Shown here piece by piece: positions 1 through 64,000 of a stretch of 64,000 nucleotides of DNA. The stretch is taken from IMG/VR virus record IMGVR_UViG_3300011972_000167; one strand, given 5' to 3'. The notes below the pieces were generated by a model. The model had not been told where the DNA came from. It ran no database searches and saw only the letters and a program-made list of their open reading frames with translations. How positions within the stretch are numbered: the stretch's first letter is position 1; every line of letters starts with the position of its first letter. A program made the translations under genes and the position numbers. The DNA comes from a virus (Duplodnaviria > Heunggongvirae > Uroviricota > Caudoviricetes).

Positions 1-600
1 GATAAAGATACAGATAATATTGAAACAGATTACGAAAGTGATTTTAATACAGACAGCTTTGATACTTCTGATATAGAAGATGAAGCAGATTATGAAAGTG
101 ATTTTGATACAGAGGGCTTTGATACAGAGGAATTTGACAATTCAGATACAGAGAATTTTGATGATAATAACTTTGATACATCTGATATAGAAGTAGATGA
201 CTTTGATAGTGGTGGATTTAATACAGAGGGCTTTGATGAAGATAGTTCAGATACAGAGGACTTTGATACTTCAGATACAGAAGATTTTGATACAAATAGT
301 GATGTTGAGGTTGCAGATGAGGATTTTGATAGTTCGGATGGTGATACTGACTTTGCAAATGGAGACTTTGATAGTTCAGATGGTGATACAGATAATGAAG
401 AGGATAGCAATGATGTGAACTCTGCTTTAACAGAGGATTCAGATACATTTGAAAGTGAAAATGATTTAGCTAATGACTTATTTGATATAGAAGATACAAC
501 TGATGGTGATGTAGATGAAACTGATGAATTATTTGAAACTGAGCCTGATGAAGCTGAGCCTGAAAATGAAGAAATTGAGACAGAAGATGTTATAAATAAT
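1..600 (+). repeat. Imperfect acidic coding repeat (DFDT/DFDS-type units)
   Basis: Recurrent TTTGAT(A/T)-containing units encoding xDFDT/S; Asp/Glu-rich low complexity. Confidence 0.8.
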
Positions 601-1572
601 ATAAGTGATAATAATTCAAATACTAGTGAAGTTCCCAAGAGAAAAGGTTTATTTGGGAGAGCAAAAGAGTCTAAAACATCTAATAATTCAAATAATTCTA
701 ATAAAACAGACTTAACTGAGTTAAAAAAGATTTTAGATTCTTATAGTAGAAGAGGACATTGTATGCTAGTGTCTGGAACTTTTAATAGTGGTACTACTAC
801 TTTAGCTGGAAATATAGCTAATGTAGTTGCTGGTTTAGGGTATAATGTTGCTATAGTTGATTTTGATTTAAGTAAGAGAGGACAAACTTATTTAAGCAGA
901 GATGCCTTTATGGCAGTAAACAGTGATAGTAATTATACAGATACACTTATGAAAGTAATAAATAATAGAAATTCAAATATAAGTGCTAATAGTGCTATAA
1001 TAAAAACTGGGTTAAATTTATTTGGAACAAGTGTAGAAGAGGATACTCCTAATATAGAAAAGATAGTTAAGAGTCAAAATGATTTAAGAGATTTTATATA
1101 CAACTTGAAAACTATATATAATTTTATAGTTATAGATAGTCCTATGGATTACTTAGATAAGTACTTATCAGAATTAGTAATATGTTCAGATAGTATAGTC
1201 TTAACTGTAGAGCCAACTAATAAAAGTTTATTAGAGTTTACCATGAACTTAGTAAATATAGAAGAGTATAAAGTAAGCAGAGATATTTTTAGTAGAGCCA
1301 AGATTGTAGCTAGCAAGGTTAGTGGTTCTACTGATAAGATATTAGGTAAAAAATGTAATAATTATAATAGCATGCTAAGATTGTTAGACCAACATATTTA
1401 TGATGTAACTGGAAATGAGACAGGTGGAATGTTTTCTAATTTAAGGGTATCAGGAGTTATTCCTAGCATAACAAATTTAGATTCATACATATACAGCAAA
1501 GGATATTTCAGTGATACTAAGCTAGGAAAGGAGATGTACTTAAGTGTTTTAAGTGCTATAATGATAGGATGA
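1..1572 (+). CDS. 5'-truncated ParA/MinD/TadZ(CpaE)-like ATPase with long acidic repeat region
   Basis: Frame of the 415..1572 ORF is open from base 1 (DKDTDNIETDYESDF...). C-terminal domain has a degenerate Walker A (SGTFNSGTTT), NVAIVDFD and FIVIDSP motifs typical of the MinD/ParA fold. Confidence 0.7.
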   Translation, partial: DKDTDNIETDYESDFNTDSFDTSDIEDEADYESDFDTEGFDTEEFDNSDTENFDDNNFDTSDIEVDDFDSGGFNTEGFDEDSSDTEDFDTSDTEDFDTNSDVEVADEDFDSSDGDTDFANGDFDSSDGDTDNEEDSNDVNSALTEDSDTFESENDLANDLFDIEDTTDGDVDETDELFETEPDEAEPENEEIETEDVINNISDNNSNTSEVPKRKGLFGRAKESKTSNNSNNSNKTDLTELKKILDSYSRRGHCMLVSGTFNSGTTTLAGNIANVVAGLGYNVAIVDFDLSKRGQTYLSRDAFMAVNSDSNYTDTLMKVINNRNSNISANSAIIKTGLNLFGTSVEEDTPNIEKIVKSQNDLRDFIYNLKTIYNFIVIDSPMDYLDKYLSELVICSDSIVLTVEPTNKSLLEFTMNLVNIEEYKVSRDIFSRAKIVASKVSGSTDKILGKKCNNYNSMLRLLDQHIYDVTGNETGGMFSNLRVSGVIPSITNLDSYIYSKGYFSDTKLGKEMYLSVLSAIMIG

Positions 1573-2123
1573 TAGTTTATCATGGTTCAAATTCAAATTT
1601 TACTGTATTAAAAGTTTCTCCTAGGTTAACTAAGAGTAGTAGCAGATATTTAAGTGAGGGATATGGGATATACTTCTCACTTAAACCAGATGTAGCTAAA
1701 AGTTACGGAAAATATTTATATACTCTTAATATAAATGATAAATATTTAGTGGATTATAGAAAAGAGTCAGAGTGCAGAAAGCTTTTGATAGCCTACTTAA
1801 ATTTAGTCAGTAAAGAAACTAAGACTGATTTAAGTTTATATATTACCATAAATAATATGGAGAATATAACTAAGTCTTTAAGTTTGGGTAGGATTAGGCT
1901 ATATAGCTTAGATAATGAAATAAAAGATTTATTGGAATGTGATTATAAGTTTTATGAGAACTGTTCTGATACAGTTAGAGAAAACATATACAGGAAATTA
2001 CGAGTAATATTAAAGAAAAAGCTTAAAGTTTATTTGTTTAGTTCTGATATACCAGATATTGGAATTATAAAAGATGTAAGTGATACTGTTGTGAAGATAA
2101 TAAGCAAGGAGAAAGTAAGATGA
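1569..2123 (+). CDS. Putative ADP-ribosyltransferase-fold protein
   Basis: N-terminal VYHGS, then GYGIYFS and AKSYG motifs, as in small ART-like proteins of mobile elements; ATGA overlaps with both neighbours. Confidence 0.55.
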   Translation: MIVYHGSNSNFTVLKVSPRLTKSSSRYLSEGYGIYFSLKPDVAKSYGKYLYTLNINDKYLVDYRKESECRKLLIAYLNLVSKETKTDLSLYITINNMENITKSLSLGRIRLYSLDNEIKDLLECDYKFYENCSDTVRENIYRKLRVILKKKLKVYLFSSDIPDIGIIKDVSDTVVKIISKEKVR

Positions 2124-3535
2124 ATGGTTATTCTATAAATATAGATTTAGAGGGGTTTAGTAAAATAGATATAGCTGAAACATCTGCAATATCTGATAGT
2201 ACTGTTATAATTTTACTATCCAGTTCATCTAGCAATAAGTTATTTGATTATTACAGTTCCGTTAAAGATTTAATACTTAACAGAAACAGGATAATTTTAT
2301 TAATAGATGAGCATAATTCAAATATAGATAAGCAGATAGCTATGTTAATGGTTTCTTATGGTAAATATGATATTTACAGAATATCTGATATAAATGATAT
2401 AGATACAAACTATATGGAAACTATAATCTCAAGACAACCTACAAGAGAAGAAATAGAGCAGTTTATAGGTTGTGATGTATCAATGTATGATAAGATTAAT
2501 TCCGTATTATCAGAGATGTGTAAGTTATTTAATGATACCAATGAATTAAGTTCCTTTATAGCTTCAAATTTAGAGTTATTAGAAAATACTGTTAATGTAT
2601 TAGATTATTTGAAAGTATCCTCTGATAATTCAGCTACAGCTTTAATAAAAGTTAAAGATAAGCTTACAAAAGAGTTAGAAAAGATGACAACTGATTATCA
2701 AATAACCGATTCTAAGCTAAAAGAGAGTAATTCAACTGTTAATAAGTTAACTTTACAGTTAAGTGATTTGAAAAATGAAGCAGCCAATTACAAAAAAGAG
2801 TTAGAGAAACATGGTAATTCTGGAACGGCACCTACTATTTTAAGTTATAGTACAATAAATACTAACACTTTGAACCATAGTACAAAGGCTGTCATTTATT
2901 TTAAGGAAATAGGAAAGTTAAGATATATAAATACATTTGTTTTGTGCTTATATAATTTAATAAAGCTTAAAGTAAAAGTAAATGTAAAGTTATTAATTTA
3001 TGATACGATTATAGGTTTAGGAACATATAAGCCATTAACGCATACAGATAAACGCCAATATAATGAGAGAAAGGGTAGTTTTACTGATGTGCATAAGAAT
3101 GAAAAATTAGTAATTACTGAGCCTTCAAGTGATATACTTAGTGATATGCTAAGTTCAGGTGTAGACATACTGATTATTTATGATAGACTAGGTGTGAATA
3201 AAGATTTAATCAATGGTGCTGTAGTTTACAAGTATAATGTTGTAGGTAGCATGAATGACTACAAGGCATTGAAAAACTTAGATACTGGTTTATCAGATGA
3301 TTATATAATCGGACCTCCCCATGTAAGTAATAACATTATAGGATTACCTGATTTTTCAGTTGAAGTAATGAGTAAAGTAAGAAGTAGTCCATCTTATAAA
3401 GATTCAAGCAGAAATGATGTTAATTCAACTTTAATTTCAAGTTATGCTCAATTAAAAAATCCTTGTAGAAATGGGGAGGTTATAATGGATGCAATACTAA
3501 ATAGAATTAATGCAAGTAGTATAAGTAGGAGGTAG
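2120..3535 (+). CDS. Hypothetical protein with central coiled coil
   Basis: 471-aa ORF coupled to the upstream gene; heptad-like K/E/L segment around aa 175-232. Confidence 0.75.
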   Translation: MNGYSINIDLEGFSKIDIAETSAISDSTVIILLSSSSSNKLFDYYSSVKDLILNRNRIILLIDEHNSNIDKQIAMLMVSYGKYDIYRISDINDIDTNYMETIISRQPTREEIEQFIGCDVSMYDKINSVLSEMCKLFNDTNELSSFIASNLELLENTVNVLDYLKVSSDNSATALIKVKDKLTKELEKMTTDYQITDSKLKESNSTVNKLTLQLSDLKNEAANYKKELEKHGNSGTAPTILSYSTINTNTLNHSTKAVIYFKEIGKLRYINTFVLCLYNLIKLKVKVNVKLLIYDTIIGLGTYKPLTHTDKRQYNERKGSFTDVHKNEKLVITEPSSDILSDMLSSGVDILIIYDRLGVNKDLINGAVVYKYNVVGSMNDYKALKNLDTGLSDDYIIGPPHVSNNIIGLPDFSVEVMSKVRSSPSYKDSSRNDVNSTLISSYAQLKNPCRNGEVIMDAILNRINASSISRR

Positions 3536-3543
3536 TATAGTTT

Positions 3544-5571
3544 ATGGGTAAAAAAAAGAAAACAGGTAGTAAATTAGATATGTATGATATAATATTTGCT
3601 AACTTGTTTGCTGGTACTTCCATAATAGAGCCTGAAAAGGAATTAGATAGGAGCCATATAGATATAGGTTTTTCCAATATAGCCTCTGAAAAATACATAT
3701 TAAAATATTTCTTAATAACTGGATTGCCTGACTGGTTAGATTTTCAATTATTTGACAATCTAAGAAGAAATATAATGGCTCCTGGAATAAGAGTTAACTT
3801 TTATACTTATGGAGAGCCTTATAGAATAAATTGGGAGTCCTCTGAAATGAAAAACAGATTAAGAATTTGGGAGGGTTATACTTCTGATTCTGGTAAAAAA
3901 GAAGTAAGCGGACTTAATTACCGTCTAAGAAGAAAAGATATTATAGCTAAAGAAAGAATTTTAGAGTCAACTATGTATTTGAACAGGGCGGAATTAGATT
4001 ACAGGAGAAGATTAATAAAGACAAGTTTTTTAATTGAAGTAGCTTGTCTAAGAGATTCTGAGTCTTTAGAGTATATGGTTGAAAGTATTAATGCATTAAA
4101 AAGGTATTGCATTGAGAAAGAGATTAAGTTACTTGAGTTAAGGGTTAATATGATAGATTGGCTTCAGCAACTATGGATATTCTCTTTAAGAAGTATAAAA
4201 GAGGTTTATAGGAGAGTATCAAAAAAGATATTAACTGATGATATAGTAGCTAACTTTAGTTCTTATAAGCAAGGTCGTTTAGGAGAAGAAGGAGTACCAT
4301 TAGGTTTAGATGTAAACAGTGGTACTTTAGCACTTAAAAAATTTAAGGCTAATCCTGATGCTGCTGAAAATATTTTAATAGCAGGTGGTACAGGTTCTGG
4401 AAAAAGCTTAAAGACAAAGGATTTAATATGTTGGTTAAGTGTAGACAATGTAATAACTGTTATAGACTATGATGATGAGTATAAAAACTTAGCCAACTTT
4501 ATATGTGATGGAAACCCGAAAGATGCTATTACAATAAGCATGGGAAAGGGTAGTACAAGTTACTTTGACCCTATGGAAATAGGAGATTTAACTGGAGATT
4601 CAGATATAGATGCTTCATTAAAAGAAAATGCAATGAAGTATACAATGGCAACATTTAATTTAATGATAGCTGGAGTAGATAGACAGTTGGATATGTGGGA
4701 AGAATCAGTTATAAGCACAGCTATCAAAAATGTTTATGAGAACAACTCAGTTACTGATGATAATACTACATGGAGTTTGTCTAGGGGTTGTAAGCTAGAA
4801 GATGTTTATGAGGAACTTAGGTTAATGGTAGTAAGGCAAGAGTTTGTTGATGATAACATGGATAATGTTAAGCATAAAGCTGCTGTAAATGCTTTAGAGG
4901 CTTGTAAAAAATTCTTTGAGGTTGGAGAAGCATACTATGGAACTTTTAAAAGCCCTATAAACATCAGAGATATTAGAGATGCAAGATTTATAGTATTTAG
5001 TTTCAGTAGTAACAGTACAGCGAATCAAGAAAATCCTGTTTTAGTTGGTTTAAGGCAATTAAGTGTAGCGAATTTAAGTAGTTTAATTTCAAATTACTGT
5101 AAGTATGTAAGGCATAGCTTTAATGTTAAGGTATGGGAAGAGTACAATCGTTTTGGTTTAGTTAAGGGTAGTGCTGAAATAATAGGAGATGCTATAACAG
5201 GTGGGCGTAAGCGTGGAGATATAAATTTGCTTATTACAAATGACTTAAGTAACATCTTAGATGAAACAAATCCTATAAGTGCTAGATTAGAGCAAAACTT
5301 TACTGGTTATATTATAGGGAGTATACCTAGTGATAACATAAGAGAAAAGTTTTGTAATAAGTTTAACATACCAGAAATGATAGAGCCTTTAAGAAGAATT
5401 TATAAAGCTAATGGAGAAAAGAGTAAATTCAGCAAAGCAAGAGAAAGTCAATATAAACATGCTTTTTGTGTTATAATGACTGAAACTGGTGAGAAAGCAA
5501 TAGTTAAATCTTCATTACCAAAAGAGATATTGGATTCAAAATTATTCAGAACAGGAGTAGAAAAGAAGTAA
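3544..5571 (+). CDS. VirB4/ConE-like conjugation ATPase
   Basis: Walker A in NILIAGGTGSGKS, VIDYDDEY, YFDPME, Walker B-like VWEEY and GRKRG; architecture of Gram-positive VirB4-like ATPases. Confidence 0.7.
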   Translation: MGKKKKTGSKLDMYDIIFANLFAGTSIIEPEKELDRSHIDIGFSNIASEKYILKYFLITGLPDWLDFQLFDNLRRNIMAPGIRVNFYTYGEPYRINWESSEMKNRLRIWEGYTSDSGKKEVSGLNYRLRRKDIIAKERILESTMYLNRAELDYRRRLIKTSFLIEVACLRDSESLEYMVESINALKRYCIEKEIKLLELRVNMIDWLQQLWIFSLRSIKEVYRRVSKKILTDDIVANFSSYKQGRLGEEGVPLGLDVNSGTLALKKFKANPDAAENILIAGGTGSGKSLKTKDLICWLSVDNVITVIDYDDEYKNLANFICDGNPKDAITISMGKGSTSYFDPMEIGDLTGDSDIDASLKENAMKYTMATFNLMIAGVDRQLDMWEESVISTAIKNVYENNSVTDDNTTWSLSRGCKLEDVYEELRLMVVRQEFVDDNMDNVKHKAAVNALEACKKFFEVGEAYYGTFKSPINIRDIRDARFIVFSFSSNSTANQENPVLVGLRQLSVANLSSLISNYCKYVRHSFNVKVWEEYNRFGLVKGSAEIIGDAITGGRKRGDINLLITNDLSNILDETNPISARLEQNFTGYIIGSIPSDNIREKFCNKFNIPEMIEPLRRIYKANGEKSKFSKARESQYKHAFCVIMTETGEKAIVKSSLPKEILDSKLFRTGVEKK

Positions 5572-5767
5572 AGCCTATAAAATTCACTTATTAATAGCCT
5601 ATACAAAAATCTGGTATGCATTGGATAGATTTTTAGCATAAATAAAAATCAAAATTTTGTTAGATAAAATTTATATAGTGAGTTGTAATTTTTAATTCTT
5701 TTATAAAAAATTAGAGCTTTCAAAAATTTTTTATAGAGCATTTCAGAAAAATTTAGATGCATTACTA

Positions 5768-5779
5768 GAACAAATGTTT
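5768..5779. promoter_or_regulatory. Possible LexA/DinR SOS box
   Basis: GAACAAATGTTT matches the Firmicute GAAC-N4-GTTY consensus, in an intergenic region. Confidence 0.35.
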
Positions 5780-5899
5780 GGTAAAAAATGAATGGAATTT
5801 TTCAATTAATTTTTGGGTGGAGGTTAAAGATAGGTCAAAATTAGTAGAGTTTATGAGTAATTTTGAGATTTGGGGATTTTAGGATGAGGAGATTTAGTT

Positions 5900-6049
5900 T
5901 TGTATATAATAATATTTATTTTAATGGCTGTTATAGCTTATATCAATGCTTTCAAAGATGAATTTAATGCAGAGGATTTAGCTGGAGCGAGTTTAATTAC
6001 TATTACTTTGATAGTAGTTATGATTGTAACAGTTATAGTAACTGTTTAG
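5900..6049 (+). CDS. Small two-helix membrane protein (49 aa, not in ORF track)
   Basis: GAGGAG SD, TTG start, MYIIIFILMAVIAYINAFKDEFNAEDLAGASLITITLIVVMIVTVIVTV, TAG; two hydrophobic stretches. Confidence 0.55.
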   Translation: MYIIIFILMAVIAYINAFKDEFNAEDLAGASLITITLIVVMIVTVIVTV

Positions 6050-6064
6050 GGGTGGGGGATTTAT

Positions 6065-8335
6065 ATGGATTTTGAAGATGTTGGAAGTGCAATAGAAAAT
6101 GCTAGAAACCAACCTGATTTTGAGGCTGATTTTGGAGATGACTCTGGTTTAGGTGACTTTGAGTTTGATAGTTTACCAGCTTTGGGAGATGGTTTTGATA
6201 CTGGTGGGGGATTAGGTGAAGATACCAGCTTTGGAAACTCAGGCTTTGGTGGATTTGATGGTATGGGAGAGAATACTTTAGGTGGAATGCAACCTAATCA
6301 ATCTATGGGTCAGCAAGAGCAAAAAAAGAGTTGGGATGAATCTTTAGGAGATGCCTTTGCTTCTAGTTTAAGTAGTAGTGGTAAGGTTATAAAAACATTA
6401 TTTTCTTCTATAAAAAATAGAGTAGCAGACGATTGGGCTTTATTTTCAAATAACCTGTTGATTTACAGTGGAGTACTCACTGGGGTAAGCTTAGCTATAT
6501 GGATTATAAGTATACTAATACGAATGCCTATTAGATTCAGTGGATTACCTTTGAACTCTCTTTTATCTGCTGGTTTAGGAAGTGGTAGTTCCATTATTAT
6601 TTTAAGTGGTATAGCTGGTTTTGTAACTAGAACTAATGATACTAACAGTAAAATAAGTCCAACAACTTTACCTGAAGTAGATAATGATGTAGAAACAGAT
6701 GATTTATTTGGAGATTTTGAGGATTCAACAGATGAAGAAGATACTGACGATTATGAAGATGATATAGCATCCTTATTAGATGATATTTATTCGGATAATA
6801 ACTCAGAAGAAGATGAAGAGGACAGTTACTCTTCTGGAGGATACTCTGATGACTCTAATTCTGGTGGGGATATATTTTCTCGAATGATGAATAACTATAA
6901 TTCCAGTAATGATAGGACAGCAGATATATCTGATTCAGTACCCTCTGATGTACCCATGGTGAATAGAGATTTTTTAATAAGCTTATTCAAGGGCAAGCTA
7001 TTATCTAAAACTCCAGATTTTACTAGAGTAGAGCATATAGAGGCTGGAGAAACTAGGTTCAAAGATGCAGAGGAACTTTTGATATCTTCTTATGCAGCGG
7101 CTGCTGGTAAAGAGGTAGAAGATGTAGCAACTAAAGTTTATTTGGATTCTATGACAGAAAATTTATTTTCTTATGACTTTAAGATGAAAAGGTCTAATTC
7201 AGTTAAGGTCAATGAGGATAAGTTCAGAGATGAGTTAGAGGCTTTCTTTAAGTCTGATGACATAGATGATAACAACCCTGATGCTGGCTTAGTTAATGCT
7301 ACTGTAACAAAGGAAAAGGATAAGTTTAGGATTATAATAACAAAGCCTAACATGAAAGAGATTATAGGTATAGGAGACTGTCTACAGAGAGATGAAGTAG
7401 ATAAGTTTTTCAGAAATGAAAAGAATGCTTTTCCTGTTGTTGTAGGTATTACTGAAAGAGGAGTACCAATACTAAGAGATTTTAAGATATTCAACTCTTA
7501 TATGATAGCAGGTAAGCAAAGGTCAGGTAAGTCTTGGTATGTAACAAGTACTGTTATGCAGTTACAAATGTTTAATACACCTGAGGATGTTCAGTTTGTT
7601 TATATAGACCCTAAAGAGAGTTATATGTTTAAGAGTTTAGCATTAATGCCACACTGTTGTGGATTGCATAATCATATTCATGTACTTGACATTTTACAGG
7701 ATATAATAGACAAAGAAGCCCCACGAAGAAAGAAATTATTAAAAGATAACAAGTGTGAAACAATATGGGCTTTAAGGGAAAAGGGAATAAGACTTCCTGT
7801 ACTTTATATTGTTATAGATGAGTATATGACAATAGATAGTTACCTTAAAGAAAGAGTAAGTACACTTAAAGACCAGATGAATACTATAATGTCACAGTTC
7901 CCGTCTATAGGAATAAGATTAATGTTTATTCCTCACAGAGCACAGGGAGTTGTAGATAAAACGGCAAGAACATTGATAGACTTAGCTGCCGCTGTCAAGA
8001 CTGAACAAAGCGTTGTAGAAGAGACCATAGATACCAAGAAATGGACTAGAAAACTTACAATGCCTGGTGATATCGGTATAAGGATGGGTTCAGAGATAAT
8101 GTATATTAGAGGACCTGTTTTTGAAACTTCTGATGAAAAGACAATAGAATTTATAACTCAAATAGCAAAGAGTTTTTATAAGATGGGAGTAGACATACCC
8201 GATATGACAAGTATGGGTTGCGGATATAATAGGAACGAGTCTAAAATTAAGAGTGAACTAGAATTAACTGGAGATAACTCATCCAGAGTACAGTATGATG
8301 CTAATACTTTAAGTGCAGATTTAGACAACTTATAG
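6065..8335 (+). CDS. FtsK/SpoIIIE-family ATPase (TcpA-like coupling protein candidate), membrane anchored
   Basis: Two hydrophobic segments near aa 130-190; Walker A AGKQRSGKS, VYIDPK, Walker B IVIDEY; acidic linkers. Confidence 0.8.
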   Translation: MDFEDVGSAIENARNQPDFEADFGDDSGLGDFEFDSLPALGDGFDTGGGLGEDTSFGNSGFGGFDGMGENTLGGMQPNQSMGQQEQKKSWDESLGDAFASSLSSSGKVIKTLFSSIKNRVADDWALFSNNLLIYSGVLTGVSLAIWIISILIRMPIRFSGLPLNSLLSAGLGSGSSIIILSGIAGFVTRTNDTNSKISPTTLPEVDNDVETDDLFGDFEDSTDEEDTDDYEDDIASLLDDIYSDNNSEEDEEDSYSSGGYSDDSNSGGDIFSRMMNNYNSSNDRTADISDSVPSDVPMVNRDFLISLFKGKLLSKTPDFTRVEHIEAGETRFKDAEELLISSYAAAAGKEVEDVATKVYLDSMTENLFSYDFKMKRSNSVKVNEDKFRDELEAFFKSDDIDDNNPDAGLVNATVTKEKDKFRIIITKPNMKEIIGIGDCLQRDEVDKFFRNEKNAFPVVVGITERGVPILRDFKIFNSYMIAGKQRSGKSWYVTSTVMQLQMFNTPEDVQFVYIDPKESYMFKSLALMPHCCGLHNHIHVLDILQDIIDKEAPRRKKLLKDNKCETIWALREKGIRLPVLYIVIDEYMTIDSYLKERVSTLKDQMNTIMSQFPSIGIRLMFIPHRAQGVVDKTARTLIDLAAAVKTEQSVVEETIDTKKWTRKLTMPGDIGIRMGSEIMYIRGPVFETSDEKTIEFITQIAKSFYKMGVDIPDMTSMGCGYNRNESKIKSELELTGDNSSRVQYDANTLSADLDNL

Positions 8336-8345
8336 GAGACAAAGC

Positions 8346-9668
8346 ATGATTATAGAGGAATATAAAGTTAGTTTATTAGAAATAGAAACAGCATTAGACT
8401 TAGTGGATAATAATAAAATGTTATCCACTTATTATGCAATTAAGCCTAATGTAAGTTTAGATTTAGTTGAGGGAGCTTTAGAGTTTTTGAATAATAAGAT
8501 TGAAACAAACTTAGAAGAAGATTGCTTAGAAGAAGATTTTGATGAAACAGAGGACTCTGATGATATAGCTATTGACTTAGGTGAAGAAGAGGATGACTTA
8601 GAAGAGGATGACTTAGAAGAGAATGGCATAGAAGAAAATGAAGATGATGACATAGATATTGATTTAGAGGATGAAGATGACCTAGAAGATTCTGATGATA
8701 TAGATACTGGCTTAGAAGAAGAGGATGAAATAGATATTGACTTAGAAGAGGATGACTTAGAAGAGGATTATTTAGAAGAGGATGACCTAGGGGATTCTGA
8801 TAGTGTAAGTATTGATTTAGGCGAAGAAGATGATGAAATAGATATTGACCTAGAGGAAGATGAAGATGACATAGAAGATTCCAATGACATAGATGTTAAT
8901 TTAGAAGATGACCTAGAAGATTCTGATGAAATAGACATTGACCTAGAGGATGACCCAGAAGATGATATAGATAACAATGAAGAAGAGGAAGATGATGAAA
9001 TAGACATTGATTTAGAAGATGATAACAGTGAAGATACTGTAGATATTGAATTAGACAATGAAGAAGATGAAGATGATGAAATAGACATAGATTTAGAAGA
9101 AGATGACTTAGATAATGGGGAAGATATAGATATTAACTTAGAGGAAGAAGATGAAATAGACGTTGATATAGAAGATGATAAAATAATCTTATCTAATTCC
9201 AAAAAGAATGAAGTAATAAAAGATAGCTTAGAAAATAAAAGTAAAAATGCACTAGAAAGAGTAAAAGAAGTTAATAATAGCAATAGTCAGTCTATAAAGT
9301 CAGAAGATATCAACGCAGTTTATACGGATGGTAAGAGTAAAAATGTTGACTCTATTTCAAGTACTATAAATGTAAAGCAGCTAAATCTAAATAATGATAA
9401 ATTAAATGTTGCCAGTGTTACTGGAGATGTTAATAGAGTAAATAATATTAATCAAGTTGTTTCTATCAAGAAAAGAAATTATGATTCTTTATCTACAGAT
9501 AAACTATATAACTTTGTAGCCCTTTATATGAAAAAGCATGGAGTTAAAGACTCTGGTGTAAGTAAAGCATTACTTACTGAAGAATTTGGAGCTAACAATA
9601 TTAAAAAATTGATTAATAAGTCATATTTAATACAATTATATGATGGTACTTTAACATTTAATAGATGA
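8346..9668 (+). CDS. Hyper-acidic repeat protein with possible C-terminal winged helix
   Basis: About 225 aa of DEIDIDLEED-type repeats; short basic helical C-terminal domain. Confidence 0.75.
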   Translation: MIIEEYKVSLLEIETALDLVDNNKMLSTYYAIKPNVSLDLVEGALEFLNNKIETNLEEDCLEEDFDETEDSDDIAIDLGEEEDDLEEDDLEENGIEENEDDDIDIDLEDEDDLEDSDDIDTGLEEEDEIDIDLEEDDLEEDYLEEDDLGDSDSVSIDLGEEDDEIDIDLEEDEDDIEDSNDIDVNLEDDLEDSDEIDIDLEDDPEDDIDNNEEEEDDEIDIDLEDDNSEDTVDIELDNEEDEDDEIDIDLEEDDLDNGEDIDINLEEEDEIDVDIEDDKIILSNSKKNEVIKDSLENKSKNALERVKEVNNSNSQSIKSEDINAVYTDGKSKNVDSISSTINVKQLNLNNDKLNVASVTGDVNRVNNINQVVSIKKRNYDSLSTDKLYNFVALYMKKHGVKDSGVSKALLTEEFGANNIKKLINKSYLIQLYDGTLTFNR

Positions 9669-9680
9669 TAGGAGACATAA

Positions 9681-11747
9681 ATGAAAAAAGTTAGAATAAT
9701 TATTGCACCAGTTATAGGTAGTTTATTAGTAACTGCTTGTGGTTCTTATGATTACAGTAAGATACCTTATGAGCCATTTCTTACTAGGCAAGAGGCTGTT
9801 GATTATTACTCTAATCAAATGAGTTATGACAGTATAGTTAAAAGAAGTGCAGTAAAATCAGGTAAGATAGAGTGGAATAAAGTTCCTGATAATGTAGCTG
9901 ATAAACTTTGGGCTGAAACATCTAAAGTTATAACAACTCACCAATTAAACCAAGGATATGAGGGTGAGATGACAAGATATATGCATGATTATCTTAAATT
10001 GACTTTGGATGGTTTGGTTTTAGAAGAGCCTGACGGTGGTTTTACATATACTGAAGCAGAGAACAGAGGTTATTACTTTGTAACTGTAGACTTTAAGACT
10101 AAGTTAAATAAGTTAGGTAGCTTAAAAGGTGAAGCAAATTATGTAGGAATAAATGGGGCAATAATAGATAATACTGTAGATGGAACTATAGAAGTACCTG
10201 TATTAAACACAGGATATATGACTTCTGCATTAGCTAAGATGAATGAATACAGAGAAAAGAATAGGTTAAATCCATATCCTGAGTATGGTGATTCTTTTAC
10301 TAATAGTTCCAGTGATGAGGGGGTAATTGAAACTATAGATGCTTCAGATGCTGAGGGAAATACAGTTATAGAAGAGGCTAATACAGATGAAAACAATGCA
10401 GAAACAGAGCAAGCCTTAGATGAAAATGGAAATCCTATAGAGTATACAACCAGTAATTTAGATACTGATACAGATACAAACGATTATGAATACACTGATA
10501 ATAAAGAAGAGGCTATTAATAACAGTTATGCTAACAATATAAGGCAGTTAGTTTATAATGTTAAAGAGTTTAATAAAGTAGTAGGAAGTAGTAATGAACA
10601 AATGGCAGCCGTACCCTACATTGATATGGTTTATGAGCCTGTAGAACCAATAGGAAGTTTATCAGGATACGGAGTATTTTCTGAGGGTTCTTATGGATTA
10701 AGGGATTTTGGTTATGATAGAGAAAAGTACGATACTGGAAATATAAAGATAACATTTGTATTTAAGCAGAACTCTCAAAAGAGAGATAAATTTGATTATA
10801 GCTATTGTTATATAAACGAGTATACTACTAACATACAAATGGAAGATAAGAACATTACTCAATCAAGTTATATTGATGGTGCTATAGATATAGCGATAGA
10901 AAGAGCGGATAGGGCTATTATAGATAAAGACTCCTCAGCTTTAATGGGGAAAGGGATATTTGAGCCTTCTGATTTAGGTTTAAGAGAATTAACATTAAGA
11001 AATTCAAGTAATATGTTATCTTTTATGACTAAAAGAGTTAAGACTTTAGATAGAAAAGATAAAGAGTATTTAGTTGAATTAGAAAGGACATCTGAAAGTT
11101 CTCCAAGAGGACTGGGTAACACCGCAAAATATAAAGATAAATATTATGCAGTTATAAGGCAAGATGGTGTTGATTTTAAGATAAATGACATAGTTTGGGT
11201 AAGTAGGACTCTTGAGAGAATACCTGAACCAGACGGAGATGACAGTATAACAAGAAGATTAACTTCATTAAACTTATCTGGTGAGGTTACAGACCAAGCT
11301 AAGGCTGAAATAACTGAAATGATGTCTAAGTTAGCTGCTGGTATCAATGGTAGAACTGCAAATGATAAGGTAGGAGAAGATGGAACTCCTGTATATGGAA
11401 TTTATAGCAGATTCGATGAGGATAAAGCATTGTTAAGCACAGAAAAAGGAGAGTACTTAAAGTCAAAACTTCTTACAAGGATGAACAAATATGGTTCTGA
11501 TAGGGGAGTTAGTGTAAATATTAAGTTTACTGAGTGGTTAGGTGGATACAATGACCAAGTAGAATTTGAGGTAGAAGAACTCTACTTATACGATGGTATA
11601 GACAAAGGCGTTTATGTGAAAAATTATTATTTAGTATCACATTACGGTTCTGAGTGGGTAATTGATGATATAGTTCCTATAGATGAAAAAGAAGTAAGCG
11701 GAGCGGATTTAGAGCAATATAAATCTGTTATGGGTACTAAGAATTAA
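9681..11747 (+). CDS. Lipoprotein, unknown function
   Basis: MKK + hydrophobic stretch + lipobox VTAC. Confidence 0.75.
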   Translation: MKKVRIIIAPVIGSLLVTACGSYDYSKIPYEPFLTRQEAVDYYSNQMSYDSIVKRSAVKSGKIEWNKVPDNVADKLWAETSKVITTHQLNQGYEGEMTRYMHDYLKLTLDGLVLEEPDGGFTYTEAENRGYYFVTVDFKTKLNKLGSLKGEANYVGINGAIIDNTVDGTIEVPVLNTGYMTSALAKMNEYREKNRLNPYPEYGDSFTNSSSDEGVIETIDASDAEGNTVIEEANTDENNAETEQALDENGNPIEYTTSNLDTDTDTNDYEYTDNKEEAINNSYANNIRQLVYNVKEFNKVVGSSNEQMAAVPYIDMVYEPVEPIGSLSGYGVFSEGSYGLRDFGYDREKYDTGNIKITFVFKQNSQKRDKFDYSYCYINEYTTNIQMEDKNITQSSYIDGAIDIAIERADRAIIDKDSSALMGKGIFEPSDLGLRELTLRNSSNMLSFMTKRVKTLDRKDKEYLVELERTSESSPRGLGNTAKYKDKYYAVIRQDGVDFKINDIVWVSRTLERIPEPDGDDSITRRLTSLNLSGEVTDQAKAEITEMMSKLAAGINGRTANDKVGEDGTPVYGIYSRFDEDKALLSTEKGEYLKSKLLTRMNKYGSDRGVSVNIKFTEWLGGYNDQVEFEVEELYLYDGIDKGVYVKNYYLVSHYGSEWVIDDIVPIDEKEVSGADLEQYKSVMGTKN

Positions 11748-11757
11748 TTTAGATATT

Positions 11758-11828
11758 AAGGCTATTGCTTAGGCAGTAGCCTTTTTATTTTTTTTATCTA
11801 TAAAATAGGCTTTTAATAAGCCTATTTT
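11758..11828 (+). terminator. Intrinsic terminator plus second hairpin
   Basis: AAGGCTATTGC-TTAG-GCAGTAGCCTT followed by a T tract; second stem AAAATAGGCTT/AAGCCTATTTT at 11802-11828. Confidence 0.8.
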
Positions 11829-11871
11829 TGTTTTTAATGCAAATTAGTATATTATATAAAATTAAGTTTAT

Positions 11872-13512
11872 ATGGAGGGTTTCGTTTTGAGTGTAAAGCA
11901 TCCATTATTATATAACAATATGTATATAAGTGATTTATCTTTGCAAGAGGTAAATAATATAGAGCAGGTAAGAAATGCAAATAAAATAGATGGATTAAAG
12001 AATATGATTTTTGACTTTCCGTTTGATTTGATAGAAACCAGTATAAGAGAAGATATCAGTATAAGAGAGATATTAAAGCGAGAAAATTTAGATTATAGAA
12101 AGTTTATAGGGGAGTTAAGGGATTATCAAACAGTAGGAACTGGGTTTTTATATTATTCAAGGCATAGTATACTTGGAGATGGTGTGGGTTTAGGTAAGAC
12201 GGCAGAGATAAGTGCTTTGATAAATTTATTACATCAAAGAAAAGAATTAAAGAGATTTATAATGGCTGTAGAAAATTCAGCTATAGCTCAAACTGCTGTG
12301 GAATTAACTAGGTTTACTGGTTTAAGGGTAGTTTGGTTACAGACTGACTCAGCTAAACTTAAAAGAGCAATAGAAAAGACAGATTGGGGCAAGGTAACAG
12401 GTATTATAATTAAGCATAGTGCTTTGCGTTCAGATGTATTTCAAAGGTGGTTAGCGGAGTATGCAAGACAGGATGGAACCAGTGGTTTATATGATACTTT
12501 TATATTAGATGAGAGTTCCGTTATAAAGAACAGTAAATCTAAAACTTATACTTATACTAAAAATATAGCAAACATGGCTAAAAGGGTTCATTTTATGAAT
12601 GCTACTCCCTTTGATAAGCATATACTTGATATTTACCATCAGCTTAATTTAATGGATGATAATTTATTGCCATCAGCTTGGAAGATAGAAAAAGAATTTT
12701 GTACTCACTCTAATTCTTGTTATTGGATTAAAGAAAGGAATGAGTATGGTGTAATGACACCTGTCAGAAAGCAAAGGTATGATATAAACGGTTACAAAAA
12801 TCAGGAGAAATTTAAGGAGAGGTTAAAGTTAGTTTATTTGGGTAGAGCAAGCAGTATGGTTGGACTAAGCAGACCTAATATATACTCAGTTTATACAGTA
12901 GAGCCTACTAAAGCTCAGTTAAATGCTATAGAAAATAAGCATAGATATAATGAGGTTTTGAATTGTCCCAGTTTAATACCCGAGTTAAAATTAGATACTA
13001 ATAGAAAAGATGTGCCAAAAATAGACCGTTTATGTGATTTAGTACTTAATGAATTTTCTGATAGTAAAGTTATGGTTTATTGTTTTAATATAGAGGCTCA
13101 AGAGGCTATTAAAAAAGAGTTAAATGCTTTAGGTAGAAAGTGTGTCATCTTAAACGGTAGGATGACAGGTGCTAATAAGGATTTGGATAGACTTAGAATA
13201 CAAGAAGATTTTAATAACGGAACTTATGATGTTATAATAACTAACATTAAAAAGTCATTGAACTTACAAGGAGGAGATGTTTGTATTTTTTATAATATGA
13301 GTACAACTGTAAGTAGTATGGAGCAAATTAGGGGAAGAATAGATAGAAATACAAATGATAATATAAAGACATTTATATTACTGTTGTATGGAAATACTCC
13401 TGAATATGACTTTTTTACTCAAACTGTTAAGAAAAGAGCAATGGACAGTAGGGATTTAACTATAGATGCAAAGACAGCTATAGATTTCTTTATGGATAGT
13501 TTAGAGGAATAA
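11872..13512 (+). CDS. SNF2-family helicase/ATPase
   Basis: ELRDYQ, LGDGVGLGKT (motif I), FILDES (motif II), NATP (III), SLNLQ and QIRGRIDR (VI). Confidence 0.85.
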   Translation: MEGFVLSVKHPLLYNNMYISDLSLQEVNNIEQVRNANKIDGLKNMIFDFPFDLIETSIREDISIREILKRENLDYRKFIGELRDYQTVGTGFLYYSRHSILGDGVGLGKTAEISALINLLHQRKELKRFIMAVENSAIAQTAVELTRFTGLRVVWLQTDSAKLKRAIEKTDWGKVTGIIIKHSALRSDVFQRWLAEYARQDGTSGLYDTFILDESSVIKNSKSKTYTYTKNIANMAKRVHFMNATPFDKHILDIYHQLNLMDDNLLPSAWKIEKEFCTHSNSCYWIKERNEYGVMTPVRKQRYDINGYKNQEKFKERLKLVYLGRASSMVGLSRPNIYSVYTVEPTKAQLNAIENKHRYNEVLNCPSLIPELKLDTNRKDVPKIDRLCDLVLNEFSDSKVMVYCFNIEAQEAIKKELNALGRKCVILNGRMTGANKDLDRLRIQEDFNNGTYDVIITNIKKSLNLQGGDVCIFYNMSTTVSSMEQIRGRIDRNTNDNIKTFILLLYGNTPEYDFFTQTVKKRAMDSRDLTIDAKTAIDFFMDSLEE

Positions 13513-13524
13513 AAGCTAGTTTAT

Positions 13525-14454
13525 TTGGAGGAAAGCAATGTGAAAGGAATATTTGGTGTAGTAGGATTTAACTTAGAAAAAGATAAGTATGTGCATAACA
13601 GATTCGAGAAGAGTATTCATAAAGTTCTAAGTTGCAAGGTCGTTAATGTATGCTCTGGTGAAATAACAGATATGGATATAAACACATTTAACTTAGCTTT
13701 AAGCGATGGAAAGATTTTAACCAGTGATGATAGAATTGCTGACTTAGGTAATACAGAAATAGGGTTACATGATACTTCTTTTGATAATGAGTTTTTATAT
13801 AAAGGTTTAACATATAAAGGTAATTTTAATTATAATTTATACTTAGATAATGAACTTATATCAGAATCTTGGGCTAAATATTTAGCCTTTTATAATGATT
13901 TTAAGTTTAACATAAAAAGACATTTAATATATGATTTGCGCAATAAAGAAATGTTATTACATATATCTAATGGTAGTGGTTTTATATATGATTATAGGTA
14001 TTTAACTGGGAGTATTGAGCAATCTATTCTTTTTGGCTTTTCAACTGCGATAGATGACAGTAATGTAAGTAATATAGACTTAGATAAATTTTTTGACTAT
14101 TATGAAGTTACAGATAATAATGTATTATACATGAATAATCTATGTGAAATTACAGGTAAAACTAGTGGAGATGTAATAATACATAATAGGTGTACTGATT
14201 TATACTTAAGTGCCTGTTTATATCCTGAATTAAGAAAATTAATTATACCACCAAGCATAGAAAAAGTAACAGGTGTTGTAAATACTTATGGTAGATTAAA
14301 TATAAAAAATATTGAGTTATATCTTAGTCATAGTATACCTAATGATTTGAAATGTTTAATTTGTATGCATTTATTTGGTGATAATGAGATATCAACTGAT
14401 CTTTTAAGTTTTGAAGAGACTTACGGAGGATATTCTAATATACATTTATACTAG
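13525..14454 (+). CDS. Paralogue family member 1 (C-terminal LRR-like repeats)
   Basis: GDVIIHNRC...LIIPPSIEKV...LYLS; ends IHLY. Confidence 0.7.
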   Translation: MEESNVKGIFGVVGFNLEKDKYVHNRFEKSIHKVLSCKVVNVCSGEITDMDINTFNLALSDGKILTSDDRIADLGNTEIGLHDTSFDNEFLYKGLTYKGNFNYNLYLDNELISESWAKYLAFYNDFKFNIKRHLIYDLRNKEMLLHISNGSGFIYDYRYLTGSIEQSILFGFSTAIDDSNVSNIDLDKFFDYYEVTDNNVLYMNNLCEITGKTSGDVIIHNRCTDLYLSACLYPELRKLIIPPSIEKVTGVVNTYGRLNIKNIELYLSHSIPNDLKCLICMHLFGDNEISTDLLSFEETYGGYSNIHLY

Positions 14455-14476
14455 ATTAATTTAGGAGTTAGCTAAA

Positions 14477-15349
14477 ATGAGAGATATTTATGCTTTGATA
14501 AAAATAAAAGCATGTGAAAGAAGTAATTCTTGTAATACTGATTCAGAATATACTGATTATGATATTTTGGGTTTTGAGTTGGTACACTTAATAAGTGGGA
14601 ATAGAATTATTGTAAACAAGTGGGATTTAGCTAAATATTTTAGTGATAATACTATTGTAAACAAAGATGAAGAGTTATTAGACTTAATAGGGGTTAAGTT
14701 AAGCAGTATTTTTTCTAGTTATTTTCCGGTATGGAGGGAAGGAACTTATTGGAGTAGCTTACTTCCTTATACAGTTGAATTAGAGAATGGTTCAAAAATA
14801 TTAACTCATATGCAATATATTTCTTTAATTAAGCAAAAAGAATTTAGATTAATTAAATGTATAGCCTATGATTGTAAAAAGGATAGTCTTTGTTTGCTTA
14901 TAGGAGATAGAAGTAAAGTTGTTCTTGATTGCAGATATTCTGATATGTGCATTGATTATATTAATAAGGACTTTTATGTTGTTTATAATTATTTAGATAG
15001 TACTGATATTCAAAAGTTAGGTTTAGATTTTAGAGATTTAATATCTTGTTATCAAGAAGATTCTAACGGCTTAATTAGTTTAGAAAATGTAGCTATATTA
15101 ACTAATAGTTTATGTGGTGATGTAATAATACCTAGTAATTGTGATACTATAGTAATAGGTAGCCCTATAGATATAGTTATTGATAGACTAGTGGTGCCTC
15201 CAAGTGTAAAAAGAGTGATTGGAGAGTGCAGATTAAGTAAACCAGTAGAAATTTATATGAGTAAAAAATTGCTTGGTGAAGTTAAAAATAAGCTATGTAA
15301 AAGTTTAATTGCTGATAGGAAATATTATAAACATATTGAATTTTATTAA
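14477..15349 (+). CDS. Paralogue family member 2
   Basis: ILGFELVHLISG N-terminal motif; GDVIIPSNC...LVVPPSVKRV...IYMSK; ends IEFY. Confidence 0.7.
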   Translation: MRDIYALIKIKACERSNSCNTDSEYTDYDILGFELVHLISGNRIIVNKWDLAKYFSDNTIVNKDEELLDLIGVKLSSIFSSYFPVWREGTYWSSLLPYTVELENGSKILTHMQYISLIKQKEFRLIKCIAYDCKKDSLCLLIGDRSKVVLDCRYSDMCIDYINKDFYVVYNYLDSTDIQKLGLDFRDLISCYQEDSNGLISLENVAILTNSLCGDVIIPSNCDTIVIGSPIDIVIDRLVVPPSVKRVIGECRLSKPVEIYMSKKLLGEVKNKLCKSLIADRKYYKHIEFY

Positions 15350-15368
15350 ATTAGTGGAGGAGAAATAT

Positions 15369-16268
15369 ATGAGTTTATATGCTATTGGACTTATAGTAGA
15401 TGACACAAGAGCAGTTAATAAATTGTATTTAACTGGTTTTAGGTTAGCAGATATTCCCAGTGAGCTAATTAGGGATGTGAGTATACTAGAGGCTAAAAAA
15501 TTGTATTTTGCAAATGATGGTATAGTAAATTTATCGGACTCTCAGCTTTCTGGCTATTTAGAGGAATACAATGGTAGTGTAGATGATTATATTAAAGCTG
15601 ATAATTTTAGTTTTCTTTGTTTTGATTACGGAACTAGTCAAGTCTACACTAATTTTGATTATTGTATCATCAATCAAGATGGTAAACATTTAGGGGAAGA
15701 TGGAATAGCTTTGTTTTTATCTGAAGATTTTGGACTTAATTTAGGATATAGGGCAAGTTGCAATAAAATTATGCATTTGTATTCTACTAGCTATAATGAG
15801 GATGAATATTTAGACTTAGATAGTGAACTTAAAGATTTAATAGATTTGCCTACTACTGATGCAGATTGGAGTGATTCGGATATTTATAATACTTATGAAG
15901 ATTTGGTGAAATATAAACATATTATTAATAAAGAAATATCAACATTTTTTGGTGTATGCAAAGTTTTTGGTTTAAATAAAAAATTATTAGTGATGCCTAA
16001 AGATTGTAGTATACTTCATATAGATCTTAATAGTATATCAAACGGAATGAATATAGTATTTAGTCCTTGCATACAGAAGTTTTATATGGATCAGTTTTCT
16101 TTAAGGCACAATAGTAGCGGTATAATGGAGTTGACTTTTTGTTTTTCTTCTAGTACAGATAATAATATAGTAGATAGCATAGTAAACACTATAAAAGATG
16201 CATTTAGTTATTGTAATAAGAGTAAAAAAATTAATATAGATTTGAGATTGAGTTTGAACTATTATTAA
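15369..16268 (+). CDS. Paralogue family member 3
   Basis: Start moved to ATG 15369 (GGAGGAG SD). YAIGLIV...LTGFRLAD; LVMPKDC...IVFSPCIQK. Confidence 0.7.
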   Translation: MSLYAIGLIVDDTRAVNKLYLTGFRLADIPSELIRDVSILEAKKLYFANDGIVNLSDSQLSGYLEEYNGSVDDYIKADNFSFLCFDYGTSQVYTNFDYCIINQDGKHLGEDGIALFLSEDFGLNLGYRASCNKIMHLYSTSYNEDEYLDLDSELKDLIDLPTTDADWSDSDIYNTYEDLVKYKHIINKEISTFFGVCKVFGLNKKLLVMPKDCSILHIDLNSISNGMNIVFSPCIQKFYMDQFSLRHNSSGIMELTFCFSSSTDNNIVDSIVNTIKDAFSYCNKSKKINIDLRLSLNYY

Positions 16269-16365
16269 GGAGATGATATAAAGATTATGCTATGTTTATT
16301 AGCCTTTTTATAGTTATAGTGTATATAAAAGTTTTTAATATTTAAGAATATTGAGAATTTTTAAC

Positions 16366-16394
16366 TTGATATTCTTTTTAATTTGTGGTATAAT
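16366..16394 (+). promoter_or_regulatory. sigmaA promoter of IS607 tnpA
   Basis: TTGATA-17 bp-TATAAT with extended -10 TG. Confidence 0.7.
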
Positions 16395-16414
16395 TAATTA
16401 TGAAAGGAGGAATT

Positions 16415-17062
16415 ATGGTTAAAAAAAGTGAATTAGTTAAAGAATATTATAAAACTGGAGAACTTGCTAAAATGATAGGAAAACAAACTCGTACAGTACA
16501 GAGTTATTGTATAAGAGGAGATATTAACTCTATCATAATTCCCAGCGGAAAAAGAATTATTAGTAGAGATGAAGTTACTAAATATCTAAGAAGTTCTAAT
16601 TTATTATATGAAGATGATAACAAAATAGATTTAATCTATGCAAGAGTATCCAATAATAAACAAAAAAATAGAGGAGATTTAGACAGACAAATTGATTATA
16701 TAACAAAAGAAATAATCACTAAAAATCCTAAAAATTTAAAAGTTTTTTCGGAAGTTGGAAGTGGTTTAAGTGACAACAGAAAAGAATTAAAAAAACTATT
16801 AGATATGGTTATGAATGATGAAGTAGACAGAATATTTATTCTTTATAAAGACAGATTGACAAGATTTGGATTTAATTATTTAGAACAAATATGTAATAAA
16901 TTTGGAACTAAAATAATTGTAATATCAGAAGAAACACAAGAAAAGTCAATACAAGAGGAATTGGCAGAAGATATTATATCTATAATACATTCATTTAGTA
17001 GTGAGTTGTATGGAATGAAAAACAAGATAAAAGAAAAACTTGATAAGGAATTAAGTGATTGA
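16415..17062 (+). CDS. tnpA: IS607 transposase (MerR-like HTH + serine recombinase)
   Basis: N-terminal HTH (YKTGELAKMIG), catalytic IYARVS, DLDRQ, EVGSG, KDRLTRFG, ELAEDIISIIHSFS; start at ATG 16415 after GAAAGGAGG. Confidence 0.92.
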   Translation: MVKKSELVKEYYKTGELAKMIGKQTRTVQSYCIRGDINSIIIPSGKRIISRDEVTKYLRSSNLLYEDDNKIDLIYARVSNNKQKNRGDLDRQIDYITKEIITKNPKNLKVFSEVGSGLSDNRKELKKLLDMVMNDEVDRIFILYKDRLTRFGFNYLEQICNKFGTKIIVISEETQEKSIQEELAEDIISIIHSFSSELYGMKNKIKEKLDKELSD

Positions 17063-18297
17063 TTATGGTGTTAGTAGAAAGACATATAATAAAACATAAG
17101 CATAAATATTATAATGAACTTGATAATTTATGTTGGTTATCTAAAAATTTATATAATTCTACTTTATATAATGTAAGACAATATTATTTTGAAAATAAAA
17201 AATTACTTAAATATCAAGTTATAAATAAAATGTATGTTGATAGCAACAATATTGATTATCGTGCTTTGCCGGCTAAAGTTGCAAAGCATACTCAAATGTT
17301 AGTAGAGCATAATTTTAAGTCATTTTTTGGACTTTTGAAATTAAAGGGAAAAGGAAAATATGATAAACCTGTTAAAATAACTAAATATTTAGATAAGAAA
17401 AAAGGTAGACAAGTAGTACATTATGAAAAAGGTGCTATTTCTTTCAAAGAACAAGGTTATATAAAATTATCTAAAACTAGCATAAAAATAAAAACTAAAC
17501 TTACAAAGGATAAAGTACAGTTTGTAAGATTAGTTCCTAAGAATAATTATATAGTGATAGAAATTGGATATAAGATTAAGGAACAAGAACAAAAGTTAAA
17601 TAATAATGTTCTTGCAATAGATATTGGAGTTAATAATATCGCTAGTTGTGTTACAACTAATGGAGATAAATTTTTAATAAACGGAAAGCCATTAAAATAT
17701 GTTAATCACAATTATAATAAAAGAATAGCTGATATACAAAGCAAATTAAAATTAAAATTAAATCATAATAAAAACAACAGTAGATATAAAAGTAATATCA
17801 CAAATAAAAGAAACAACAGAATTAATGATTATTTACATAAGATAACGACTTATATTGTAAATCACACAGTTTCAAATGATATAGCAACGATAGTTGTAGG
17901 ATATAATAAAGAATGGAAACAAGATACAAATATGAGTAAGAGTAATAATCAAAATTTTGTAAATATCCCATTTTATAAATTTATTAGTATGTTAGATTAT
18001 AAATGCAAATTAAAAGGAATTAATTTTCAAACAATAACAGAAGAATACACTTCTAAATGTAGTTTTGTAGATGATGAAGAAATAGAAAAGCATATAAATT
18101 ATGTAGGAAAAAGAATAAGTAGAAATTTTTTCAGTACTAAAAAAGGAATTTTAATAAATGCAGATATAAATGGAGCATATAACATATTAAAAAAATACAT
18201 GAAAAAGAATGCGACTTGGAATGAGAAAATATCTCAAACTTTAGTTAAGGTGTGCAGTATACCTAGTGTCCGAAGGATAAATTTAAGAGTGTCTTAG
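17059..18297 (+). CDS. tnpB: TnpB RNA-guided endonuclease (IS607 type)
   Basis: KNLYN, RuvC-I AIDIGVNN, DYLHK, IVVGYNKEWKQ, EEYTSKCS, RuvC-III INADINGAYNI. Confidence 0.9.
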   Translation: MIMVLVERHIIKHKHKYYNELDNLCWLSKNLYNSTLYNVRQYYFENKKLLKYQVINKMYVDSNNIDYRALPAKVAKHTQMLVEHNFKSFFGLLKLKGKGKYDKPVKITKYLDKKKGRQVVHYEKGAISFKEQGYIKLSKTSIKIKTKLTKDKVQFVRLVPKNNYIVIEIGYKIKEQEQKLNNNVLAIDIGVNNIASCVTTNGDKFLINGKPLKYVNHNYNKRIADIQSKLKLKLNHNKNNSRYKSNITNKRNNRINDYLHKITTYIVNHTVSNDIATIVVGYNKEWKQDTNMSKSNNQNFVNIPFYKFISMLDYKCKLKGINFQTITEEYTSKCSFVDDEEIEKHINYVGKRISRNFFSTKKGILINADINGAYNILKKYMKKNATWNEKISQTLVKVCSIPSVRRINLRVS

Positions 18298-18354
18298 TTT
18301 ATCCTAGCTTAGCTAAAAGGTAAAATACTTGATATTCTTGTATTTTACTAACTG
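18240..18354 (+). ncRNA. Probable TnpB omegaRNA/reRNA scaffold at IS right end (limits approximate)
   Basis: Position at tnpB 3' end; stems AGGATAAA/TTTATCCT and GTAAAATAC/GTATTTTAC. Inferred from TnpB biology. Confidence 0.45.
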
Positions 18355-18665
18355 TTCATACTAATAGTGATTATGAGATTGAGCCTATAGTTGTAACTGA
18401 TAAAGCAATAGTATCTGGAAACATTCTTATTAATGATAAGGCTGAAATTTTAGGAGGGGAAGTTAGAGTAGATTCAGATAGAACATTTGTAATAGGAGAT
18501 TGCTGTTGCTTGATAAATGCAAAGATAAATAAGCCTTCTGATTTAGATATTGTTCAGCTGTATGAAAAAGATGGCTTATGTGAGTGTCAATATAAAGATG
18601 TTAATGGAATTAAGAGGGTCGTATTAAGTAATACAGTTGGTTTATTGGAGATAAATATAGATTAA
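18354..18665 (+). pseudogene. Start-less 3' gene remnant downstream of IS607
   Basis: 103 open codons (VHTNSDYEIEPIVVTDKAIVSGNILINDKAEILGG...LEINID*) with no start or SD before them; beta-helix-like periodicity. Confidence 0.6.
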
Positions 18666-18667
18666 GC

Positions 18668-18705
18668 AATAGGCTCTTGAGATTAATCTCAAGAGCCTAT
18701 TTTTA
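18668..18705 (+). terminator. Perfect 34-bp palindrome, probable terminator
   Basis: AATAGGCTCTTGAGATT|AATCTCAAGAGCCTATT followed by T's. Confidence 0.75.
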
Positions 18706-18810
18706 TGGAGTTAAATTAGTATAGCTTAATATATGATAAGATATCCTTTGCTAATAATAAGTAATTTAAGTGCTTAAATTGTTTTAATATTAGATGGAGG
18801 GTTTATTAGA

Positions 18811-19752
18811 ATGGATTGGATTAATGATAAGAGATATTGTATTCCTGTAGTAATAAATTTAGATGGCAGTAGTTTAGGCAAATGTAGGGATTATGATACT
18901 TATAGGATTAAGAGTATTAAAATAGCTAATATAAAAACATTAGATATTTATGAGCTTAGCATAGAAGATTTTGAAAAAAGTAATTTATCTTATAAATTAA
19001 CTAGAAAAACTCAAATAATGTGTAAGAACAGGCATTTTTATTTAAGAATGGATAGTGGGTATGGTATAGATTATGCTAGGGTAAATGAAATAAATGATAT
19101 CTATGCTATTGAAATAGATAATACAACAATTCTAAACAAAAGAATTGCATTAGCTGTAATAGATAGCAATATTGTTTTATTAAAAATAAAATATGTCAGC
19201 TCTTCTAGGAAAATGGTTATTGAGCATTCTAACATTAGTAATACTATTGATATAGAGTATAAAGCTATAGAGTTAAAAAGGCAATTATCTAAAGACTTAG
19301 AGGTTTTTACTAGCATACTTACTCTTATGCCATTGCCTGTAATAAAGTTAAATGAATATGCTGAAAGCACTTCAAGTAGAATAAATGTTTATGGGATTGA
19401 TTTAATGGACTTAAAGGCAATATCGAACAATCTTATAATACCTAATGATTGTAATGAATTAGTAATATACAGTACTGGAGAGGCTAAACTATTAAAGACA
19501 GTTATTATATCACCTAATGTAAGTAAAATAACATGGAAAGCTAAACATAGTTCTTTTGAGAGCATAGTATTAGCTAAAAAAGTAAAAGTAACTGCCTTAA
19601 AAACTTTCCTAGTAAGCTTTATTAAAAATACAGTTTATACTCATGGGGTAGATTTTAATTTTGAGTCTGTATTAAATAAATGTAAAACAGTAAATGATAT
19701 TTTGAACTCAAGTATAGATGGTGATAGAAGTATTAAAAAAGATTTAATATAA
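18811..19752 (+). CDS. Paralogue family member 4
   Basis: IKSIKIANIKTLDIYELSI; LIIPNDCNELVI...VIISPNVSKI. Confidence 0.65.
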   Translation: MDWINDKRYCIPVVINLDGSSLGKCRDYDTYRIKSIKIANIKTLDIYELSIEDFEKSNLSYKLTRKTQIMCKNRHFYLRMDSGYGIDYARVNEINDIYAIEIDNTTILNKRIALAVIDSNIVLLKIKYVSSSRKMVIEHSNISNTIDIEYKAIELKRQLSKDLEVFTSILTLMPLPVIKLNEYAESTSSRINVYGIDLMDLKAISNNLIIPNDCNELVIYSTGEAKLLKTVIISPNVSKITWKAKHSSFESIVLAKKVKVTALKTFLVSFIKNTVYTHGVDFNFESVLNKCKTVNDILNSSIDGDRSIKKDLI

Positions 19753-19774
19753 AATTATTGGAGTAATCAAGCTT

Positions 19775-20659
19775 ATGTGGGTCGTATGCGGTGTTATAGC
19801 TTATAAAAATTTTAGAGAAGAGGATAAAGCTGTTCCTGTTATGGGGTTTAAGCTAGTTAATCTTGAAAATGGTAGTTTTAACCAGATTAGTTTAAGTAGA
19901 TTAGTAAATAACAAGTTAAAAGATGTATGTATGCCATTAAATTTAATAGATACCATAGAGAGATGGAAACGAGGAGATGGTGAAGCCAAGCTTTGTGTTA
20001 GTAGGGATTGCTTATTATTTAGGAAAGACTCTAAGTGGGTAGGGTTATATATTAAAATGCCTGTGTATAATAAAGATGGTTCTTTTTATTTTTACGACAG
20101 TCCATTCTTTAGGTTAAATGACATAGATGAGGGAATAGGTGTATACATAGACCTTTATAATGAAGATATAAAGTACATATATAAGGGCTGTGACATAGAA
20201 ACAGGTTTGTTTACTGGTTCAGACTATATTGAAACTGATAAAAACAGAAAGTTTGGTTTAGGTAACTGTGTGGAGTTGGAATATAGAACTAACATAACAA
20301 GTTTATGGAAAAGAGAAGGCATTATAGAGAAATTAGGAGATTATATTTGCAGATTAGATTGTTCAAATAGAGGGGCTGCTAGAATATTAAGGGGTTTTAC
20401 TTTTGCTGAGGTTAGAGGGTGTTGTAATGCTAAGTTATTTTTGCCAAAGACATTAACTCATCTAAGTGTAATAGGAGAAACTGTACCTGAAAATGTAACT
20501 TTGAGTGTAGATAAAGATACACCTAGCCATAAGATAATATCTATAGTAACATCTTTTATTAAAAAGCAAGCTAATGATAAAGAATTAAAATCAATTCAAA
20601 GCGTAGATAGTTTATTTGGGTTATGTAAAAAGTATAATATCAGATTGGCACTGGAATAA
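19775..20659 (+). CDS. Paralogue family member 5
   Basis: VVCGVIA...VMGFKLVNLENG; LFLPKTLTHL. Confidence 0.65.
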   Translation: MWVVCGVIAYKNFREEDKAVPVMGFKLVNLENGSFNQISLSRLVNNKLKDVCMPLNLIDTIERWKRGDGEAKLCVSRDCLLFRKDSKWVGLYIKMPVYNKDGSFYFYDSPFFRLNDIDEGIGVYIDLYNEDIKYIYKGCDIETGLFTGSDYIETDKNRKFGLGNCVELEYRTNITSLWKREGIIEKLGDYICRLDCSNRGAARILRGFTFAEVRGCCNAKLFLPKTLTHLSVIGETVPENVTLSVDKDTPSHKIISIVTSFIKKQANDKELKSIQSVDSLFGLCKKYNIRLALE

Positions 20660-20660
20660 G

Positions 20661-21485
20661 ATGAAAGAGTATGCAGTAATAGGTGTAATAGTAGACAAGG
20701 AAACTAAGGTTATTACAACAAGAAATACAAATGTATTCAGGTATAAGATAGTAGGATATAAATTAGTCAGTGTAAAAACGGGTCATATAATAGACGTAGA
20801 AAAAGACAAATTGGATTACTATGAAGATATTTTCTTAAACTGCGGTTATTATGTAAAAGACTATTCCTTTGTCGATTATAATTACAGAGATAATAAAGCA
20901 AGATTAAGCTGTCATTATAGTGGAGATTGTAAGTATGCAGTATATGATACTACAGGTAATTTACTTGTGTTAGAGCATAGGTATAAGGTTTTGATTAATG
21001 ATTATTCAGGTTTTAGGTTGCTTTACGATTATAAAAATAATACTCTAGAAGTAAGTTTTAAGCTTGTAAAGTCAATAAGCATACTGTTAAGTACTGGTAA
21101 ACCTTATAACTTAGATGATGTATATGATTCCAATTATATAAAAGAAATGATAAGTGTTGTAAGTTTATATGGAATACAGATTACGGAAGATTGCTTAGTG
21201 GAGTATGGTAAGTTATGTATATTAGATAAACCTTTTATCAAGGGTAAATCAAATGAGAACATAATAATACCGAGCAACTGCACTAACTTAATACTAAATG
21301 CATACAGTAATATTTCAAACATTAGTATTGTTATTCCGCCTAGTTTAGAGAGGTTAAAAATATATGGTAGTTTAAGGCATAATAAATTAACAATATACTT
21401 AAGCAATAAATTAGCAGATAGGAGCAAATTTTTTATATTAAAAGAATTAGGTAAAGCAGAGGTTAAAGATATAAGATATTATTAG
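20661..21485 (+). CDS. Paralogue family member 6
   Basis: Start moved to ATG 20661. YAVIGVIV...IVGYKLVSVKTG; IIIPSNCTNLIL...IVIPPSLERL...IYLS; ends IRYY. Confidence 0.7.
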   Translation: MKEYAVIGVIVDKETKVITTRNTNVFRYKIVGYKLVSVKTGHIIDVEKDKLDYYEDIFLNCGYYVKDYSFVDYNYRDNKARLSCHYSGDCKYAVYDTTGNLLVLEHRYKVLINDYSGFRLLYDYKNNTLEVSFKLVKSISILLSTGKPYNLDDVYDSNYIKEMISVVSLYGIQITEDCLVEYGKLCILDKPFIKGKSNENIIIPSNCTNLILNAYSNISNISIVIPPSLERLKIYGSLRHNKLTIYLSNKLADRSKFFILKELGKAEVKDIRYY

Positions 21486-21495
21486 AGGGAGGAGT

Positions 21496-22428
21496 ATGAA
21501 TAGGTTATTTGTATATGGAACATTAAAATCAAAAGAATTACAGAAAAAGCTTTTAGGACATACTTTAGACTCATACAAGGCTACTTTATACGGTTACTCT
21601 ATAAATAAAGCAGAAGAATATTATAATGCTGTTAAGAATAACGGTAGTTTTATTAAAGGAGAAGTATTACTTGTAAGTTCAGAAGATTTATTAAGAATAG
21701 ACCAATGGGAGGAAGTTCCCTTGTATTTGAAAGAGAAGGTAAATGTTCAAACTACTTCGGGCAAAGAGGTTGCCTATATTTATCTTAAGAAAGACAAAGA
21801 AGATAGTGTTGAATTAGTGGATAGTGTGATAACTTTATCTAATTCAAATGATTTAGATTTATCAGTTAGTGAATTTATTAAGAATAGAGATACAAGTTAT
21901 CCTATAAGTGATGTTTATTTGCAATATAAAATAAAAACTACAAGTAAATTCAGCAATAAAGATTTGATAACTGATAAAATAAATTCTTTTACTGGTGAAA
22001 ATAACACTTACTATTTAGGGAAAGCAATAATAGAAGATTATACTATTAGTTTATATGCAACTTTAGATTCAGATGGAAATGGTATATTAACAATAGCAAT
22101 GCCTGTATGCTACTTTAATCTTTATGAATTATGGGATAAAGCATTCAACAATAATTTAAGGTTAGATAATAATATTTTAGATATTTACTTACACCATATA
22201 CATAGCATAGAATTATTAAGTTTACCTAGGATTTTTATATTTTCTTGTAAAGATTTTACGGAGGCACAAAGAACAAAGTTGTTTTCAGTTAATGCAAGTA
22301 AAAAGATATCTTCTAAAAATCTTATAGGAGATGTTGATAATTCTAATATTATGACTAATGTACCTAAAGAATTTAAGACTTGTTATTTGGATAGACTGGA
22401 ACAGCAGTTGCCTTTTATATTTTCATAG
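21496..22428 (+). CDS. Gamma-glutamylcyclotransferase (GGCT/AIG2-like) domain protein
   Basis: LFVYGTL, IKGEV, RIDQWE and AYIY motifs in the N-terminal ~100 aa. Confidence 0.75.
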   Translation: MNRLFVYGTLKSKELQKKLLGHTLDSYKATLYGYSINKAEEYYNAVKNNGSFIKGEVLLVSSEDLLRIDQWEEVPLYLKEKVNVQTTSGKEVAYIYLKKDKEDSVELVDSVITLSNSNDLDLSVSEFIKNRDTSYPISDVYLQYKIKTTSKFSNKDLITDKINSFTGENNTYYLGKAIIEDYTISLYATLDSDGNGILTIAMPVCYFNLYELWDKAFNNNLRLDNNILDIYLHHIHSIELLSLPRIFIFSCKDFTEAQRTKLFSVNASKKISSKNLIGDVDNSNIMTNVPKEFKTCYLDRLEQQLPFIFS

Positions 22429-22442
22429 TTTAGGAGTGCATT

Positions 22443-23516
22443 ATGGACTTAGGTTTAGATGGAGTAACTAGGGAGAATATGTCAATAGCAGGGTTGTATG
22501 TGGATAGAAATAACCCTGTAGAAACATTAACTTTCAGTAATTACAGGAACTTCAGTAAATTCAAATTATATAATATTGAGAAAGTTAAGTTGTGTTACTT
22601 TCCGAGTTTTGAGATAATAGATGTAAGTTTATCGGAGTTTATGGAGTTTTATAAAAGTACAGATACAAACAGTGATTTATATAAGAGGAGCAGATTAAAT
22701 ATAGATGGAACTAAGCTTATTCTTAATTGCCTTAAAGTTTGTATAGAGTCTGATATTTATGATACTACATATTCTTACAGATGCCATTCTTATAGTGGAG
22801 GTTTGTGTGTGCATTACTTGACTGATTTAGGTCATATTTGTATTTTTGATATAAATACGGGTATGCCTATAAAAGAGGCTGATTATGTTCAATTCGCAGT
22901 TAATGTAGTTAAAGGTTTATTTTATTCTTCCAAGTTAAATAAGCTTATTTTTAGTTATAATATACTTAATTATTTTGGTTTAAGCGAAAGGCATTCTCTT
23001 AATAGAGTAGAAATAGCTAGGCTAAATGGTGAGCCTAATCATTCTACAGTAAATAGTAAAGTACCTGTGCTATCTCGCACAACTTTAGATAAATTTGTAG
23101 AGCATTCTAATGGTTTTACTATTCTTTTAGATATTTGTGCTTTTAGTTTGGAAAAGAATGAAGATTTAGTTATAGTTAATCAAAATTGTAGAGAGTTGTA
23201 CATAAAAAGCAATGGAGATTATATAATAAATAATTTGGTGTTGAATAAGAGTATAGAGAATATAAAAGTTAATGGTAATTTTTCAGTAAAAAACTTATAC
23301 TACAGCAAAGATATTAAAAATAGCATAGTGATTTTTAAGGTTGTAAGGTATGTAATATCAGCTTATGCATTGATACCTCGTAAGAACTATATGAATAAGT
23401 TAGAGCAATTAATAGATAAGAATAACTTATATGGTTTAGCTAATTGTGAGTTTGAGAAAGAGGATGGTAGTATATTGATACTTAAAGATTTAATTAATAT
23501 ACAAGCAATAGATTAG
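22443..23516 (+). CDS. Paralogue family member 7
   Basis: IAGLYVD...FEIIDVSL; VIVNQNCRELYI...LVLNKSIENI...LYYSK. Confidence 0.6.
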   Translation: MDLGLDGVTRENMSIAGLYVDRNNPVETLTFSNYRNFSKFKLYNIEKVKLCYFPSFEIIDVSLSEFMEFYKSTDTNSDLYKRSRLNIDGTKLILNCLKVCIESDIYDTTYSYRCHSYSGGLCVHYLTDLGHICIFDINTGMPIKEADYVQFAVNVVKGLFYSSKLNKLIFSYNILNYFGLSERHSLNRVEIARLNGEPNHSTVNSKVPVLSRTTLDKFVEHSNGFTILLDICAFSLEKNEDLVIVNQNCRELYIKSNGDYIINNLVLNKSIENIKVNGNFSVKNLYYSKDIKNSIVIFKVVRYVISAYALIPRKNYMNKLEQLIDKNNLYGLANCEFEKEDGSILILKDLINIQAID

Positions 23517-23524
23517 GAGAAAAT

Positions 23525-24310
23525 ATGATTTATAAATTAGCTAATTTATTGGATACTGTAAATAATATAGTAATAGGTTTTAAGTGTTTTGACTTAGATA
23601 CTTTATCAGTAGTAGCTTTAACTGTAGATGAGTATAATTCAATAGAAGAGTACAATAAGTTTAATAAGACAGAAGATAAAGAAATGTTAGTTTATAGGGA
23701 TAGCAAATGGGAATTATTAGTAGATAAAGTTTTAGATGAGCAATATCTTTATATAGGGAGTTTTGATTTACCAATAGGTATGTGCTTACATATTTTTATT
23801 GAGGTTTCTACTGAAAAAACTATATTGACTGTGAGCCTTCTTGCTGATTTATATTTTGATATCCTTTCTTGTGAAACTTTTAGAGCATTTGATAGTACAC
23901 CAATGTGTACTTTATTAAGTTTTAAGTGTCAAAGCATAACTTATTATAAGCTACCTTATCCTTTTGAGTATCATGATGACATAAGTATTTATAAAGAAAC
24001 AGGTAATATAGCTACTTTAGGAGATTATTTTTATTACTATACTATTGAAAGTGATATTAATAGCTTTATTACCATACCAAGTAATTGCAGGTATTTGATA
24101 TTGAATTTTGTATATTTTAATATACACTCACTTAAAGTAGTACTACCTAAAGATTTACAGTATATAAAGTTTTATAATTATTCTGTTATTGCTGTGTATT
24201 TAGATATAAGCATAACTTTTTATATAAGTAAAGATTCGGTTTATTTGGAGGATTTAAGAAGTGAAATAGATGGCGTTTTCAGTTCGAGAGTCAATATTAA
24301 GTTGTATTAA
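23525..24310 (+). CDS. Paralogue family member 8
   Basis: VIGFKCFDLDT; ITIPSNCRYLIL...VVLPKDLQYI...FYISK; ends IKLY. Confidence 0.7.
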   Translation: MIYKLANLLDTVNNIVIGFKCFDLDTLSVVALTVDEYNSIEEYNKFNKTEDKEMLVYRDSKWELLVDKVLDEQYLYIGSFDLPIGMCLHIFIEVSTEKTILTVSLLADLYFDILSCETFRAFDSTPMCTLLSFKCQSITYYKLPYPFEYHDDISIYKETGNIATLGDYFYYYTIESDINSFITIPSNCRYLILNFVYFNIHSLKVVLPKDLQYIKFYNYSVIAVYLDISITFYISKDSVYLEDLRSEIDGVFSSRVNIKLY

Positions 24311-24390
24311 AATAAGCTTTAAGTGGTGTTAAGTTACTGTTGTTTGTATATAAAGGAACTGATTTTGTTAATAAAGTAATGGAGGTATTT

Positions 24391-24906
24391 ATGGGGTTTT
24401 TGTTTCTAGGTTTATGTGTAAAAGATGATAACAGTGCTGAAAGTGCTTTAGCAGTAAATTTTTATGCTGGATTAGGTAATCTTAATAAGGGTGCAATTTT
24501 AGAAAACATAAGTTTAAGAAGTTTAGGCAGACTAAGCAATGATGGATTGGTATTTTTACCTGAAATGTTCGGTTTTGATGTAAAAGATACAAATATGATG
24601 AAAAATCTTATAGAGTTTTTCAGGTATAGCAAGCATGGATTGCATTATGATGGTGGTACTAAAGAAATACATGACTCTATGGGAAATAAAGTACCTTATT
24701 TTGGATATGTAGTTAATGTAAAATCACTTATTAGGGAGTTGTTTAATTTTGCTATTGCTTCTACAGATGGAGAAGAAGCTATTAAAATAGATATCAACAA
24801 TGAAATGTTAGATTATGATAAAGTTAACATTTCAGATTTAGATGAGAGATATAAAGTTTATAAGGTATCAGAAGAGGCTTACCATAGTTTATTTGAGGAA
24901 AATTAG
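24391..24906 (+). CDS. Hypothetical protein
   Basis: ORF with GGAGGT SD before ATG 24391. Confidence 0.65.
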   Translation: MGFLFLGLCVKDDNSAESALAVNFYAGLGNLNKGAILENISLRSLGRLSNDGLVFLPEMFGFDVKDTNMMKNLIEFFRYSKHGLHYDGGTKEIHDSMGNKVPYFGYVVNVKSLIRELFNFAIASTDGEEAIKIDINNEMLDYDKVNISDLDERYKVYKVSEEAYHSLFEEN

Positions 24907-24907
24907 A

Positions 24908-25795
24908 ATGGGTATAAGCAATAATTATTTAATTTTGGGAGCAGTAGTTTCCAATAAATTAGCTTTAGTAGACGAAAGAATTACTGAAGATATATTAGAT
25001 GTGCTGGGTGTATTTGTTCTGAATATAGAGAACTTAAAAGTCAGTATAGATAGTTTATCAGCTTTTAGTAAATTAATTCCCTCTACTACTCTTTATATAG
25101 GTTGTGATTTTAGAACACTGTATTTTTATAGGGATGATAAATTAGTATATTGTCAAAATAGTATATTTCATGTTATTTTTAATGAGGATTTGGAAAAGCT
25201 ATCAAAAAATATAAGTTTATTAAAATTATGTAGTGTGAGCATAAATTCTAGGTTAGAGTTGGAGAGGCATGGTTTATCGAGTACGAATTCTGCATTACAT
25301 TTTCTCTATAACATAGATAACGGTCATTTGCTTTTATGTTTTGGAGGAATGAGTAGTTTATATGATATAACTGATAATAAATTTATAAAAAATAACTTAT
25401 ACTTAGGAGAGCAAGCTAATATAAATTCTACTAATGCATATAGAAACTATTTTATTACAGATAGTAATGGATTTTATTCTTTAGGTAACGGCATTTATAT
25501 TTTAGGAAAAGCTTTTTATAATGAGAATGTAATTCTTCCAAAAGATTGTGTTACTTTATTAATAACCTCTAGCTGTGGTTCAATTTACTCTAAAGCTAAA
25601 GTACAAAATATACGAAGTATAACATTTCCAAAATGTTTTAGCTCAGTTTCTTTTAACTTGCATTCTAATTTATTTTTTGATGAGTTAAAGCTTTGTCTTC
25701 CAAAAGAATTAGATAAAGGCGTAGTAGATAAAACATTAAAAGCTTTCAAATTAAATTCAATATGTAAAAAAGATATAAGTATACAGACAATATAA
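24908..25795 (+). CDS. Paralogue family member 9
   Basis: YLILGAVV...VLGVFVLNIEN; VILPKDCVTLLI...ITFPKCF. Confidence 0.6.
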   Translation: MGISNNYLILGAVVSNKLALVDERITEDILDVLGVFVLNIENLKVSIDSLSAFSKLIPSTTLYIGCDFRTLYFYRDDKLVYCQNSIFHVIFNEDLEKLSKNISLLKLCSVSINSRLELERHGLSSTNSALHFLYNIDNGHLLLCFGGMSSLYDITDNKFIKNNLYLGEQANINSTNAYRNYFITDSNGFYSLGNGIYILGKAFYNENVILPKDCVTLLITSSCGSIYSKAKVQNIRSITFPKCFSSVSFNLHSNLFFDELKLCLPKELDKGVVDKTLKAFKLNSICKKDISIQTI

Positions 25796-25811
25796 ATGGG
25801 AGGTTTATTTA

Positions 25812-26930
25812 GTGTATAAAAGAAAAATAGTATTAGCATTAGGTTTATTAGCAATAATACTTTCTGCTTGTGGAAAAAAAGATAAAAATGATTATAAAAC
25901 AATGTATGAGTCTGCTTCTTCTCAATTATCCAGCAAGACTTTTGAAAATAATAGTTTAAGGCTTGCTTTAGCTGGTTATGATGAGAAGTACAAGGATAGT
26001 GTAGATTTAACTCAGTATACTGTTATGGATACAGGCAGTATAGCCTTTAATACCTTTAATAATCAAGTTTATTTGGATAGTAAAGTTAAATTCCAGCAAC
26101 AAGATGCTATCCAAAATAGTACTAAACTTAATTTAGTAGGAAATATTTCTGTATCTCCTACAGACAGTTGGGTGGTTAGAACCAACACATCAAAAACAGA
26201 ATTAAGTAATAAAAATGGAATAACTGGAAACATTGAGATTTATAAGATATATGATACTGTAGCTGCTGAGTTTATTTATACCAACTTTATGGAACCGTTT
26301 ATTCAGGCAAACAGTTTGGATGTAAACAGTATGCAATATTTGTTTATTGGGAGTAGTAAAAGCGGAGTTGAGGTTACTTCTAAAGTTAATATAACTACTA
26401 CTGAGGTAACTGACAAAGTAAAAACAGTAGATGCTAAGTATTTATACGATGAGTCTGAATTAGCCAGTGTTCAATCAGAGCAACTCAAAGTAGAAAAAGC
26501 AAAGTTAGAATCTAGTAAAGCAGAGGAAGAGTCTTTAGCCAGAAAATTAGCAGAGGCAACTGCTGTAAGTTCAGAGGGAGAATCAGAAAGCAGTCAAGAA
26601 ATAAGTGAGGCACCTCCAGAAACAGAGACTACAGCAGAGACTACTGCTGAATCAGAAGTTGAACAATCTACCGAGGGTAGTTTAAGTTCAAGTGAATATA
26701 GTGAGCTTGAAAAGCAAGTTAAATCACAGTATGTAGATGTACAGATACCTGAGTATAAGTCAGTTACTAATGAATACATATTCAGAGTAGGTATACTTAT
26801 GAGTGGGGAAAATGCTGTAGTTTATAAGTTTCTTTATAAAAAAGAGGATGAATTATCCTGTAAAGAAATTGTTGATAATCTTATAAATTCTATACAAGTA
26901 GATAATATGAATGTCAGCATGGAAAAATAA
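25812..26930 (+). CDS. Lipoprotein with E/S/T-rich linker
   Basis: Lipobox LSAC after hydrophobic signal peptide; GGAGG SD. Confidence 0.75.
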   Translation: MYKRKIVLALGLLAIILSACGKKDKNDYKTMYESASSQLSSKTFENNSLRLALAGYDEKYKDSVDLTQYTVMDTGSIAFNTFNNQVYLDSKVKFQQQDAIQNSTKLNLVGNISVSPTDSWVVRTNTSKTELSNKNGITGNIEIYKIYDTVAAEFIYTNFMEPFIQANSLDVNSMQYLFIGSSKSGVEVTSKVNITTTEVTDKVKTVDAKYLYDESELASVQSEQLKVEKAKLESSKAEEESLARKLAEATAVSSEGESESSQEISEAPPETETTAETTAESEVEQSTEGSLSSSEYSELEKQVKSQYVDVQIPEYKSVTNEYIFRVGILMSGENAVVYKFLYKKEDELSCKEIVDNLINSIQVDNMNVSMEK

Positions 26931-27039
26931 TAGTCCTATTAAGTCAATAGGAACAGTCTAAATATGTTATTAGCTATTTTTTTTTATAGTTAATAACATA
27001 TTTTGTTTATATAGTAAGATAAGAGAGGAGGTAATCGGG

Positions 27040-29475
27040 TTGAGTAATCAGACTAAGGGAGCAACTGAAAAAGCGGTAATAGCGGCTATACTTAGAAAAG
27101 ATGGAATTAAACCTTGGGGGTTCAGAGTAGCTTCTATAGATAATGGTATTGTAAAAGATGCAACTTATGATACTTTTATAAAGGTTTATAAGACAGGTAA
27201 ATTAAATATTCTTAATGCTAAAGTAGTTCAAGGATATGAGAGAGATTTTAGAGGAAATCCTATAATAAGAGATGGTAAGAAAGTAGAGATAGAAGAGGTC
27301 GTTGGTGTGGGTATGTCTTTAGATAGGTTACCTAAAATAAATATCAGATTAAAACCAACAGACTATATGTATGTTTTTGAGAATAAGTTTGCAGTAGTTT
27401 ATGCGGTTAAACTATTGGGTGGAAAGTATAAACTTGTAGATTATGGTGGAAAGGTACTTGCTTTAGGAGATGATGACTTTAAGTACTATAAAAGTAATCT
27501 TGTAAACTTAGACCCATTGATAGATGAAGAGGCTAACTTATCTAAAATAATGAATGTACCTTTAGATAAGAGAGCAAATAGTAGTTTTAACCCCTCTGTT
27601 TCTGGAGTTAAAATGAATGAAGTATCTGATGCTTTAAGAGCAAAGACAGAAAGAGAAATTAAAGAGAGGGAAGAAAAAGAGAAGTCAAAAAGAACAATGA
27701 TGGGTTTATTTGACTTATCTGAGGATAATTGTACTGAAACTGAATACGGGCTTGTGTATTCAATGCCAGATGGTGGTATAGTACTAGATTTTCAGGGGAA
27801 TGATGACCTAAACAACTATAAAAAGAATAGCGATATAGGTGCTGGGTATAAGATAGCTAATGCTTTAATGCACTTAAGAAATCTTAATTATTTTTATTTT
27901 AGTATAATACAGGAGTTAAATAGAGTATTAGTTCCTGCTGAGTCTTTAGAGATAGGAACTATGGCAGTAAGTCCTACGACTTTGTTTGTTAATGTAGGTT
28001 TTGTAGATAGCAAAAGTATACCTGAATTAACCTTTGTACTAATGCATGAAGCAATGCATATATTGTTTAGGCATAACTATTATGGAATAGGAAAAAATCA
28101 AGATATACATAATGTAGCTACAGATTTGATTATAAATAAGACCATAACAGATGAATACGGTTGTTTACCTGGCAATAAATCCTCAATTTCTGTATCTGTA
28201 AATAATACCAGAGCAGAAATTAAATATCCTGATGATGGTTTATGGTTAGAGGCTATAGATACCAAGGTTGATACTTCTGAAAGTGTTTATCATGAATTAG
28301 TAAGTTGTATTGAGAATTCAAAGCAAGGACAAAGCCAAGGACAGAGCCAACAAAAGGGAAATAAAGGACAAAATCAAGGACAAGGCAACCAAGGAAATAG
28401 CCAAGGAAATCAGAGCCAAGGACAAGGAAACCAAAGCCAAGTACAAGGTAATCAAGGCAATACTCAGGGCAACCAAGGACAGGGGCAAGGTAATGCTCAA
28501 GGCAACCAAGGCAATCAAGGACAGGGGCAAGGTAATGCTCAAGGCAACCAAGGACAAGGGAAAGGACAAGGGCAAGGACAAGGTAACCAAGGAAATACTC
28601 AAGGGAACCAAGGACAAGGTAACCAAGGAAATACTCAAGGGAACCAAGGACAAGGAAACCAAGGACAAGGCAATTCTAATGAACCTTATGAGATAACTTT
28701 TAGAGGTACTAAGCTAACTGTAAATCCTCGTAATAGAGATATTGTACTATCTGTTGATGATTGTAAGAATGGAAAAGAGGCTATAGGAGATGCACTTAAT
28801 AAAATAGCTAATAAGGCTATAGCTGCTTGTAAGATAGCTGGGAGAGAGTTATCTCCTAATATTGAGGCTGTTTTACAGATAGAAACAAAAAGAAGATTAA
28901 AGCCTAGGTGGCAGAAGATATTAAAGGACTTTCTGTCTAAGCTAGGAGACCCATATTATACATTCGCTGCTGTTAATAAAAAGTATGTGCATAGAGGTTT
29001 AACAGTGCCAGGACCCAAGGTATCTGAGGAGAACTTAAAGAAATTAAAAAATATAGTATTAGCAATAGATACTTCTGGTTCTATGTTTTCAGATGAGAAT
29101 TTAAGTAATATAGTAAGTTTAGCTGTATCAATAGTTAAAAAGTATAATGCAGATGGAGAGATAATATACTGGGATACATCAGTTTCTTCTACAGGAACTT
29201 TCAAAGATAGGAGAAGTTTAGTAAGAACTTCTGTCAAGGGCGGTGGAGGAACAGATATAAATTGTTTATTTGAGTACTTAGATAAAAAGTATCCTAGAAA
29301 ATATAATAAGCCTTCTTTGATATTAGTAATGACAGATGGTTATTTTGGAATTCTTAAAGAAGATTATGTTAAGAAATACAAAAATGTAATATGGGCTATT
29401 ACAGAAGATGATTATAATGCTTTCAAAAAACCTGAAAATGGTAAACTAGCAGTGATAGAAAATAAATCAAACTAA
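27040..29475 (+). CDS. HExxH metallopeptidase-like + VWA protein (DUF2201-like)
   Basis: TMAV, LMHEAMH, NVATDLIIN; MIDAS AIDTSGS, GGGGTD, VMTDG; Q/G/N-rich linker. Confidence 0.85.
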   Translation: MSNQTKGATEKAVIAAILRKDGIKPWGFRVASIDNGIVKDATYDTFIKVYKTGKLNILNAKVVQGYERDFRGNPIIRDGKKVEIEEVVGVGMSLDRLPKINIRLKPTDYMYVFENKFAVVYAVKLLGGKYKLVDYGGKVLALGDDDFKYYKSNLVNLDPLIDEEANLSKIMNVPLDKRANSSFNPSVSGVKMNEVSDALRAKTEREIKEREEKEKSKRTMMGLFDLSEDNCTETEYGLVYSMPDGGIVLDFQGNDDLNNYKKNSDIGAGYKIANALMHLRNLNYFYFSIIQELNRVLVPAESLEIGTMAVSPTTLFVNVGFVDSKSIPELTFVLMHEAMHILFRHNYYGIGKNQDIHNVATDLIINKTITDEYGCLPGNKSSISVSVNNTRAEIKYPDDGLWLEAIDTKVDTSESVYHELVSCIENSKQGQSQGQSQQKGNKGQNQGQGNQGNSQGNQSQGQGNQSQVQGNQGNTQGNQGQGQGNAQGNQGNQGQGQGNAQGNQGQGKGQGQGQGNQGNTQGNQGQGNQGNTQGNQGQGNQGQGNSNEPYEITFRGTKLTVNPRNRDIVLSVDDCKNGKEAIGDALNKIANKAIAACKIAGRELSPNIEAVLQIETKRRLKPRWQKILKDFLSKLGDPYYTFAAVNKKYVHRGLTVPGPKVSEENLKKLKNIVLAIDTSGSMFSDENLSNIVSLAVSIVKKYNADGEIIYWDTSVSSTGTFKDRRSLVRTSVKGGGGTDINCLFEYLDKKYPRKYNKPSLILVMTDGYFGILKEDYVKKYKNVIWAITEDDYNAFKKPENGKLAVIENKSN
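28321..28675 (+). repeat. Coding tandem repeats encoding a Q/G/N low-complexity tract
   Basis: CAAGG-based units, including an exact 36-nt duplication at 28573-28644. Confidence 0.9.
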
Positions 29476-29491
29476 AGGAGAATAATATAGA

Positions 29492-30727
29492 ATGCAAGAT
29501 ACAAGTATGAACTTAATGGAAATAAGCATTGGTATGATGATGAACCTTATTAAAGAGCAATTAGAGGATGAACTTTATGAGCATCCAATGCTTTTTTTAG
29601 GTAAATCTGGTATAGGTAAAACTGAGTCATTAATGGGATTAGCTAAGACTATGGGAATAGGATTTAAAGAGTTTAGGCTTATACTTACTAATGAAGTTGA
29701 TTTAATGGGTACACCTACTATTGATAAAGATGCTGATGGAAGTCAGTGGTCATCCTTTGCTACTCCAAAAACAATGCCAGATGCAAAGAAAGATGGAGAA
29801 ATAGGTATATTACTTTTTGATGAGATTACTTCTGCTACAGCTAATGTTAGAACAGCAGCTATGCAGCTAATGGATAAGAGTAGAAGTTTAGGAAGTTATA
29901 AGTTGCCTCCAAAGTGGTTGATAGTTTGTTTGGGAAATGGAGAAGAGGATGGTGGTAACTTTAATGGTATGGAGTTTGCTTTCTTAAATAGGTGTATATC
30001 ATATAGAGTTAAGACTGAGGTAGATTGTACTGATCCTGCAAGAGGATTAGGTTGGGTACAGTGGGCTATGAAGAGTAACTTAAATCCATCTGTAATATCT
30101 TATATTAAAGAGTATGGAGCAGATGTTTTACATAAGTTTGACACTGATGAGCCAGCAGCGGCTTTCCCAAGTCCTCGTAGCTGGACACACTTAGCTGAAA
30201 AATTAACTTTACAGGAAAAGAAAAATGGAGGTAAGCCACTTTCTGAAATGCCAGTAACAATATATGCTTCTGGTTTTGTTGGAAGAGAGCAAGGAGATAG
30301 GTTTGCTCAATATTACAGATATAAAGAGCAACTTGTTTCTCCAAAAGAGATTTTAACTGGTAAGGTTAAAGTTGAGGATGCTTTCAAGGGTAAAGACCGT
30401 TCAGTGGCTCTTATGCAGTATACTGCTATAGTCAATTTTATGGTAGATGCTCTTAGAGATGATTTAGAGGTATTTGATATATCTAAGATAGACCCTGAAA
30501 CAGGTCAGTTAAAGCTTAGTAAACAAAATGTAGAGTACTTTGAAAATTTCTTTGATTTAATGATAACATTAAGCAGACCTGAAGATTGTTTATATCTATT
30601 TTCTAATATTATGTGTGCTTATGGTAGTAAGGTACAGGGTTCTTTAACAGCAGTAAAGAATTATGAGAAATTTAAGAATACAAACCAATTCAGACAGCTT
30701 AGTAACATGTCTATGATGATAAGATAG
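29492..30727 (+). CDS. MoxR/dynein-related AAA+ ATPase
   Basis: GKSGIGKT, DLMGTP, ILLFDEI, VCLGN, AFLNR, FPSPRSW. Confidence 0.85.
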   Translation: MQDTSMNLMEISIGMMMNLIKEQLEDELYEHPMLFLGKSGIGKTESLMGLAKTMGIGFKEFRLILTNEVDLMGTPTIDKDADGSQWSSFATPKTMPDAKKDGEIGILLFDEITSATANVRTAAMQLMDKSRSLGSYKLPPKWLIVCLGNGEEDGGNFNGMEFAFLNRCISYRVKTEVDCTDPARGLGWVQWAMKSNLNPSVISYIKEYGADVLHKFDTDEPAAAFPSPRSWTHLAEKLTLQEKKNGGKPLSEMPVTIYASGFVGREQGDRFAQYYRYKEQLVSPKEILTGKVKVEDAFKGKDRSVALMQYTAIVNFMVDALRDDLEVFDISKIDPETGQLKLSKQNVEYFENFFDLMITLSRPEDCLYLFSNIMCAYGSKVQGSLTAVKNYEKFKNTNQFRQLSNMSMMIR

Positions 30728-30739
30728 GGGGAATGAATA

Positions 30740-31861
30740 ATGATGACACCATTAAAGAATTTAGCTTTTGTAACTAAGGAAGTAAACTCTTTGGATATGT
30801 TAGCTATAAAAAAGAAAGATTCAGCAGCTTTGCTTAGAAACATTAATATAGCAAGTTATTTTGGGGGAACAGATTTTAAGTTAGTTACTGACTTAAATCA
30901 AAAGGCTAGTTTAATAAAAAGCTGTGAGTTTGTAAATTTCAGCTTAAATAATGGAGAGATAGTTTATGAAGGATACTCTTGTATCTTTGGAAAACAGGTA
31001 AGAAGTAAGGGAATAGTAACCTATGTTATTTTATCTGATATTAAAAAGAATGATGACATAGTAGGTTATGTAGTAGCTTATGAAGATAAAGCAGGAGTTC
31101 ACATAAAGATAATTAAATTAGATGATGCGTTAAAGATTTGTAAGAAATATCTTGAGCATGATTACAGAGCATTTCAAAATGGAATATATGTAAGTGCTAC
31201 TGAAGATAAGAGAGATTTTATAAGGTCACATAGTATAGAGTTTATGAGCACTTCTTTGAAAGTCCAAAGAGCAAAGCCAAAAGCTATACCAAATAAGCCA
31301 GATGATATTAAAAAGGCTGAAAATCTTGATAATACGGGAGGATTTAGCAAAGAGCAGTTAGCATTGTTAAAGAAGTATAAGGAATTAGGTATGCCAATTA
31401 AAAAGATAGCTAATCCTAATTTATCTGTAGAACAGATGGAAATACTAATGCAACTAGAAAAAACTGGTGCAGACTGTAGTTACTTTGCAGACCCTAAAGC
31501 CAGTGTAGATACTATAAAGTTCTATTTAGCAGATGCTTTATCTGGTTCAGCAAAGGATATAGAAAATTATGTTTATTTGGATTTAAGTCCGTCACAATTA
31601 GCTGAGGTATCTTTAGGATACGCAAATGGAATAGATTATCCTCAATATGCAGACAAGTTGATACCTGCTACAGAGATGGCAGAAATCAGAATAAGATTAG
31701 AGAGTGGCTTTTGGGATAAAGGAGTAGTACCTGCTGATGATATATTCAGCTTGAAGTTAAGAAGTGAAAAGTCAAAGCTTGGGGAAAATTCAGAAAAAAG
31801 TAATAAGATTGATAGTAAGTTGGATGAAATTAATTCACTTAAAAAGAAATACAGAGCATAG
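30740..31861 (+). CDS. Hypothetical protein with C-terminal short helical repeats
   Basis: Repeating FSKEQL/ANPNLSVEQM/ADPKAS/YADKLI units; N-terminal IVGYVV motif shared with other ORFs in the window. Confidence 0.7.
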   Translation: MMTPLKNLAFVTKEVNSLDMLAIKKKDSAALLRNINIASYFGGTDFKLVTDLNQKASLIKSCEFVNFSLNNGEIVYEGYSCIFGKQVRSKGIVTYVILSDIKKNDDIVGYVVAYEDKAGVHIKIIKLDDALKICKKYLEHDYRAFQNGIYVSATEDKRDFIRSHSIEFMSTSLKVQRAKPKAIPNKPDDIKKAENLDNTGGFSKEQLALLKKYKELGMPIKKIANPNLSVEQMEILMQLEKTGADCSYFADPKASVDTIKFYLADALSGSAKDIENYVYLDLSPSQLAEVSLGYANGIDYPQYADKLIPATEMAEIRIRLESGFWDKGVVPADDIFSLKLRSEKSKLGENSEKSNKIDSKLDEINSLKKKYRA

Positions 31862-31873
31862 TAGCTAAATTTT

Positions 31874-31918
31874 TAGAACAGTAGTGTTATTTTTGGTATG
31901 CACTGCTGTTCTATTTTT
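31874..31918 (+). terminator. Intrinsic terminator
   Basis: TAGAACAGTAGTG/CACTGCTGTTCTA stem + T tract. Confidence 0.7.
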
Positions 31919-31970
31919 ATGCCAATTTGTAGTAATTCTAAAATATAATTTTAAGTGGAGATGTTAGTTT

Positions 31971-33677
31971 ATGGGAATAGGTAAAGATTTTGATAGTGAA
32001 GTTAAAAATAATGAAAGTTTAGGAGAATTTTACACGCCTTTACAAATAAGTAAGAACTTAAGGGAAGCTACTGCTGGTGCATTAGGGAGTAATTTTGAAA
32101 AGGAGTTTGTTATTTGGGATTGTTGTTGTGGTAGATTTGCTTTAACTAAAGGATTGCAGACAGATGATTATTCCAATGTTTATTGCTCTACAATAAGAGC
32201 TGTTGATATCAGAAAAAGCAGAGCAGAAAAGGGAATTAAATTTACTTATGATTTTTTGAATGATGACTGTGAGAAGTTGATAGATACTGCTGAATTTATG
32301 TTTGGTGAATATAAAATGCCAGAAAGTTTATTAGCAGAGTTTAACAATCCTAACGGGAAACCTATATTATTTTATATAAATCCGCCTTATGCCAATCATA
32401 GTATAGCTGGTGTTAATTCTGAGTCTAGGGGAAGTGATTTCTCAAACAACATAATACAAGACACTATGAATGGATTAGGAACTGCCAGAACTCAATTACT
32501 GGCTCAGTTTTTATATAGAATAATGTTAATGAAACAGCTATATTCAAATAAAAAGATTTATATAAGTATAATTATGCCTGATAAATATTTATCTTTGCGT
32601 TCCTATAAAGATTTTAGGCGTAAGTTTTTTAAGAAATTTAAGTTTATTACAGGTAATAGGTTTCCTGCAACAGAGTTCAGTGGTTTGTCAAATGAGTTTT
32701 GCATAAGTAATTTAGTATTTTCTCCTGTTGAAAATGGAAATATACCTACAGAGTTTATATTAAAACATTATAAAACAGTAGATAATGTATTTGTGTATCA
32801 ATATGATAAGTTGGTATACAACTACGATAATAAAGAAACAGATTATAATGAATATATTAAATCTATTGGCTTTTGTGATAATATTGAATTAGCACCTTTG
32901 ATGATGAATAGTGGATCTAACTTATTAACAAATAACAGTATTTATTGGGATAAAGACTCTATAGGATGTATATTTAATTACGGAACTAGCATAGGTTCTT
33001 GTTTATCTAAATTAGGTGCTGTCAGTTTTCCTTTTTCTCAAGGTTCAAATATAAGTATCACTAAAAGTAATATAAAAGATTTATTGTTGCATTATTCTGT
33101 TAAATCTATTTCTTTAGCTTTACTTAGGGGCAGTGATTTTAATAATGATGAGTTTTTAATGCCAGATATTAGTTCCAGTGCATATAAAATATTAAGAGAT
33201 AATGCTATACTTGTAAGTTTATTTGCTAATAATTCTCATTTTATAGGATGTGAATTTAACGGATACAGGTATTATAATAAGTTTTTACATTCAAAGGAAC
33301 TTTATGAAAGCTTAAAATGTATAAAAGTAAGTTCAGAAGATACCTTAGATATAGAAAAGACATTTGATAGCATAGATTGGTTTGTAAGTGATGCATTAAA
33401 AGCTGATTTTGATAGTGGGAGTATTCTAAAAACTGGTATAGATTTTTATAATAGCTTAGAAAGTAACTTTAGATTAGCATTTTCAAGTAGAAAGGAATTT
33501 TACAAGTCACATCCTGAGTATCAAAGTAAGTTTTTTGATTTAGGTTGGTATCAAGTAAAATTTATAATGAAAGAGTTATATCCTTTAGAGTACAAGGAGA
33601 ACAGAAGATTATACAGAGAGTATATAAAGGATTTATTGGATTTGATATATAAAGCAGGCTTTTTAAGGAGGTTGTAG
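31971..33677 (+). CDS. Amino (N6-adenine type) DNA methyltransferase
   Basis: GEFYTP, IWDCCCG (SAM-binding motif I), YDFL, catalytic NPPY. Confidence 0.8.
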   Translation: MGIGKDFDSEVKNNESLGEFYTPLQISKNLREATAGALGSNFEKEFVIWDCCCGRFALTKGLQTDDYSNVYCSTIRAVDIRKSRAEKGIKFTYDFLNDDCEKLIDTAEFMFGEYKMPESLLAEFNNPNGKPILFYINPPYANHSIAGVNSESRGSDFSNNIIQDTMNGLGTARTQLLAQFLYRIMLMKQLYSNKKIYISIIMPDKYLSLRSYKDFRRKFFKKFKFITGNRFPATEFSGLSNEFCISNLVFSPVENGNIPTEFILKHYKTVDNVFVYQYDKLVYNYDNKETDYNEYIKSIGFCDNIELAPLMMNSGSNLLTNNSIYWDKDSIGCIFNYGTSIGSCLSKLGAVSFPFSQGSNISITKSNIKDLLLHYSVKSISLALLRGSDFNNDEFLMPDISSSAYKILRDNAILVSLFANNSHFIGCEFNGYRYYNKFLHSKELYESLKCIKVSSEDTLDIEKTFDSIDWFVSDALKADFDSGSILKTGIDFYNSLESNFRLAFSSRKEFYKSHPEYQSKFFDLGWYQVKFIMKELYPLEYKENRRLYREYIKDLLDLIYKAGFLRRL

Positions 33678-35188
33678 TGCTAGTTTTATTTCATAGTGAT
33701 TATTATAAATTAGTGTGTATTTTGAATAAAAAAACAGGTAAGCTAGCTATAGCTAGCTATGATATGGCTAAAAAGCATTTAGGTGAAGATTTAGATGTAT
33801 TAATAAAAAGTTCAGTTGAAATAGAAAGTTTATCTGTTAATAATATAGACAATTATAAGTATTTTTGTAACTGTAATTTCAGTAATAATTCTATAGAAAT
33901 ATGCAGAGGAGCTAATATAAAAACTAAAGATTTTTATACTAATAATTTAGATACTCCCAAAGGAAAGTTAAGATATGCAATTTATAATGAGTGTAAGAGT
34001 AACAGTATAGATTTTGGAGATGAAGATATTGAGGACAGTAATGATGACACTAAGGTTTATGATACTAACTGTGATAAGTGTAAGGGTTTAGGTTATTATA
34101 TTGAGAATGGTTTGCAAATACAGTGTAATTGCTATGAAAAAGTAAAAGAAACCAGCAGATTAGATAAAACAACCAATATACCAACTAATATAACTGCTGT
34201 AACTAAAGAAAATTGTGTAAGTATAGGTTTAGTGCCTGAAGAATATAGTGATTGCAAATTTGATTCAGCTAAGATATTGGATAATATTAATAAAGTAGGA
34301 AAAAGTATAGAAGAGTTCAGAGTAGTAAACTCTGATAAATTTATGGAAACTTTGAACTCCATATTGATAGCTTGTAAAACAGGTAGTAAGCTTAAGTATA
34401 GCTACCTATTAGCTTGTGATAAAGGTTTAGGAAAAAACGAGTTTGTTTATGAGTGTATACAACATTTATATCAAAGAAATCAGACTTGTTGCAGATATAT
34501 AAGTTTACAGGAACTAGGGGCAATAAGGGGAGAGTACATTAAGCAATCTCAAGCTTTAACTAATTTAGGCTATTATTACAGAGATACTGATAGACAGCTA
34601 TTAGAAAGAACAATAGAAGAAGAGGGTAAAAATATAATAAGGGCTTTGTTAAAAGATTGGATAAGTGTTGAACCTAAAGCTAATAACAAAGACCTTAAAA
34701 AGAGCATGGACTTACTTGAAAAAACCTTGTTGGATAGGATTTATACTAAAACAGCTCAAGACGAAAGACTTATAAATGAATATGAAGATACTAAGTATAG
34801 AATAGTAAATACTTGGGAAGATTATTTAACTTATCCATTAGTTTTTGTATATTTCAGTGGTAGCTTAGACAGGCACTATGAAACAGAGGTTTTGCAAGAA
34901 TTATTAAATATAAGAGGAGCAAAAGCATTGCCAACTGTTTGTTTATTAGAAAGTTCTTTAGGTATATTTAAGGATGAGCCAACCTATTTTGACAACGGAA
35001 AGGGTGGAACTGTAATAGACATAGCTAAGACAAAGAGCTATTTTTGGCTTAATATGTTAAGCAATAGTAGTTGCATAACAGATAGTAATGCAATAGATTT
35101 AGATAGTGGTGATATAGAATATGATAGAATGAAGTACATAAATTGTTATATAGATTATAAAGGTAGATTAAAATACAGTTTAGGTTAA
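33677..35188 (+). CDS. DnaC/IstB-like loader-type protein with zinc finger
   Basis: CDKCKGLG...QCNC zinc motif, then VPEEYSDCKF and degenerate P-loop LLACDKGLGKN; ELLNIR...LPT. Confidence 0.55.
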   Translation: MLVLFHSDYYKLVCILNKKTGKLAIASYDMAKKHLGEDLDVLIKSSVEIESLSVNNIDNYKYFCNCNFSNNSIEICRGANIKTKDFYTNNLDTPKGKLRYAIYNECKSNSIDFGDEDIEDSNDDTKVYDTNCDKCKGLGYYIENGLQIQCNCYEKVKETSRLDKTTNIPTNITAVTKENCVSIGLVPEEYSDCKFDSAKILDNINKVGKSIEEFRVVNSDKFMETLNSILIACKTGSKLKYSYLLACDKGLGKNEFVYECIQHLYQRNQTCCRYISLQELGAIRGEYIKQSQALTNLGYYYRDTDRQLLERTIEEEGKNIIRALLKDWISVEPKANNKDLKKSMDLLEKTLLDRIYTKTAQDERLINEYEDTKYRIVNTWEDYLTYPLVFVYFSGSLDRHYETEVLQELLNIRGAKALPTVCLLESSLGIFKDEPTYFDNGKGGTVIDIAKTKSYFWLNMLSNSSCITDSNAIDLDSGDIEYDRMKYINCYIDYKGRLKYSLG

Positions 35189-35211
35189 GTACTTTAGAGA
35201 GGATACATGGA

Positions 35212-35466
35212 ATGAATAATAAAAATAATTTAGATAAAGAGTTAGTACTAAAAGGAAAAATTAGGTGCAAGCACTGCGAAAAGGAGAGTTTGCTATTAAA
35301 GTGGGATTTAGCCACTAAGAATAATTGCAATACCAGAGAGCAGAGAAGAGCCTATGTAAGCTTAGAGCAAAAAAAGGCTTACAGTGGAAATTACATTTAC
35401 GAGTGTCCTAACTGTGGGGTAGGAACTAATGGTAAACATATAAAAGTGTTTTTAACCAAAGAGTAA
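35212..35466 (+). CDS. Small zinc-ribbon protein
   Basis: CKHC and CPNC pairs. Confidence 0.7.
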   Translation: MNNKNNLDKELVLKGKIRCKHCEKESLLLKWDLATKNNCNTREQRRAYVSLEQKKAYSGNYIYECPNCGVGTNGKHIKVFLTKE

Positions 35467-35507
35467 TAAGAAATAATAAAATATTTAGTTTATTTGGAGG
35501 TTAAATT

Positions 35508-37589
35508 ATGTATTACGGTAGTGAGAGCGTTAGCTTTTTGAAAGGAGCAGATCCTTATAGAGAAAGACCTGCTTCTGTACTTGGAACAGATGATTGGCGT
35601 GGTATATTGCATGCTATATTTGAGGTAGTTACAAACTCTACTGATGAAGTATCAGAGGGTTTTGGTAAAGAAGTTATATTAAATGTTTTTAATGATGGTA
35701 GTGTTGAAGTTAAAGACTTTGGGCGTGGTGTTCCAATGGGCTGGAACTCTAAAGAAAATAAGTATGCTTGGGAAATTGTTTTTTGTACTATGTATGGATC
35801 TGGTAAGTTTGACAGTTCTAATTATAAAAAGAGTGCTGGGCTTAATGGAATTGGAGATACAGCGGCTCAATTTACATCTGAATACATGGATGTTATTTCA
35901 GTCAGAGATGAGATAAAGAATAAAACAGTGGATAAGAATGGAAAAGAGCATTTAGAACTTCATAGAGTGAGATTTGAAATGCACTTTAAGAAAGGTTATC
36001 CTGTAAGTGAACTTAAGCAAGAGGTTGTAGATAGTAGTACACCTACTGGAACTACTATCAAGTTTAAGCCTGATATAGAAGTGTTTAAGGGTGCTGAAAC
36101 CATTAAAATTCCAATAGAACATTATATAACTAAGTTAAGACAAAAGGCTATGATATCTGCTGGTGTAAAGTTTATACTAAAGTATGAGAACAGAGAGCCA
36201 ATAATTTTATTATATAATGGTGGAATTAAAGAATATTTAGAGCAAGAGGTTAAATCTAAAGTAACAAATGACTTTATAGAAGTCAGTACGGAGGGAGTAG
36301 GACAAGACAGAGAGAACGGAGAAACTTATAAGGCATACTGTGATTCTTTCTTTAGCTTTTCCAAGGATACATCTTTATTAGAGTGCTATCATAACCAAGA
36401 GGAATTACAGTTTGGTGGAAGTTCTTCGGATTCATTAAAAAGCTCTATAGTTAAGTTTTTTAATAACTATGGAAAATTAAGTAAAGATGACAGGCTTATA
36501 TGGAAAGATTTTGCTGACATAACAGTTTGTGTACTTTCAACTTTCTGTCCGGGTCACCTTACAAGTTGGTTTGGTCAGACCAAGGATGCTATAAATAATA
36601 AGTTTATAGGTGATTTAACAAGAGATAGTGTTTATAGGGCTTTAGAAAATTATGCTTTGATAGATGAAGATGGTATTAAATCAGCTTTAGAGTTGGCAAA
36701 GGCTAATAAAGAGGCTAGAGAAAAGTTAGAGAAGTTTAAGAAGAATACTATCAGGGAACTTTCAAAAAGCACTGAGGGGTATAAAACTGCTCCTAATAAA
36801 TTAGTAAGATGTACTGGTAAGAATAAAAAAGAAAGTGAACTCTATATAGTTGAGGGTGATTCAGCCAAAGGACCCGTTTGTCTTAGTCGAGATGCAGCTA
36901 CACAGGCAGTATTAGCATCTAGGGGTAAGATACTTAATTGTCAAAAAGCAACATTTGAAAAGATTATATCTTCTGATGAAATCCTTAATTTCATAAGAAG
37001 TTTAGGTTGTGGAATAGAGAGAAGAGTTGAAGGACTTGAGGAATTACCTGAATTTGATATAAGCAAGTTAAATTATAATAAGATTATATTATGTTGTGAT
37101 GCGGACTTTGATGGTAAGCATATTATAACATTGTATTTAACTTGTATATGGTATTTAATGCCATCCTTAATTAAAGAGGGTAAGGTTTACATAGTTGAGC
37201 CACCATTGTATGCAATCAGCCATGGTAGAGATGAAAAGAAAAGTACAGTTTATGCGTATAATAAAACTGAATTAGATAGAGAGATTGAATTACTTACTGA
37301 AAAAGGAATAATCAAGTCAAAGATAAATATTAAGCGTATGAAAGGTTTAGGAGAGAGTAATGCTGCTGAAATGAGTATTACAATCATGGATAAGGAAACA
37401 AGGCGTTTAATAAAGGTAGAGTACCCTAAAGATGAGGAAAGATTTAATGTTCTTATAGAGAGTTTAATGGGTAATTCAGTAGCTGACAGAAGAGACATTA
37501 TAGATGTTTATTTTGACAGTGAGTTTGAAGAATTAAGCTTTGATGATGAAGATGATTTATACTCTAGAGAAAGTGTTTTAGGCTTTTAG
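35508..37589 (+). CDS. gyrB: Type IIA topoisomerase subunit B (GyrB/ParE)
   Basis: GHKL motifs EVVTNSTDE, DFGRGVP, GLNGIG; TOPRIM EGDSA, RGKILN, DADFDG; KRMKGLGE. Confidence 0.93.
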   Translation: MYYGSESVSFLKGADPYRERPASVLGTDDWRGILHAIFEVVTNSTDEVSEGFGKEVILNVFNDGSVEVKDFGRGVPMGWNSKENKYAWEIVFCTMYGSGKFDSSNYKKSAGLNGIGDTAAQFTSEYMDVISVRDEIKNKTVDKNGKEHLELHRVRFEMHFKKGYPVSELKQEVVDSSTPTGTTIKFKPDIEVFKGAETIKIPIEHYITKLRQKAMISAGVKFILKYENREPIILLYNGGIKEYLEQEVKSKVTNDFIEVSTEGVGQDRENGETYKAYCDSFFSFSKDTSLLECYHNQEELQFGGSSSDSLKSSIVKFFNNYGKLSKDDRLIWKDFADITVCVLSTFCPGHLTSWFGQTKDAINNKFIGDLTRDSVYRALENYALIDEDGIKSALELAKANKEAREKLEKFKKNTIRELSKSTEGYKTAPNKLVRCTGKNKKESELYIVEGDSAKGPVCLSRDAATQAVLASRGKILNCQKATFEKIISSDEILNFIRSLGCGIERRVEGLEELPEFDISKLNYNKIILCCDADFDGKHIITLYLTCIWYLMPSLIKEGKVYIVEPPLYAISHGRDEKKSTVYAYNKTELDREIELLTEKGIIKSKINIKRMKGLGESNAAEMSITIMDKETRRLIKVEYPKDEERFNVLIESLMGNSVADRRDIIDVYFDSEFEELSFDDEDDLYSRESVLGF

Positions 37590-37599
37590 TGCGAATTAT

Positions 37600-37640
37600 A
37601 AAAGGGATATGCGTTTGATATAAACTTATATCCCTTTTAG
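37600..37640 (+). terminator. Intrinsic terminator
   Basis: AAAAGGGATAT/ATATCCCTTTT stem. Confidence 0.7.
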
Positions 37641-37723
37641 TTTGCTTAGTTAAATAAGTTTTATAATTTTATAGCTTAAAATGTATAATTTATATAAGGT
37701 TAAATTTTTAATGGAGGACTGAT

Positions 37724-38587
37724 TTGATTATGAATATTTTGAATGATTTATCTAAGATACCTGAGGGAATGTATTTTAAGGCTATAAAAACTTTAGAGAT
37801 AATACAGGTAGTATTATTAAACAAAGAGAGTAAGAAGAAGTATAAGGATAGAAAAGATTTTAATAATGAAAAGGACATAGTAGTTGTAGCTGGAGATAAA
37901 GAATATATAAACAGATTTTTCAGCAGAGATGATATAGTTAAGAACTTTACTAATTTGAATGGAACTAAGATAAAACTAGGTGGTTGGCATAACAATACTA
38001 AGTATAATTTATGTAGGTTAGTTAATAAGCCTGTAGCCATCTTAAAAGTACCTAACAGCTTGTCTGGAGTAAAGTCAAAGTATAAATCAAGTTTATTTGT
38101 TTTTAATATAAATAATGATAAAATAGATACTGGCAAATATTATGTGGTTAAAAGTAAAGGAGACCTCAAGCTTTTTAGAATAACTCATAAGGTTGTAGCT
38201 AAGCCTAATATAGAAGAGGCTAAGAAACAATTAAAAGAGAGGGCAACTGTTATAGATATGACTAAAGAGCGTATAGAAATGGAGAATAAGACATATAGAA
38301 ATCCATTACTTGAAAAGAAAGAAGAAGATGTTATCTTAGGTGCTCCATATACTGTAATCTGTTCTTTATTAAAGAGAAATAATGTAGGAAAGAGTATTAA
38401 GGTAGGTTTCAGAGTTAAAAGAAAGAAAGACGGAGTAGAAAGGGATTGTAACTTTGTAAATGTAAAGAAAATGTGTATAAGCAGAGAGATAGATAATATA
38501 ACTATAGTGCATGTGGAAGAAACTGGAAAAGAGCATTTCAGAGGTGTTGGAATAAAGATAGAAAATTTGCCAACAAAATATGTTTAG
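37724..38587 (+). CDS. Basic hypothetical protein between topoisomerase subunits
   Basis: 287-aa ORF with GGAGG SD; C-terminal VGFRV...IDN...FRGVG motif related to the N-termini of 27040 and 62804. Confidence 0.7.
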   Translation: MIMNILNDLSKIPEGMYFKAIKTLEIIQVVLLNKESKKKYKDRKDFNNEKDIVVVAGDKEYINRFFSRDDIVKNFTNLNGTKIKLGGWHNNTKYNLCRLVNKPVAILKVPNSLSGVKSKYKSSLFVFNINNDKIDTGKYYVVKSKGDLKLFRITHKVVAKPNIEEAKKQLKERATVIDMTKERIEMENKTYRNPLLEKKEEDVILGAPYTVICSLLKRNNVGKSIKVGFRVKRKKDGVERDCNFVNVKKMCISREIDNITIVHVEETGKEHFRGVGIKIENLPTKYV

Positions 38588-38649
38588 CTTAAATTAGATA
38601 GTTTATCTGTAAAGTATATAGGGTATATTATAAAGCTTGGAGGTAATTA

Positions 38650-40863
38650 ATGAAACTTTGTAAACAAGATATCTCTGATGTATTTTTGAGAAATTATATA
38701 AATTATGCTATCTATGTGATTACTCAAAGAGCGTTAAGTGATTATAGAGATGGGTTAAAGCCTGTGCAGAGAAAGATACTGTATAGTATGCATGATAATA
38801 ACCAGTATTTAGATGCTAAGAATGGTAAGACATATAAGTCTGCTAGGGTTGTAGGTGATGTAATGGGTAAATATCATCCTCATGGAGATAGTGGTATTTA
38901 TGGAGCATTAGTTCAAATGACGGATGACTTTGATTATATGATGTTGCCTTTTGTAAGAGGAGAGGGAAATTTTGGCAGACCTTGGACTTCTGATACTTTT
39001 GCTAGTATGCGTTATACAGAGGTTGCACTTAATAAATGTGCAAGAGAGGCATTTGATGGAATAAAAGAAGATGCAATAGATATGGTACCAAACTATGATG
39101 ATTCTGAAGTAGAGCCTGAAGTACTTCCAATGAAATTCCCCTCGATTTTAGTTAATAATACTATGGGAATAGCTGTAGGATATGCTTCTAATATGCCAAT
39201 GTTCAGTATGGGAATAGTTTGTGAGGCAACAGCTAAAATGATTAAAGGTGAGATAAAAGACATAGATGATTTAATAGAGTTTATGAGTTATCCAGACTTT
39301 AAGACTAAGGCTAACTTACATAAAGATGATAAGGCTTTAAGAAGTTTATTTGAAGAAGGTAAGGGTAGTTTTAGTGTAAGTGGAACTGTATCATGTAAGG
39401 GTAATAAAATTCATGTTACGGAAGTTCCTCCTGCTGTAACAATAGAGAAAATTATGGAGCAAATAGGAGATGCCATAGATGCAAAGAGAATAACAGACAT
39501 AGTTGATTTTAAGAATAGTAGTGGTTCTCCTAGTAAGAGAAAGGGAGCAACTCTTGGAATTGAGATAGAATTAAAGAGGGGAGCAGACCCAAGAAAGGTA
39601 TTAACCCAATTATGTAAGTTTACTAGCTTAAGGGATACTATAAATTACAAGTTATTTGTTTTGATAGATAATAAGCCTTGTATAATAGGAATTTATGATT
39701 TGTTGACTAAGTGGATTGAGTGGAGGCAAACAGTAGTACAAAGGCAATATTCTTATAAAGCTAAAAGTGAATTAGAGAGTATACATTTACTTGAGGCTTT
39801 TGAATTAATAAAGGCTGATATAAAAGAGGTAGTCAGAATAATAGCCTCCTATAAAGAGTCTGAAGCTAATGAGATGTTAATGGACAACTATGGTTTAGAT
39901 AAAGAGCAGATAGAGTACTTGTATGAAAGAAAGATAAGAACTCTTACTCAAGATAAATTAGAGAATGAGCTTGCAAGATTATATAAGAAAAAAGAAACTG
40001 CTAAGTTTTATATGAGCATAGTAGAAGATAAAAATGCAAGATTAAAACTTATCACAGAACAGTTAGAAGAATTAGCTGTTATATATCCTAAAACAAGATA
40101 CAATAGGATTGTGGACAGTATAAAAACCAATGAAGAGGATGAACTCTTAAATGAAAAAGTAGAAGATGCTGAAGTTCACCTTTTAGTTACTGCTCGTGGC
40201 TATGTGAAAAGGGCAGTTAGTTTAGACGCTGTGTTAGACCTACAAGAAAAATATAAAGGAACTGATGATGAAATCATAAGGGTAATAAAAACCAATAATC
40301 TCGAAAGTTTATTAGTATTTACAAGTGATGGAGAGTGTATCAAGTATCCTGTACATAGAATAGATAATAATAGCCGTTCAAGATTTAATGAGAATATAAA
40401 GAATTTGTGTAAGTTACCAGATGGAAAAGAGGTTGTGTTCTTTGATTGTAGCGGAGATTATTCTAAAGAACTATTAATACTCTATTCAGATGGTAGGGCA
40501 AACTACTTAGCCTATGAATACCTTAATGGAAAGCGTAGTAAATATAGAAGTTTATATGCAAGCTTTGAGGGAGGTAAGGGCTTAGTAACTGATAGGATAG
40601 AGCCAATGTATTTAATTACGGATAAAGACAAGGCTGTATTTAATAATATGTGCGGATTTAATAATGCTGATGAGTTAGTAAGAGCATTTAAGCCTATGAA
40701 GTCTAAGTTTAGAATGGCTCAAATAGGAAATGATAATATAAAAGGTATTGTATACAAGAAAGATGCATTAGATATAGATACTAGTGAGTATGATAAGAGA
40801 TATGCTGTTAAGATAAGAACTCAAATATACGAGGGAGACAATAAGTTAGTTAAGTTATTGTAG
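38650..40863 (+). CDS. gyrA: Type IIA topoisomerase subunit A (GyrA/ParC)
   Basis: RDGLKPVQR, KSARVVG, YHPHGD, catalytic SMRYTE, GIAVG; no canonical GyrA-box seen. Confidence 0.93.
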   Translation: MKLCKQDISDVFLRNYINYAIYVITQRALSDYRDGLKPVQRKILYSMHDNNQYLDAKNGKTYKSARVVGDVMGKYHPHGDSGIYGALVQMTDDFDYMMLPFVRGEGNFGRPWTSDTFASMRYTEVALNKCAREAFDGIKEDAIDMVPNYDDSEVEPEVLPMKFPSILVNNTMGIAVGYASNMPMFSMGIVCEATAKMIKGEIKDIDDLIEFMSYPDFKTKANLHKDDKALRSLFEEGKGSFSVSGTVSCKGNKIHVTEVPPAVTIEKIMEQIGDAIDAKRITDIVDFKNSSGSPSKRKGATLGIEIELKRGADPRKVLTQLCKFTSLRDTINYKLFVLIDNKPCIIGIYDLLTKWIEWRQTVVQRQYSYKAKSELESIHLLEAFELIKADIKEVVRIIASYKESEANEMLMDNYGLDKEQIEYLYERKIRTLTQDKLENELARLYKKKETAKFYMSIVEDKNARLKLITEQLEELAVIYPKTRYNRIVDSIKTNEEDELLNEKVEDAEVHLLVTARGYVKRAVSLDAVLDLQEKYKGTDDEIIRVIKTNNLESLLVFTSDGECIKYPVHRIDNNSRSRFNENIKNLCKLPDGKEVVFFDCSGDYSKELLILYSDGRANYLAYEYLNGKRSKYRSLYASFEGGKGLVTDRIEPMYLITDKDKAVFNNMCGFNNADELVRAFKPMKSKFRMAQIGNDNIKGIVYKKDALDIDTSEYDKRYAVKIRTQIYEGDNKLVKLL

Positions 40864-40869
40864 TTAAGC

Positions 40870-40913
40870 AATTGAGTTAGGATTAGTTTATTAGCCCTAA
40901 CTCAATTAGTTTT
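40870..40913 (+). terminator. Hairpin/terminator
   Basis: AATTGAGTTAGG/CCTAACTCAATT stem. Confidence 0.6.
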
Positions 40914-40934
40914 ATTGAGTTTAGAGAGGATAAT

Positions 40935-42473
40935 ATGAATGAAGTAATGGCATTTGATATAGGTACTCAAGAGTCATTAAAAAAGATATTTGCAACACTA
41001 TTGATAGACCCGAAGATAATAGGGGATGAACAGATTGCTCATACAAAGTATGAGACATATTGCAAGAGCATAGGTTTATTTCTTCATAAATTTCCAGTGA
41101 ATGTATTTTTTAATGAGTATTACTTTATATATCAGACCTTTAAGGATAGTACTATAAGGGTTTTTTCTAAAGAGCAAATAGCCAGTTTAATAGCCCAAAA
41201 TCAAGCCAGTTTACTTAGTAGTCCATTTATAGACTTAAATAAATATGGTAAGTTATTAAATGGCAGTACCTTATCTGATAGTGAAAGAGTTGAGTTATTT
41301 ACAGAGGAAATGTGTGATTTATTAGAGGAACTTACTAAGACTGTAATAACCTATGATGAATTTGAGAGTTCTTGTAATCAATATTTAATAGCTTATAGAA
41401 ATTCTTATATGTTGCAAACTTCATTAGCCATGTCAATGATAATGCAACCAGATGGATATATAGAAAGATTAAAAAATAACAGAACTAAGTTTTGGCAAGG
41501 TGAAGAGGCTTGTAATGAGTATTATACATATAGAAAATCTCATTTATCCCAATTAGATGAAGATAAGAGGGTAAGCAGTTTACTTATAGATGAGGACTAT
41601 GCTAATAAAGAAAATAATAAAGATGCTGGTGGTGAAGATGATGGAGAGGCTTTACTTGACTATGGAATTAAAGAAATAGATGAATATGCTCAAGTAATGA
41701 GAAGAAGTCACCTTATTAATATTATGGGAATTACTAAGGGTGGTAAGACAACATTCGCTACTTACTTAACGGAGCGTGCTTTGAGAAAAGGGTTAAATGT
41801 AGCTATCTGGTCTTTAGAGGGTAGTATAAAGGAAAGGCAAGCCATAATAGAAAGTTTATGTGCTTTTAACCTTGAAAAAGATAGTAGAATAGTATCAAGA
41901 AATGAGATTTTAAGTAGGTCGTACAAATCAAAAGAAAATAGGCAAGCAATAGCTAATGCCAGAACAATTATAGCTTCTCCTGAGTATGGAAAGTTAACAT
42001 ATATAACAGGTACTGCTTATGTAGAGGACTTTGAGAGTGTCTTAATAGACCACTATACAAGAGTAAATAAGTTTGATGTACTTATATTTGATAGTCCAGT
42101 GCTTATACTATCAAGATATGGAGAAGGCAAGGTTGAAAGAATAAGTGAAACAATGGTTAAGCTAAAACATGCAATATCAACTAAGTTTAATTGTTTATGT
42201 ATAATGACATCTCAAATAAAGCAAGAACATATAGATAAGCTTAGGAATAAGCCTAATGAAACAATAGATATTACAGCTGGTAGTGATAGTTCGGAAGTTA
42301 TAAAAACTCCTGATGAAGTAATAGGACTATTTAGTTCTAAGTTAGAGCGTTCAAACGGTCAGATTAAGGTAAGTAATACTGCTTCAAGACATCATGAGAC
42401 ATTTCCTGATTTTTATGTAGGTTGTGATTTAGCAATAGGTCATTTCTTTAGTAGACCGGAACTAAATGAATAG
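40935..42473 (+). CDS. DnaB-like (SF4) replicative helicase
   Basis: GITKGGKTT, WSLEG, LIFDSP, MTSQ, AGSDS...PDEVI in DnaB order. Confidence 0.75.
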   Translation: MNEVMAFDIGTQESLKKIFATLLIDPKIIGDEQIAHTKYETYCKSIGLFLHKFPVNVFFNEYYFIYQTFKDSTIRVFSKEQIASLIAQNQASLLSSPFIDLNKYGKLLNGSTLSDSERVELFTEEMCDLLEELTKTVITYDEFESSCNQYLIAYRNSYMLQTSLAMSMIMQPDGYIERLKNNRTKFWQGEEACNEYYTYRKSHLSQLDEDKRVSSLLIDEDYANKENNKDAGGEDDGEALLDYGIKEIDEYAQVMRRSHLINIMGITKGGKTTFATYLTERALRKGLNVAIWSLEGSIKERQAIIESLCAFNLEKDSRIVSRNEILSRSYKSKENRQAIANARTIIASPEYGKLTYITGTAYVEDFESVLIDHYTRVNKFDVLIFDSPVLILSRYGEGKVERISETMVKLKHAISTKFNCLCIMTSQIKQEHIDKLRNKPNETIDITAGSDSSEVIKTPDEVIGLFSSKLERSNGQIKVSNTASRHHETFPDFYVGCDLAIGHFFSRPELNE

Positions 42474-42481
42474 GAGGGCAG

Positions 42482-42685
42482 TTGATGGGTTTAACTGGTA
42501 TAATACTAGATATAGTGGCTATACTAGTAAATGGTATCATTATTAAGAATATAGCTGTTGATACTACTTATAGAATGATACCTAATATAGAAGAGAATAA
42601 TAAAATTACTTTAATATTTTTATTGTTATTTTATACTCTATGTTGTGTTGAGTTTGTGGCATTTATATTTATTTGTTTAGCATAA
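42482..42685 (+). CDS. Small membrane protein
   Basis: 67 aa, two hydrophobic segments, GGAGG SD. Confidence 0.55.
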   Translation: MMGLTGIILDIVAILVNGIIIKNIAVDTTYRMIPNIEENNKITLIFLLLFYTLCCVEFVAFIFICLA

Positions 42686-42734
42686 ATACAAAGATAATTG
42701 TTCTTGAATTTATGATAGATAAAGGGGTAAACAG

Positions 42735-42929
42735 ATGGGATTACGAAGAAAATATATAAACTTAAAGAATTATGTCGTAAGTGAGGTTATCTTAGATGAC
42801 AATAAAGAAGAGCCTAAGAGTGGAGTAAGAAAATCCTTAGATACAGAATCAGAAATAGGTTGTTTACTAGGTATTTTACTAATATTTTGGCTTTTAGCTT
42901 TAGTATTAAAGTTAATAAAGGAGCAGTAA
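42735..42929 (+). CDS. Small protein with C-terminal TM helix
   Basis: 64 aa, AAGGGG SD. Confidence 0.55.
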   Translation: MGLRRKYINLKNYVVSEVILDDNKEEPKSGVRKSLDTESEIGCLLGILLIFWLLALVLKLIKEQ

Positions 42930-42932
42930 GTT

Positions 42933-43580
42933 ATGGGAAAATTTGATTTATCTTCTAGTTTATTGAATAAGTTTGCTGATGCCGTTTGTAATGAGATAGG
43001 CAGTATGGTTTTAGATGGTGTACATTATATAAGCTTAAAAGATAGCAATGATAATAAAATTGCAATAGACAGATTAAAGAATTTGCGTATGGAATTGGAC
43101 GCAGATAAGAAAAAGCCTACTGAATTTTTAGAGATAATAAAAGTAAGTAACGGATATGTTTTTATTTTAGATAAAGAACTCACTTATTATTTATTTAAGC
43201 TTTTGATAAAAGCCAGTAACACTACCGAGTTTGATAATCTTGTAAAGACTATTCCAGAAAAGCCAGATAAGATTATAGAAAACAGTAAATTGCAATTAGC
43301 TAAGTTATGTAACTTTATATTTAATAAAAAGAAGAAAGATACTGTAGATGTGTGTTTATATAATGCTAATGATGTTGATAAGTTTAATGTAAGTGCTATA
43401 ACTAAAGATGGTGAAAGAGTTTTAGTGCAGTATAATGCTTTCAGATTAACTCAAACAGATTTAGATGATATAAATAAACTATATCTGATAAAGAAGAACA
43501 TGAGGATATCAGGTAGTCAGATTTATGAGATATTAGAAGATTGTGTACTTGTAAGATTAACTTTGGACAGTGTAGGTTAG
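42933..43580 (+). CDS. Hypothetical protein
   Basis: 215-aa ORF with AAGGAG SD. Confidence 0.7.
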   Translation: MGKFDLSSSLLNKFADAVCNEIGSMVLDGVHYISLKDSNDNKIAIDRLKNLRMELDADKKKPTEFLEIIKVSNGYVFILDKELTYYLFKLLIKASNTTEFDNLVKTIPEKPDKIIENSKLQLAKLCNFIFNKKKKDTVDVCLYNANDVDKFNVSAITKDGERVLVQYNAFRLTQTDLDDINKLYLIKKNMRISGSQIYEILEDCVLVRLTLDSVG

Positions 43581-43582
43581 AT

Positions 43583-44527
43583 ATGATAGATAAAATTCAA
43601 GTAGTAACTATATTAAATAATAAAGAAAGTTTATTAGAGATAGATAAAAATAAGTTATTTACGATAAAGAGAGATTTAATACTAGGTATAGATGGAAGTA
43701 CAACAAATACAGGTATAGGTTTAATAGATTATGTTAATGGCAGTGTTTTAGGTTCTATATCTTTAACAAGAGAGCAATCTGAATCAGCTGTAAGATATAA
43801 AGTAAGATTTAAGGAGTACATGGTAGATTTACTAAGTAACCTTAATATAAAAATAATATTTTATGAACAGCCATTTATAAATTCTAATTTTCCAGATACA
43901 GTAAGGGCTTTGTTTATGTTAAGAAGTTCAATAGATGAGATTAAAATAGAGCAAGAACCTAAGTTTGACACTGTAGAACACATAGAAGTTCCTAATACTA
44001 AGTGGAAAAGTGCGTTATTGCCATCTAAATTACCAAGTGGAACTGAAGCTCAAAAGAAAGCAGTAAGAGATTATATTTTGAATACATTACCAATATTGTC
44101 AGGTTTATCAGAGGATGAATATGATGGAATAGGACTAGGCATAGCAGGCTACAAGACAATGAGAGGTGGAGATGCTTCAGACTTAGGTGTAAGTAAGAAA
44201 GCAAAGCCTTTCAAGTATAAGGTAAAATTCATAGGAGCAGATGATGATGAAGATTTTTTAGAGGAGTATTCCTATGAAGTAAAGAATTATAAAATACCAG
44301 CTGTAGTACTTGATAATGGTGCATTATTATGTGGTATCAGTGGAAAAGGTTTATTTAATAATTATGTTTATAAGGAGATGGGAGATAATGATATGCTCCT
44401 TATTCTAAGGTTTTCTAGTAAACATCATTCCAGTGTTGTATTAGAACATAGGTTAGCTAATTTAACTCATTATAAGTATATTTATGCTATTATTTGGAGA
44501 AAATACAGACATATATCTAGGAGGTAA
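43583..44527 (+). CDS. RuvC-like Holliday junction resolvase with C-terminal extension
   Basis: ILGIDGSTTNTG, IFYEQP, VPNTKWK, DEYDGIGLG. Confidence 0.75.
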   Translation: MIDKIQVVTILNNKESLLEIDKNKLFTIKRDLILGIDGSTTNTGIGLIDYVNGSVLGSISLTREQSESAVRYKVRFKEYMVDLLSNLNIKIIFYEQPFINSNFPDTVRALFMLRSSIDEIKIEQEPKFDTVEHIEVPNTKWKSALLPSKLPSGTEAQKKAVRDYILNTLPILSGLSEDEYDGIGLGIAGYKTMRGGDASDLGVSKKAKPFKYKVKFIGADDDEDFLEEYSYEVKNYKIPAVVLDNGALLCGISGKGLFNNYVYKEMGDNDMLLILRFSSKHHSSVVLEHRLANLTHYKYIYAIIWRKYRHISRR

Positions 44528-44531
44528 AACA

Positions 44532-45026
44532 ATGGCTATTTGTAAAATATGCGGTAAAGAGATATCAGATAATACTAACGGTATTTGTGAGGATTGCTTA
44601 AAGCTTGTAGATAATTCTGATAATATTTCTGTTTATGAGGATGTATCTGATGACAGTTATATTTGGGAGAATTATGATAATTACAGTAATTCAGGCTATT
44701 CATTACAAAAAAGTTCAGATGATATTCCATACACTGACTCTGGAGATATTAACATAGTAGATGATGTAAGTAATATCATAGATGACTTAAACAACGATGA
44801 GGATGGCAGTGATTTTTATAATGATATTAAGGGTACTTCTAAAAAATACAGGGATTTCAGGGTTGATATAGCTAATAACAAAAAACATTCAGATGATTAT
44901 AATAAGTTAATGGAATTTTATAAAGATGACATAGAGAATGGATTATACCATATAGGATTAGCTGATGAAATTACTGAAGATACTATTGTAGTAGATGCGA
45001 GCAGAGGTGTTGTTATTTATGAATAG
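44532..45026 (+). CDS. Acidic protein with N-terminal zinc finger
   Basis: CKIC...CEDC; GGAGGT SD before ATG 44532. Confidence 0.65.
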   Translation: MAICKICGKEISDNTNGICEDCLKLVDNSDNISVYEDVSDDSYIWENYDNYSNSGYSLQKSSDDIPYTDSGDINIVDDVSNIIDDLNNDEDGSDFYNDIKGTSKKYRDFRVDIANNKKHSDDYNKLMEFYKDDIENGLYHIGLADEITEDTIVVDASRGVVIYE

Positions 45027-46236
45027 CGGAGATGATAAAGATATGTATAGTAGGGATGACTTAGAACTTTTGAATAGGTTAGGTTTTGGTTCTGATGTAA
45101 GCAAGTTAGAGAAGTATGTTGAGTCTTTACAGGATTACGCTTCTACTGGAGAACCTATAGTAAGTGATGATATTTATGATACGCATATAAAATTATTAAG
45201 TAAATTAAAGCCTGACAGCTTATTACTAAAGAGAAATTGGGAAAGCTATGAGGATGATTTAGACAACAGTGATATTCTTTTAGATAAATTCGGGATGAGA
45301 AGTATAAGGACTATAAAGGATATTTCCGAATTAAATTATTTTGTAAGAGATATCTTAAAGTCCAGTGATTTAAGAGTTGTAGCTACCACAAAGCTAAACG
45401 GACATGCTGTTAGGGCAGTTTATGAGAAAGGATACTTAATATCAGGTTCTACTCGTGGAAGATATAAAAAGGGAAGAGATATAACAAGACATTTGAAACA
45501 GTTGTTACCTAATTATATCAAAGAATGGAGTTCTGAACCTTTAGTAGAAGTAAGAGGAGAGTTATTAGTCAGTTATAAGAATTTTGAAAAAGTAAGACAT
45601 ATATTAAAAACTCCATTAAGTTCTGTTACTTCTTTTATTAAAGAGTCAGCAACTAATGAAGAGATAGGTTTACTTGATGTATTATGTTATAAGATAATAA
45701 AATTAAGGGATTTTGGTAACGGATATGATTGTTTGTCTACTGAAATACTGGAACTTGGCAAGTTAGGGTTTAAGACTCCAGTTTATAAAGTAAGGACAGT
45801 TATAAATCAAGATAATTTTTATTCAGAAATGGAAAGGTTGATTAGTGCTTTTAACAGTAAAAAAAGCAGTTTAGATTATGATACAGATGGCATAGTAGTT
45901 TGTATAGATGACAATGATATTTTTTATAAGTTAGGATTAGACGGAAATACTTTTTTAGGTAACTTTGCATTAAAGATTGGTTCAGAATATGGAACTAAAG
46001 TTTATCAGAGTATAATAAAAGACATTGAGTGGGTTCATGGTAAAACTTATATAACTCCAAAGGCTCTTATAGAACCTACTAGAACAGCTAACGGAGCAGT
46101 TGTAAGTGTTGTTCCTCTATATAATGTAGGAATGATGGAGAAGTTAAGAGCAATACCTAATGAAAGTATTTATTTTACTTTTGGAGGAGAAACTGGTGTA
46201 AGCCTTTGTGATTCAATGGGTAACAAAATAAGTTAG
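45019..46236 (+). CDS. ligA: NAD-dependent DNA ligase, N-terminal half (Ia + adenylation + OB)
   Basis: EPIVSDDIYD, motif I KLNG, STRG, GRDIT, EVRGE, DGIVV, FALK, TPKALIEP; ends after the OB fold. Confidence 0.85.
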   Translation: MNSGDDKDMYSRDDLELLNRLGFGSDVSKLEKYVESLQDYASTGEPIVSDDIYDTHIKLLSKLKPDSLLLKRNWESYEDDLDNSDILLDKFGMRSIRTIKDISELNYFVRDILKSSDLRVVATTKLNGHAVRAVYEKGYLISGSTRGRYKKGRDITRHLKQLLPNYIKEWSSEPLVEVRGELLVSYKNFEKVRHILKTPLSSVTSFIKESATNEEIGLLDVLCYKIIKLRDFGNGYDCLSTEILELGKLGFKTPVYKVRTVINQDNFYSEMERLISAFNSKKSSLDYDTDGIVVCIDDNDIFYKLGLDGNTFLGNFALKIGSEYGTKVYQSIIKDIEWVHGKTYITPKALIEPTRTANGAVVSVVPLYNVGMMEKLRAIPNESIYFTFGGETGVSLCDSMGNKIS

Positions 46237-46324
46237 ATTTTATAAACCTGTATTTGTTATAAATGTAAGTAAATTGGAATAATGTATTTATTTTTATAAC
46301 AAGTGTATGGAGGTGGATAACCTA

Positions 46325-48019
46325 ATGGGTTTAGAAATTAATGTAGATGATTTAAGCTATACAGATGATGATAGGTTAGTGGATAAAGATGGTAGAGAAG
46401 TTATCATGGATGGTGATGGCAACCTGTATTATGCAGATGAAACTAATCAATCTGATACAGAGATAAGTATAGCTGACTTACAATCACAGGAGATAAATAA
46501 CAGTCCAGATAGTTTATTAGAGAATACTGATGAATTAGTAAACATTTTTGATTCAGGCAGTACAGCTAGTGCAGATGATACAGAAGATACTGATGATATA
46601 TTAAGTACATCTAATTTAGATGATATGAATTATACAGGTTACAGTTCAGACTCTGAGGATACTGTTTTAGAAAGAGAGTCAGAAAGTAATAACATTCAAG
46701 AAGAGAACTCGAGCAGTAATAATACTAGCATAGCTACAGTTACTTCCAATGATTTTATAGATGACAGTGGAAATATAGTTGTAATGAGTTCTGGTGGTGG
46801 AGAAAATACTTTTGACATCGAGATTGTTAATTATAAAAATATAGCTGTACCTAGCAGAATAAGGAGCGGTAGAAATGTAGAGGATTTAGTTAAAAGTATC
46901 AAAGGAACTGGATTACTTAATCCAATAGTAGTAGCCCCTTTGATTACCTCTGGTAAATATGTTTTAATAGATGGTTATAGGCGTTTATTAGCTTGTGTAA
47001 AGTGTGGTATTACTGATATACCTGTTGTTGTAAATAACAGAATTAAGACTACTGAAGTTCCTGTATTAGAGGCTTTATATAACAGAAGTAAAAAATATAC
47101 CATGAAAGATATGGTAGATTATATAAATTACCTTGAGAAAGAAAAGGGAATAACCAATCCAACTACTATAGAGTACCTATTAGATTTAGATAGTGGAGAT
47201 TACAGTAAGTTAAAAGATATTATACTAGATAATGATCCTGATATAGTAGAAAAGTTATTACTAGGTCAGATGACAATCCAACAAGCTTTTAAGGCTCTTG
47301 AGAAAAGGCGTTCAAAGGAAAGTAAAGAGGAAAAAGACCTTAAGATGGCTTCCAATGTTTATTCTGATACAGAAGAGTCTGGGATAGATAGTATAGAAGC
47401 TGTAGGAGAGTTAGGAGATGAGGGTTCTGCTCTTACAGATGAGCAAGTAGAGAGTATAGGAACTGACTTAAGTAAGATAGATGATGACATAGAGGATAAA
47501 TCACTTGATGAAATGGTAGAAGAAAGTAATTCTACTGCTGGATTTGAGCCACATCAGCAAAAAGTAGGGGAAAGAGAGTATATAGACCCTATAATTAAAA
47601 AGACAGTCTTTGCCAGAGATAATTTCACTTGTAAGTGCTGTTTAGAGGGTGGTGAAAGCTATGTAGATGTTATGGACTTTCACCATGTATTGCCAGTTTA
47701 TTTGGGAGGTAAGGATACTCCTGATAATGGTGTAACACTTTGTGTTAAGTGTCATAGATTTGTTCACTTATGGAGTACAGGAGATTTACATTTACCTAAA
47801 GAAAAAACCGACTTAGAATTATCTGAACTTAGTGAAGAAGATAAATTTAAGTATAAAGCAGAGCAAGCTAAGTTTAAGAAGATAGTGTTTATAGGTAATA
47901 AAATAAGACAGGCTATGGCTCAAAGGGGAATAAACCGAGAGCAGTTTAAGAAAGAGCACAGTAATGCTGGCATAGGAAGAAGAAAACCAGGAGTTAATGC
48001 TCCTCAAGAAAAAGGTTAA
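46325..48019 (+). CDS. ParB-like domain fused to HNH endonuclease
   Basis: LVKSIKGTGLLNPIVV, LIDGYRR; C-terminal RDNFTCKCC, FHHVLP...GG...DNGVTLCVKCH; acidic N-terminus. Confidence 0.85.
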   Translation: MGLEINVDDLSYTDDDRLVDKDGREVIMDGDGNLYYADETNQSDTEISIADLQSQEINNSPDSLLENTDELVNIFDSGSTASADDTEDTDDILSTSNLDDMNYTGYSSDSEDTVLERESESNNIQEENSSSNNTSIATVTSNDFIDDSGNIVVMSSGGGENTFDIEIVNYKNIAVPSRIRSGRNVEDLVKSIKGTGLLNPIVVAPLITSGKYVLIDGYRRLLACVKCGITDIPVVVNNRIKTTEVPVLEALYNRSKKYTMKDMVDYINYLEKEKGITNPTTIEYLLDLDSGDYSKLKDIILDNDPDIVEKLLLGQMTIQQAFKALEKRRSKESKEEKDLKMASNVYSDTEESGIDSIEAVGELGDEGSALTDEQVESIGTDLSKIDDDIEDKSLDEMVEESNSTAGFEPHQQKVGEREYIDPIIKKTVFARDNFTCKCCLEGGESYVDVMDFHHVLPVYLGGKDTPDNGVTLCVKCHRFVHLWSTGDLHLPKEKTDLELSELSEEDKFKYKAEQAKFKKIVFIGNKIRQAMAQRGINREQFKKEHSNAGIGRRKPGVNAPQEKG

Positions 48020-48046
48020 TCATTCAATAGAGGGGGATTAAATCAA

Positions 48047-48541
48047 ATGTATTTCAGTGATAGAATATTTAATGAAAGTGTGCTAGAAAAATTATTATAC
48101 TTGTTAGGGTTTATGGTTGTTGTATATTGCTGTATAAATACTGGTTTTAGCTATCTTATTTTAATTATGGGATACATAATAGTTGCGGTTAAAAAGCGTT
48201 TAAGTGTAAGTTCTGTAGGTTTCAGCTATTGTTTGTTTTTAATGCTTACAGGATTAAACTTTGATACAAAGTTTATGACTATTATAGCTATAATATTCAG
48301 CTTAGTATACCCTTTATATGATAGAAAAAACCTAAAGTATTTTGTTGTAGTTTTTATTCTTTATATAGGGTTTGCCTTTATAGACATAGGATATCTTAAT
48401 TTCAAAGCTAATACTATAAAAGAATTAGATGTAAAAGAAAAGCAATTTGAAATGATAAAAGAACATTGGACTGAGGATAGTTTCTATAAACAAGCTTTAG
48501 AAAATACTGATATTAGCAGTTTTAAGCTAATTAAGCAATAA
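48047..48541 (+). CDS. Multi-pass membrane protein
   Basis: Several hydrophobic segments. Confidence 0.65.
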   Translation: MYFSDRIFNESVLEKLLYLLGFMVVVYCCINTGFSYLILIMGYIIVAVKKRLSVSSVGFSYCLFLMLTGLNFDTKFMTIIAIIFSLVYPLYDRKNLKYFVVVFILYIGFAFIDIGYLNFKANTIKELDVKEKQFEMIKEHWTEDSFYKQALENTDISSFKLIKQ

Positions 48542-48582
48542 AGTAGTTTACAGAAATTATAGTATTAAGGGAGGCTCGGAGG

Positions 48583-49917
48583 ATGTTATCAAACAAAGTC
48601 ATAATAGAAGAATATACTGTAGTAAAAGACAAACTGACTGGTTTATGTGGAGTTAATCGTATAAGAAAAGATGGTACTCAAAGTGAGGTGTTACCAAAAG
48701 TTTATAGGGATGTAGTATTTGCTTGTAGCTACGGTAAAAAATACTTTGCCATTAAGGATATTGAAACTATAGATGGGTATACAATATTTAATTACAGCAG
48801 AACAGTTAGTATAGATTCTGTGGTAGACATAAGATTTTTAGAAAGGGCTATTTGGGTAAGAAAGTTAGCAACTACGGGTAAATATAAATGGAATTTATTA
48901 GATGAAAAATTACAAGTAAAGCAATCTACTCCTGATTTTTTACTTCCTGTTTTTGGAGAGAATTGGCATATATGCAGAAGAGTAGGTTCAGTAGCTGTAG
49001 AAACTGTTTCTTTAAGAGACGAGCCTGATACAAAATATAATATCAACTTAGAGAGTGGGGAGTATTCAGAGATTTTGTCCTCATATCATAAAGTGAAAGA
49101 AATTAAAGAAGTAACTGCTTATGATATAAAGGTCATTGACAATAAGATTATTTCTAAAGACAGTAACGGAAAAGAAAAAGTAATAGCTACAGTACATGAT
49201 TTTTCTTTAATAGAGCCAATAATAAGTGCATTGTTAAATACAGAACCAAGAGAAAGTGAATCAGAGAAAGTTTATGAGAATATAAATAAAGCTTTGGCTG
49301 AGGAATTTATAAAAGCTATATCAACTATTAAGACAGGAGATGTAGGACATCATATAACTTATTTAGCTCTTTATGTAGGTAAGGTTTATAATATAAGCAT
49401 AGGAACTATTGAGTTTCTAATAGCTATGAACAAAGAACTTAGTTCAGGATATACTAAACTTAATTCTTATGAGTCATCTGGTGATATCTGGGAATTTGGT
49501 GTTAAGCTCTATAAAATAGAAGATGAGTTGATAATACTTATTAAGTTATTTAATGATAAATATATTGGAAGAGTTAATTTCGATATAACTGATAAAGGAG
49601 TTGAAATAACAAGTAATAAGTATGAATCACTTAAGATAGACAATTTTGAAGTTATTAAGCCTATTGAAAATTTAGATAATATTTCAAATACTGCTTTACC
49701 AATTCCTGATAACATAAAAAATCAGAATGGTTTAATTAAGACTATAGAAAGTTTCAGTTATCTTTTTGGAGATAGGGTAGTAGCTGAGGTAAAAGACCAA
49801 AAAATCAGTTTAGACATCTATTTTAATTTTATGTATGAGCCTAAGGAAAATAAGAGAAAGAAAGGAAAGGTATACTCTGTGGCTACTTATAATAATGCAG
49901 TAAGAGTAGTGGGTTAA
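48583..49917 (+). CDS. Hypothetical protein
   Basis: 444-aa ORF with GGAGG SD. Confidence 0.7.
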   Translation: MLSNKVIIEEYTVVKDKLTGLCGVNRIRKDGTQSEVLPKVYRDVVFACSYGKKYFAIKDIETIDGYTIFNYSRTVSIDSVVDIRFLERAIWVRKLATTGKYKWNLLDEKLQVKQSTPDFLLPVFGENWHICRRVGSVAVETVSLRDEPDTKYNINLESGEYSEILSSYHKVKEIKEVTAYDIKVIDNKIISKDSNGKEKVIATVHDFSLIEPIISALLNTEPRESESEKVYENINKALAEEFIKAISTIKTGDVGHHITYLALYVGKVYNISIGTIEFLIAMNKELSSGYTKLNSYESSGDIWEFGVKLYKIEDELIILIKLFNDKYIGRVNFDITDKGVEITSNKYESLKIDNFEVIKPIENLDNISNTALPIPDNIKNQNGLIKTIESFSYLFGDRVVAEVKDQKISLDIYFNFMYEPKENKRKKGKVYSVATYNNAVRVVG

Positions 49918-49921
49918 TAAA

Positions 49922-50785
49922 ATGATAACATATCAAGATGTTATAGCTAATGATTTAATAGATAGTGATGTTTTAGAGTATATTCCAAGGCATTGCGAAT
50001 GTGGTGGAGATATTGAGTTTACTGAAAGTCTTAAGCAGATAGCTTGTAATAATCCTTTATGCTATTATAAGATAGCTTCAAGATTAGAGAGTATGTGTAA
50101 AACTCTTAAGGTAGATGGTTTTGGTGAAAGTAGTTGCATAAAGATTTGTAAGGATTTCAAGTTAAAGAGTCCATTTCAGGTATTCTTACTTGCTGGTAAG
50201 AGTTTAGATGGTGTAGCAGCTTTCACATCAAAAATAGATAGTTTACTAGAGGCATTAAAGCAACCTATGGAGTTGTGGGAAATGGTAAACTTATGTAACA
50301 TACCAAGTATAGATAGTTTAGCTTATAAATTGTTTGGAAAGTATAGTACAATAGAAGAGGCTTATAAAGATTTTGAAGATTTACAAGTACCCTATATAGC
50401 AAGTTTATTAGGACATTCTAATGGTGTTATGTCAGCTAACATTTATAATTTACTTATTAAGTATAAAGCTGAATTAATGTATGGAGAAAGTAAGTGCAAT
50501 ATTAAAAAGTTGAATATACCTAAAATTGTTATTGCAATATCTGAAACTCCAGAGGGATTTGGTACAAAGTCCAGTTATGTTAATAGGTTAAATGAGATAT
50601 TGGATGGTAAAGCTTCTATATTATTAAGTCAAACTGTTAATAAATCTATAAGTTATTTAGTTTGCAATCCAACTACTACAACAAGTAAGGTTAGAAAGGC
50701 AAATGCCTTGATAGAAAATGGGGCGGATATAGAGATAGTGGACAGTGATGAATTAATTGATATACTTTCAAATGAATTTGCATAA
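49922..50785 (+). CDS. NAD-dependent DNA ligase C-terminal half (Zn finger + HhH + BRCT)
   Basis: PRHCECG...CNNPLC, HhH-like VDGFGES and NIPSID, BRCT-like TVNKSISYLVC...SKVRKA...IEIV. Confidence 0.8.
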   Translation: MITYQDVIANDLIDSDVLEYIPRHCECGGDIEFTESLKQIACNNPLCYYKIASRLESMCKTLKVDGFGESSCIKICKDFKLKSPFQVFLLAGKSLDGVAAFTSKIDSLLEALKQPMELWEMVNLCNIPSIDSLAYKLFGKYSTIEEAYKDFEDLQVPYIASLLGHSNGVMSANIYNLLIKYKAELMYGESKCNIKKLNIPKIVIAISETPEGFGTKSSYVNRLNEILDGKASILLSQTVNKSISYLVCNPTTTTSKVRKANALIENGADIEIVDSDELIDILSNEFA

Positions 50786-50793
50786 ACACTAAT

Positions 50794-50822
50794 TTGACAA
50801 AGTAAATATTTTATGGTATAAT
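50794..50822 (+). promoter_or_regulatory. Consensus sigmaA promoter
   Basis: TTGACA-17 bp-TATAAT with extended -10 TG. Confidence 0.85.
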
Positions 50823-50856
50823 ATAAGTATCCTTAAAGTATTTACTTTTTATACAG

Positions 50857-50887
50857 AGCCAGTGGTGTGCAACCATTGGCTTTTTTA
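50857..50887 (+). terminator. Intrinsic terminator about 30 nt after the predicted TSS
   Basis: AGCCAGTGGT-GTGCA-ACCATTGGCT + T tract. Confidence 0.75.
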
Positions 50888-50899
50888 TTGGAGGAAATA

Positions 50900-51229
50900 A
50901 TGGTTTCTGTAGTTATAGTTGATATAACAGCTTTAATTTTTATAAAGCTGTTGAATGTTTTTGGAAAAGATGTATATAAAAGTAAATTAAATTACTGTAT
51001 GTCTGTGTTTTTATTTTTAAGTACACATATAATAATTTCTTCAAGAATGATAGATACATATAAGACAGTGGAAAGCAAGTTTATAATGTTGCTCATAAGT
51101 TTGTTTATAGGTGTTTTATATTTTATAGCAGGTGGATTTATAATTAATATTAAAAAAGTTAAGACTATATTATTTTGTGAAGCGGTTCAAATAGTAATGT
51201 TAGTGATATTAACATATATAAGGTTGTAG
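50900..51229 (+). CDS. Four-helix membrane protein
   Basis: Start moved to ATG 50900 (GGAGG SD); four hydrophobic segments. Confidence 0.65.
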   Translation: MVSVVIVDITALIFIKLLNVFGKDVYKSKLNYCMSVFLFLSTHIIISSRMIDTYKTVESKFIMLLISLFIGVLYFIAGGFIINIKKVKTILFCEAVQIVMLVILTYIRL

Positions 51230-51232
51230 ATT

Positions 51233-51997
51233 ATGGATAAGGTTGATTATAAATTAAGTTCTTATGATTTAGATATACTACAGGGTTATGGTTATAGTAC
51301 TAAGTTTTGGGTAGATGAAAATGGAAAGCAATATTTAATTAAGATAGATACTCCACTACATGAGTCATTAAATGAGTATGCTTCCAGTCAATTAGCTTTA
51401 ACATTTTGTATAGACTGTGTAGTTTATGAGAAAATAAAAGTAGATTTGGATGGGTATGAGTATAGTGCTATCAAGTGTGAGAGTTATATTAAAGAAAATG
51501 ATGAAGAGCATACGGTATACAATATAATAAGAGAGTTTCCAAAACAAAAATTATTAAGTGCAGAAAAGTTTATTTGGTTATTAGATAGGCTATCTGAAAA
51601 AACAGGTGAAGATAAAGAGTACTTAAGAAATGGATTATTAAAAATAGCAACTTTTGATTATATAGTTTGCAACTTAGATAGGCACTTAAATAACATAGTA
51701 TTATTAAAATCTGATAAAGGTTACAGATTTTCACCTTTGTTTGACTTTGGAAGAACATTTGCAGGAGCCAAGGACATAAAAACTGATTCAGATATACAGT
51801 CAAGATTGAGAGAGTATTACACTATAAATAAAAGTATAATGAAAGAAATACAGAATATGGATATTGATTATAGTAAGAAACTTGTTAAGGAATGGTTAGA
51901 CACTTGTAATGGATATAAAGCCATAGATAATTTAGATATAGACTTAGGATATAAGAAATTGATAAAATACAGAATAAAACAGATATTAAGTTTATAA
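51233..51997 (+). CDS. HipA/CtkA-like Ser/Thr kinase domain protein 1
   Basis: GYSTKFW, YLIK, ESLNE, DYIVCNLDRHLNNI, FSPLFDFG. Confidence 0.8.
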   Translation: MDKVDYKLSSYDLDILQGYGYSTKFWVDENGKQYLIKIDTPLHESLNEYASSQLALTFCIDCVVYEKIKVDLDGYEYSAIKCESYIKENDEEHTVYNIIREFPKQKLLSAEKFIWLLDRLSEKTGEDKEYLRNGLLKIATFDYIVCNLDRHLNNIVLLKSDKGYRFSPLFDFGRTFAGAKDIKTDSDIQSRLREYYTINKSIMKEIQNMDIDYSKKLVKEWLDTCNGYKAIDNLDIDLGYKKLIKYRIKQILSL

Positions 51998-52009
51998 GGA
52001 GGATACAAA

Positions 52010-52384
52010 ATGAATATTATTGAATTTACTATAATGCACTGTGATACTAAATTAGTTGATATAAAGTTAGATTATGCAATAGGTAAATTAATAAGTTATC
52101 ATTTATACAAAGAGTGTCCACACTTAATAAAAATCTGTATTTGTGATTTTGATAATAAAACTGTTGTATACAGAGCATTAATAGACTGGTTAAAAGATAG
52201 GACAATACCAGAAGAAAGGGTCAATAGAGATTACATAATTAAAAAGGCTTATGGATTAAATCCCAATTTTGCTAATTTATTTGTTTTATTAGGTGTAGAC
52301 CATGGTGTTAGTGTACTGGATGACTTTTGGATTAAGTTTAGTGGAGAGGACATTAGATATGCAGATGTTAGAGTTAAGTACTAG
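52010..52384 (+). CDS. Small protein resembling a HipA N-terminal subdomain (HipS-like)
   Basis: WLKDRTIPEER...GVSVLDDFWIK, resembling the region preceding the kinase domain in Firmicute HipA-like proteins. Confidence 0.55.
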   Translation: MNIIEFTIMHCDTKLVDIKLDYAIGKLISYHLYKECPHLIKICICDFDNKTVVYRALIDWLKDRTIPEERVNRDYIIKKAYGLNPNFANLFVLLGVDHGVSVLDDFWIKFSGEDIRYADVRVKY

Positions 52385-53114
52385 CAATATATTTGGTTCT
52401 TATAGTTTAGGTGAGCAGTATAAATGTTGGCTTAATATAAAAGGAGTTAAACATCTTATCAAGATAAATACCAATTACAGAGAGTCACTAAAAGAAGTAA
52501 CTGCTTATAAATTAGCTAAAGCATTTGGGATACCTTGTGTAGAATATAAAGAGATACAAGTTAAATTTATGGGCTCTATCAGAAATGCCTGTATATGTAA
52601 AAGTTATTTAAGGGATAAAGAAAATAGCATAAGTTTATGGGGCAGTTTAGGTAATAGGTTTACTACAAAGAGAGGAGAGTCAGCCATTAGTTTATTTGAA
52701 AGAATTATAAAAAGCATTTCTTATAGACTAGGAATAAATGAAAGAAGTTTAGCTGATTATATAAAAACTATTTTAACATTTGATTATATCATCTGCAATA
52801 CAGACAGGCACTTAAACAACATAAGTTTTATAGAAAACAATGGTATTTACAGATTTGCTCCGATATATGATAATGGAAAATCTTTTCTAAACACAGATGG
52901 AGTATTAACTGACAGTGATTTAATATCAAGGAGCAATAAATATAAATCAAAGCCTTTTTCAAGTAATCCAAAGTCTAATATTATAGATAAGGATTACAGT
53001 AAAATTTTGGTAAATAAATGGTTAGAACATTCTGGGTGTTTAGATAGGCATATAATAAATAAAGGACATTTGAAGATAATAAAATACAGAATTAATAAGC
53101 TATTGAACTTATAG
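52359..53114 (+). CDS. HipA/CtkA-like Ser/Thr kinase domain protein 2
   Basis: GEQYKCW, HLIK, ESLKE, DYIICNTDRHLNNI, FAPIYDNG; start moved to ATG 52359. Confidence 0.8.
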   Translation: MQMLELSTSNIFGSYSLGEQYKCWLNIKGVKHLIKINTNYRESLKEVTAYKLAKAFGIPCVEYKEIQVKFMGSIRNACICKSYLRDKENSISLWGSLGNRFTTKRGESAISLFERIIKSISYRLGINERSLADYIKTILTFDYIICNTDRHLNNISFIENNGIYRFAPIYDNGKSFLNTDGVLTDSDLISRSNKYKSKPFSSNPKSNIIDKDYSKILVNKWLEHSGCLDRHIINKGHLKIIKYRINKLLNL

Positions 53115-53123
53115 GAGGTAAAA

Positions 53124-54290
53124 GTGAATAAAAAGCATTTAATTTTATTAGGATTATTAAGTTTATCAGTAACTGGATGTAAATCTAAGGTAATGACAAT
53201 AGAAGATTTAGCAAGTCCATCAGATGTAATTGAAACAACTTCTTCAATTAAAGAAACTGTAAATAATAAAGAAACAAAGCAAGATATTGATGATTTCTTA
53301 GGAAAGTTTGATAAAAGGACTGTATCAACTGATAAAGTAGAGGTTGTTAAGATAACAGACCAAGGAAGAATAGCAGAGCTTGCTGAATATATGAAGCAAA
53401 GTTTGAATAAGAGTTATACATCTATAGAGTACAGGAACAGAACAGTTTATGATATAGTTGTAGGCAGACCTGAAAAAGCTAAAAGGGTAGTAGGTGAGGA
53501 GGCAGGTCAACCTATAGAAGAGGAGTATGAAACAGGTAATATAATTTATGAGAGGTTTATGGGTGATAATACAGCTGATATAACCAGAAACAATAAGTAT
53601 TATCACAGTTTATATGTAAATGATAAAACAAGTTTCGGGTATAATACAATAGATGTAAGAGATACTTACCTTATAGATAACGGAGAAAAGACTCTATCTT
53701 ACAGTAAGTTATACGATTATAACAGAGATTTTCCAGATAAAATTTCTTATAAAGCCTATATAGTAGATAGAAACCTTGAGTCAGAGAATATAAGCTTTGC
53801 CTATATGTCTGTTTTAGGTAATGGAGAGGAGTTTGAAGTAGCTGAGGAAGTTGCTGATAATAATAGCTATTATACTTATAAAACTTTAATAGATTTTAAC
53901 AAAGCATTAGAGATAGCTAATCTTAATAAAGACATATTAAGATTAAGTGATATAAACGGGTATAAAACTATTATAAAGTTATATTTTGACAGAAATACTT
54001 TTGAATTAAAGAGGTCAGAGATATTTATAAAGAATACATTAGATAAAATTCAAAAGGACAAAAATTTAGGATATAGTTTACAGGCTAACAGTTGCAGTAA
54101 TACTGTAGATATAATATCAACTGAAAACAATACTATAGTAGACATACCAGATGTTATACTAAACAAGTTGCCACAAGATATACTTGCTAACCTTGATAGT
54201 GAGAATAAGATAAGTGCAGAGTCAGGAATAGATAACGGACTTATATTGGATGGTGATTTTACTGTTTACGGGGAAGAAAAAGAGGAGTAG
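53124..54290 (+). CDS. Lipoprotein
   Basis: Lipobox VTGC. Confidence 0.75.
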   Translation: MNKKHLILLGLLSLSVTGCKSKVMTIEDLASPSDVIETTSSIKETVNNKETKQDIDDFLGKFDKRTVSTDKVEVVKITDQGRIAELAEYMKQSLNKSYTSIEYRNRTVYDIVVGRPEKAKRVVGEEAGQPIEEEYETGNIIYERFMGDNTADITRNNKYYHSLYVNDKTSFGYNTIDVRDTYLIDNGEKTLSYSKLYDYNRDFPDKISYKAYIVDRNLESENISFAYMSVLGNGEEFEVAEEVADNNSYYTYKTLIDFNKALEIANLNKDILRLSDINGYKTIIKLYFDRNTFELKRSEIFIKNTLDKIQKDKNLGYSLQANSCSNTVDIISTENNTIVDIPDVILNKLPQDILANLDSENKISAESGIDNGLILDGDFTVYGEEKEE

Positions 54291-54295
54291 AGATA

Positions 54296-54946
54296 ATGCG
54301 AAGGGGATTTATAATAGAAATAGAGGGAATAAACGGAGCAGGTAAGACAACATTAACTAAACAACTTTATGCTGACTTGAAATTAAAAGGTTATCCTGTT
54401 GAATTAGTTAGAGAGCCTGGCGGTTCTTCCGTAGCAGAAAAAATAAGAGATATAGCAGTAGATGATACTTCAAGCAGTTTATCTGAACTAAGCGGATTAT
54501 TCCTGTATATGGCAAGTCGCTCACAGTTGATTCATGATAAAGTAGAAAAGTATTTATCAGATGGTAAGATAGTTATATATGACAGATATGAAGATAGTAC
54601 AAGGGTATATCAAGGTGTTATGGCTAATTTGGGAATAACAACTGTAGATTCAATGTTAAAAACTTTTTTCAGTAAGTATAAACCTAAAGTAACAATATTG
54701 CTTGATGTAGAGCCAACTTTAGGAGTTAAAAGAGCAAATAAAGATGGTGTAGAGATAAATAAGTATGATAAAAAGCCATTGGAATTTTATCAAAAATCTA
54801 GAGAGGCTTATCTAAGTATCTTTGAAGAAAGAATTAAAACAGATGAGCATTGTTATATCTTAGATTCAAACCGAGATAAAAGTATAGTTTATAATGATTT
54901 ATTTAGAATAACAGAGAAAGAAATTAGGGATAAATTGGAGATTTGA
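54296..54946 (+). CDS. tmk: Thymidylate kinase
   Basis: IEGINGAGKTT, REPGG, LYMASR, DRY, YQG. Confidence 0.93.
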   Translation: MRRGFIIEIEGINGAGKTTLTKQLYADLKLKGYPVELVREPGGSSVAEKIRDIAVDDTSSSLSELSGLFLYMASRSQLIHDKVEKYLSDGKIVIYDRYEDSTRVYQGVMANLGITTVDSMLKTFFSKYKPKVTILLDVEPTLGVKRANKDGVEINKYDKKPLEFYQKSREAYLSIFEERIKTDEHCYILDSNRDKSIVYNDLFRITEKEIRDKLEI

Positions 54947-55467
54947 TAATGAATAAAAATAAATGCATAGAAAATTTGAAGTTAGTCTTAATGACAGTTA
55001 TGCTAGCTTTGTTTATAAATACTACTATTGTAGTTAATGCTTATGTTCCCTCTGGTTCTATGGAAGGAACTATTATGACTGGAGATAGAATTATAGGTTC
55101 TAGGTTGTCATATATTTTTGAGGAGCCTAAGCGTGGAGATGTTATAGAGTTTAGATTTCCTGATGATGAAAGTAAGCTGTTTACAAAAAGAATTATAGCA
55201 ATACCTGGAGATATAGTTGACATTAGAGAAGGAAAAGTTTACTTAAATAATTCAGATATACCTTTGGATGAACCCTATATTAAAGAACCAATGATAAATG
55301 AGCAAGATATGCACTTTGAAGTTCCAGATGGAGCCTACTTCTGTATGGGAGATAACAGGAATAATTCCTTTGACTCCAGATATTGGAACAATACTTATGT
55401 TTATAGGGATAAAATTTTAGCTAAGGTTATTGTTAAATACTCTCCCACAGCTAAACTTATAAAATAA
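54943..55467 (+). CDS. lepB: Signal peptidase I
   Basis: TM helix, VPSGSM, PKRGD, KRII, MGDNRNNSFDSR. Confidence 0.93.
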   Translation: MIMNKNKCIENLKLVLMTVMLALFINTTIVVNAYVPSGSMEGTIMTGDRIIGSRLSYIFEEPKRGDVIEFRFPDDESKLFTKRIIAIPGDIVDIREGKVYLNNSDIPLDEPYIKEPMINEQDMHFEVPDGAYFCMGDNRNNSFDSRYWNNTYVYRDKILAKVIVKYSPTAKLIK

Positions 55468-55470
55468 ATT

Positions 55471-55506
55471 ATAAAAATAACAGCGATAAGCTGTTATTTT
55501 TATTTT
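55471..55506 (+). terminator. Intrinsic terminator
   Basis: ATAAAAATAACAGC-GATAA-GCTGTTATTTTTAT. Confidence 0.7.
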
Positions 55507-55583
55507 GCTTTTGATATAATATAGAGTGCTAGTGTGCTAATTCTTTCTAACTTAAGTTGTTTAATTGTTGGGAGGATAAATTT

Positions 55584-57347
55584 ATGAAAAGAATGAGTGT
55601 TATTCTATTTATATGCTTAGCGACTACAGGTTGTAGAGATGTAAGAGCAAAGCCCAATTCAATTAATGATTTGGATATCAATAATAAAAAAGGTGAATAC
55701 TTGCATAACATTGATAGTAAAAGTAGATTACTTTATAAAGGGAGTGAAAATATTACTGGAGAAAATCTTGTAAGTTTCAGATACTATGATTACAAAGGTG
55801 AGGCTACTACTGAACTTTTTCCTTTGAATGGAAGTTGGAATAAGACAGACTTAAACTCTAATGGCATCACTTTAGGTAACAGTACTTTTAATCTTAATTT
55901 AGATACTGATATAAAGTCTGATAAGGTTCAGTTAAGTTACCAGATAGAGAACGGAGTATTCAGCTTAGTTTATTGGGGAGTTGAAGGAACAGTAAGCTAC
56001 AACATCTATAAAAACGGATTTCTGTTTGCTACTGTTAATACTACAAATTTTAGTAATTTCAACTTAGAGAATACAGATAGTTTAATAGTGCAAGGTAGTG
56101 AGATAGTAGCAAAGCAAAATGATGGACTAAGTTTATATGATAGTTTTTATATTAAGCCTGTTTTTTCTGATGGAACTGAGGGAGAGCAAAGTAATGTTAT
56201 AGATGTAAAGACTGTAGCCTCTAATATACCTGTTGAATTATCCGATGATATATTGAAGATTGGAGTTAAACTTGATAACCCAAAAGATTTACCTAGAGAA
56301 GTTAAAGTAAAATTATTAGATGGTAGTACAGGTACTTATAATATAGATTATAAATTAGATGAAGCTACCAGATTTACCGATAAGATTTATTATAAGTATT
56401 ATATTAACAATACTAATTTAAGAGGTTTTGTAGAAGTTAACTTATCTAACTCTTTTAACATTCCAAGTACTATAGAAAACGGAAGTTTAGATGGTTCAGA
56501 CTTAGAAAATCTTAAATTAACTATCAAAGATAATAAAGATACTTCAACAATAAAGTTATTAGACCTTAACAGCTATATCAAGACTGTTACTCCTAAGATA
56601 TCCGACAAAAAGCAAATTTATGAGGATATATACCAGCAATTAAAGAATAGAAAGACAGAAGTAGACCTTTGGAATTATAGTTTAAGCAAAGCTGATTTTG
56701 TTGAAGTAGCAGAGCAACTTGAGTTAGATTTTTATTATGTTATAAACAGTATAACTTTAGATAGAAACTCAAATAAAATATATGTAGATTATAATTCTAA
56801 TGAGATACAGTCTTTTGATAGTATTGAAACTGCTTTTAATTATGTTAATGAAAACGGGTTGATTAACGGCAAAGAGATAAGCAGTTTAATAAGTTTAAGT
56901 TTGCCTGATACAAAGTCTGTTAAAGGAATAAGGTTAGGTCAGATAAGGTATTTTAATGTTGTAAAATCAGGTGAAAACTATTATAATATTGATTTCAGCA
57001 AAAGTAACAGAGAAATGTTTATGTGTAGTGATGAGCAAATGTCAGAAATGGGGTATACAAAAAATACTAATTTCCTGACTTGCAGTTGTACTGATAATGA
57101 GCAAGAGTACTATAAAGTTAATGGCAGATTTGCTTCTAGTATTGATGAGTATAAAGAGATGCTTAAAAGAGAGATATCAAACGGTTCTTATGATATAAGA
57201 GTGAAATATATTGGAGAGGATATAACTTCAAGTCAAGTCATAGATATTATAAGTTCAGTGTTTGATGAGTTAAATAAAAGGGATTTATTAAGTAGAGTGA
57301 GATTTGCGGATAGTAATAAGATATATACTATACGAATAGGTGAATAA
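55584..57347 (+). CDS. Secreted/lipoprotein with Ig/Fn3-like segments and possible degenerate transglutaminase-like C-terminus
   Basis: Signal ending TTGC; WGVEGTVSYNIY; LPREVKVKLLDGS; FNVVKSGENYYNID. Confidence 0.55.
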   Translation: MKRMSVILFICLATTGCRDVRAKPNSINDLDINNKKGEYLHNIDSKSRLLYKGSENITGENLVSFRYYDYKGEATTELFPLNGSWNKTDLNSNGITLGNSTFNLNLDTDIKSDKVQLSYQIENGVFSLVYWGVEGTVSYNIYKNGFLFATVNTTNFSNFNLENTDSLIVQGSEIVAKQNDGLSLYDSFYIKPVFSDGTEGEQSNVIDVKTVASNIPVELSDDILKIGVKLDNPKDLPREVKVKLLDGSTGTYNIDYKLDEATRFTDKIYYKYYINNTNLRGFVEVNLSNSFNIPSTIENGSLDGSDLENLKLTIKDNKDTSTIKLLDLNSYIKTVTPKISDKKQIYEDIYQQLKNRKTEVDLWNYSLSKADFVEVAEQLELDFYYVINSITLDRNSNKIYVDYNSNEIQSFDSIETAFNYVNENGLINGKEISSLISLSLPDTKSVKGIRLGQIRYFNVVKSGENYYNIDFSKSNREMFMCSDEQMSEMGYTKNTNFLTCSCTDNEQEYYKVNGRFASSIDEYKEMLKREISNGSYDIRVKYIGEDITSSQVIDIISSVFDELNKRDLLSRVRFADSNKIYTIRIGE

Positions 57348-57361
57348 TGGAGGTATAAGCA

Positions 57362-58408
57362 GTGTTTTTAAGATATAAAATAGGTTTATTTGGAGTAGCA
57401 ACTGTAAGCTTAATTGCTATGGGTAATAAAGCTCATGCAGATGAGAGATTTAATAGTACTATAGAATTTTCAGAAAAATCAGAGTATTTTTCTAAAGCAA
57501 CACCTTTAGGAGAAAATGAAGCTGGTGAAGTTGAAGAAGTTAAGATAGATATAAGAGAAGAGCCTAATCCAGAGTCAAAGGTAATAGCTACTGCTGTTAC
57601 AGGAGATAGCATAGATATTATAAGAAAAGATGATTTATGGTTAGAGGTCAAAGTCAATGAACATATAGGTTGGGTGGAGTCTGGTGATGTAGTAAGCGGA
57701 ATTGATATGGAGGCTTATATACTAAAATACGGTACTTTATTTGACAGAACTGGTTTAGTAATAGACCCTGATACAGAGTTATTAAATCCAGAAAGTACAG
57801 AGCAAGTAGTAGCCTTACTTAAAGAAAATCAAAAAGTAACTATCATAAGTGAGAGTGAAGATTATTTATATGTTAAAGCAGCGGGTAAGTACGGTAATAT
57901 TCTTAAGGATAAGGTTAAAGCAAATGAGATAGAGTTTGGAACACCTCAAGAAGTTAAGGAAATACCACCTATGATACCTTATGTTCCTAAGAACATAGAC
58001 CCTAATACAACAAATGGATATACTTCAATAAACGAAACAGAACAAAGAAAGGCACTTTGCAACTATGCTATTCAATGGATAGGTAGACCCTATGTTTATG
58101 GGGGAACTTCCTTAGAAACTGGCATAGACTGTTCAGCTTTCGTACAAAATGTTTATAGGCAAATAGGAATAGGACTTCCAAGAGTTAGCTCAGACCAAGC
58201 TAATGTTGGAGTAGACATAGACATAAGTGAGATAAGACCTGGTGATTTATTATTTTATTATGATAGCGGATTACAAAGAATAGGACATGTAACAATGTAT
58301 ATGGGAAATAATACTGTTATTCATGCTTCTAATGCTAGACTTGGTGTTATAGTTTCTGATGCTGGTTACAGACCGCCTGTAAGAGTAAAAAGGATTTTAG
58401 GGGATTAG
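57362..58408 (+). CDS. SH3b + NlpC/P60 peptidoglycan endopeptidase
   Basis: Signal peptide; IREEP...WLEV...GWV SH3b; PYVYGG, DCSAFV, LPRVS, PGDLLF, GHV. Confidence 0.9.
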   Translation: MFLRYKIGLFGVATVSLIAMGNKAHADERFNSTIEFSEKSEYFSKATPLGENEAGEVEEVKIDIREEPNPESKVIATAVTGDSIDIIRKDDLWLEVKVNEHIGWVESGDVVSGIDMEAYILKYGTLFDRTGLVIDPDTELLNPESTEQVVALLKENQKVTIISESEDYLYVKAAGKYGNILKDKVKANEIEFGTPQEVKEIPPMIPYVPKNIDPNTTNGYTSINETEQRKALCNYAIQWIGRPYVYGGTSLETGIDCSAFVQNVYRQIGIGLPRVSSDQANVGVDIDISEIRPGDLLFYYDSGLQRIGHVTMYMGNNTVIHASNARLGVIVSDAGYRPPVRVKRILGD

Positions 58409-58471
58409 CCTTATTGAGTATTCTTAGCTTTTACATAATATATTTATATTTTAGTTATGGAGGTAAAGCTT

Positions 58472-58657
58472 ATGCCGGATAAATACATAGAACATAAAAA
58501 AGATTTTAGAAAACAGTATAGAGGTGCTAAAGCTGTAGATTGTACTTGTAGAAATCATGGTTCTTGCATATATTGTTATTCTACAAGAATGTATAGGACT
58601 AAAAAAGAAATGGCAAAAGCAGATTCAAAACTTAAAGAATACTTAAAAGAGGAGTAA
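58472..58657 (+). CDS. Small basic Cys/His-rich protein
   Basis: CTCRNHGSCIYC; GGAGGT SD. Confidence 0.65.
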   Translation: MPDKYIEHKKDFRKQYRGAKAVDCTCRNHGSCIYCYSTRMYRTKKEMAKADSKLKEYLKEE

Positions 58658-58662
58658 TTTTT

Positions 58663-59085
58663 ATGGAGTACATACACTATGGAAGTGATAAGTTTGATAT
58701 AAATAAATTTAAGCCAATAGAGAATATAAGATTTTTCAATAAGCCAAAAGGCGGTTTATGGGGATGTGAAAGTAATTCTAAATTTAGTTGGAAAGATTTT
58801 GCCAAGTCTGAAATGGATACGGAGATAAGTACTTATTTTAAGTTCAAAATAAAGGGTAATGCAAGAGTTTTGAAATTACATACTCAAGAGGATTTTAATA
58901 AATTTCATTCTATTTATGAGTCAAGTGGAGATACACCTCTTAAAATGCTTGTAGAGTATGATTTTGAGAAAGTAGCTAAAGATTATGACCTGATAGATTT
59001 TAAGGTCAAAGAATTGTATTATCAATTATACGGCTGGGATTTGGACAGCATACTTGTGTTAAATCCTAATGTAATTATAGTTTAA
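58663..59085 (+). CDS. Hypothetical protein, possible ART-like fold
   Basis: YIHYG, KPKGGLW, YDLID, WDLDSILV. Confidence 0.5.
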   Translation: MEYIHYGSDKFDINKFKPIENIRFFNKPKGGLWGCESNSKFSWKDFAKSEMDTEISTYFKFKIKGNARVLKLHTQEDFNKFHSIYESSGDTPLKMLVEYDFEKVAKDYDLIDFKVKELYYQLYGWDLDSILVLNPNVIIV

Positions 59086-59104
59086 TATATGCTTTTTGTT
59101 GATT

Positions 59105-59146
59105 AAAACAACTTTTATACACTCTAAATGTATAAAAGTTGTTTTT
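59105..59146 (+). terminator. Hairpin/terminator
   Basis: 17-bp stem AAAACAACTTTTATACA/TGTATAAAAGTTGTTTT. Confidence 0.7.
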
Positions 59147-59204
59147 CAAATTAAGGAGACATAATGCAAAGAGATAAGTTGTGTTATGTAAATGACTTTT
59201 TGAG

Positions 59205-60101
59205 TTGGGGGTAATAATGCCGGGTAACAGAGATTTAAGTTGTAGTGTCAATTGTAAATATTGTATGGTAAGTAAAACGCATTCAAAAATAATTGAATGG
59301 CAGAATAAAAATTTAGGATTTAATAATACAAGTATATTTATAGGCAGATTCATTAAGGATAAGCCCTTAAAAGATTTAGGTATAGACTTTAGTTTACTTG
59401 CAAATGACATAGTAGGTTTAGGGGTTGTAGATTGTTTTGATATAAGATATATAGATGACCTAGAGTTTATGGTAAATAACTTAGATAATTTTAAGATAAG
59501 AAGATTATTACTTATATCAAAAATTCCAATAAGTGATAGGATACTTAGTATAATCAAGGATAAAAGAGTTACTGTAGCTTACAGTATTACTGGCTTAGAT
59601 AAGTATAAAGTTGAGAATACAACTACGGAAGATAGATTAAACTCTTTAGAAAAGTTAGTTAATAACAATACGGATTGTTTAGTTTTAATACAGCCTTACA
59701 TACATGGCATATCAGATTTAAGTTTTATAAGCAGACTTAATAAAATAGGAGTAAAGCATATAGCTTGTAAAGGGTTTACTTATGAAAAAGAAAATATGAA
59801 AGAGTTAGTTTATAGTGGAATGGACGATAGCATATTAAATAAATACAATAACTTAGGAAAAGAGGTTTTTATAGGTGAGGATTGTGTAAAAGAGTTAGTC
59901 AGCTTAAACAATTTAGAATATGTGGACTTAAAAGAATATGCTCTTAGAAATGTAGGTGATACATATAGGTTAAGCTATGAAGATGCTGTAAAATCAGTAG
60001 ATAGGGTGTTTAGTATATTAAAAAGCAATATAACTATTTGCTCTTCTAGTGAAAGCTTAGATGAAATAAGAGAAAACGCAATAAAGAGAAGAACATTTTA
60101 A
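59205..60101 (+). CDS. Radical SAM protein
   Basis: CxxxCxxC (CSVNCKYC); ISK, YSITG, RLNSL, IQPYI; true start uncertain. Confidence 0.75.
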   Translation: MGVIMPGNRDLSCSVNCKYCMVSKTHSKIIEWQNKNLGFNNTSIFIGRFIKDKPLKDLGIDFSLLANDIVGLGVVDCFDIRYIDDLEFMVNNLDNFKIRRLLLISKIPISDRILSIIKDKRVTVAYSITGLDKYKVENTTTEDRLNSLEKLVNNNTDCLVLIQPYIHGISDLSFISRLNKIGVKHIACKGFTYEKENMKELVYSGMDDSILNKYNNLGKEVFIGEDCVKELVSLNNLEYVDLKEYALRNVGDTYRLSYEDAVKSVDRVFSILKSNITICSSSESLDEIRENAIKRRTF

Positions 60102-60468
60102 GATTTTGTGTATATTTTGTGTCTTTGTATGTTTAGGTTAGAGGGCTAAGTTTATGGGGTGAAAATATAGTACTAAAATAAATTTTTAGCTAAAATTTAC
60201 TTTTTAGCATTTTTGAAAAAGATATGCAGTAAGGAGTTTTTGAGAAAGGCTTTCAAGTGAAAAAATAGGGGGTTTAGTATTTATTATTGAGTTGATTTTA
60301 TTTTTTAGCTTTTTACAAAACGCTATGCTCTAAGGTTTTTTAGAAAAGCCTAAATTTTGATATGTTGTAATGCATATAGTAAAATTTTAAGTATGCTTTT
60401 CTTGTTAAAGTATAGCCTATAAATAGCTAAGTTAAAAGTATAAAATAAAGAAAGGAGTAAGGGAACTT

Positions 60469-60687
60469 TTGATGTTATGTAAAGCAAAGATTAATTTTTT
60501 TAAGGCTAGCGGAAAATGGTATGATACTGATGAGTACAGTTTTCCAAGGGATATATCACGGGATAAACTTTATGATAATATAAAAGAACATTATAAAAAT
60601 AAATATAAGGATATGCACCTAGTAGTTACTAACTTTGGTGCTTATGATTTAGATTTTCCTATGATGATACCAGCAGAGTTTAGATAG
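60469..60687 (+). CDS. Small hypothetical protein
   Basis: 72 aa with SD-like GGAG/AAGGG upstream; FFKASGKWY motif. Confidence 0.6.
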   Translation: MMLCKAKINFFKASGKWYDTDEYSFPRDISRDKLYDNIKEHYKNKYKDMHLVVTNFGAYDLDFPMMIPAEFR

Positions 60688-60790
60688 TAGCATTTGTTAT
60701 AGTTTATAACTTGATAGAAAATAAATGCTAAGTTAAAGTTTTTTATTAATGATGATTTGTAAATTTTATTATGAAAATTTATAAAAATAG

Positions 60791-60819
60791 TTGACAAGTA
60801 TAAGTTTATTTGTTATAAT
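60791..60819 (+). promoter_or_regulatory. Consensus sigmaA promoter of the RNA operon
   Basis: TTGACA-17 bp-TATAAT, extended -10 TG, A-rich upstream region. Confidence 0.88.
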
Positions 60820-60854
60820 ATAAGAGTAGTTTTCAATAAATAAATTTCTTTCGT

Positions 60855-60888
60855 TTAACCAGTTAAGGCTCTGGTCTAACAAAAGCCT
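60855..60888 (+). repeat. Pseudoknot-forming repeat copy 1
   Basis: TTAACCAGTTAAGGCTCTGGTCTAACAAAAGCCT; 33/34 identical to 61279-61312. Confidence 0.85.
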
Positions 60889-60889
60889 T

Positions 60890-60934
60890 AGTATAAAAGA
60901 TGGTTTTTATCAGGTTCAATTCCTGATTATACTT
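60890..60934 (+). ncRNA. Anticodon-less mini tRNA-like element 1
   Basis: Acceptor AGTATAA/TTATACT, T-arm TCAGG-TTCAATT-CCTGA, 13-nt connector containing TGG. Confidence 0.7.
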
Positions 60935-60989
60935 TGCCTATTAGGCAATTAATAACAGACTGCGACTGTTTTACTTCTCATGTAACAGT

Positions 60990-61039
60990 TAGATACTTGC
61001 AGACGGGCATTAAGATTGGTTCAAATCCATTGTATCTAA
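60990..61039 (+). ncRNA. Anticodon-less mini tRNA-like element 2
   Basis: Acceptor TAGATAC/GTATCTA, T-arm ATTGG-TTCAAAT-CCATT, D-like TGC-AGACGG-GCA. Confidence 0.65.
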
Positions 61040-61135
61040 TTCCACAGTTAATAATAGCGTGGATATGTGGTTTTAATACATTGTGTTCAATTCTTCCTAA
61101 AAATGAGCCTGATTTTTAGCTTTCAGGCTCGACAG

Positions 61136-61208
61136 GCTACCATAGCTCAGTCGGTAGAGCGTACGGCTGTTAACCGTATTGTCATAGGTTCGAGTCCTAT
61201 TGGTAGCG
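61136..61208 (+). tRNA. tRNA-Asn (GTT), no encoded CCA
   Basis: GCTACCA/TGGTAGC, D-arm GCTC/GAGC, TACGG-CTGTTAA-CCGTA, ATAGG-TTCGAGT-CCTAT. Confidence 0.95.
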
Positions 61209-61278
61209 TTGCCCTTGAGGCAATAGGTGTTTGGCGTTAAAAGTCTGTATTAGGTTACAGATTATCCCCTTATTATCA

Positions 61279-61312
61279 TTAACCAGTTAAGGCTCTGGTA
61301 TAACAAAAGCCT
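61279..61312 (+). repeat. Pseudoknot-forming repeat copy 2
   Basis: TTAACCAGTTAAGGCTCTGGTATAACAAAAGCCT. Confidence 0.85.
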
Positions 61313-61318
61313 GTATAA

Positions 61319-61391
61319 AGCAGGATAGAGCAAATGGTAGCTCACTGGATTCATACTCCAGAGGTTATAGGTTCAAGTCCTATTCCTGCAA
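61319..61391 (+). tRNA. tRNA-Met (CAT), initiator-like, no encoded CCA
   Basis: A1:A72 mismatch above GCAGGA/TCCTGC, D-arm GAGC/GCTC, CTGGA-TTCATAC-TCCAG, ATAGG-TTCAAGT-CCTAT. Confidence 0.9.
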
Positions 61392-61460
61392 TAAGCACTT
61401 TGTGCTTCTTGTAACATATTTATTCCTTTCTTCAGGCTACCGTGAGGTAGCCTGAAGTAT

Positions 61461-61575
61461 GGCAAAGTAGTTTAATGTAAAACAAATAGGCACTTCCTTG
61501 TATTGATAACTTCATTACAAATATACTCATCACAACAACTACCTATTGATTAGGGTGCAAGTCCCTACTTTGCTA
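61461..61575 (+). ncRNA. tRNA-like RNA with 51-nt expanded anticodon loop
   Basis: GGCAAAG/CTTTGCT acceptor, TA-GTTT...AAAC D-arm, AATAGG/CCTATT stem enclosing 61491-61541, TAGGG-TGCAAGT-CCCTA T-arm. Confidence 0.75.
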
Positions 61576-61713
61576 ATTGCCTTCTTAGGCATAAAAGACT
61601 CCATTTCAATTTTTTGGGTAGGATAGGTTAGCTGATAAATTATCCTTTTAAGTTTTTAATGTTGTTTTATGTTTTTTAGTATACCATATAAACAGCTAAC
61701 CTATCTAAAATAA

Positions 61714-61797
61714 ACAGGTATGGCGGAATAGGTAGACGCAGAGGACTTAAAATCCTCTTATAGAAATATAGTGCCAGTTCAAGTCTGGTTATCTGTA
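61714..61797 (+). tRNA. tRNA-Leu (TAA), no encoded CCA
   Basis: ACAGGTA/TATCTGT, GCGGAATAGGTAGACGC, GAGGA-CTTAAAA-TCCTC, long variable arm, GCCAG-TTCAAGT-CTGGT. Confidence 0.93.
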
Positions 61798-61874
61798 TGA
61801 GTAGTTAACATTGGGCATGGTGATGGCTACTTACTTACTTCGCATATTTCTCACCTGAGAAACTTCCAACTTTT

Positions 61875-61900
61875 AAGGCACTGGTTTCAGTGCCTTTTTA
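61875..61900 (+). terminator. Intrinsic terminator closing the RNA operon
   Basis: AAGGCACTG-GTTT-CAGTGCCTT + T tract. Confidence 0.85.
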
Positions 61901-61922
61901 ATTTTTAAGGAGAAAATAGTTT

Positions 61923-62699
61923 ATGAGTACTAACTTATTAGGTATGCTTAGAAAAATAGAATCAGATAATAGTATAGAAATTATATTTGCTTGTGATATA
62001 GGCAGTAGAGCATTAGGATATTCTACTGAAAACAGCGATTATGATATCAGATTTATTTATATACAACATTCTAAAAAGTATCTAACTATAGATAAAAATA
62101 AATTTAATGATACAATTAAATTTAATAAAGACAATTTAGATTTTATAGGATATGACATTAAAAAAGCGTTAAATTTCTGTTTAACTTCTAATACAGCTTT
62201 GTGGGATATGATTTACTCAAGTTCTGTTATTTTAGAAACTAGCTTATGTAATGATATTAAGAATATAGCTAAAAAGTTTTTTAATAAAAAGACTCTTATA
62301 AAGCAATATACAGCTAATGCTTATAACAGATATACTAAATACATACTAAATAAAGATACTGTTAAAATAAAGGATTATGCTTTAACTTTAGTAAAGCTAG
62401 CTTTAGCTATAGCTATTTCAAGAGATACTTTTAATAAAGATACTGTGATTAAGGCAAATTTATCAAATTGTTTTAGCATATACCCAAAAGATATGTCAAA
62501 TACTTTAGAAAATTTAATAAAGCTTAGATTAAGAGGTAATGAATACACACAAAGGATAGAATTATTTGATAATTACATTAAATATTATATAGAAATACTT
62601 GATAAAATAGAAAAGACTTTAGTTTATGATACATCAGATAATAATTTAGATGAATATTTTTATAAGTTAATAGTGTTTAGATTAAGTAAAGGTAAGTAG
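61923..62699 (+). CDS. Pol-beta superfamily nucleotidyltransferase (YcgL/RlaP-like)
   Basis: GSRALGYSTENSDYDIRFIY, YDIKKAL. Confidence 0.8.
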   Translation: MSTNLLGMLRKIESDNSIEIIFACDIGSRALGYSTENSDYDIRFIYIQHSKKYLTIDKNKFNDTIKFNKDNLDFIGYDIKKALNFCLTSNTALWDMIYSSSVILETSLCNDIKNIAKKFFNKKTLIKQYTANAYNRYTKYILNKDTVKIKDYALTLVKLALAIAISRDTFNKDTVIKANLSNCFSIYPKDMSNTLENLIKLRLRGNEYTQRIELFDNYIKYYIEILDKIEKTLVYDTSDNNLDEYFYKLIVFRLSKGK

Positions 62700-62803
62700 C
62701 CTAGGTTAGTAAAAAACAGCTTATAAATACTATAAAATTGATTTTAATTTGCTTAGATTGTTTATAGAGTAAGAGTATTAATTTAATTTTGGAGGTAGAT
62801 GTT

Positions 62804-63664
62804 ATGTTGTATTGTATAGCCGTAATAGTGGATGGAAAAGGTACGGAACTTGGATTCAGATTATTAGATACTAAGCTTATTGGTGCTAAAGGTGTTGAAA
62901 AGACAAAGAATTTTTCTACTAATGTTATTTTAGCAAAGCTTAAAGAGGAGCCTGATTCAATAGCTAACTTAGGTATTAGGGATGGTAAAGTAATAGGTAC
63001 TAATGGAGTATTGGACAGATATACCAAGATAAGCCAAGACAATCAGTCTGTTTCAGAGCCAAGAATGGTAGTTTTATTCAGAACAGATAGCGGTTTTATT
63101 GTAACCGATGGATTCGGAAATGTTACATCTGTTAGTGATAAAGGTGTACTAGAACTTAATAAAAAAGCGGATGTATCAAATGGAAAGCTAGTATCCAAAG
63201 ATGGAAAAGAGTTTATAAGCTCTATAGTGGGTGAGTACCCATTTATGGAGGCTAAGAAAAAGGCAGAAGTTAAGAAAGCAGAGTTATTGTTTATTTCACC
63301 TTCTGATACAGTGCCTCAAATGATAGAAAAGTTTGAAAAGCATGTGAAAAATCCAGAATATAGGGTTATAGGTAAATTAGATTATGCTTTAAGCTTTGAT
63401 TTACTTAGTGGTTTGTTTTATAGACATGGCTTAGGAGAGTATTCAAAAAATCAGGATACCAAAAAGTTAACAGAGGCAATAGTTTATATGAAAGACCATG
63501 CAATACCTGATTTGAAGAGAATTTGTGATAAAAAGGCTATATTTGAATATGTGCAAGGAATTAAGGAAGTGGCTAAGGGATTAAGTTCAGCAGATGCGGC
63601 GGCGGATATGGCAATAGCTTTAGCGGAATCTCTTAAGAAAGATAAAGTAAGCTTTTCAAACTAG
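62804..63664 (+). CDS. Hypothetical protein with the element's recurrent N-terminal domain
   Basis: YCIAVI...LGFRLLD...IANL...VIGTNGVLDRY resembles the N-terminus of 27040..29475. Confidence 0.7.
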   Translation: MLYCIAVIVDGKGTELGFRLLDTKLIGAKGVEKTKNFSTNVILAKLKEEPDSIANLGIRDGKVIGTNGVLDRYTKISQDNQSVSEPRMVVLFRTDSGFIVTDGFGNVTSVSDKGVLELNKKADVSNGKLVSKDGKEFISSIVGEYPFMEAKKKAEVKKAELLFISPSDTVPQMIEKFEKHVKNPEYRVIGKLDYALSFDLLSGLFYRHGLGEYSKNQDTKKLTEAIVYMKDHAIPDLKRICDKKAIFEYVQGIKEVAKGLSSADAAADMAIALAESLKKDKVSFSN

Positions 63665-63673
63665 GTTCAGCAT

Positions 63674-63715
63674 ATAAAATTAAGGCACTTTGAAATAAAG
63701 GTGCCTTAATTTTAT
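63674..63715 (+). terminator. Hairpin/terminator
   Basis: ATAAAATTAAGGCAC/GTGCCTTAATTTTAT stem. Confidence 0.7.
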
Positions 63716-63728
63716 TATAGGAGGAATT

Positions 63729-64000
63729 ATGAACTCACTAAGTAAAAGAATAAGCAGTTATTCAGATAGCATAGTAAAGAAATTTACTCGTAGTATAAAG
63801 GCTGACTATTTTATACCCGATGTATATGCAAAGAAAGTAAATTTAAGCTCTGATTTTAATTTATTGATGTTATCTTACTCTAATAGTAGTAAGTTTTGCT
63901 TGAGTTATAAGAATGGGAATAAATTTTGCATTAGCAAGAGTTATAAATTATATAAAAATGAAGTTTGTATTGAGATTAAGTTATTTTACATAGGTCATAG
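63729..64000 (+). CDS. 3'-truncated hypothetical protein
   Basis: GGAGG SD, ATG 63729, frame open to window end (MNSLSKRISSY...). Confidence 0.55.
   Translation, partial: MNSLSKRISSYSDSIVKKFTRSIKADYFIPDVYAKKVNLSSDFNLLMLSYSNSSKFCLSYKNGNKFCISKSYKLYKNEVCIEIKLFYIGH

Follow-up and report, generated by a model that had tools for sequence, protein, structure and literature searches.

The tRNA gene clusters of phages are mostly seen as a codon supply, and what lies between the genes tends to be passed over. RNase P and RNase Z recognize an acceptor stem stacked on a T arm, the substrates of RNase Z being without an encoded CCA. In engineered polycistronic tRNA-guide RNA arrays, tRNA units act as RNase P/Z cut marks between RNAs, and in tRNA-scaffold expression a foreign RNA is stabilized in the anticodon arm. 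At the 3' end of MALAT1/MEN-beta, a triple helix is followed by the tRNA-like mascRNA, which is cut by RNase P. The leuZ 3' external transcribed spacer (3'ETS) is a sponge for Hfq-bound small RNAs, not a blocker of RBSs, and HDV-like ribozymes cleave themselves at the 5' end.

Two further kinds of small structured RNA have to be compared with the present locus. According to one report, theta ribozymes are minimal HDV-like RNAs located at gut-phage tRNAs, often suppressor tRNAs, where they sit at the 3' trailers and have been proposed to take part in tRNA-end processing (PMC10879173). Another describes coremin (xrRNA-C) of plant RNA viruses as a short hairpin with a spacer of about 10 nt (GUUAAA...) whose end pairs back to the loop, which acts as a mechanical block and is defined by a YGAD (or YGNNAD) loop and a spacer that ends in CUAC and is followed by another hairpin (PMC10321173).

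The locus studied here lies at 60791-61900 of the window, that is, the whole stretch of 64,000 nucleotides of phage DNA that was analyzed. Its likeness to T4 RNAC/RNAD is one of kind only: in both cases small non-tRNA RNAs are encoded in a phage tRNA region, but here, unlike in T4, several kinds of elements occur, namely two types of tRNA mimic and a pseudoknot. Similarity in sequence was not found: when the array was compared with phages by blastn, the best 30 of 102 records aligned over stretches the size of a tRNA, at most 9% of the query.

Results

Organization of the operon

All long ORFs of the window are on the plus strand, the GC content is about 30%, and the genes include those of phage type, such as topoisomerase II, DnaB-like helicase, thymidylate kinase, and a tail lysin-like protein. 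A gene for an RlaP nucleotidyltransferase (PF10127, E 4e-35) lies directly downstream of the operon, and a Pfam search of 10 neighboring proteins gave no match. As the earlier note stated, the region lies between a single consensus promoter and a single terminator. The promoter is the sole perfect site among 11 promoter-like sites, a class that is not enriched, given 13.2 +/- 3.8 in shuffles, and both of its hexamers and the A/T-rich tract upstream are kept in relatives. We infer the transcription start of the operon from the promoter position, and six tRNA-shaped units plausibly punctuate the one predicted transcript, with predicted helices or knots at the spacer ends. The features are as follows.

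60791..60819, plus strand: promoter, TTGACA, 17 nt, TG-n-TATAAT (12/12 sigma-70 match, extended -10)
60826..60856, plus strand: AU-rich 5' leader, with no pairing in the predicted fold
60857..60888, plus strand: predicted pseudoknot copy 1 (R1 model 50.5 bits, E 7e-11), ending 1 nt before mimic A
60890..60936, plus strand: putative tRNA mimic A (sequence, T-loop family, folds in relatives)
60937..60988, plus strand: spacer 1, small hairpin (fold z -1.0)
60989..61039, plus strand: putative tRNA mimic B, with a homologous unit in L092/L095 (blastn, folds, alignment)
61040..61135, plus strand: spacer 2 (fold z -2.6)
61136..61208, plus strand: tRNA-Asn (GTT) (ARAGORN; Rfam RF00005, 74.1 bits)
61209..61318, plus strand: spacer 3 (fold z -1.7)
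61281-61312, plus strand: predicted pseudoknot copy 2 (R1 model 51.9 bits, E 3e-11), ending 6 nt before tRNA-Met
61319..61391, plus strand: tRNA-Met (CAT) (ARAGORN; Rfam RF00005, 62.8 bits)
61392..61460, plus strand: spacer 4 (fold z -6.2; 0/200 shuffles as good)
61461..61575, plus strand: putative tRNA mimic C (folds and alignment across three clades)
61577..61713, plus strand: spacer 5 (fold z -2.6)
61714..61797, plus strand: tRNA-Leu (TAA) (ARAGORN; Rfam RF00005, 54.9 bits)
61798..61900, plus strand: 3' trailer (fold z -3.7; 0/200 shuffles as good; consensus fold and alignment)
61875-61896, plus strand: terminator, closing the operon

Relatives of the operon were found via DNA patterns. Searches of viral contigs via proteins (the RlaP gene and a 72-aa upstream ORF) found none, and a pattern made from the 3' end of tRNA-Leu and the trailer hit 7 loci, where the only operon relative was the L011 contig again. 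Identity to the window is about 96% for L090, 94% for L101, 70-86% for L092/L095, and lower for L099, L100, L105, and L011. The operon architecture recurs at four divergence levels, and the promoter, mimics, tRNA-Asn, knots, tRNA-Met, mimic C, tRNA-Leu, and trailer are kept in all relatives, while the spacer sequences are mostly unalignable between clades. Relatives carry extra true tRNAs (Glu, Ser) where the window has none, which means that the array gains and loses units. As for the surroundings, a stretch matching window 61715-62080 follows the operon in L092/L095 (blastn), whereas the L100/L011 clade is without RlaP and has its next gene directly past the terminator; a neighboring protein is 74% identical in L115, on the same contig as L011.

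Three tRNAs and three tRNA mimics

Six T-loop motifs (60913, 61018, 61187, 61370, 61554, and 61776) occur in the array, and CCA is absent 3' of all six tRNA-shaped units, in agreement with the earlier claim of six tRNA or tRNA-like folds without CCA; true tRNAs, however, number only three. When a tRNA is defined by a cloverleaf scoring above the RF00005 gathering threshold (29 bits) together with a 7-nt anticodon loop, the class contains 3/6 units, Asn, Met, and Leu. The tRNA-Met has an A1/A72 mismatch, and the 1:72 pair is non-standard in the Rfam alignment. Judged from sequence, the remaining units appear to be three conserved tRNA mimics. The features of a cut mark, i.e., a T-loop motif, an acceptor stem of 6-7 bp, and no encoded CCA, are present in 6/6 units.

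None of mimics A, B, and C gave an ARAGORN call or an Rfam tRNA match at E<=10, and the lone Rfam trace among them is a tmRNA fragment of 6.7 bits on one T loop. All three retain an acceptor stem and a T arm, and in relatives also a D-like hairpin that contains GG; none has a usable anticodon arm. Mimic A, which has neither anticodon arm nor CCA, consists of the acceptor stem AGUAUAA/UUAUACU and a T arm joined by a 13-nt GG-containing link, and mimic B has an acceptor stem, a D-like hairpin with a GG loop, and a T arm, the anticodon arm being missing. Mimic C has acceptor, D, and T arms and a long anticodon-like arm, closed by the stem AAUAGG/CCUAUU, which holds a variable, CU-rich, hairpin-containing insert of about 50 nt. 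This layout is that of a tRNA-scaffold RNA, which, like the tRNA-guide arrays, is a man-made construct. Across clades the scaffold of mimic C is conserved and its insert varies: the two strands of the closing stem differ in sequence among three clades and are complementary in each, a G-C pair of the T stem became A-U via changes on both sides, and the CU-rich motif of the insert differs in position between clades. That mimic C is an intron-bearing tRNA was rejected, as it has no U33, no common anticodon, and no conserved start of the anticodon loop in three clades, and so was a mini-tmRNA, as C3:G70 replaces G3:U70 and the reading frame is not conserved; a tmRNA search over the array by ARAGORN found none.

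The mimics retain the features that RNase P needs, and they could therefore serve as cut marks, decoys, or substrates of tRNA-end enzymes. Between the window and L090, the mimics differ by 1.2% (2/163) and the insert of mimic C by 2.0% (1/51), compared with 2.6% (6/230) for the tRNAs, 3.1% (2/64) for the knots, 4.1% (12/294) for unpaired spacer positions, and 5.1% (14/273) for spacer stems. Spacer stems thus diverge as fast as the linkers, which indicates no extra constraint on the stems over short distances.

A covarying pseudoknot

The knot is a predicted H-type pseudoknot of about 30 nt with two helices, written CCAGUUA-P2-CUGG-UUAUCAAA-P2'. In copy 1, P1 is ACCAG/CUGGU, L1 is UUA, P2 is AGGCU/AGCCU, and L3 is A-rich; among aligned copies, L3 reads (G)UUAUCAAA or UUAACAAA. 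The two copies in the window belong to a 34-nt repeat with 97% identity, and their presence at 60857-60888 and 61281-61312 bears out the earlier description of a pseudoknot adjoining the next unit. Within the window the knot is confined to the operon (2 matches; next best E 0.13).

P1, L1, and the A-rich L3 are invariant, while P2 varies freely. A pattern search of viral contigs in which P2 was left free matched 44 distinct sequences, and 12 of the 44 had 5/5 P2 pairs, whereas 2000 permutations gave 1.15 such sequences on average and never more than 6. Both-sided changes were found at 4/5 P2 pairs in 22 aligned copies, and the outer P1 pair, which is outside the selection pattern, was paired in 20/21 copies with 5 pair types. 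The knot occurs in many uncultured phages, either just 5' of tRNAs (in L102 the distance to a tta-anticodon tRNA is 8 nt, in L006/L093 that to a tca tRNA is 6 nt) or 7-11 nt past stop codons. In the knot-plus-mimic units of relatives the gap is 5-8 nt, whereas in the window knot 1 is 1 nt from mimic A. Since the knot is also found far from any tRNA, its role is not attributable to RNase P alone.

The motif is missing from Rfam 15, and searches of the knot and mimics against known RNA families (preQ1-I, HDV-like, tmRNA, pistol, etc.) gave none at E<=10. In the preQ1-I riboswitch, loop L2 between P2 and P1 carries the ligand-pairing C; the knot has zero bases between the 5' strand of P2 and the 3' strand of P1 in 22/22 aligned copies, i.e., no ligand-pairing L2, and the preQ1-I model (RF00522) matched neither this region of the window nor any of 5 other knot-bearing loci at E<=10. 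With theta ribozymes the knot shares the position of a small structured RNA directly against a phage tRNA, but it lies 5' of the tRNA. An HDV-like or theta ribozyme was rejected: the knot has two helices in about 30 nt and no nested double knot (P1, P1.1, P2, P3), and HDV-like families likewise failed to match the same region and 5 loci at E<=10. Coremin, which the knot resembles as a small H-type-like knot, was rejected as well, because the loop is UUA+N5 with 5 Watson-Crick P2 pairs, YGAD and CUAC are absent, and the second hairpin is lacking at several loci, e.g., L017, where an RBS lies 6 nt downstream. Xrn1 is also absent from the host of this phage. A description of the motif was not found in the accessible literature on knots beside phage tRNAs; the 10,006 candidate RNAs of one source may include it (PMC10690425).

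Spacers and trailer

The common spacer layout of 5' hairpin, linker, and 3' hairpin that had been claimed was found in 4/7 segments (61040-61135, 61392-61460, 61577-61713, and 61798-61900) and not in the rest. Spacer 2 has hairpins at 61041-61063 and 61065-61081, a linker, and a strong hairpin at 61105-61130, 5 nt before tRNA-Asn; relatives also have a strong hairpin 0-2 nt before tRNA-Asn, of unrelated sequence. In spacer 3, hairpins at 61210-61222 and 61242-61263 and a linker precede pseudoknot copy 2, and spacer 4 comprises a hairpin (61393-61407), an unpaired linker (61408-61429), which is the best of the anti-RBS strings proposed earlier, and a 12-bp hairpin (61430-61457). Spacer 5, which includes the 13-nt perfect inverted repeat I7, has a hairpin at 61578-61591, a linker, and a long hairpin at 61621-61706, 7 nt before tRNA-Leu. 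Finally, the trailer comprises hairpins at 61798-61833 and 61847-61862, the unpaired ACUUCCAAC, and the terminator. An unpaired AACCUCC, with a hairpin on one side and the terminator on the other, is found in 6/7 trailer sequences, the window having ACUUCC instead of ACCUCC, and AAC-YUCAU, aligned by eye, is kept unpaired after mimic C across clades.

Over four arrays, a helix is predicted at most 7 nt before the 5' end of the unit in 20/21 cases and at most 11 nt in 21/21, and one starts at most 5 nt past the 3' end in 21/21 units, with unrelated sequences; for these counts, stretches of 45-50 nt were folded at minimum energy with no shuffled sequences for comparison, and weak helices (-1 to -3 kcal/mol) are included.

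Complementarity to translation starts

According to the earlier note, the spacers are released as end-protected small RNAs, each pairing with the SD and start codon of one mRNA. The four strong strings that are reverse complements of an RBS are in the sequence letter for letter, the spacers have predicted helices at both ends, and SD use in the phage is strong, with GGAG upstream of 42/59 called starts. A post-hoc pattern, consisting of an SD word on the minus strand, 4-10 nt, and ATG, also lies nominally above 1000 dinucleotide shuffles, with 4 occurrences in the 697 nt of spacer versus 1.10 +/- 1.03 (P 0.024, post-hoc), 5 versus 1.72 in the whole array (P 0.037), and 6 in the 96% identical L090 (P 0.003). 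The same pattern is, however, at chance in 6/6 distant arrays, where it occurs 3 times in L092 (P 0.52), L095 (P 0.53), and L105 (P 0.47), once in L099 (P 0.91), and 5 times in L100 (P 0.12) and L011 (P 0.14), and the proposed spacing of anti-SD and CAT is not conserved beyond the relatives with 94-96% identity. The homologous trailer after tRNA-Leu, which corresponds to 61835-61856, has no CAT in other clades.

Complementarity itself gave a similar result. Fourteen segments, made up of the 7 proposed earlier and 7 further linkers, were compared with 58 starts of the window, and none was significant at 0.05: a fraction of 0.08-0.93 of the shuffles paired equally well or better, the best segments having 0.08 and 0.09. 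This screen covered 58 phage starts only, a point in favor of the proposal. Anti-SD 4-mers in the window array number 12 versus 9.1 +/- 3.3 in shuffles, and in none of 4 arrays were anti-SD 4- or 5-mers above dinucleotide shuffles (P 0.08-0.61). In minimum-energy folds, 1/4 strong strings (61408-61430) is predicted to be fully unpaired, while the other 3 overlap predicted helices. The C content is 18% in the array versus 10% on the coding plus strand; the pyrimidine richness of the array reflects base composition, from which anti-RBS look-alikes in such spacers follow.

Discussion

The locus is probably a tRNA operon of the phage that also encodes tRNA mimics and knots and in which the clamped spacers are processing or end-protection modules, not gene-specific anti-RBS guides. 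Each of the six tRNA-shaped units would be released at its 5' side by RNase P of the host and, as all of them are without CCA, behind its discriminator by RNase Z. Such processing would yield three tRNAs that fit the AT-rich codon use of the phage (Asn, Met, and Leu-UUA), the three mimics as small RNAs, and spacer RNAs both of whose ends carry a helix or knot. For the knot, the predicted role is that of a small cap by which an RNA end beside a cut site or a stop codon is marked or protected. A purely structural role, however, does not explain the conservation of the unpaired AACCUCC and AAC-YUCAU.

One possibility, which we regard as unlikely, is that the products act in trans without RBS specificity, the mimics being decoys or substrates for acceptor-end enzymes or defenses, mimic C a scaffold, and the trailer a general sponge or SD mimic. 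The lower divergence of the mimics than of the true tRNAs in L090, the compensatory changes that keep the mimic folds, and the conserved scaffold of mimic C around a varying insert are consistent with this, as are the unpaired motif of 6/7 trailers and the RlaP gene after the operon, with the matching stretch in L092/L095. A bacterial tRNA-operon spacer has, moreover, been published as an RNA sponge, namely the leuZ 3'ETS, a spacer/trailer of the E. coli glyW-cysT-leuZ transcript that persists once processing is over and works through base pairing; the trailer at 61798-61900 is placed likewise, between the final tRNA and the terminator that closes it. On the other hand, RlaP is absent from the L100/L011 clade, the motif is altered in the window itself, the CU-rich motif of the mimic C insert shifts its place between clades, and anti-SD words are at the level predicted from composition. 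The mimics, having no anticodon loop, also cannot be decoys for anticodon nucleases.

Another possibility, quite unlikely in our view, is that the knot and an anticodon-less mimic form a phage device of the MALAT1 type and that the operon makes clamp-ended RNAs acting in trans on translation. As in MALAT1, a compact A-rich tertiary structure lies directly upstream of a tRNA-shaped unit (knot 1 and mimic A), and cutting of the unit, here predicted, would leave it as a protective 3' cap. The RNase P cut would thus produce a knot-capped 3' end on the upstream RNA, and the products, among them a tRNA-scaffolded CU-rich insert and a trailer with the anti-SD-like AACCUCC, might influence translation of the host or the phage in trans. 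MALAT1 is, however, eukaryotic and nuclear and has a U-A-U triple helix, whereas the structure here is an H-type knot that also occurs where no tRNA-like unit follows.

It is very doubtful that the tRNA-like units represent tRNA pseudogenes in decay, with spacers of neutral filler in whose AT-rich DNA hairpins arose by chance. Such decay would agree with the three units that ARAGORN and Rfam do not call, with the gain and loss of units, with spacers that are largely unalignable between clades, and with spacers 1 and 3, which fold no better than many shuffles. It is at odds with the persistence of mimics B and C and the knot-mimic unit in clades 70-86% identical elsewhere, with mimic stems kept by both-sided changes, with a mimic divergence no higher than that of the tRNAs, with the folds of spacer 4 and the trailer, which are far beyond shuffles, and with a knot family that covaries strongly across unrelated phages.

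The blocking of one specific RBS by each spacer is highly improbable, the complementarity and conservation tests, which address two of the three refuting outcomes named in the earlier note, both being against it. For such an antisense-spacer idea, the leuZ 3'ETS appears to be the closest precedent in nature.

Besides tRNAs, selection in this phage family keeps three more kinds of RNA in the cluster: anticodon-armless mimics, an insert-carrying scaffold, and a 30-nt knot. Should the knot mark or protect RNA ends, it would be a simple and portable phage element for RNA processing, and a candidate tool to stabilize RNAs in bacteria. A candidate second knot (AACAG/CUGUU and ACUG/CAGU), recognized by eye, is present in spacer 1, adjoining mimic B.

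Operon architecture and relatives

Conserved tRNA mimics and a widespread H-type pseudoknot (the knot) that is absent from Rfam are enriched in this locus, a phage tRNA operon. A promoter and a terminator bracket the array at 60791-61900, and between them lie, as the earlier note had stated, six tRNA or tRNA-like folds without CCA. Six T-loop motifs were found (60913, 61018, 61187, 61370, 61554 and 61776), three of which belong to true tRNAs on which ARAGORN and Rfam concur and three to non-canonical units, the mimics A, B and C; CCA is absent from the sequence 3' of all six. ARAGORN made no call on the mimics, and Rfam gave no match to them even at E<=10.

60791-60819, + strand, sigma-70 promoter (TTGACA, 17 nt, TG-n-TATAAT; 12/12 consensus match)
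~60890-60936, + strand, mimic A: 7-bp acceptor stem and T arm, anticodon arm absent
60989-61039, + strand, mimic B: 7-bp acceptor stem and T arm, anticodon arm absent
61136-61208, + strand, tRNA-Asn (GTT)
61319-61391, + strand, tRNA-Met (CAT)
61461-61575, + strand, mimic C: acceptor, D and T arms, anticodon arm replaced by a long arm closed by AAUAGG/CCUAUU
61714-61797, + strand, tRNA-Leu (TAA)
61875-61896, + strand, intrinsic terminator

The window has no overall excess of promoter-like sites (11 versus 13.2 +/- 3.8 in shuffles), and the 12/12 match is unique among them to 60791-60819. In mimics A and B the acceptor stem and the T arm are joined by a link of 13-18 nt, which in mimic B and in the relatives forms a short, D-arm-like hairpin with a GG-containing loop. 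The long arm of mimic C carries an insert of ~50 nt in which a small hairpin and single-stranded CU-rich stretches are predicted. tRNA-Met has an A1/A72 mismatch atop its acceptor stem and an anticodon stem closed by two G-C pairs only; a 1:72 mismatch is a hallmark of bacterial initiator tRNAs.

Relatives of the array on viral contigs, retrieved with a 16-base stretch of the knot repeat and then with a stricter pattern, fall at four distances: L090 (96% identity across 1993 nt), L101 (94% identity), L092 and L095 (70-86% identity within alignable blocks), and the group of L099, L100, L105 and L011. The L011 lineage is genuinely related: a 287-aa protein after the array on the same contig (locus L115) is 74% identical to the 291-aa protein of the window at 62789-63664. 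All relatives share the promoter with an A/T-rich upstream tract, mimics, tRNA-Asn, knots, tRNA-Met, mimic C, tRNA-Leu and the trailer, and the more distant ones possess extra Glu and Ser tRNAs and one further mimic.

The spacers comprise 0 (leader and first knot), 1 (after mimic A), 2 (before tRNA-Asn), 3 (Asn to Met), 4 (Met to mimic C), 5 (mimic C to Leu) and the trailer (61798-61900). The layout of 5' hairpin, linker and 3' hairpin or knot that had been read from the sequence is recovered by folding: spacers 2, 4, 5 and the trailer are predicted to form a 5' hairpin, an unpaired linker and a strong 3' hairpin (z -2.6, -6.2, -2.6 and -3.7, respectively), and spacers 0 and 3 have a knot at their 3' end. 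Among 21 units (tRNAs and mimics) from four arrays, 20 have a predicted helix that ends <=7 nt before their 5' end and all 21 have one that ends <=11 nt before it; another, of unrelated sequence, starts <=5 nt past the 3' end in 21/21. These are raw counts without a shuffle control, and some of the helices are weak.

The trailer, the best-conserved spacer, consists in order of a 10-bp hairpin flush with the 3' end of tRNA-Leu, a second hairpin, an unpaired AACCUCC and the terminator. CCUCC is present in 6/7 trailers (L092, L095, L099, L100, L105 and L090 compared with the window), the window having ACUUCC at 61860-61868. Counted over its full length, the + strand of the window contains just 6 copies of CCTCC. 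AACCUCC is close to the 16S rRNA anti-SD. Past the hairpin after mimic C, a motif AAC-YUCAU (GACUCCAU in the window, 61597-61604) was spotted by eye in the alignment of three clades, at the matching place in L092, L099 and L100.

A pseudoknot family and its genomic contexts

A 34-nt direct repeat (60855-60888 and 61279-61312, 97% identical) folds as an H-type knot with the following parts.

P1: N-CCAG paired with CUGG-N'
L1: UUA
P2: 5 nt, flush against P1
L3: (N)UUAUCAAA, then the partner strand of P2

A search pattern in which P1, L1, AAAA and a single base of P2 were set and the other P2 bases could vary matched 75 viral-contig loci, which gave 44 distinct sequences. All five P2 pairs can form in 12 of the 44, with 8 different P2 sequences; when the P2 partner strands were permuted, 1.15 sequences on average and 6 at most did so (2000 trials). 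Both sides are changed in 4/5 P2 pairs among 22 aligned copies, and the outer P1 pair, which lies outside the selection, is paired in 20/21 copies with 5 pair types; P1, L1 and four A's in L3 show no or almost no variation. The knot matched no Rfam family. A covariance model found only the two knots of the operon in the 64-kb window (next best E 0.13), and across prokaryote genomes totalling 596 billion bases the strict pattern occurs at only 3 loci. Weaker copies, with L1 UUG variants or a 6-bp P2 (L092:1349-1388) and including L092:824-861, L092:1117-1153 and L090:1073-1109, score 19.6-40.2 bits with covariance model R1; the strict pattern thus captures only part of the family.

The knot lies directly 5' of a tRNA or mimic, at distances, judged by eye on the sequences, of 1 and 6 nt in the window, 8 and 11 nt in L011/L100 and 5 nt in L092, and directly 5' of a tRNA in L060 (2 nt), L102 and L104 (8 nt each) and L006/L093 (6 nt). 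By a strict T-loop expression, a T loop follows 25-80 nt downstream of the knot in 11/41 distinct contexts, against 0.017 expected per context. L060, on an unrelated viral contig, holds a ROOL RNA at 1-369 (Rfam RF03087, 175.7 bits, incomplete at the locus start), a knot at 401-433 and tRNA-Asn at 436-510. On gut-type contigs the knot stands 6-8 nt ahead of tRNAs with stop-reading anticodons, namely in L102 (knot 1501-1530; tRNA 1538-1613, anticodon tta) and in L006 (knot 2501-2531; tRNA 2538-2635, anticodon tca, called tRNA-SeC), and likewise in L093. The place of the stop-reading tRNA is taken by tRNA-Lys in L104, a related contig, and L001, L091 and L096 have only an HU-like gene in place of a knot-adjacent tRNA.

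When ORFs of at least 60 codons ending upstream on the same strand were counted, the knot was found 7-11 nt past the stop codon in 9 contexts (distances 7, 7, 7, 7, 7, 8, 9, 11 and 11 nt; L001, L016, L018, L028, L029, L033, L103 and two copies in L107). At roughly this spacing, a ribosome terminating at the stop codon would leave the knot folded, and the post-stop knot may serve mRNA 3' protection, read-through or coupling. In other contexts the knot stands in an ORF's 5' leader (L017) or ahead of a terminator (L052).

Predicted processing of the operon RNA

The invariance of P1, L1 and L3 together with the freedom of P2 suggests that the knot presents one constant three-dimensional shape to a shared partner, or else serves as a mechanical cap, and the position of the knot just 5' of predicted RNase P sites or just past the reach of a terminating ribosome fits the marking or protection of RNA ends. 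RNase P cuts tRNA precursors at the 5' side, and RNase Z cuts those without CCA at the 3' side. Beyond the operon parts, their conservation and their covariation, which are observations, we infer cutting and release steps from these substrate rules: RNase P would cut 5' of each of the six units, RNase Z would cut 3' of each because they lack CCA, and the products would be the three tRNAs, the three mimics and spacers with clamped ends. The tRNA punctuation proposed in the earlier note remains a reasonable model. We favor, with moderate confidence, the reading of the operon as a set of RNA processing and stability modules. It is conceivable, at a considerably lower probability, that the operon products act in trans in roles other than RBS blocking.

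That the mimics are pseudogenes and the spacers filler seems unlikely. The mimics are under constraint. The closing stem of mimic C takes the forms AAUAGG/CCUAUU, CUGUAGU/ACUACAG and UUGGGGA/UCCUCAA in three clades, and a G-C pair of its T stem is replaced by A-U in relatives, with both sides changed. Differences between the window and L090 number 2/163 in the mimics, 1/51 in the mimic C insert, 6/230 in the tRNAs, 2/64 in the knots, 12/294 in unpaired and 14/273 in stem positions of the spacers; the counts are small, but they speak against pseudogenes.

The earlier note had also proposed that each spacer is an antisense RNA blocking the RBS of one mRNA. Its four strong reverse complements of translation starts exist exactly as given, and among them only 61408-61430 is fully unpaired in predicted folds. 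An SD word followed after 4-10 nt by ATG occurs on the minus strand 4 times in 697 nt of spacer versus 1.10 +/- 1.03 in shuffles (P 0.024), 5 times versus 1.72 in the whole array (P 0.037) and 6 times in L090 (P 0.003). The counts in six distant arrays are 3 in L092 (P 0.52), 3 in L095 (0.53), 1 in L099 (0.91), 5 in L100 (0.12), 3 in L105 (0.47) and 5 in L011 (0.14); at P 0.12-0.91, the pattern is lost beyond ~5% divergence, and the conserved anti-SD/CAT spacing that had been predicted is not borne out in these arrays. Anti-SD 4- and 5-mers show no excess over dinucleotide shuffles in 4/4 arrays (P 0.08-0.61), and the C content is 18% in the array versus 10% on the coding + strand. When the 7 segments of the earlier note and 7 further linkers were compared with 58 translation starts of the window (100 shuffles each), the expected complementarity over shuffled controls reached the 0.05 level in 0/14, shuffles pairing at least as well as the real segment in a fraction of 0.08-0.93. 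Pattern counts, anti-SD composition and the screen of the 58 window starts do not support RBS blocking, which we regard as very improbable.

The locus is akin in kind to several known systems and a member of none. These include the MALAT1 triple helix with mascRNA, plant mitochondrial t-elements, tRNA-guide arrays and tRNA scaffolds. Escherichia coli tRNA spacers are described as able to work as RNA sponges. Two small RNAs of unknown role are described as made from the tRNA region of T4 (PMC3014915), and minimal HDV-like theta ribozymes beside tRNAs of gut phages are described with a proposed role in 3'-trailer processing (PMC10879173). The coremin motif of plant viruses is presented as a small knot-like exonuclease block, and its spacer, as depicted there, resembles L3 of the knot in the window (PMC10321173).

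Phage setting

The window is phage-like, with a GC content of ~30%, long ORFs all on the + strand, and genes for topoisomerase II subunits, a DnaB-like helicase, thymidylate kinase and a tail-lysin-like NlpC/P60 protein. Among the matches listed, no record of the phage collection covered more than 9% of the array. An RlaP nucleotidyltransferase gene ("RNA repair pathway DNA polymerase beta family"; PF10127, E 4e-35) lies at 61923-62699, 27 nt past the terminator, and RlaP may act on CCA-less tRNA ends; a stretch matching the RlaP region also follows the array in L092/L095, and the L100/L011 clade is without the gene. A 99-nt tRNA-Ile (gat) called by ARAGORN at 22810-22908 within the ORF 22443-23516, without Rfam support at the gathering score, is probably a false call. 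Two adjacent genes (51233-51997 and 52302-53114) have HipA_C-like kinase domains (E 1.5e-8 and 1.9e-12), and a single protein at 46307-48019 combines a ParB N-terminal domain with an HNH endonuclease domain.

Follow-up and report, generated by a model that had tools for sequence, protein, structure and literature searches.

The question raised by this locus is what a tRNA-shaped RNA could be for when it carries a long loop in place of an anticodon. Such an element is present at one place in the window, the whole stretch of 64,000 nt that was analysed, and three of its parts are referred to below:

61461..61575, + strand: tRNA-shell RNA gene, identified from its sequence, its parse and seven orthologues
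61485..61547, + strand: anticodon-position stem of 6 bp (61485-90/61542-47) enclosing the insert, identified from pairing over eight copies
61491..61541, + strand: lineage-specific insert of 51 nt, with a hairpin (61498-61520) followed by a G-free single strand (61521-61541)

The original prediction described a tRNA scaffold in which the acceptor, D and T arms are all preserved and the T loop reads TGCAAGT; these features were read directly from the sequence and parsed. The acceptor stem (61461-61467/61568-61574) contains 7 bp, six Watson-Crick pairs and one G-U, and is followed by U8-A9 and by a D stem of 4 bp (61470-73/61480-83) whose 6-nt loop has a single G and no GG. The variable region is 3 nt long, the T stem has 5 bp (61551-55/61563-67) and the discriminator is A61575; CCA is not encoded. 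The element has no anticodon and cannot read codons. The three arms stand in the cloverleaf order of a canonical tRNA (RF00005), but the canonical 7-nt anticodon loop with U33 and a purine at 37 is missing, the loops of this family being 32-51 nt long. The stem predicted around 51 nt and the hairpin within it were also found. The inner hairpin folds with -5.8 kcal/mol (z -3.9, equalled by 1/200 shuffles) and the whole element gives a z of -2.6, again equalled by 1/200 shuffles. The cloverleaf, at -20.8 kcal/mol, is not the minimum free energy fold and lies 2.7 kcal/mol above it (-23.5 kcal/mol).

Orthologues were searched for by alignment of the 291-aa protein encoded two genes downstream, which yielded 20 metagenome and three viral loci. 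Eight metagenome loci had a marker protein 71-99% identical; one of them (L081) is without upstream DNA, leaving seven that could be tested. L101 repeats the element of L087 and was counted once, and five loci at 28-29% identity were left out. The element was present in 7/7 testable close relatives (marker protein 71-98% identical), always at the same place, between tRNA-Met and tRNA-Ser/Leu, and was absent within 4-5 kb of the marker gene in 9/9 more distant loci (51-53% identity). The check proposed with the original prediction, whether the loop varies among homologues, gave a clear answer, as four loop types of 32 to 51 nt are carried on one covarying frame: type A of 51 nt (window and L082), type B of 50 nt (L083, L086 and L087), type C of 45 nt (L084 and L085) and type D of 32 nt (L088). 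Below the loop, the stem is paired in 54 of its 56 cells over the eight copies, with four unrelated sequences and two to four pair types per position. The two strands of a given lineage form 6-7 pairs, whereas cross-lineage combinations form 2-5 pairs in 11 of 12 cases. The stack of acceptor and T stems is constant at 12 bp, with a 7/5 split in three copies and a 6/6 split in five; a stack of 13 bp including position -1 is a possible reading in some copies. The acceptor end is G1-U72/A73 in two copies and G1-C72/U73 in six. The variable region is 2-3 nt across copies and the T loop is usually UGCAA; G55 is found in 7/8 copies, the exception being L082, a 98% relative with the T loop TTCAAGT. 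A tRNA frame observed at L106-L108 resembles the element in its acceptor and D arm but has an anticodon loop of 9 nt.

The element was missed by ARAGORN at default settings and by Rfam, both at the gathering threshold and at E<=10, and ARAGORN reported it solely at threshold 70, amid 223 calls that were mostly spurious. A descriptor composed after the element had been seen (acceptor, D arm, a 5-bp stem around at least 25 nt, and T arm) matched once in the 64-kb window and never in 30 dinucleotide shuffles, both strands being scanned. An exact scan for the T arm gave 46 loci, none of them homologous, and scans of single-protein loci gave no homologue of the element. With blastn, the operon or the element matched only tRNAs or short AT-rich pieces among phages and plasmids. 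A family pattern had two matches in 185,579 genomes, both ordinary tRNAs, and none in eight distant records. A 34-nt loop match to Lak phages (E 0.009) was dismissed as chance, loops B and C matching unrelated phages similarly weakly. No description of the family was found in the accessible papers. tRNA-like genes of such a shape escape standard tRNA and Rfam annotation.

Failure of ARAGORN and Rfam to call the element, the D loop without GG and its absence from the nine more distant marker loci and the eight distant records might indicate a decaying tRNA pseudogene or an assembly artefact. However, independent assemblies share the element, with compensatory changes and low divergence within lineages. 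Since it occupies the same place in all seven testable relatives, with four loop types and a covarying stem, misassembly and recent disruption are excluded, and the orthologues are not normal tRNAs, which contradicts the refuting case considered at the outset, that of a normal tRNA recently disrupted or misassembled. Decay or artefact appears largely refuted by covariation and is extremely improbable. Very probably the locus is a genuine gene for a tRNA-like RNA that does not decode and is under selection.

The element lies in a predicted non-coding operon of ~1.07 kb without long ORFs, delimited by a promoter and a terminator-like hairpin, which contains in addition three tRNAs, two anticodon-less minihelices and two pseudoknots:

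60791..60819, + strand: predicted operon start, a perfect sigma-70-type promoter (12/12, with TG) by consensus match only
60858..60888, + strand: compact H-type pseudoknot, copy 1, 31 nt, 1 nt before minihelix 1
60890..60934, + strand: minihelix 1, anticodon-less, with a 7-bp acceptor, a T arm and a 13-nt middle
60990..61039, + strand: minihelix 2, anticodon-less, with a 7-bp acceptor, a T arm and an 18-nt middle
61136..61208, + strand: tRNA-Asn(GTT)
61282..61312, + strand: compact H-type pseudoknot, copy 2, 31 nt, 6 nt before tRNA-Met
61319..61391, + strand: tRNA-Met(CAT)
61430..61457, + strand: leader hairpin of 12 bp, separated by 3 nt from the 5' end of the element
61578..61591, + strand: short trailer hairpin, resembling those behind tRNA-Asn and minihelix 1, found in 8/8 copies
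61714..61797, + strand: tRNA-Leu(TAA)
61875..61906, + strand: predicted intrinsic-terminator-like hairpin at the operon end
61923..62699, + strand: RlaP nucleotidyltransferase gene (PF10127, E 4e-35), next after the operon

A hairpin at the leader position was found in 8/8 copies, with differing sequences and energies of -16.6 to -22.6 kcal/mol, and hairpins flank the element as they flank true tRNAs. RlaP adjoins five of the eight copies and is absent beside the other three; it is hence a neighbour but not required. Several further RNAs were observed in these operons. The pseudoknot has 24 more copies in L082-L088 besides the two in the window; it consists of a 5-bp stem, a 3-4-nt loop, a second 5-bp stem that covaries and an A-rich loop of 7-8 nt, often lies 1-13 nt upstream of a tRNA or minihelix, and has no Rfam match. 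It may mimic a type III antitoxin: its topology is similar to that of type III antitoxin pseudoknots as presented in the accessible part of PMC4627078, but here the copies are not in tandem and are without a match in Rfam. Anticodon-less minihelices or short-armed tRNA frames recur across the tRNA operons of the replicon family (L083-L096, and L190:870-1650 in the complete relative G001), and minihelix-type frames also occur in loci without the long-loop element. Between the element and tRNA-Leu, a 13-bp perfect inverted repeat around 58 U-rich bases (61622-61705) is possibly another cargo RNA. In L088, a RAGATH-18 RNA lies immediately upstream of the operon (L088:951-1011).

The placement of the insert exactly at the anticodon loop, together with RlaP, a member of the RNA-repair polymerase-beta family, 350 nt downstream, could suggest a tRNA with an unusual intron spliced by an unidentified route, perhaps aided by the RlaP protein. 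An unusual intron-containing tRNA had been raised with the original prediction. Excision was modelled as single events in eight registers for each of the eight copies, and 0/64 gave a canonical loop (Y32-U33...R37); no anticodon was common to the copies. Positions 32 and 38 pair in 8/8 copies, the three copies without an adjacent RlaP argue against splicing aided by it, and no Rfam intron matched the element. Because no splice register restores a normal anticodon loop in any copy, we do not regard the element as an intron-containing tRNA, a reading that is very unlikely. The catalytic core of a group I intron takes up at least about 200 nt; the earlier rejection of that class holds, since the inserts are 32-51 nt long and have no Rfam match. 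tmRNA is recognised by a G3-U70 alanine acceptor, a D loop without a stem and a tag frame with pseudoknots. The element has C3-G70 and a 4-bp D stem, and neither ARAGORN nor Rfam reported a tmRNA, in agreement with the earlier view that it is not one.

Conservation of the loop was compared within and between lineages. Within lineages (three pairs), 2/146 loop bases changed compared to 43/481 four-fold sites (Fisher p 0.0008). The operon spacers are likewise conserved relative to synonymous sites (p 3e-7), and loop and spacers do not differ significantly (p 0.24); as the loops are not more conserved than the spacers, their low divergence may be operon-wide. Between lineages, the frame is 78-92% identical (73-97% for the tRNAs) and the loops are 45-67% identical, only the A-B alignment beating shuffles (1/500). 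The inner hairpin reaches significance in type A and, to a weak degree, in type D alone; it is not conserved across the four types, and neither is the C/A strand. Every loop is poor in G (3-16%), has a pyrimidine content of 57-67% and folds weakly at its 3' side, where the final 18 nt contain 0-2 G.

The single strand had been noted as complementary to an SD+ATG-like sequence, and this complement is literally there, CAT (61528-30) and CTACCT (61539-44) being separated by 8 nt. However, three of the six anti-SD bases are inside the stem, the match is no better than in shuffles, and it is absent in that form from the other loop types. The anti-SD core is partly within the stem in types A, B and D. 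Anti-SD words showed no clear enrichment in the operons: one of 16 tests reached 10/300, and T arms contain that word. In the window, the longest perfect complement to the insert is 11 nt, the same as for shuffled inserts, and for type B the longest complement in ~33 kb of its own replicon, 11-12 nt, does not exceed chance. The 3' 24-mers of loops B, C and D, a segment picked after inspection of the data and scored here against the genes of another lineage, paired with 48 start regions of the window at a mean of -10.6 to -11.3 kcal/mol, values at the upper end of what the operon gives as background (median -8.0, best -11.3, n=115); type A was at the background median. Dinucleotide shuffles matched type A in 48/100 cases on the mean and 20/100 on the best value, and types B, C and D in 32, 13 and 19/100 on the mean and 38, 1 and 10/100 on the best; mononucleotide shuffles matched B, C and D on the best in 0, 1 and 1/40. 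Pairing to translation starts is thus mostly compositional, reflecting dinucleotide content, and the loops exhibited neither preferential pairing nor cognate covariation with the neighbouring genes of their own replicon. Three candidate targets were rejected. The RlaP start has a 7-nt match that is not conserved. The ATPase start at 3544 is the best for type A but is equalled by 20/100 shuffles, and the ATPase start of the type B replicon mismatches loop B. The start of the 291-aa gene pairs with A and C, but in the loci that carry B and D its pairing with the loop is poor. Combined, these results retain the scaffold part of the idea of a tRNA-stabilised antisense RNA or aptamer; the pairing is mostly explained by dinucleotides, complement and hairpin are not conserved, and the search found no target.

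The 12-bp stack of acceptor and T stems and the elbow are the features that RNase P and RNase Z recognise. The operon would be transcribed as a single RNA, which these two host enzymes would cut wherever a tRNA-shaped unit occurs, giving a stable, non-decoding RNA; processing of the element by RNase P is suggested by its 12-bp stack and G+1 only. The CCA-adding enzyme would then complete the 3' end. The tRNA frame would stabilise the cargo loop and display it on the anticodon stem, by analogy with the engineered scaffold described in the accessible part of PMC3753655. Our tentative preference, held at somewhat below even confidence, is that the element is a tRNA-scaffolded antisense RNA, its loop being a protected strand that would pair with the purine-rich translation-start regions of a few mRNAs, and that differences of the loop between lineages would mirror changed targets. 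We infer only weakly that the cargo is antisense and that a change of lineage is a change of target. This reading is ranked first owing to the composition of the loop, its pattern of conservation and turnover, and a precedent, the C4 RNA of phages P1 and P7, which, according to the accessible part of PMC5320573, is processed by RNase P and blocks ribosome-binding sites with a variable specificity loop.

Two other readings are considered mainly because loop-less frames share the same operons. The element may be a tRNA mimic or decoy whose function resides in the frame, with its acceptor and elbow, which would bind host proteins that recognise tRNA, such as tRNA-attacking toxins or sensors of uncharged tRNA, the loop being a filler that avoids decoding, or a bait for nucleases. 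Such a role would explain why the frame is kept while the loop turns over and is conserved no more than the spacers, and it is consistent with the two further anticodon-less frames in the window operon, the up to four in relatives and the six, with middles of 14-34 nt, in the distant complete relative G001. We rank it second and hold it less likely than not, given that acceptor identity varies (two copies with one end and six with the other) and that short versions exist alongside, which would make 32-51 nt needless. The frame could alternatively be a signal for RNase P and RNase Z that frees the neighbouring hairpin and pseudoknot RNAs, the element itself being a by-product, for which mascRNA provides a comparison. 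The conserved 12-bp stack and the flanking hairpins, the conservation of the spacers and the pseudoknots lying shortly before tRNAs or minihelices would fit. True tRNAs already flank the element, though, a minihelix would suffice, and a full D arm and a 7-bp covarying stem have been retained, so that we consider such punctuation unlikely. As one syntenic, covarying frame carries four loops and stands beside frames without loops, the functions of frame and loop are separable by swaps. Returning to the antisense reading, a wider and more speculative version, to which we give about one chance in a few, is that regulation in pXO16-like giant plasmids includes an operon made of RNA genes only, in which the frames would be scaffolds and cutting signals and an exchangeable antisense guide would be retuned per lineage against host mRNAs or their own. 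If true, it would amount to a naturally occurring sRNA system, reprogrammable and built on tRNA scaffolds, and would provide the first function for tRNA-like RNAs of the T4/T5 type.

The element is a variant within a class of tRNA-like RNAs known in outline, and its family is itself conserved. Like the members from T4 and T5, it has a tRNA frame without a usable anticodon inside a tRNA operon. Among known RNAs, the nearest to it are RNA1 (T5s03) and RNA2 (T5s06) of phage T5 (NC_005859), annotated as 'tRNA-like stable RNA with unknown functions'. Both lie in a tRNA operon and keep the acceptor, D and T arms while an extended domain replaces the anticodon loop; their sequence similarity to the element is not beyond shuffles (100 and 35/300 as good). 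They differ in having largely paired inserts and variable arms, whereas the element has a mostly single-stranded, G-poor loop, a variable region of 2-3 nt, a T loop that is usually UGCAA and a plasmid-like replicon. In T4 (NC_000866), species 1 RNA (rnaC) and species 2 RNA (rnaD) are small stable RNAs of the tRNA cluster. Of the two, rnaC terminates in a T arm and has its long arm near the 5' end, unlike the loop of the element at the anticodon position. The local score of rnaC against the element was reached by 1/300 shuffles, in one of six comparisons and likely due to the shared T arm, and rnaD had none above shuffles. The family offers a natural experiment on tRNA-like stable RNAs, a class annotated in T4 and T5 as of unknown function. 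C4 is a functional analogue, as it is stable, comes from a mobile element and has a specificity loop that varies and is directed at ribosome-binding regions; as given in the accessible part of PMC5320573, it has ~77 nt, three stem-loops and two short loops, and its target is linked and known. The element differs by its full tRNA frame, its one long loop and the lack of an Rfam C4 match. The engineered tRNA scaffold, in the accessible part of PMC3753655, has the same design, with arms kept and cargo in the anticodon stem, and the element is a natural case.

A degenerate pattern of D and T arms, in which the acceptor was left unspecified, retrieved 27 viral loci, and the acceptor pairs over at least 6 bp in 19 of them. 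A stem of 5-7 bp around 46-55 nt is present in 15 of these 19; one is an orthologue and 14, all with encoded CCA, belong to three other sequence groups. These 15 long-loop frames indicate that the architecture is widespread. Long-loop tRNA frames that belong to other families and have UGCAA T loops were observed in unrelated viral contigs (L056-L078, 14 loci; L053, L059, L069, L055, L065, L073 and L076), and one such group has 11 members with a common frame and a varying loop of 46-48 nt. In L001 and 26 similar loci, close to the tRNA clusters of small phages, a minihelix-like element with a TGCAAGT loop follows a stop codon.

The identity of the replicon was assessed from its proteins. IMG/VR lists such records as viruses. 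The TraG/HerA-like ATPase of the window (weak Pfam hits) had no match in 50,697 phage records; its best plasmid matches were pBTHD789-1 and the like (28.7% identity over 93%, E 2e-51), and pBTHD789-1 is pXO16 of Bacillus thuringiensis according to the accessible part of PMC6199540. The replicon resembles pXO16 in the gene order ATPase, FtsK/SpoIIIE, hypothetical protein, helicase (29-31% identity), in having its genes on one strand and in a size of several hundred kb. Unlike the replicon family, pXO16 gave no tRNA match; identity is low, and transfer of the replicon is putative. Virion families were found for none of 25 selected window proteins. In G001, a complete distant relative of 264.6 kb (ATPase identity 56%), the 172 ORFs of at least 170 aa gave no capsid, portal or sheath match, two partial-domain matches to tail or virion proteins and one 47-aa terminase match on the ATPase; its six anticodon-less frames are short, and no long-loop frame like the element was found there. 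Inocle elements were set beside the replicon by descriptions only (size, GC and VirB4/VirD4). From these comparisons of genes, we infer that the replicon is probably a pXO16-type giant plasmid rather than a phage. If so, the tRNA-like RNA class is not tied to lytic infection.

The pXO16-like module (ATPase, FtsK/SpoIIIE and helicase) occupies 3544-13512 of the window and has 39 relatives among viral contigs that reach 295 kb in length; this suggests that many giant plasmids, forming one large family, are catalogued as viruses. An ARAGORN call of tRNA-Ile at 22810-22908 is probably false; it lies inside an ORF (22443-23516), folds as a long hairpin and has no Rfam match. A gene of a transposase family (PHROG 506) is present at 17059-18297, and a neighbouring pair of genes with HipA-like kinase domains is found at 51233-51997 and 52302-53114.
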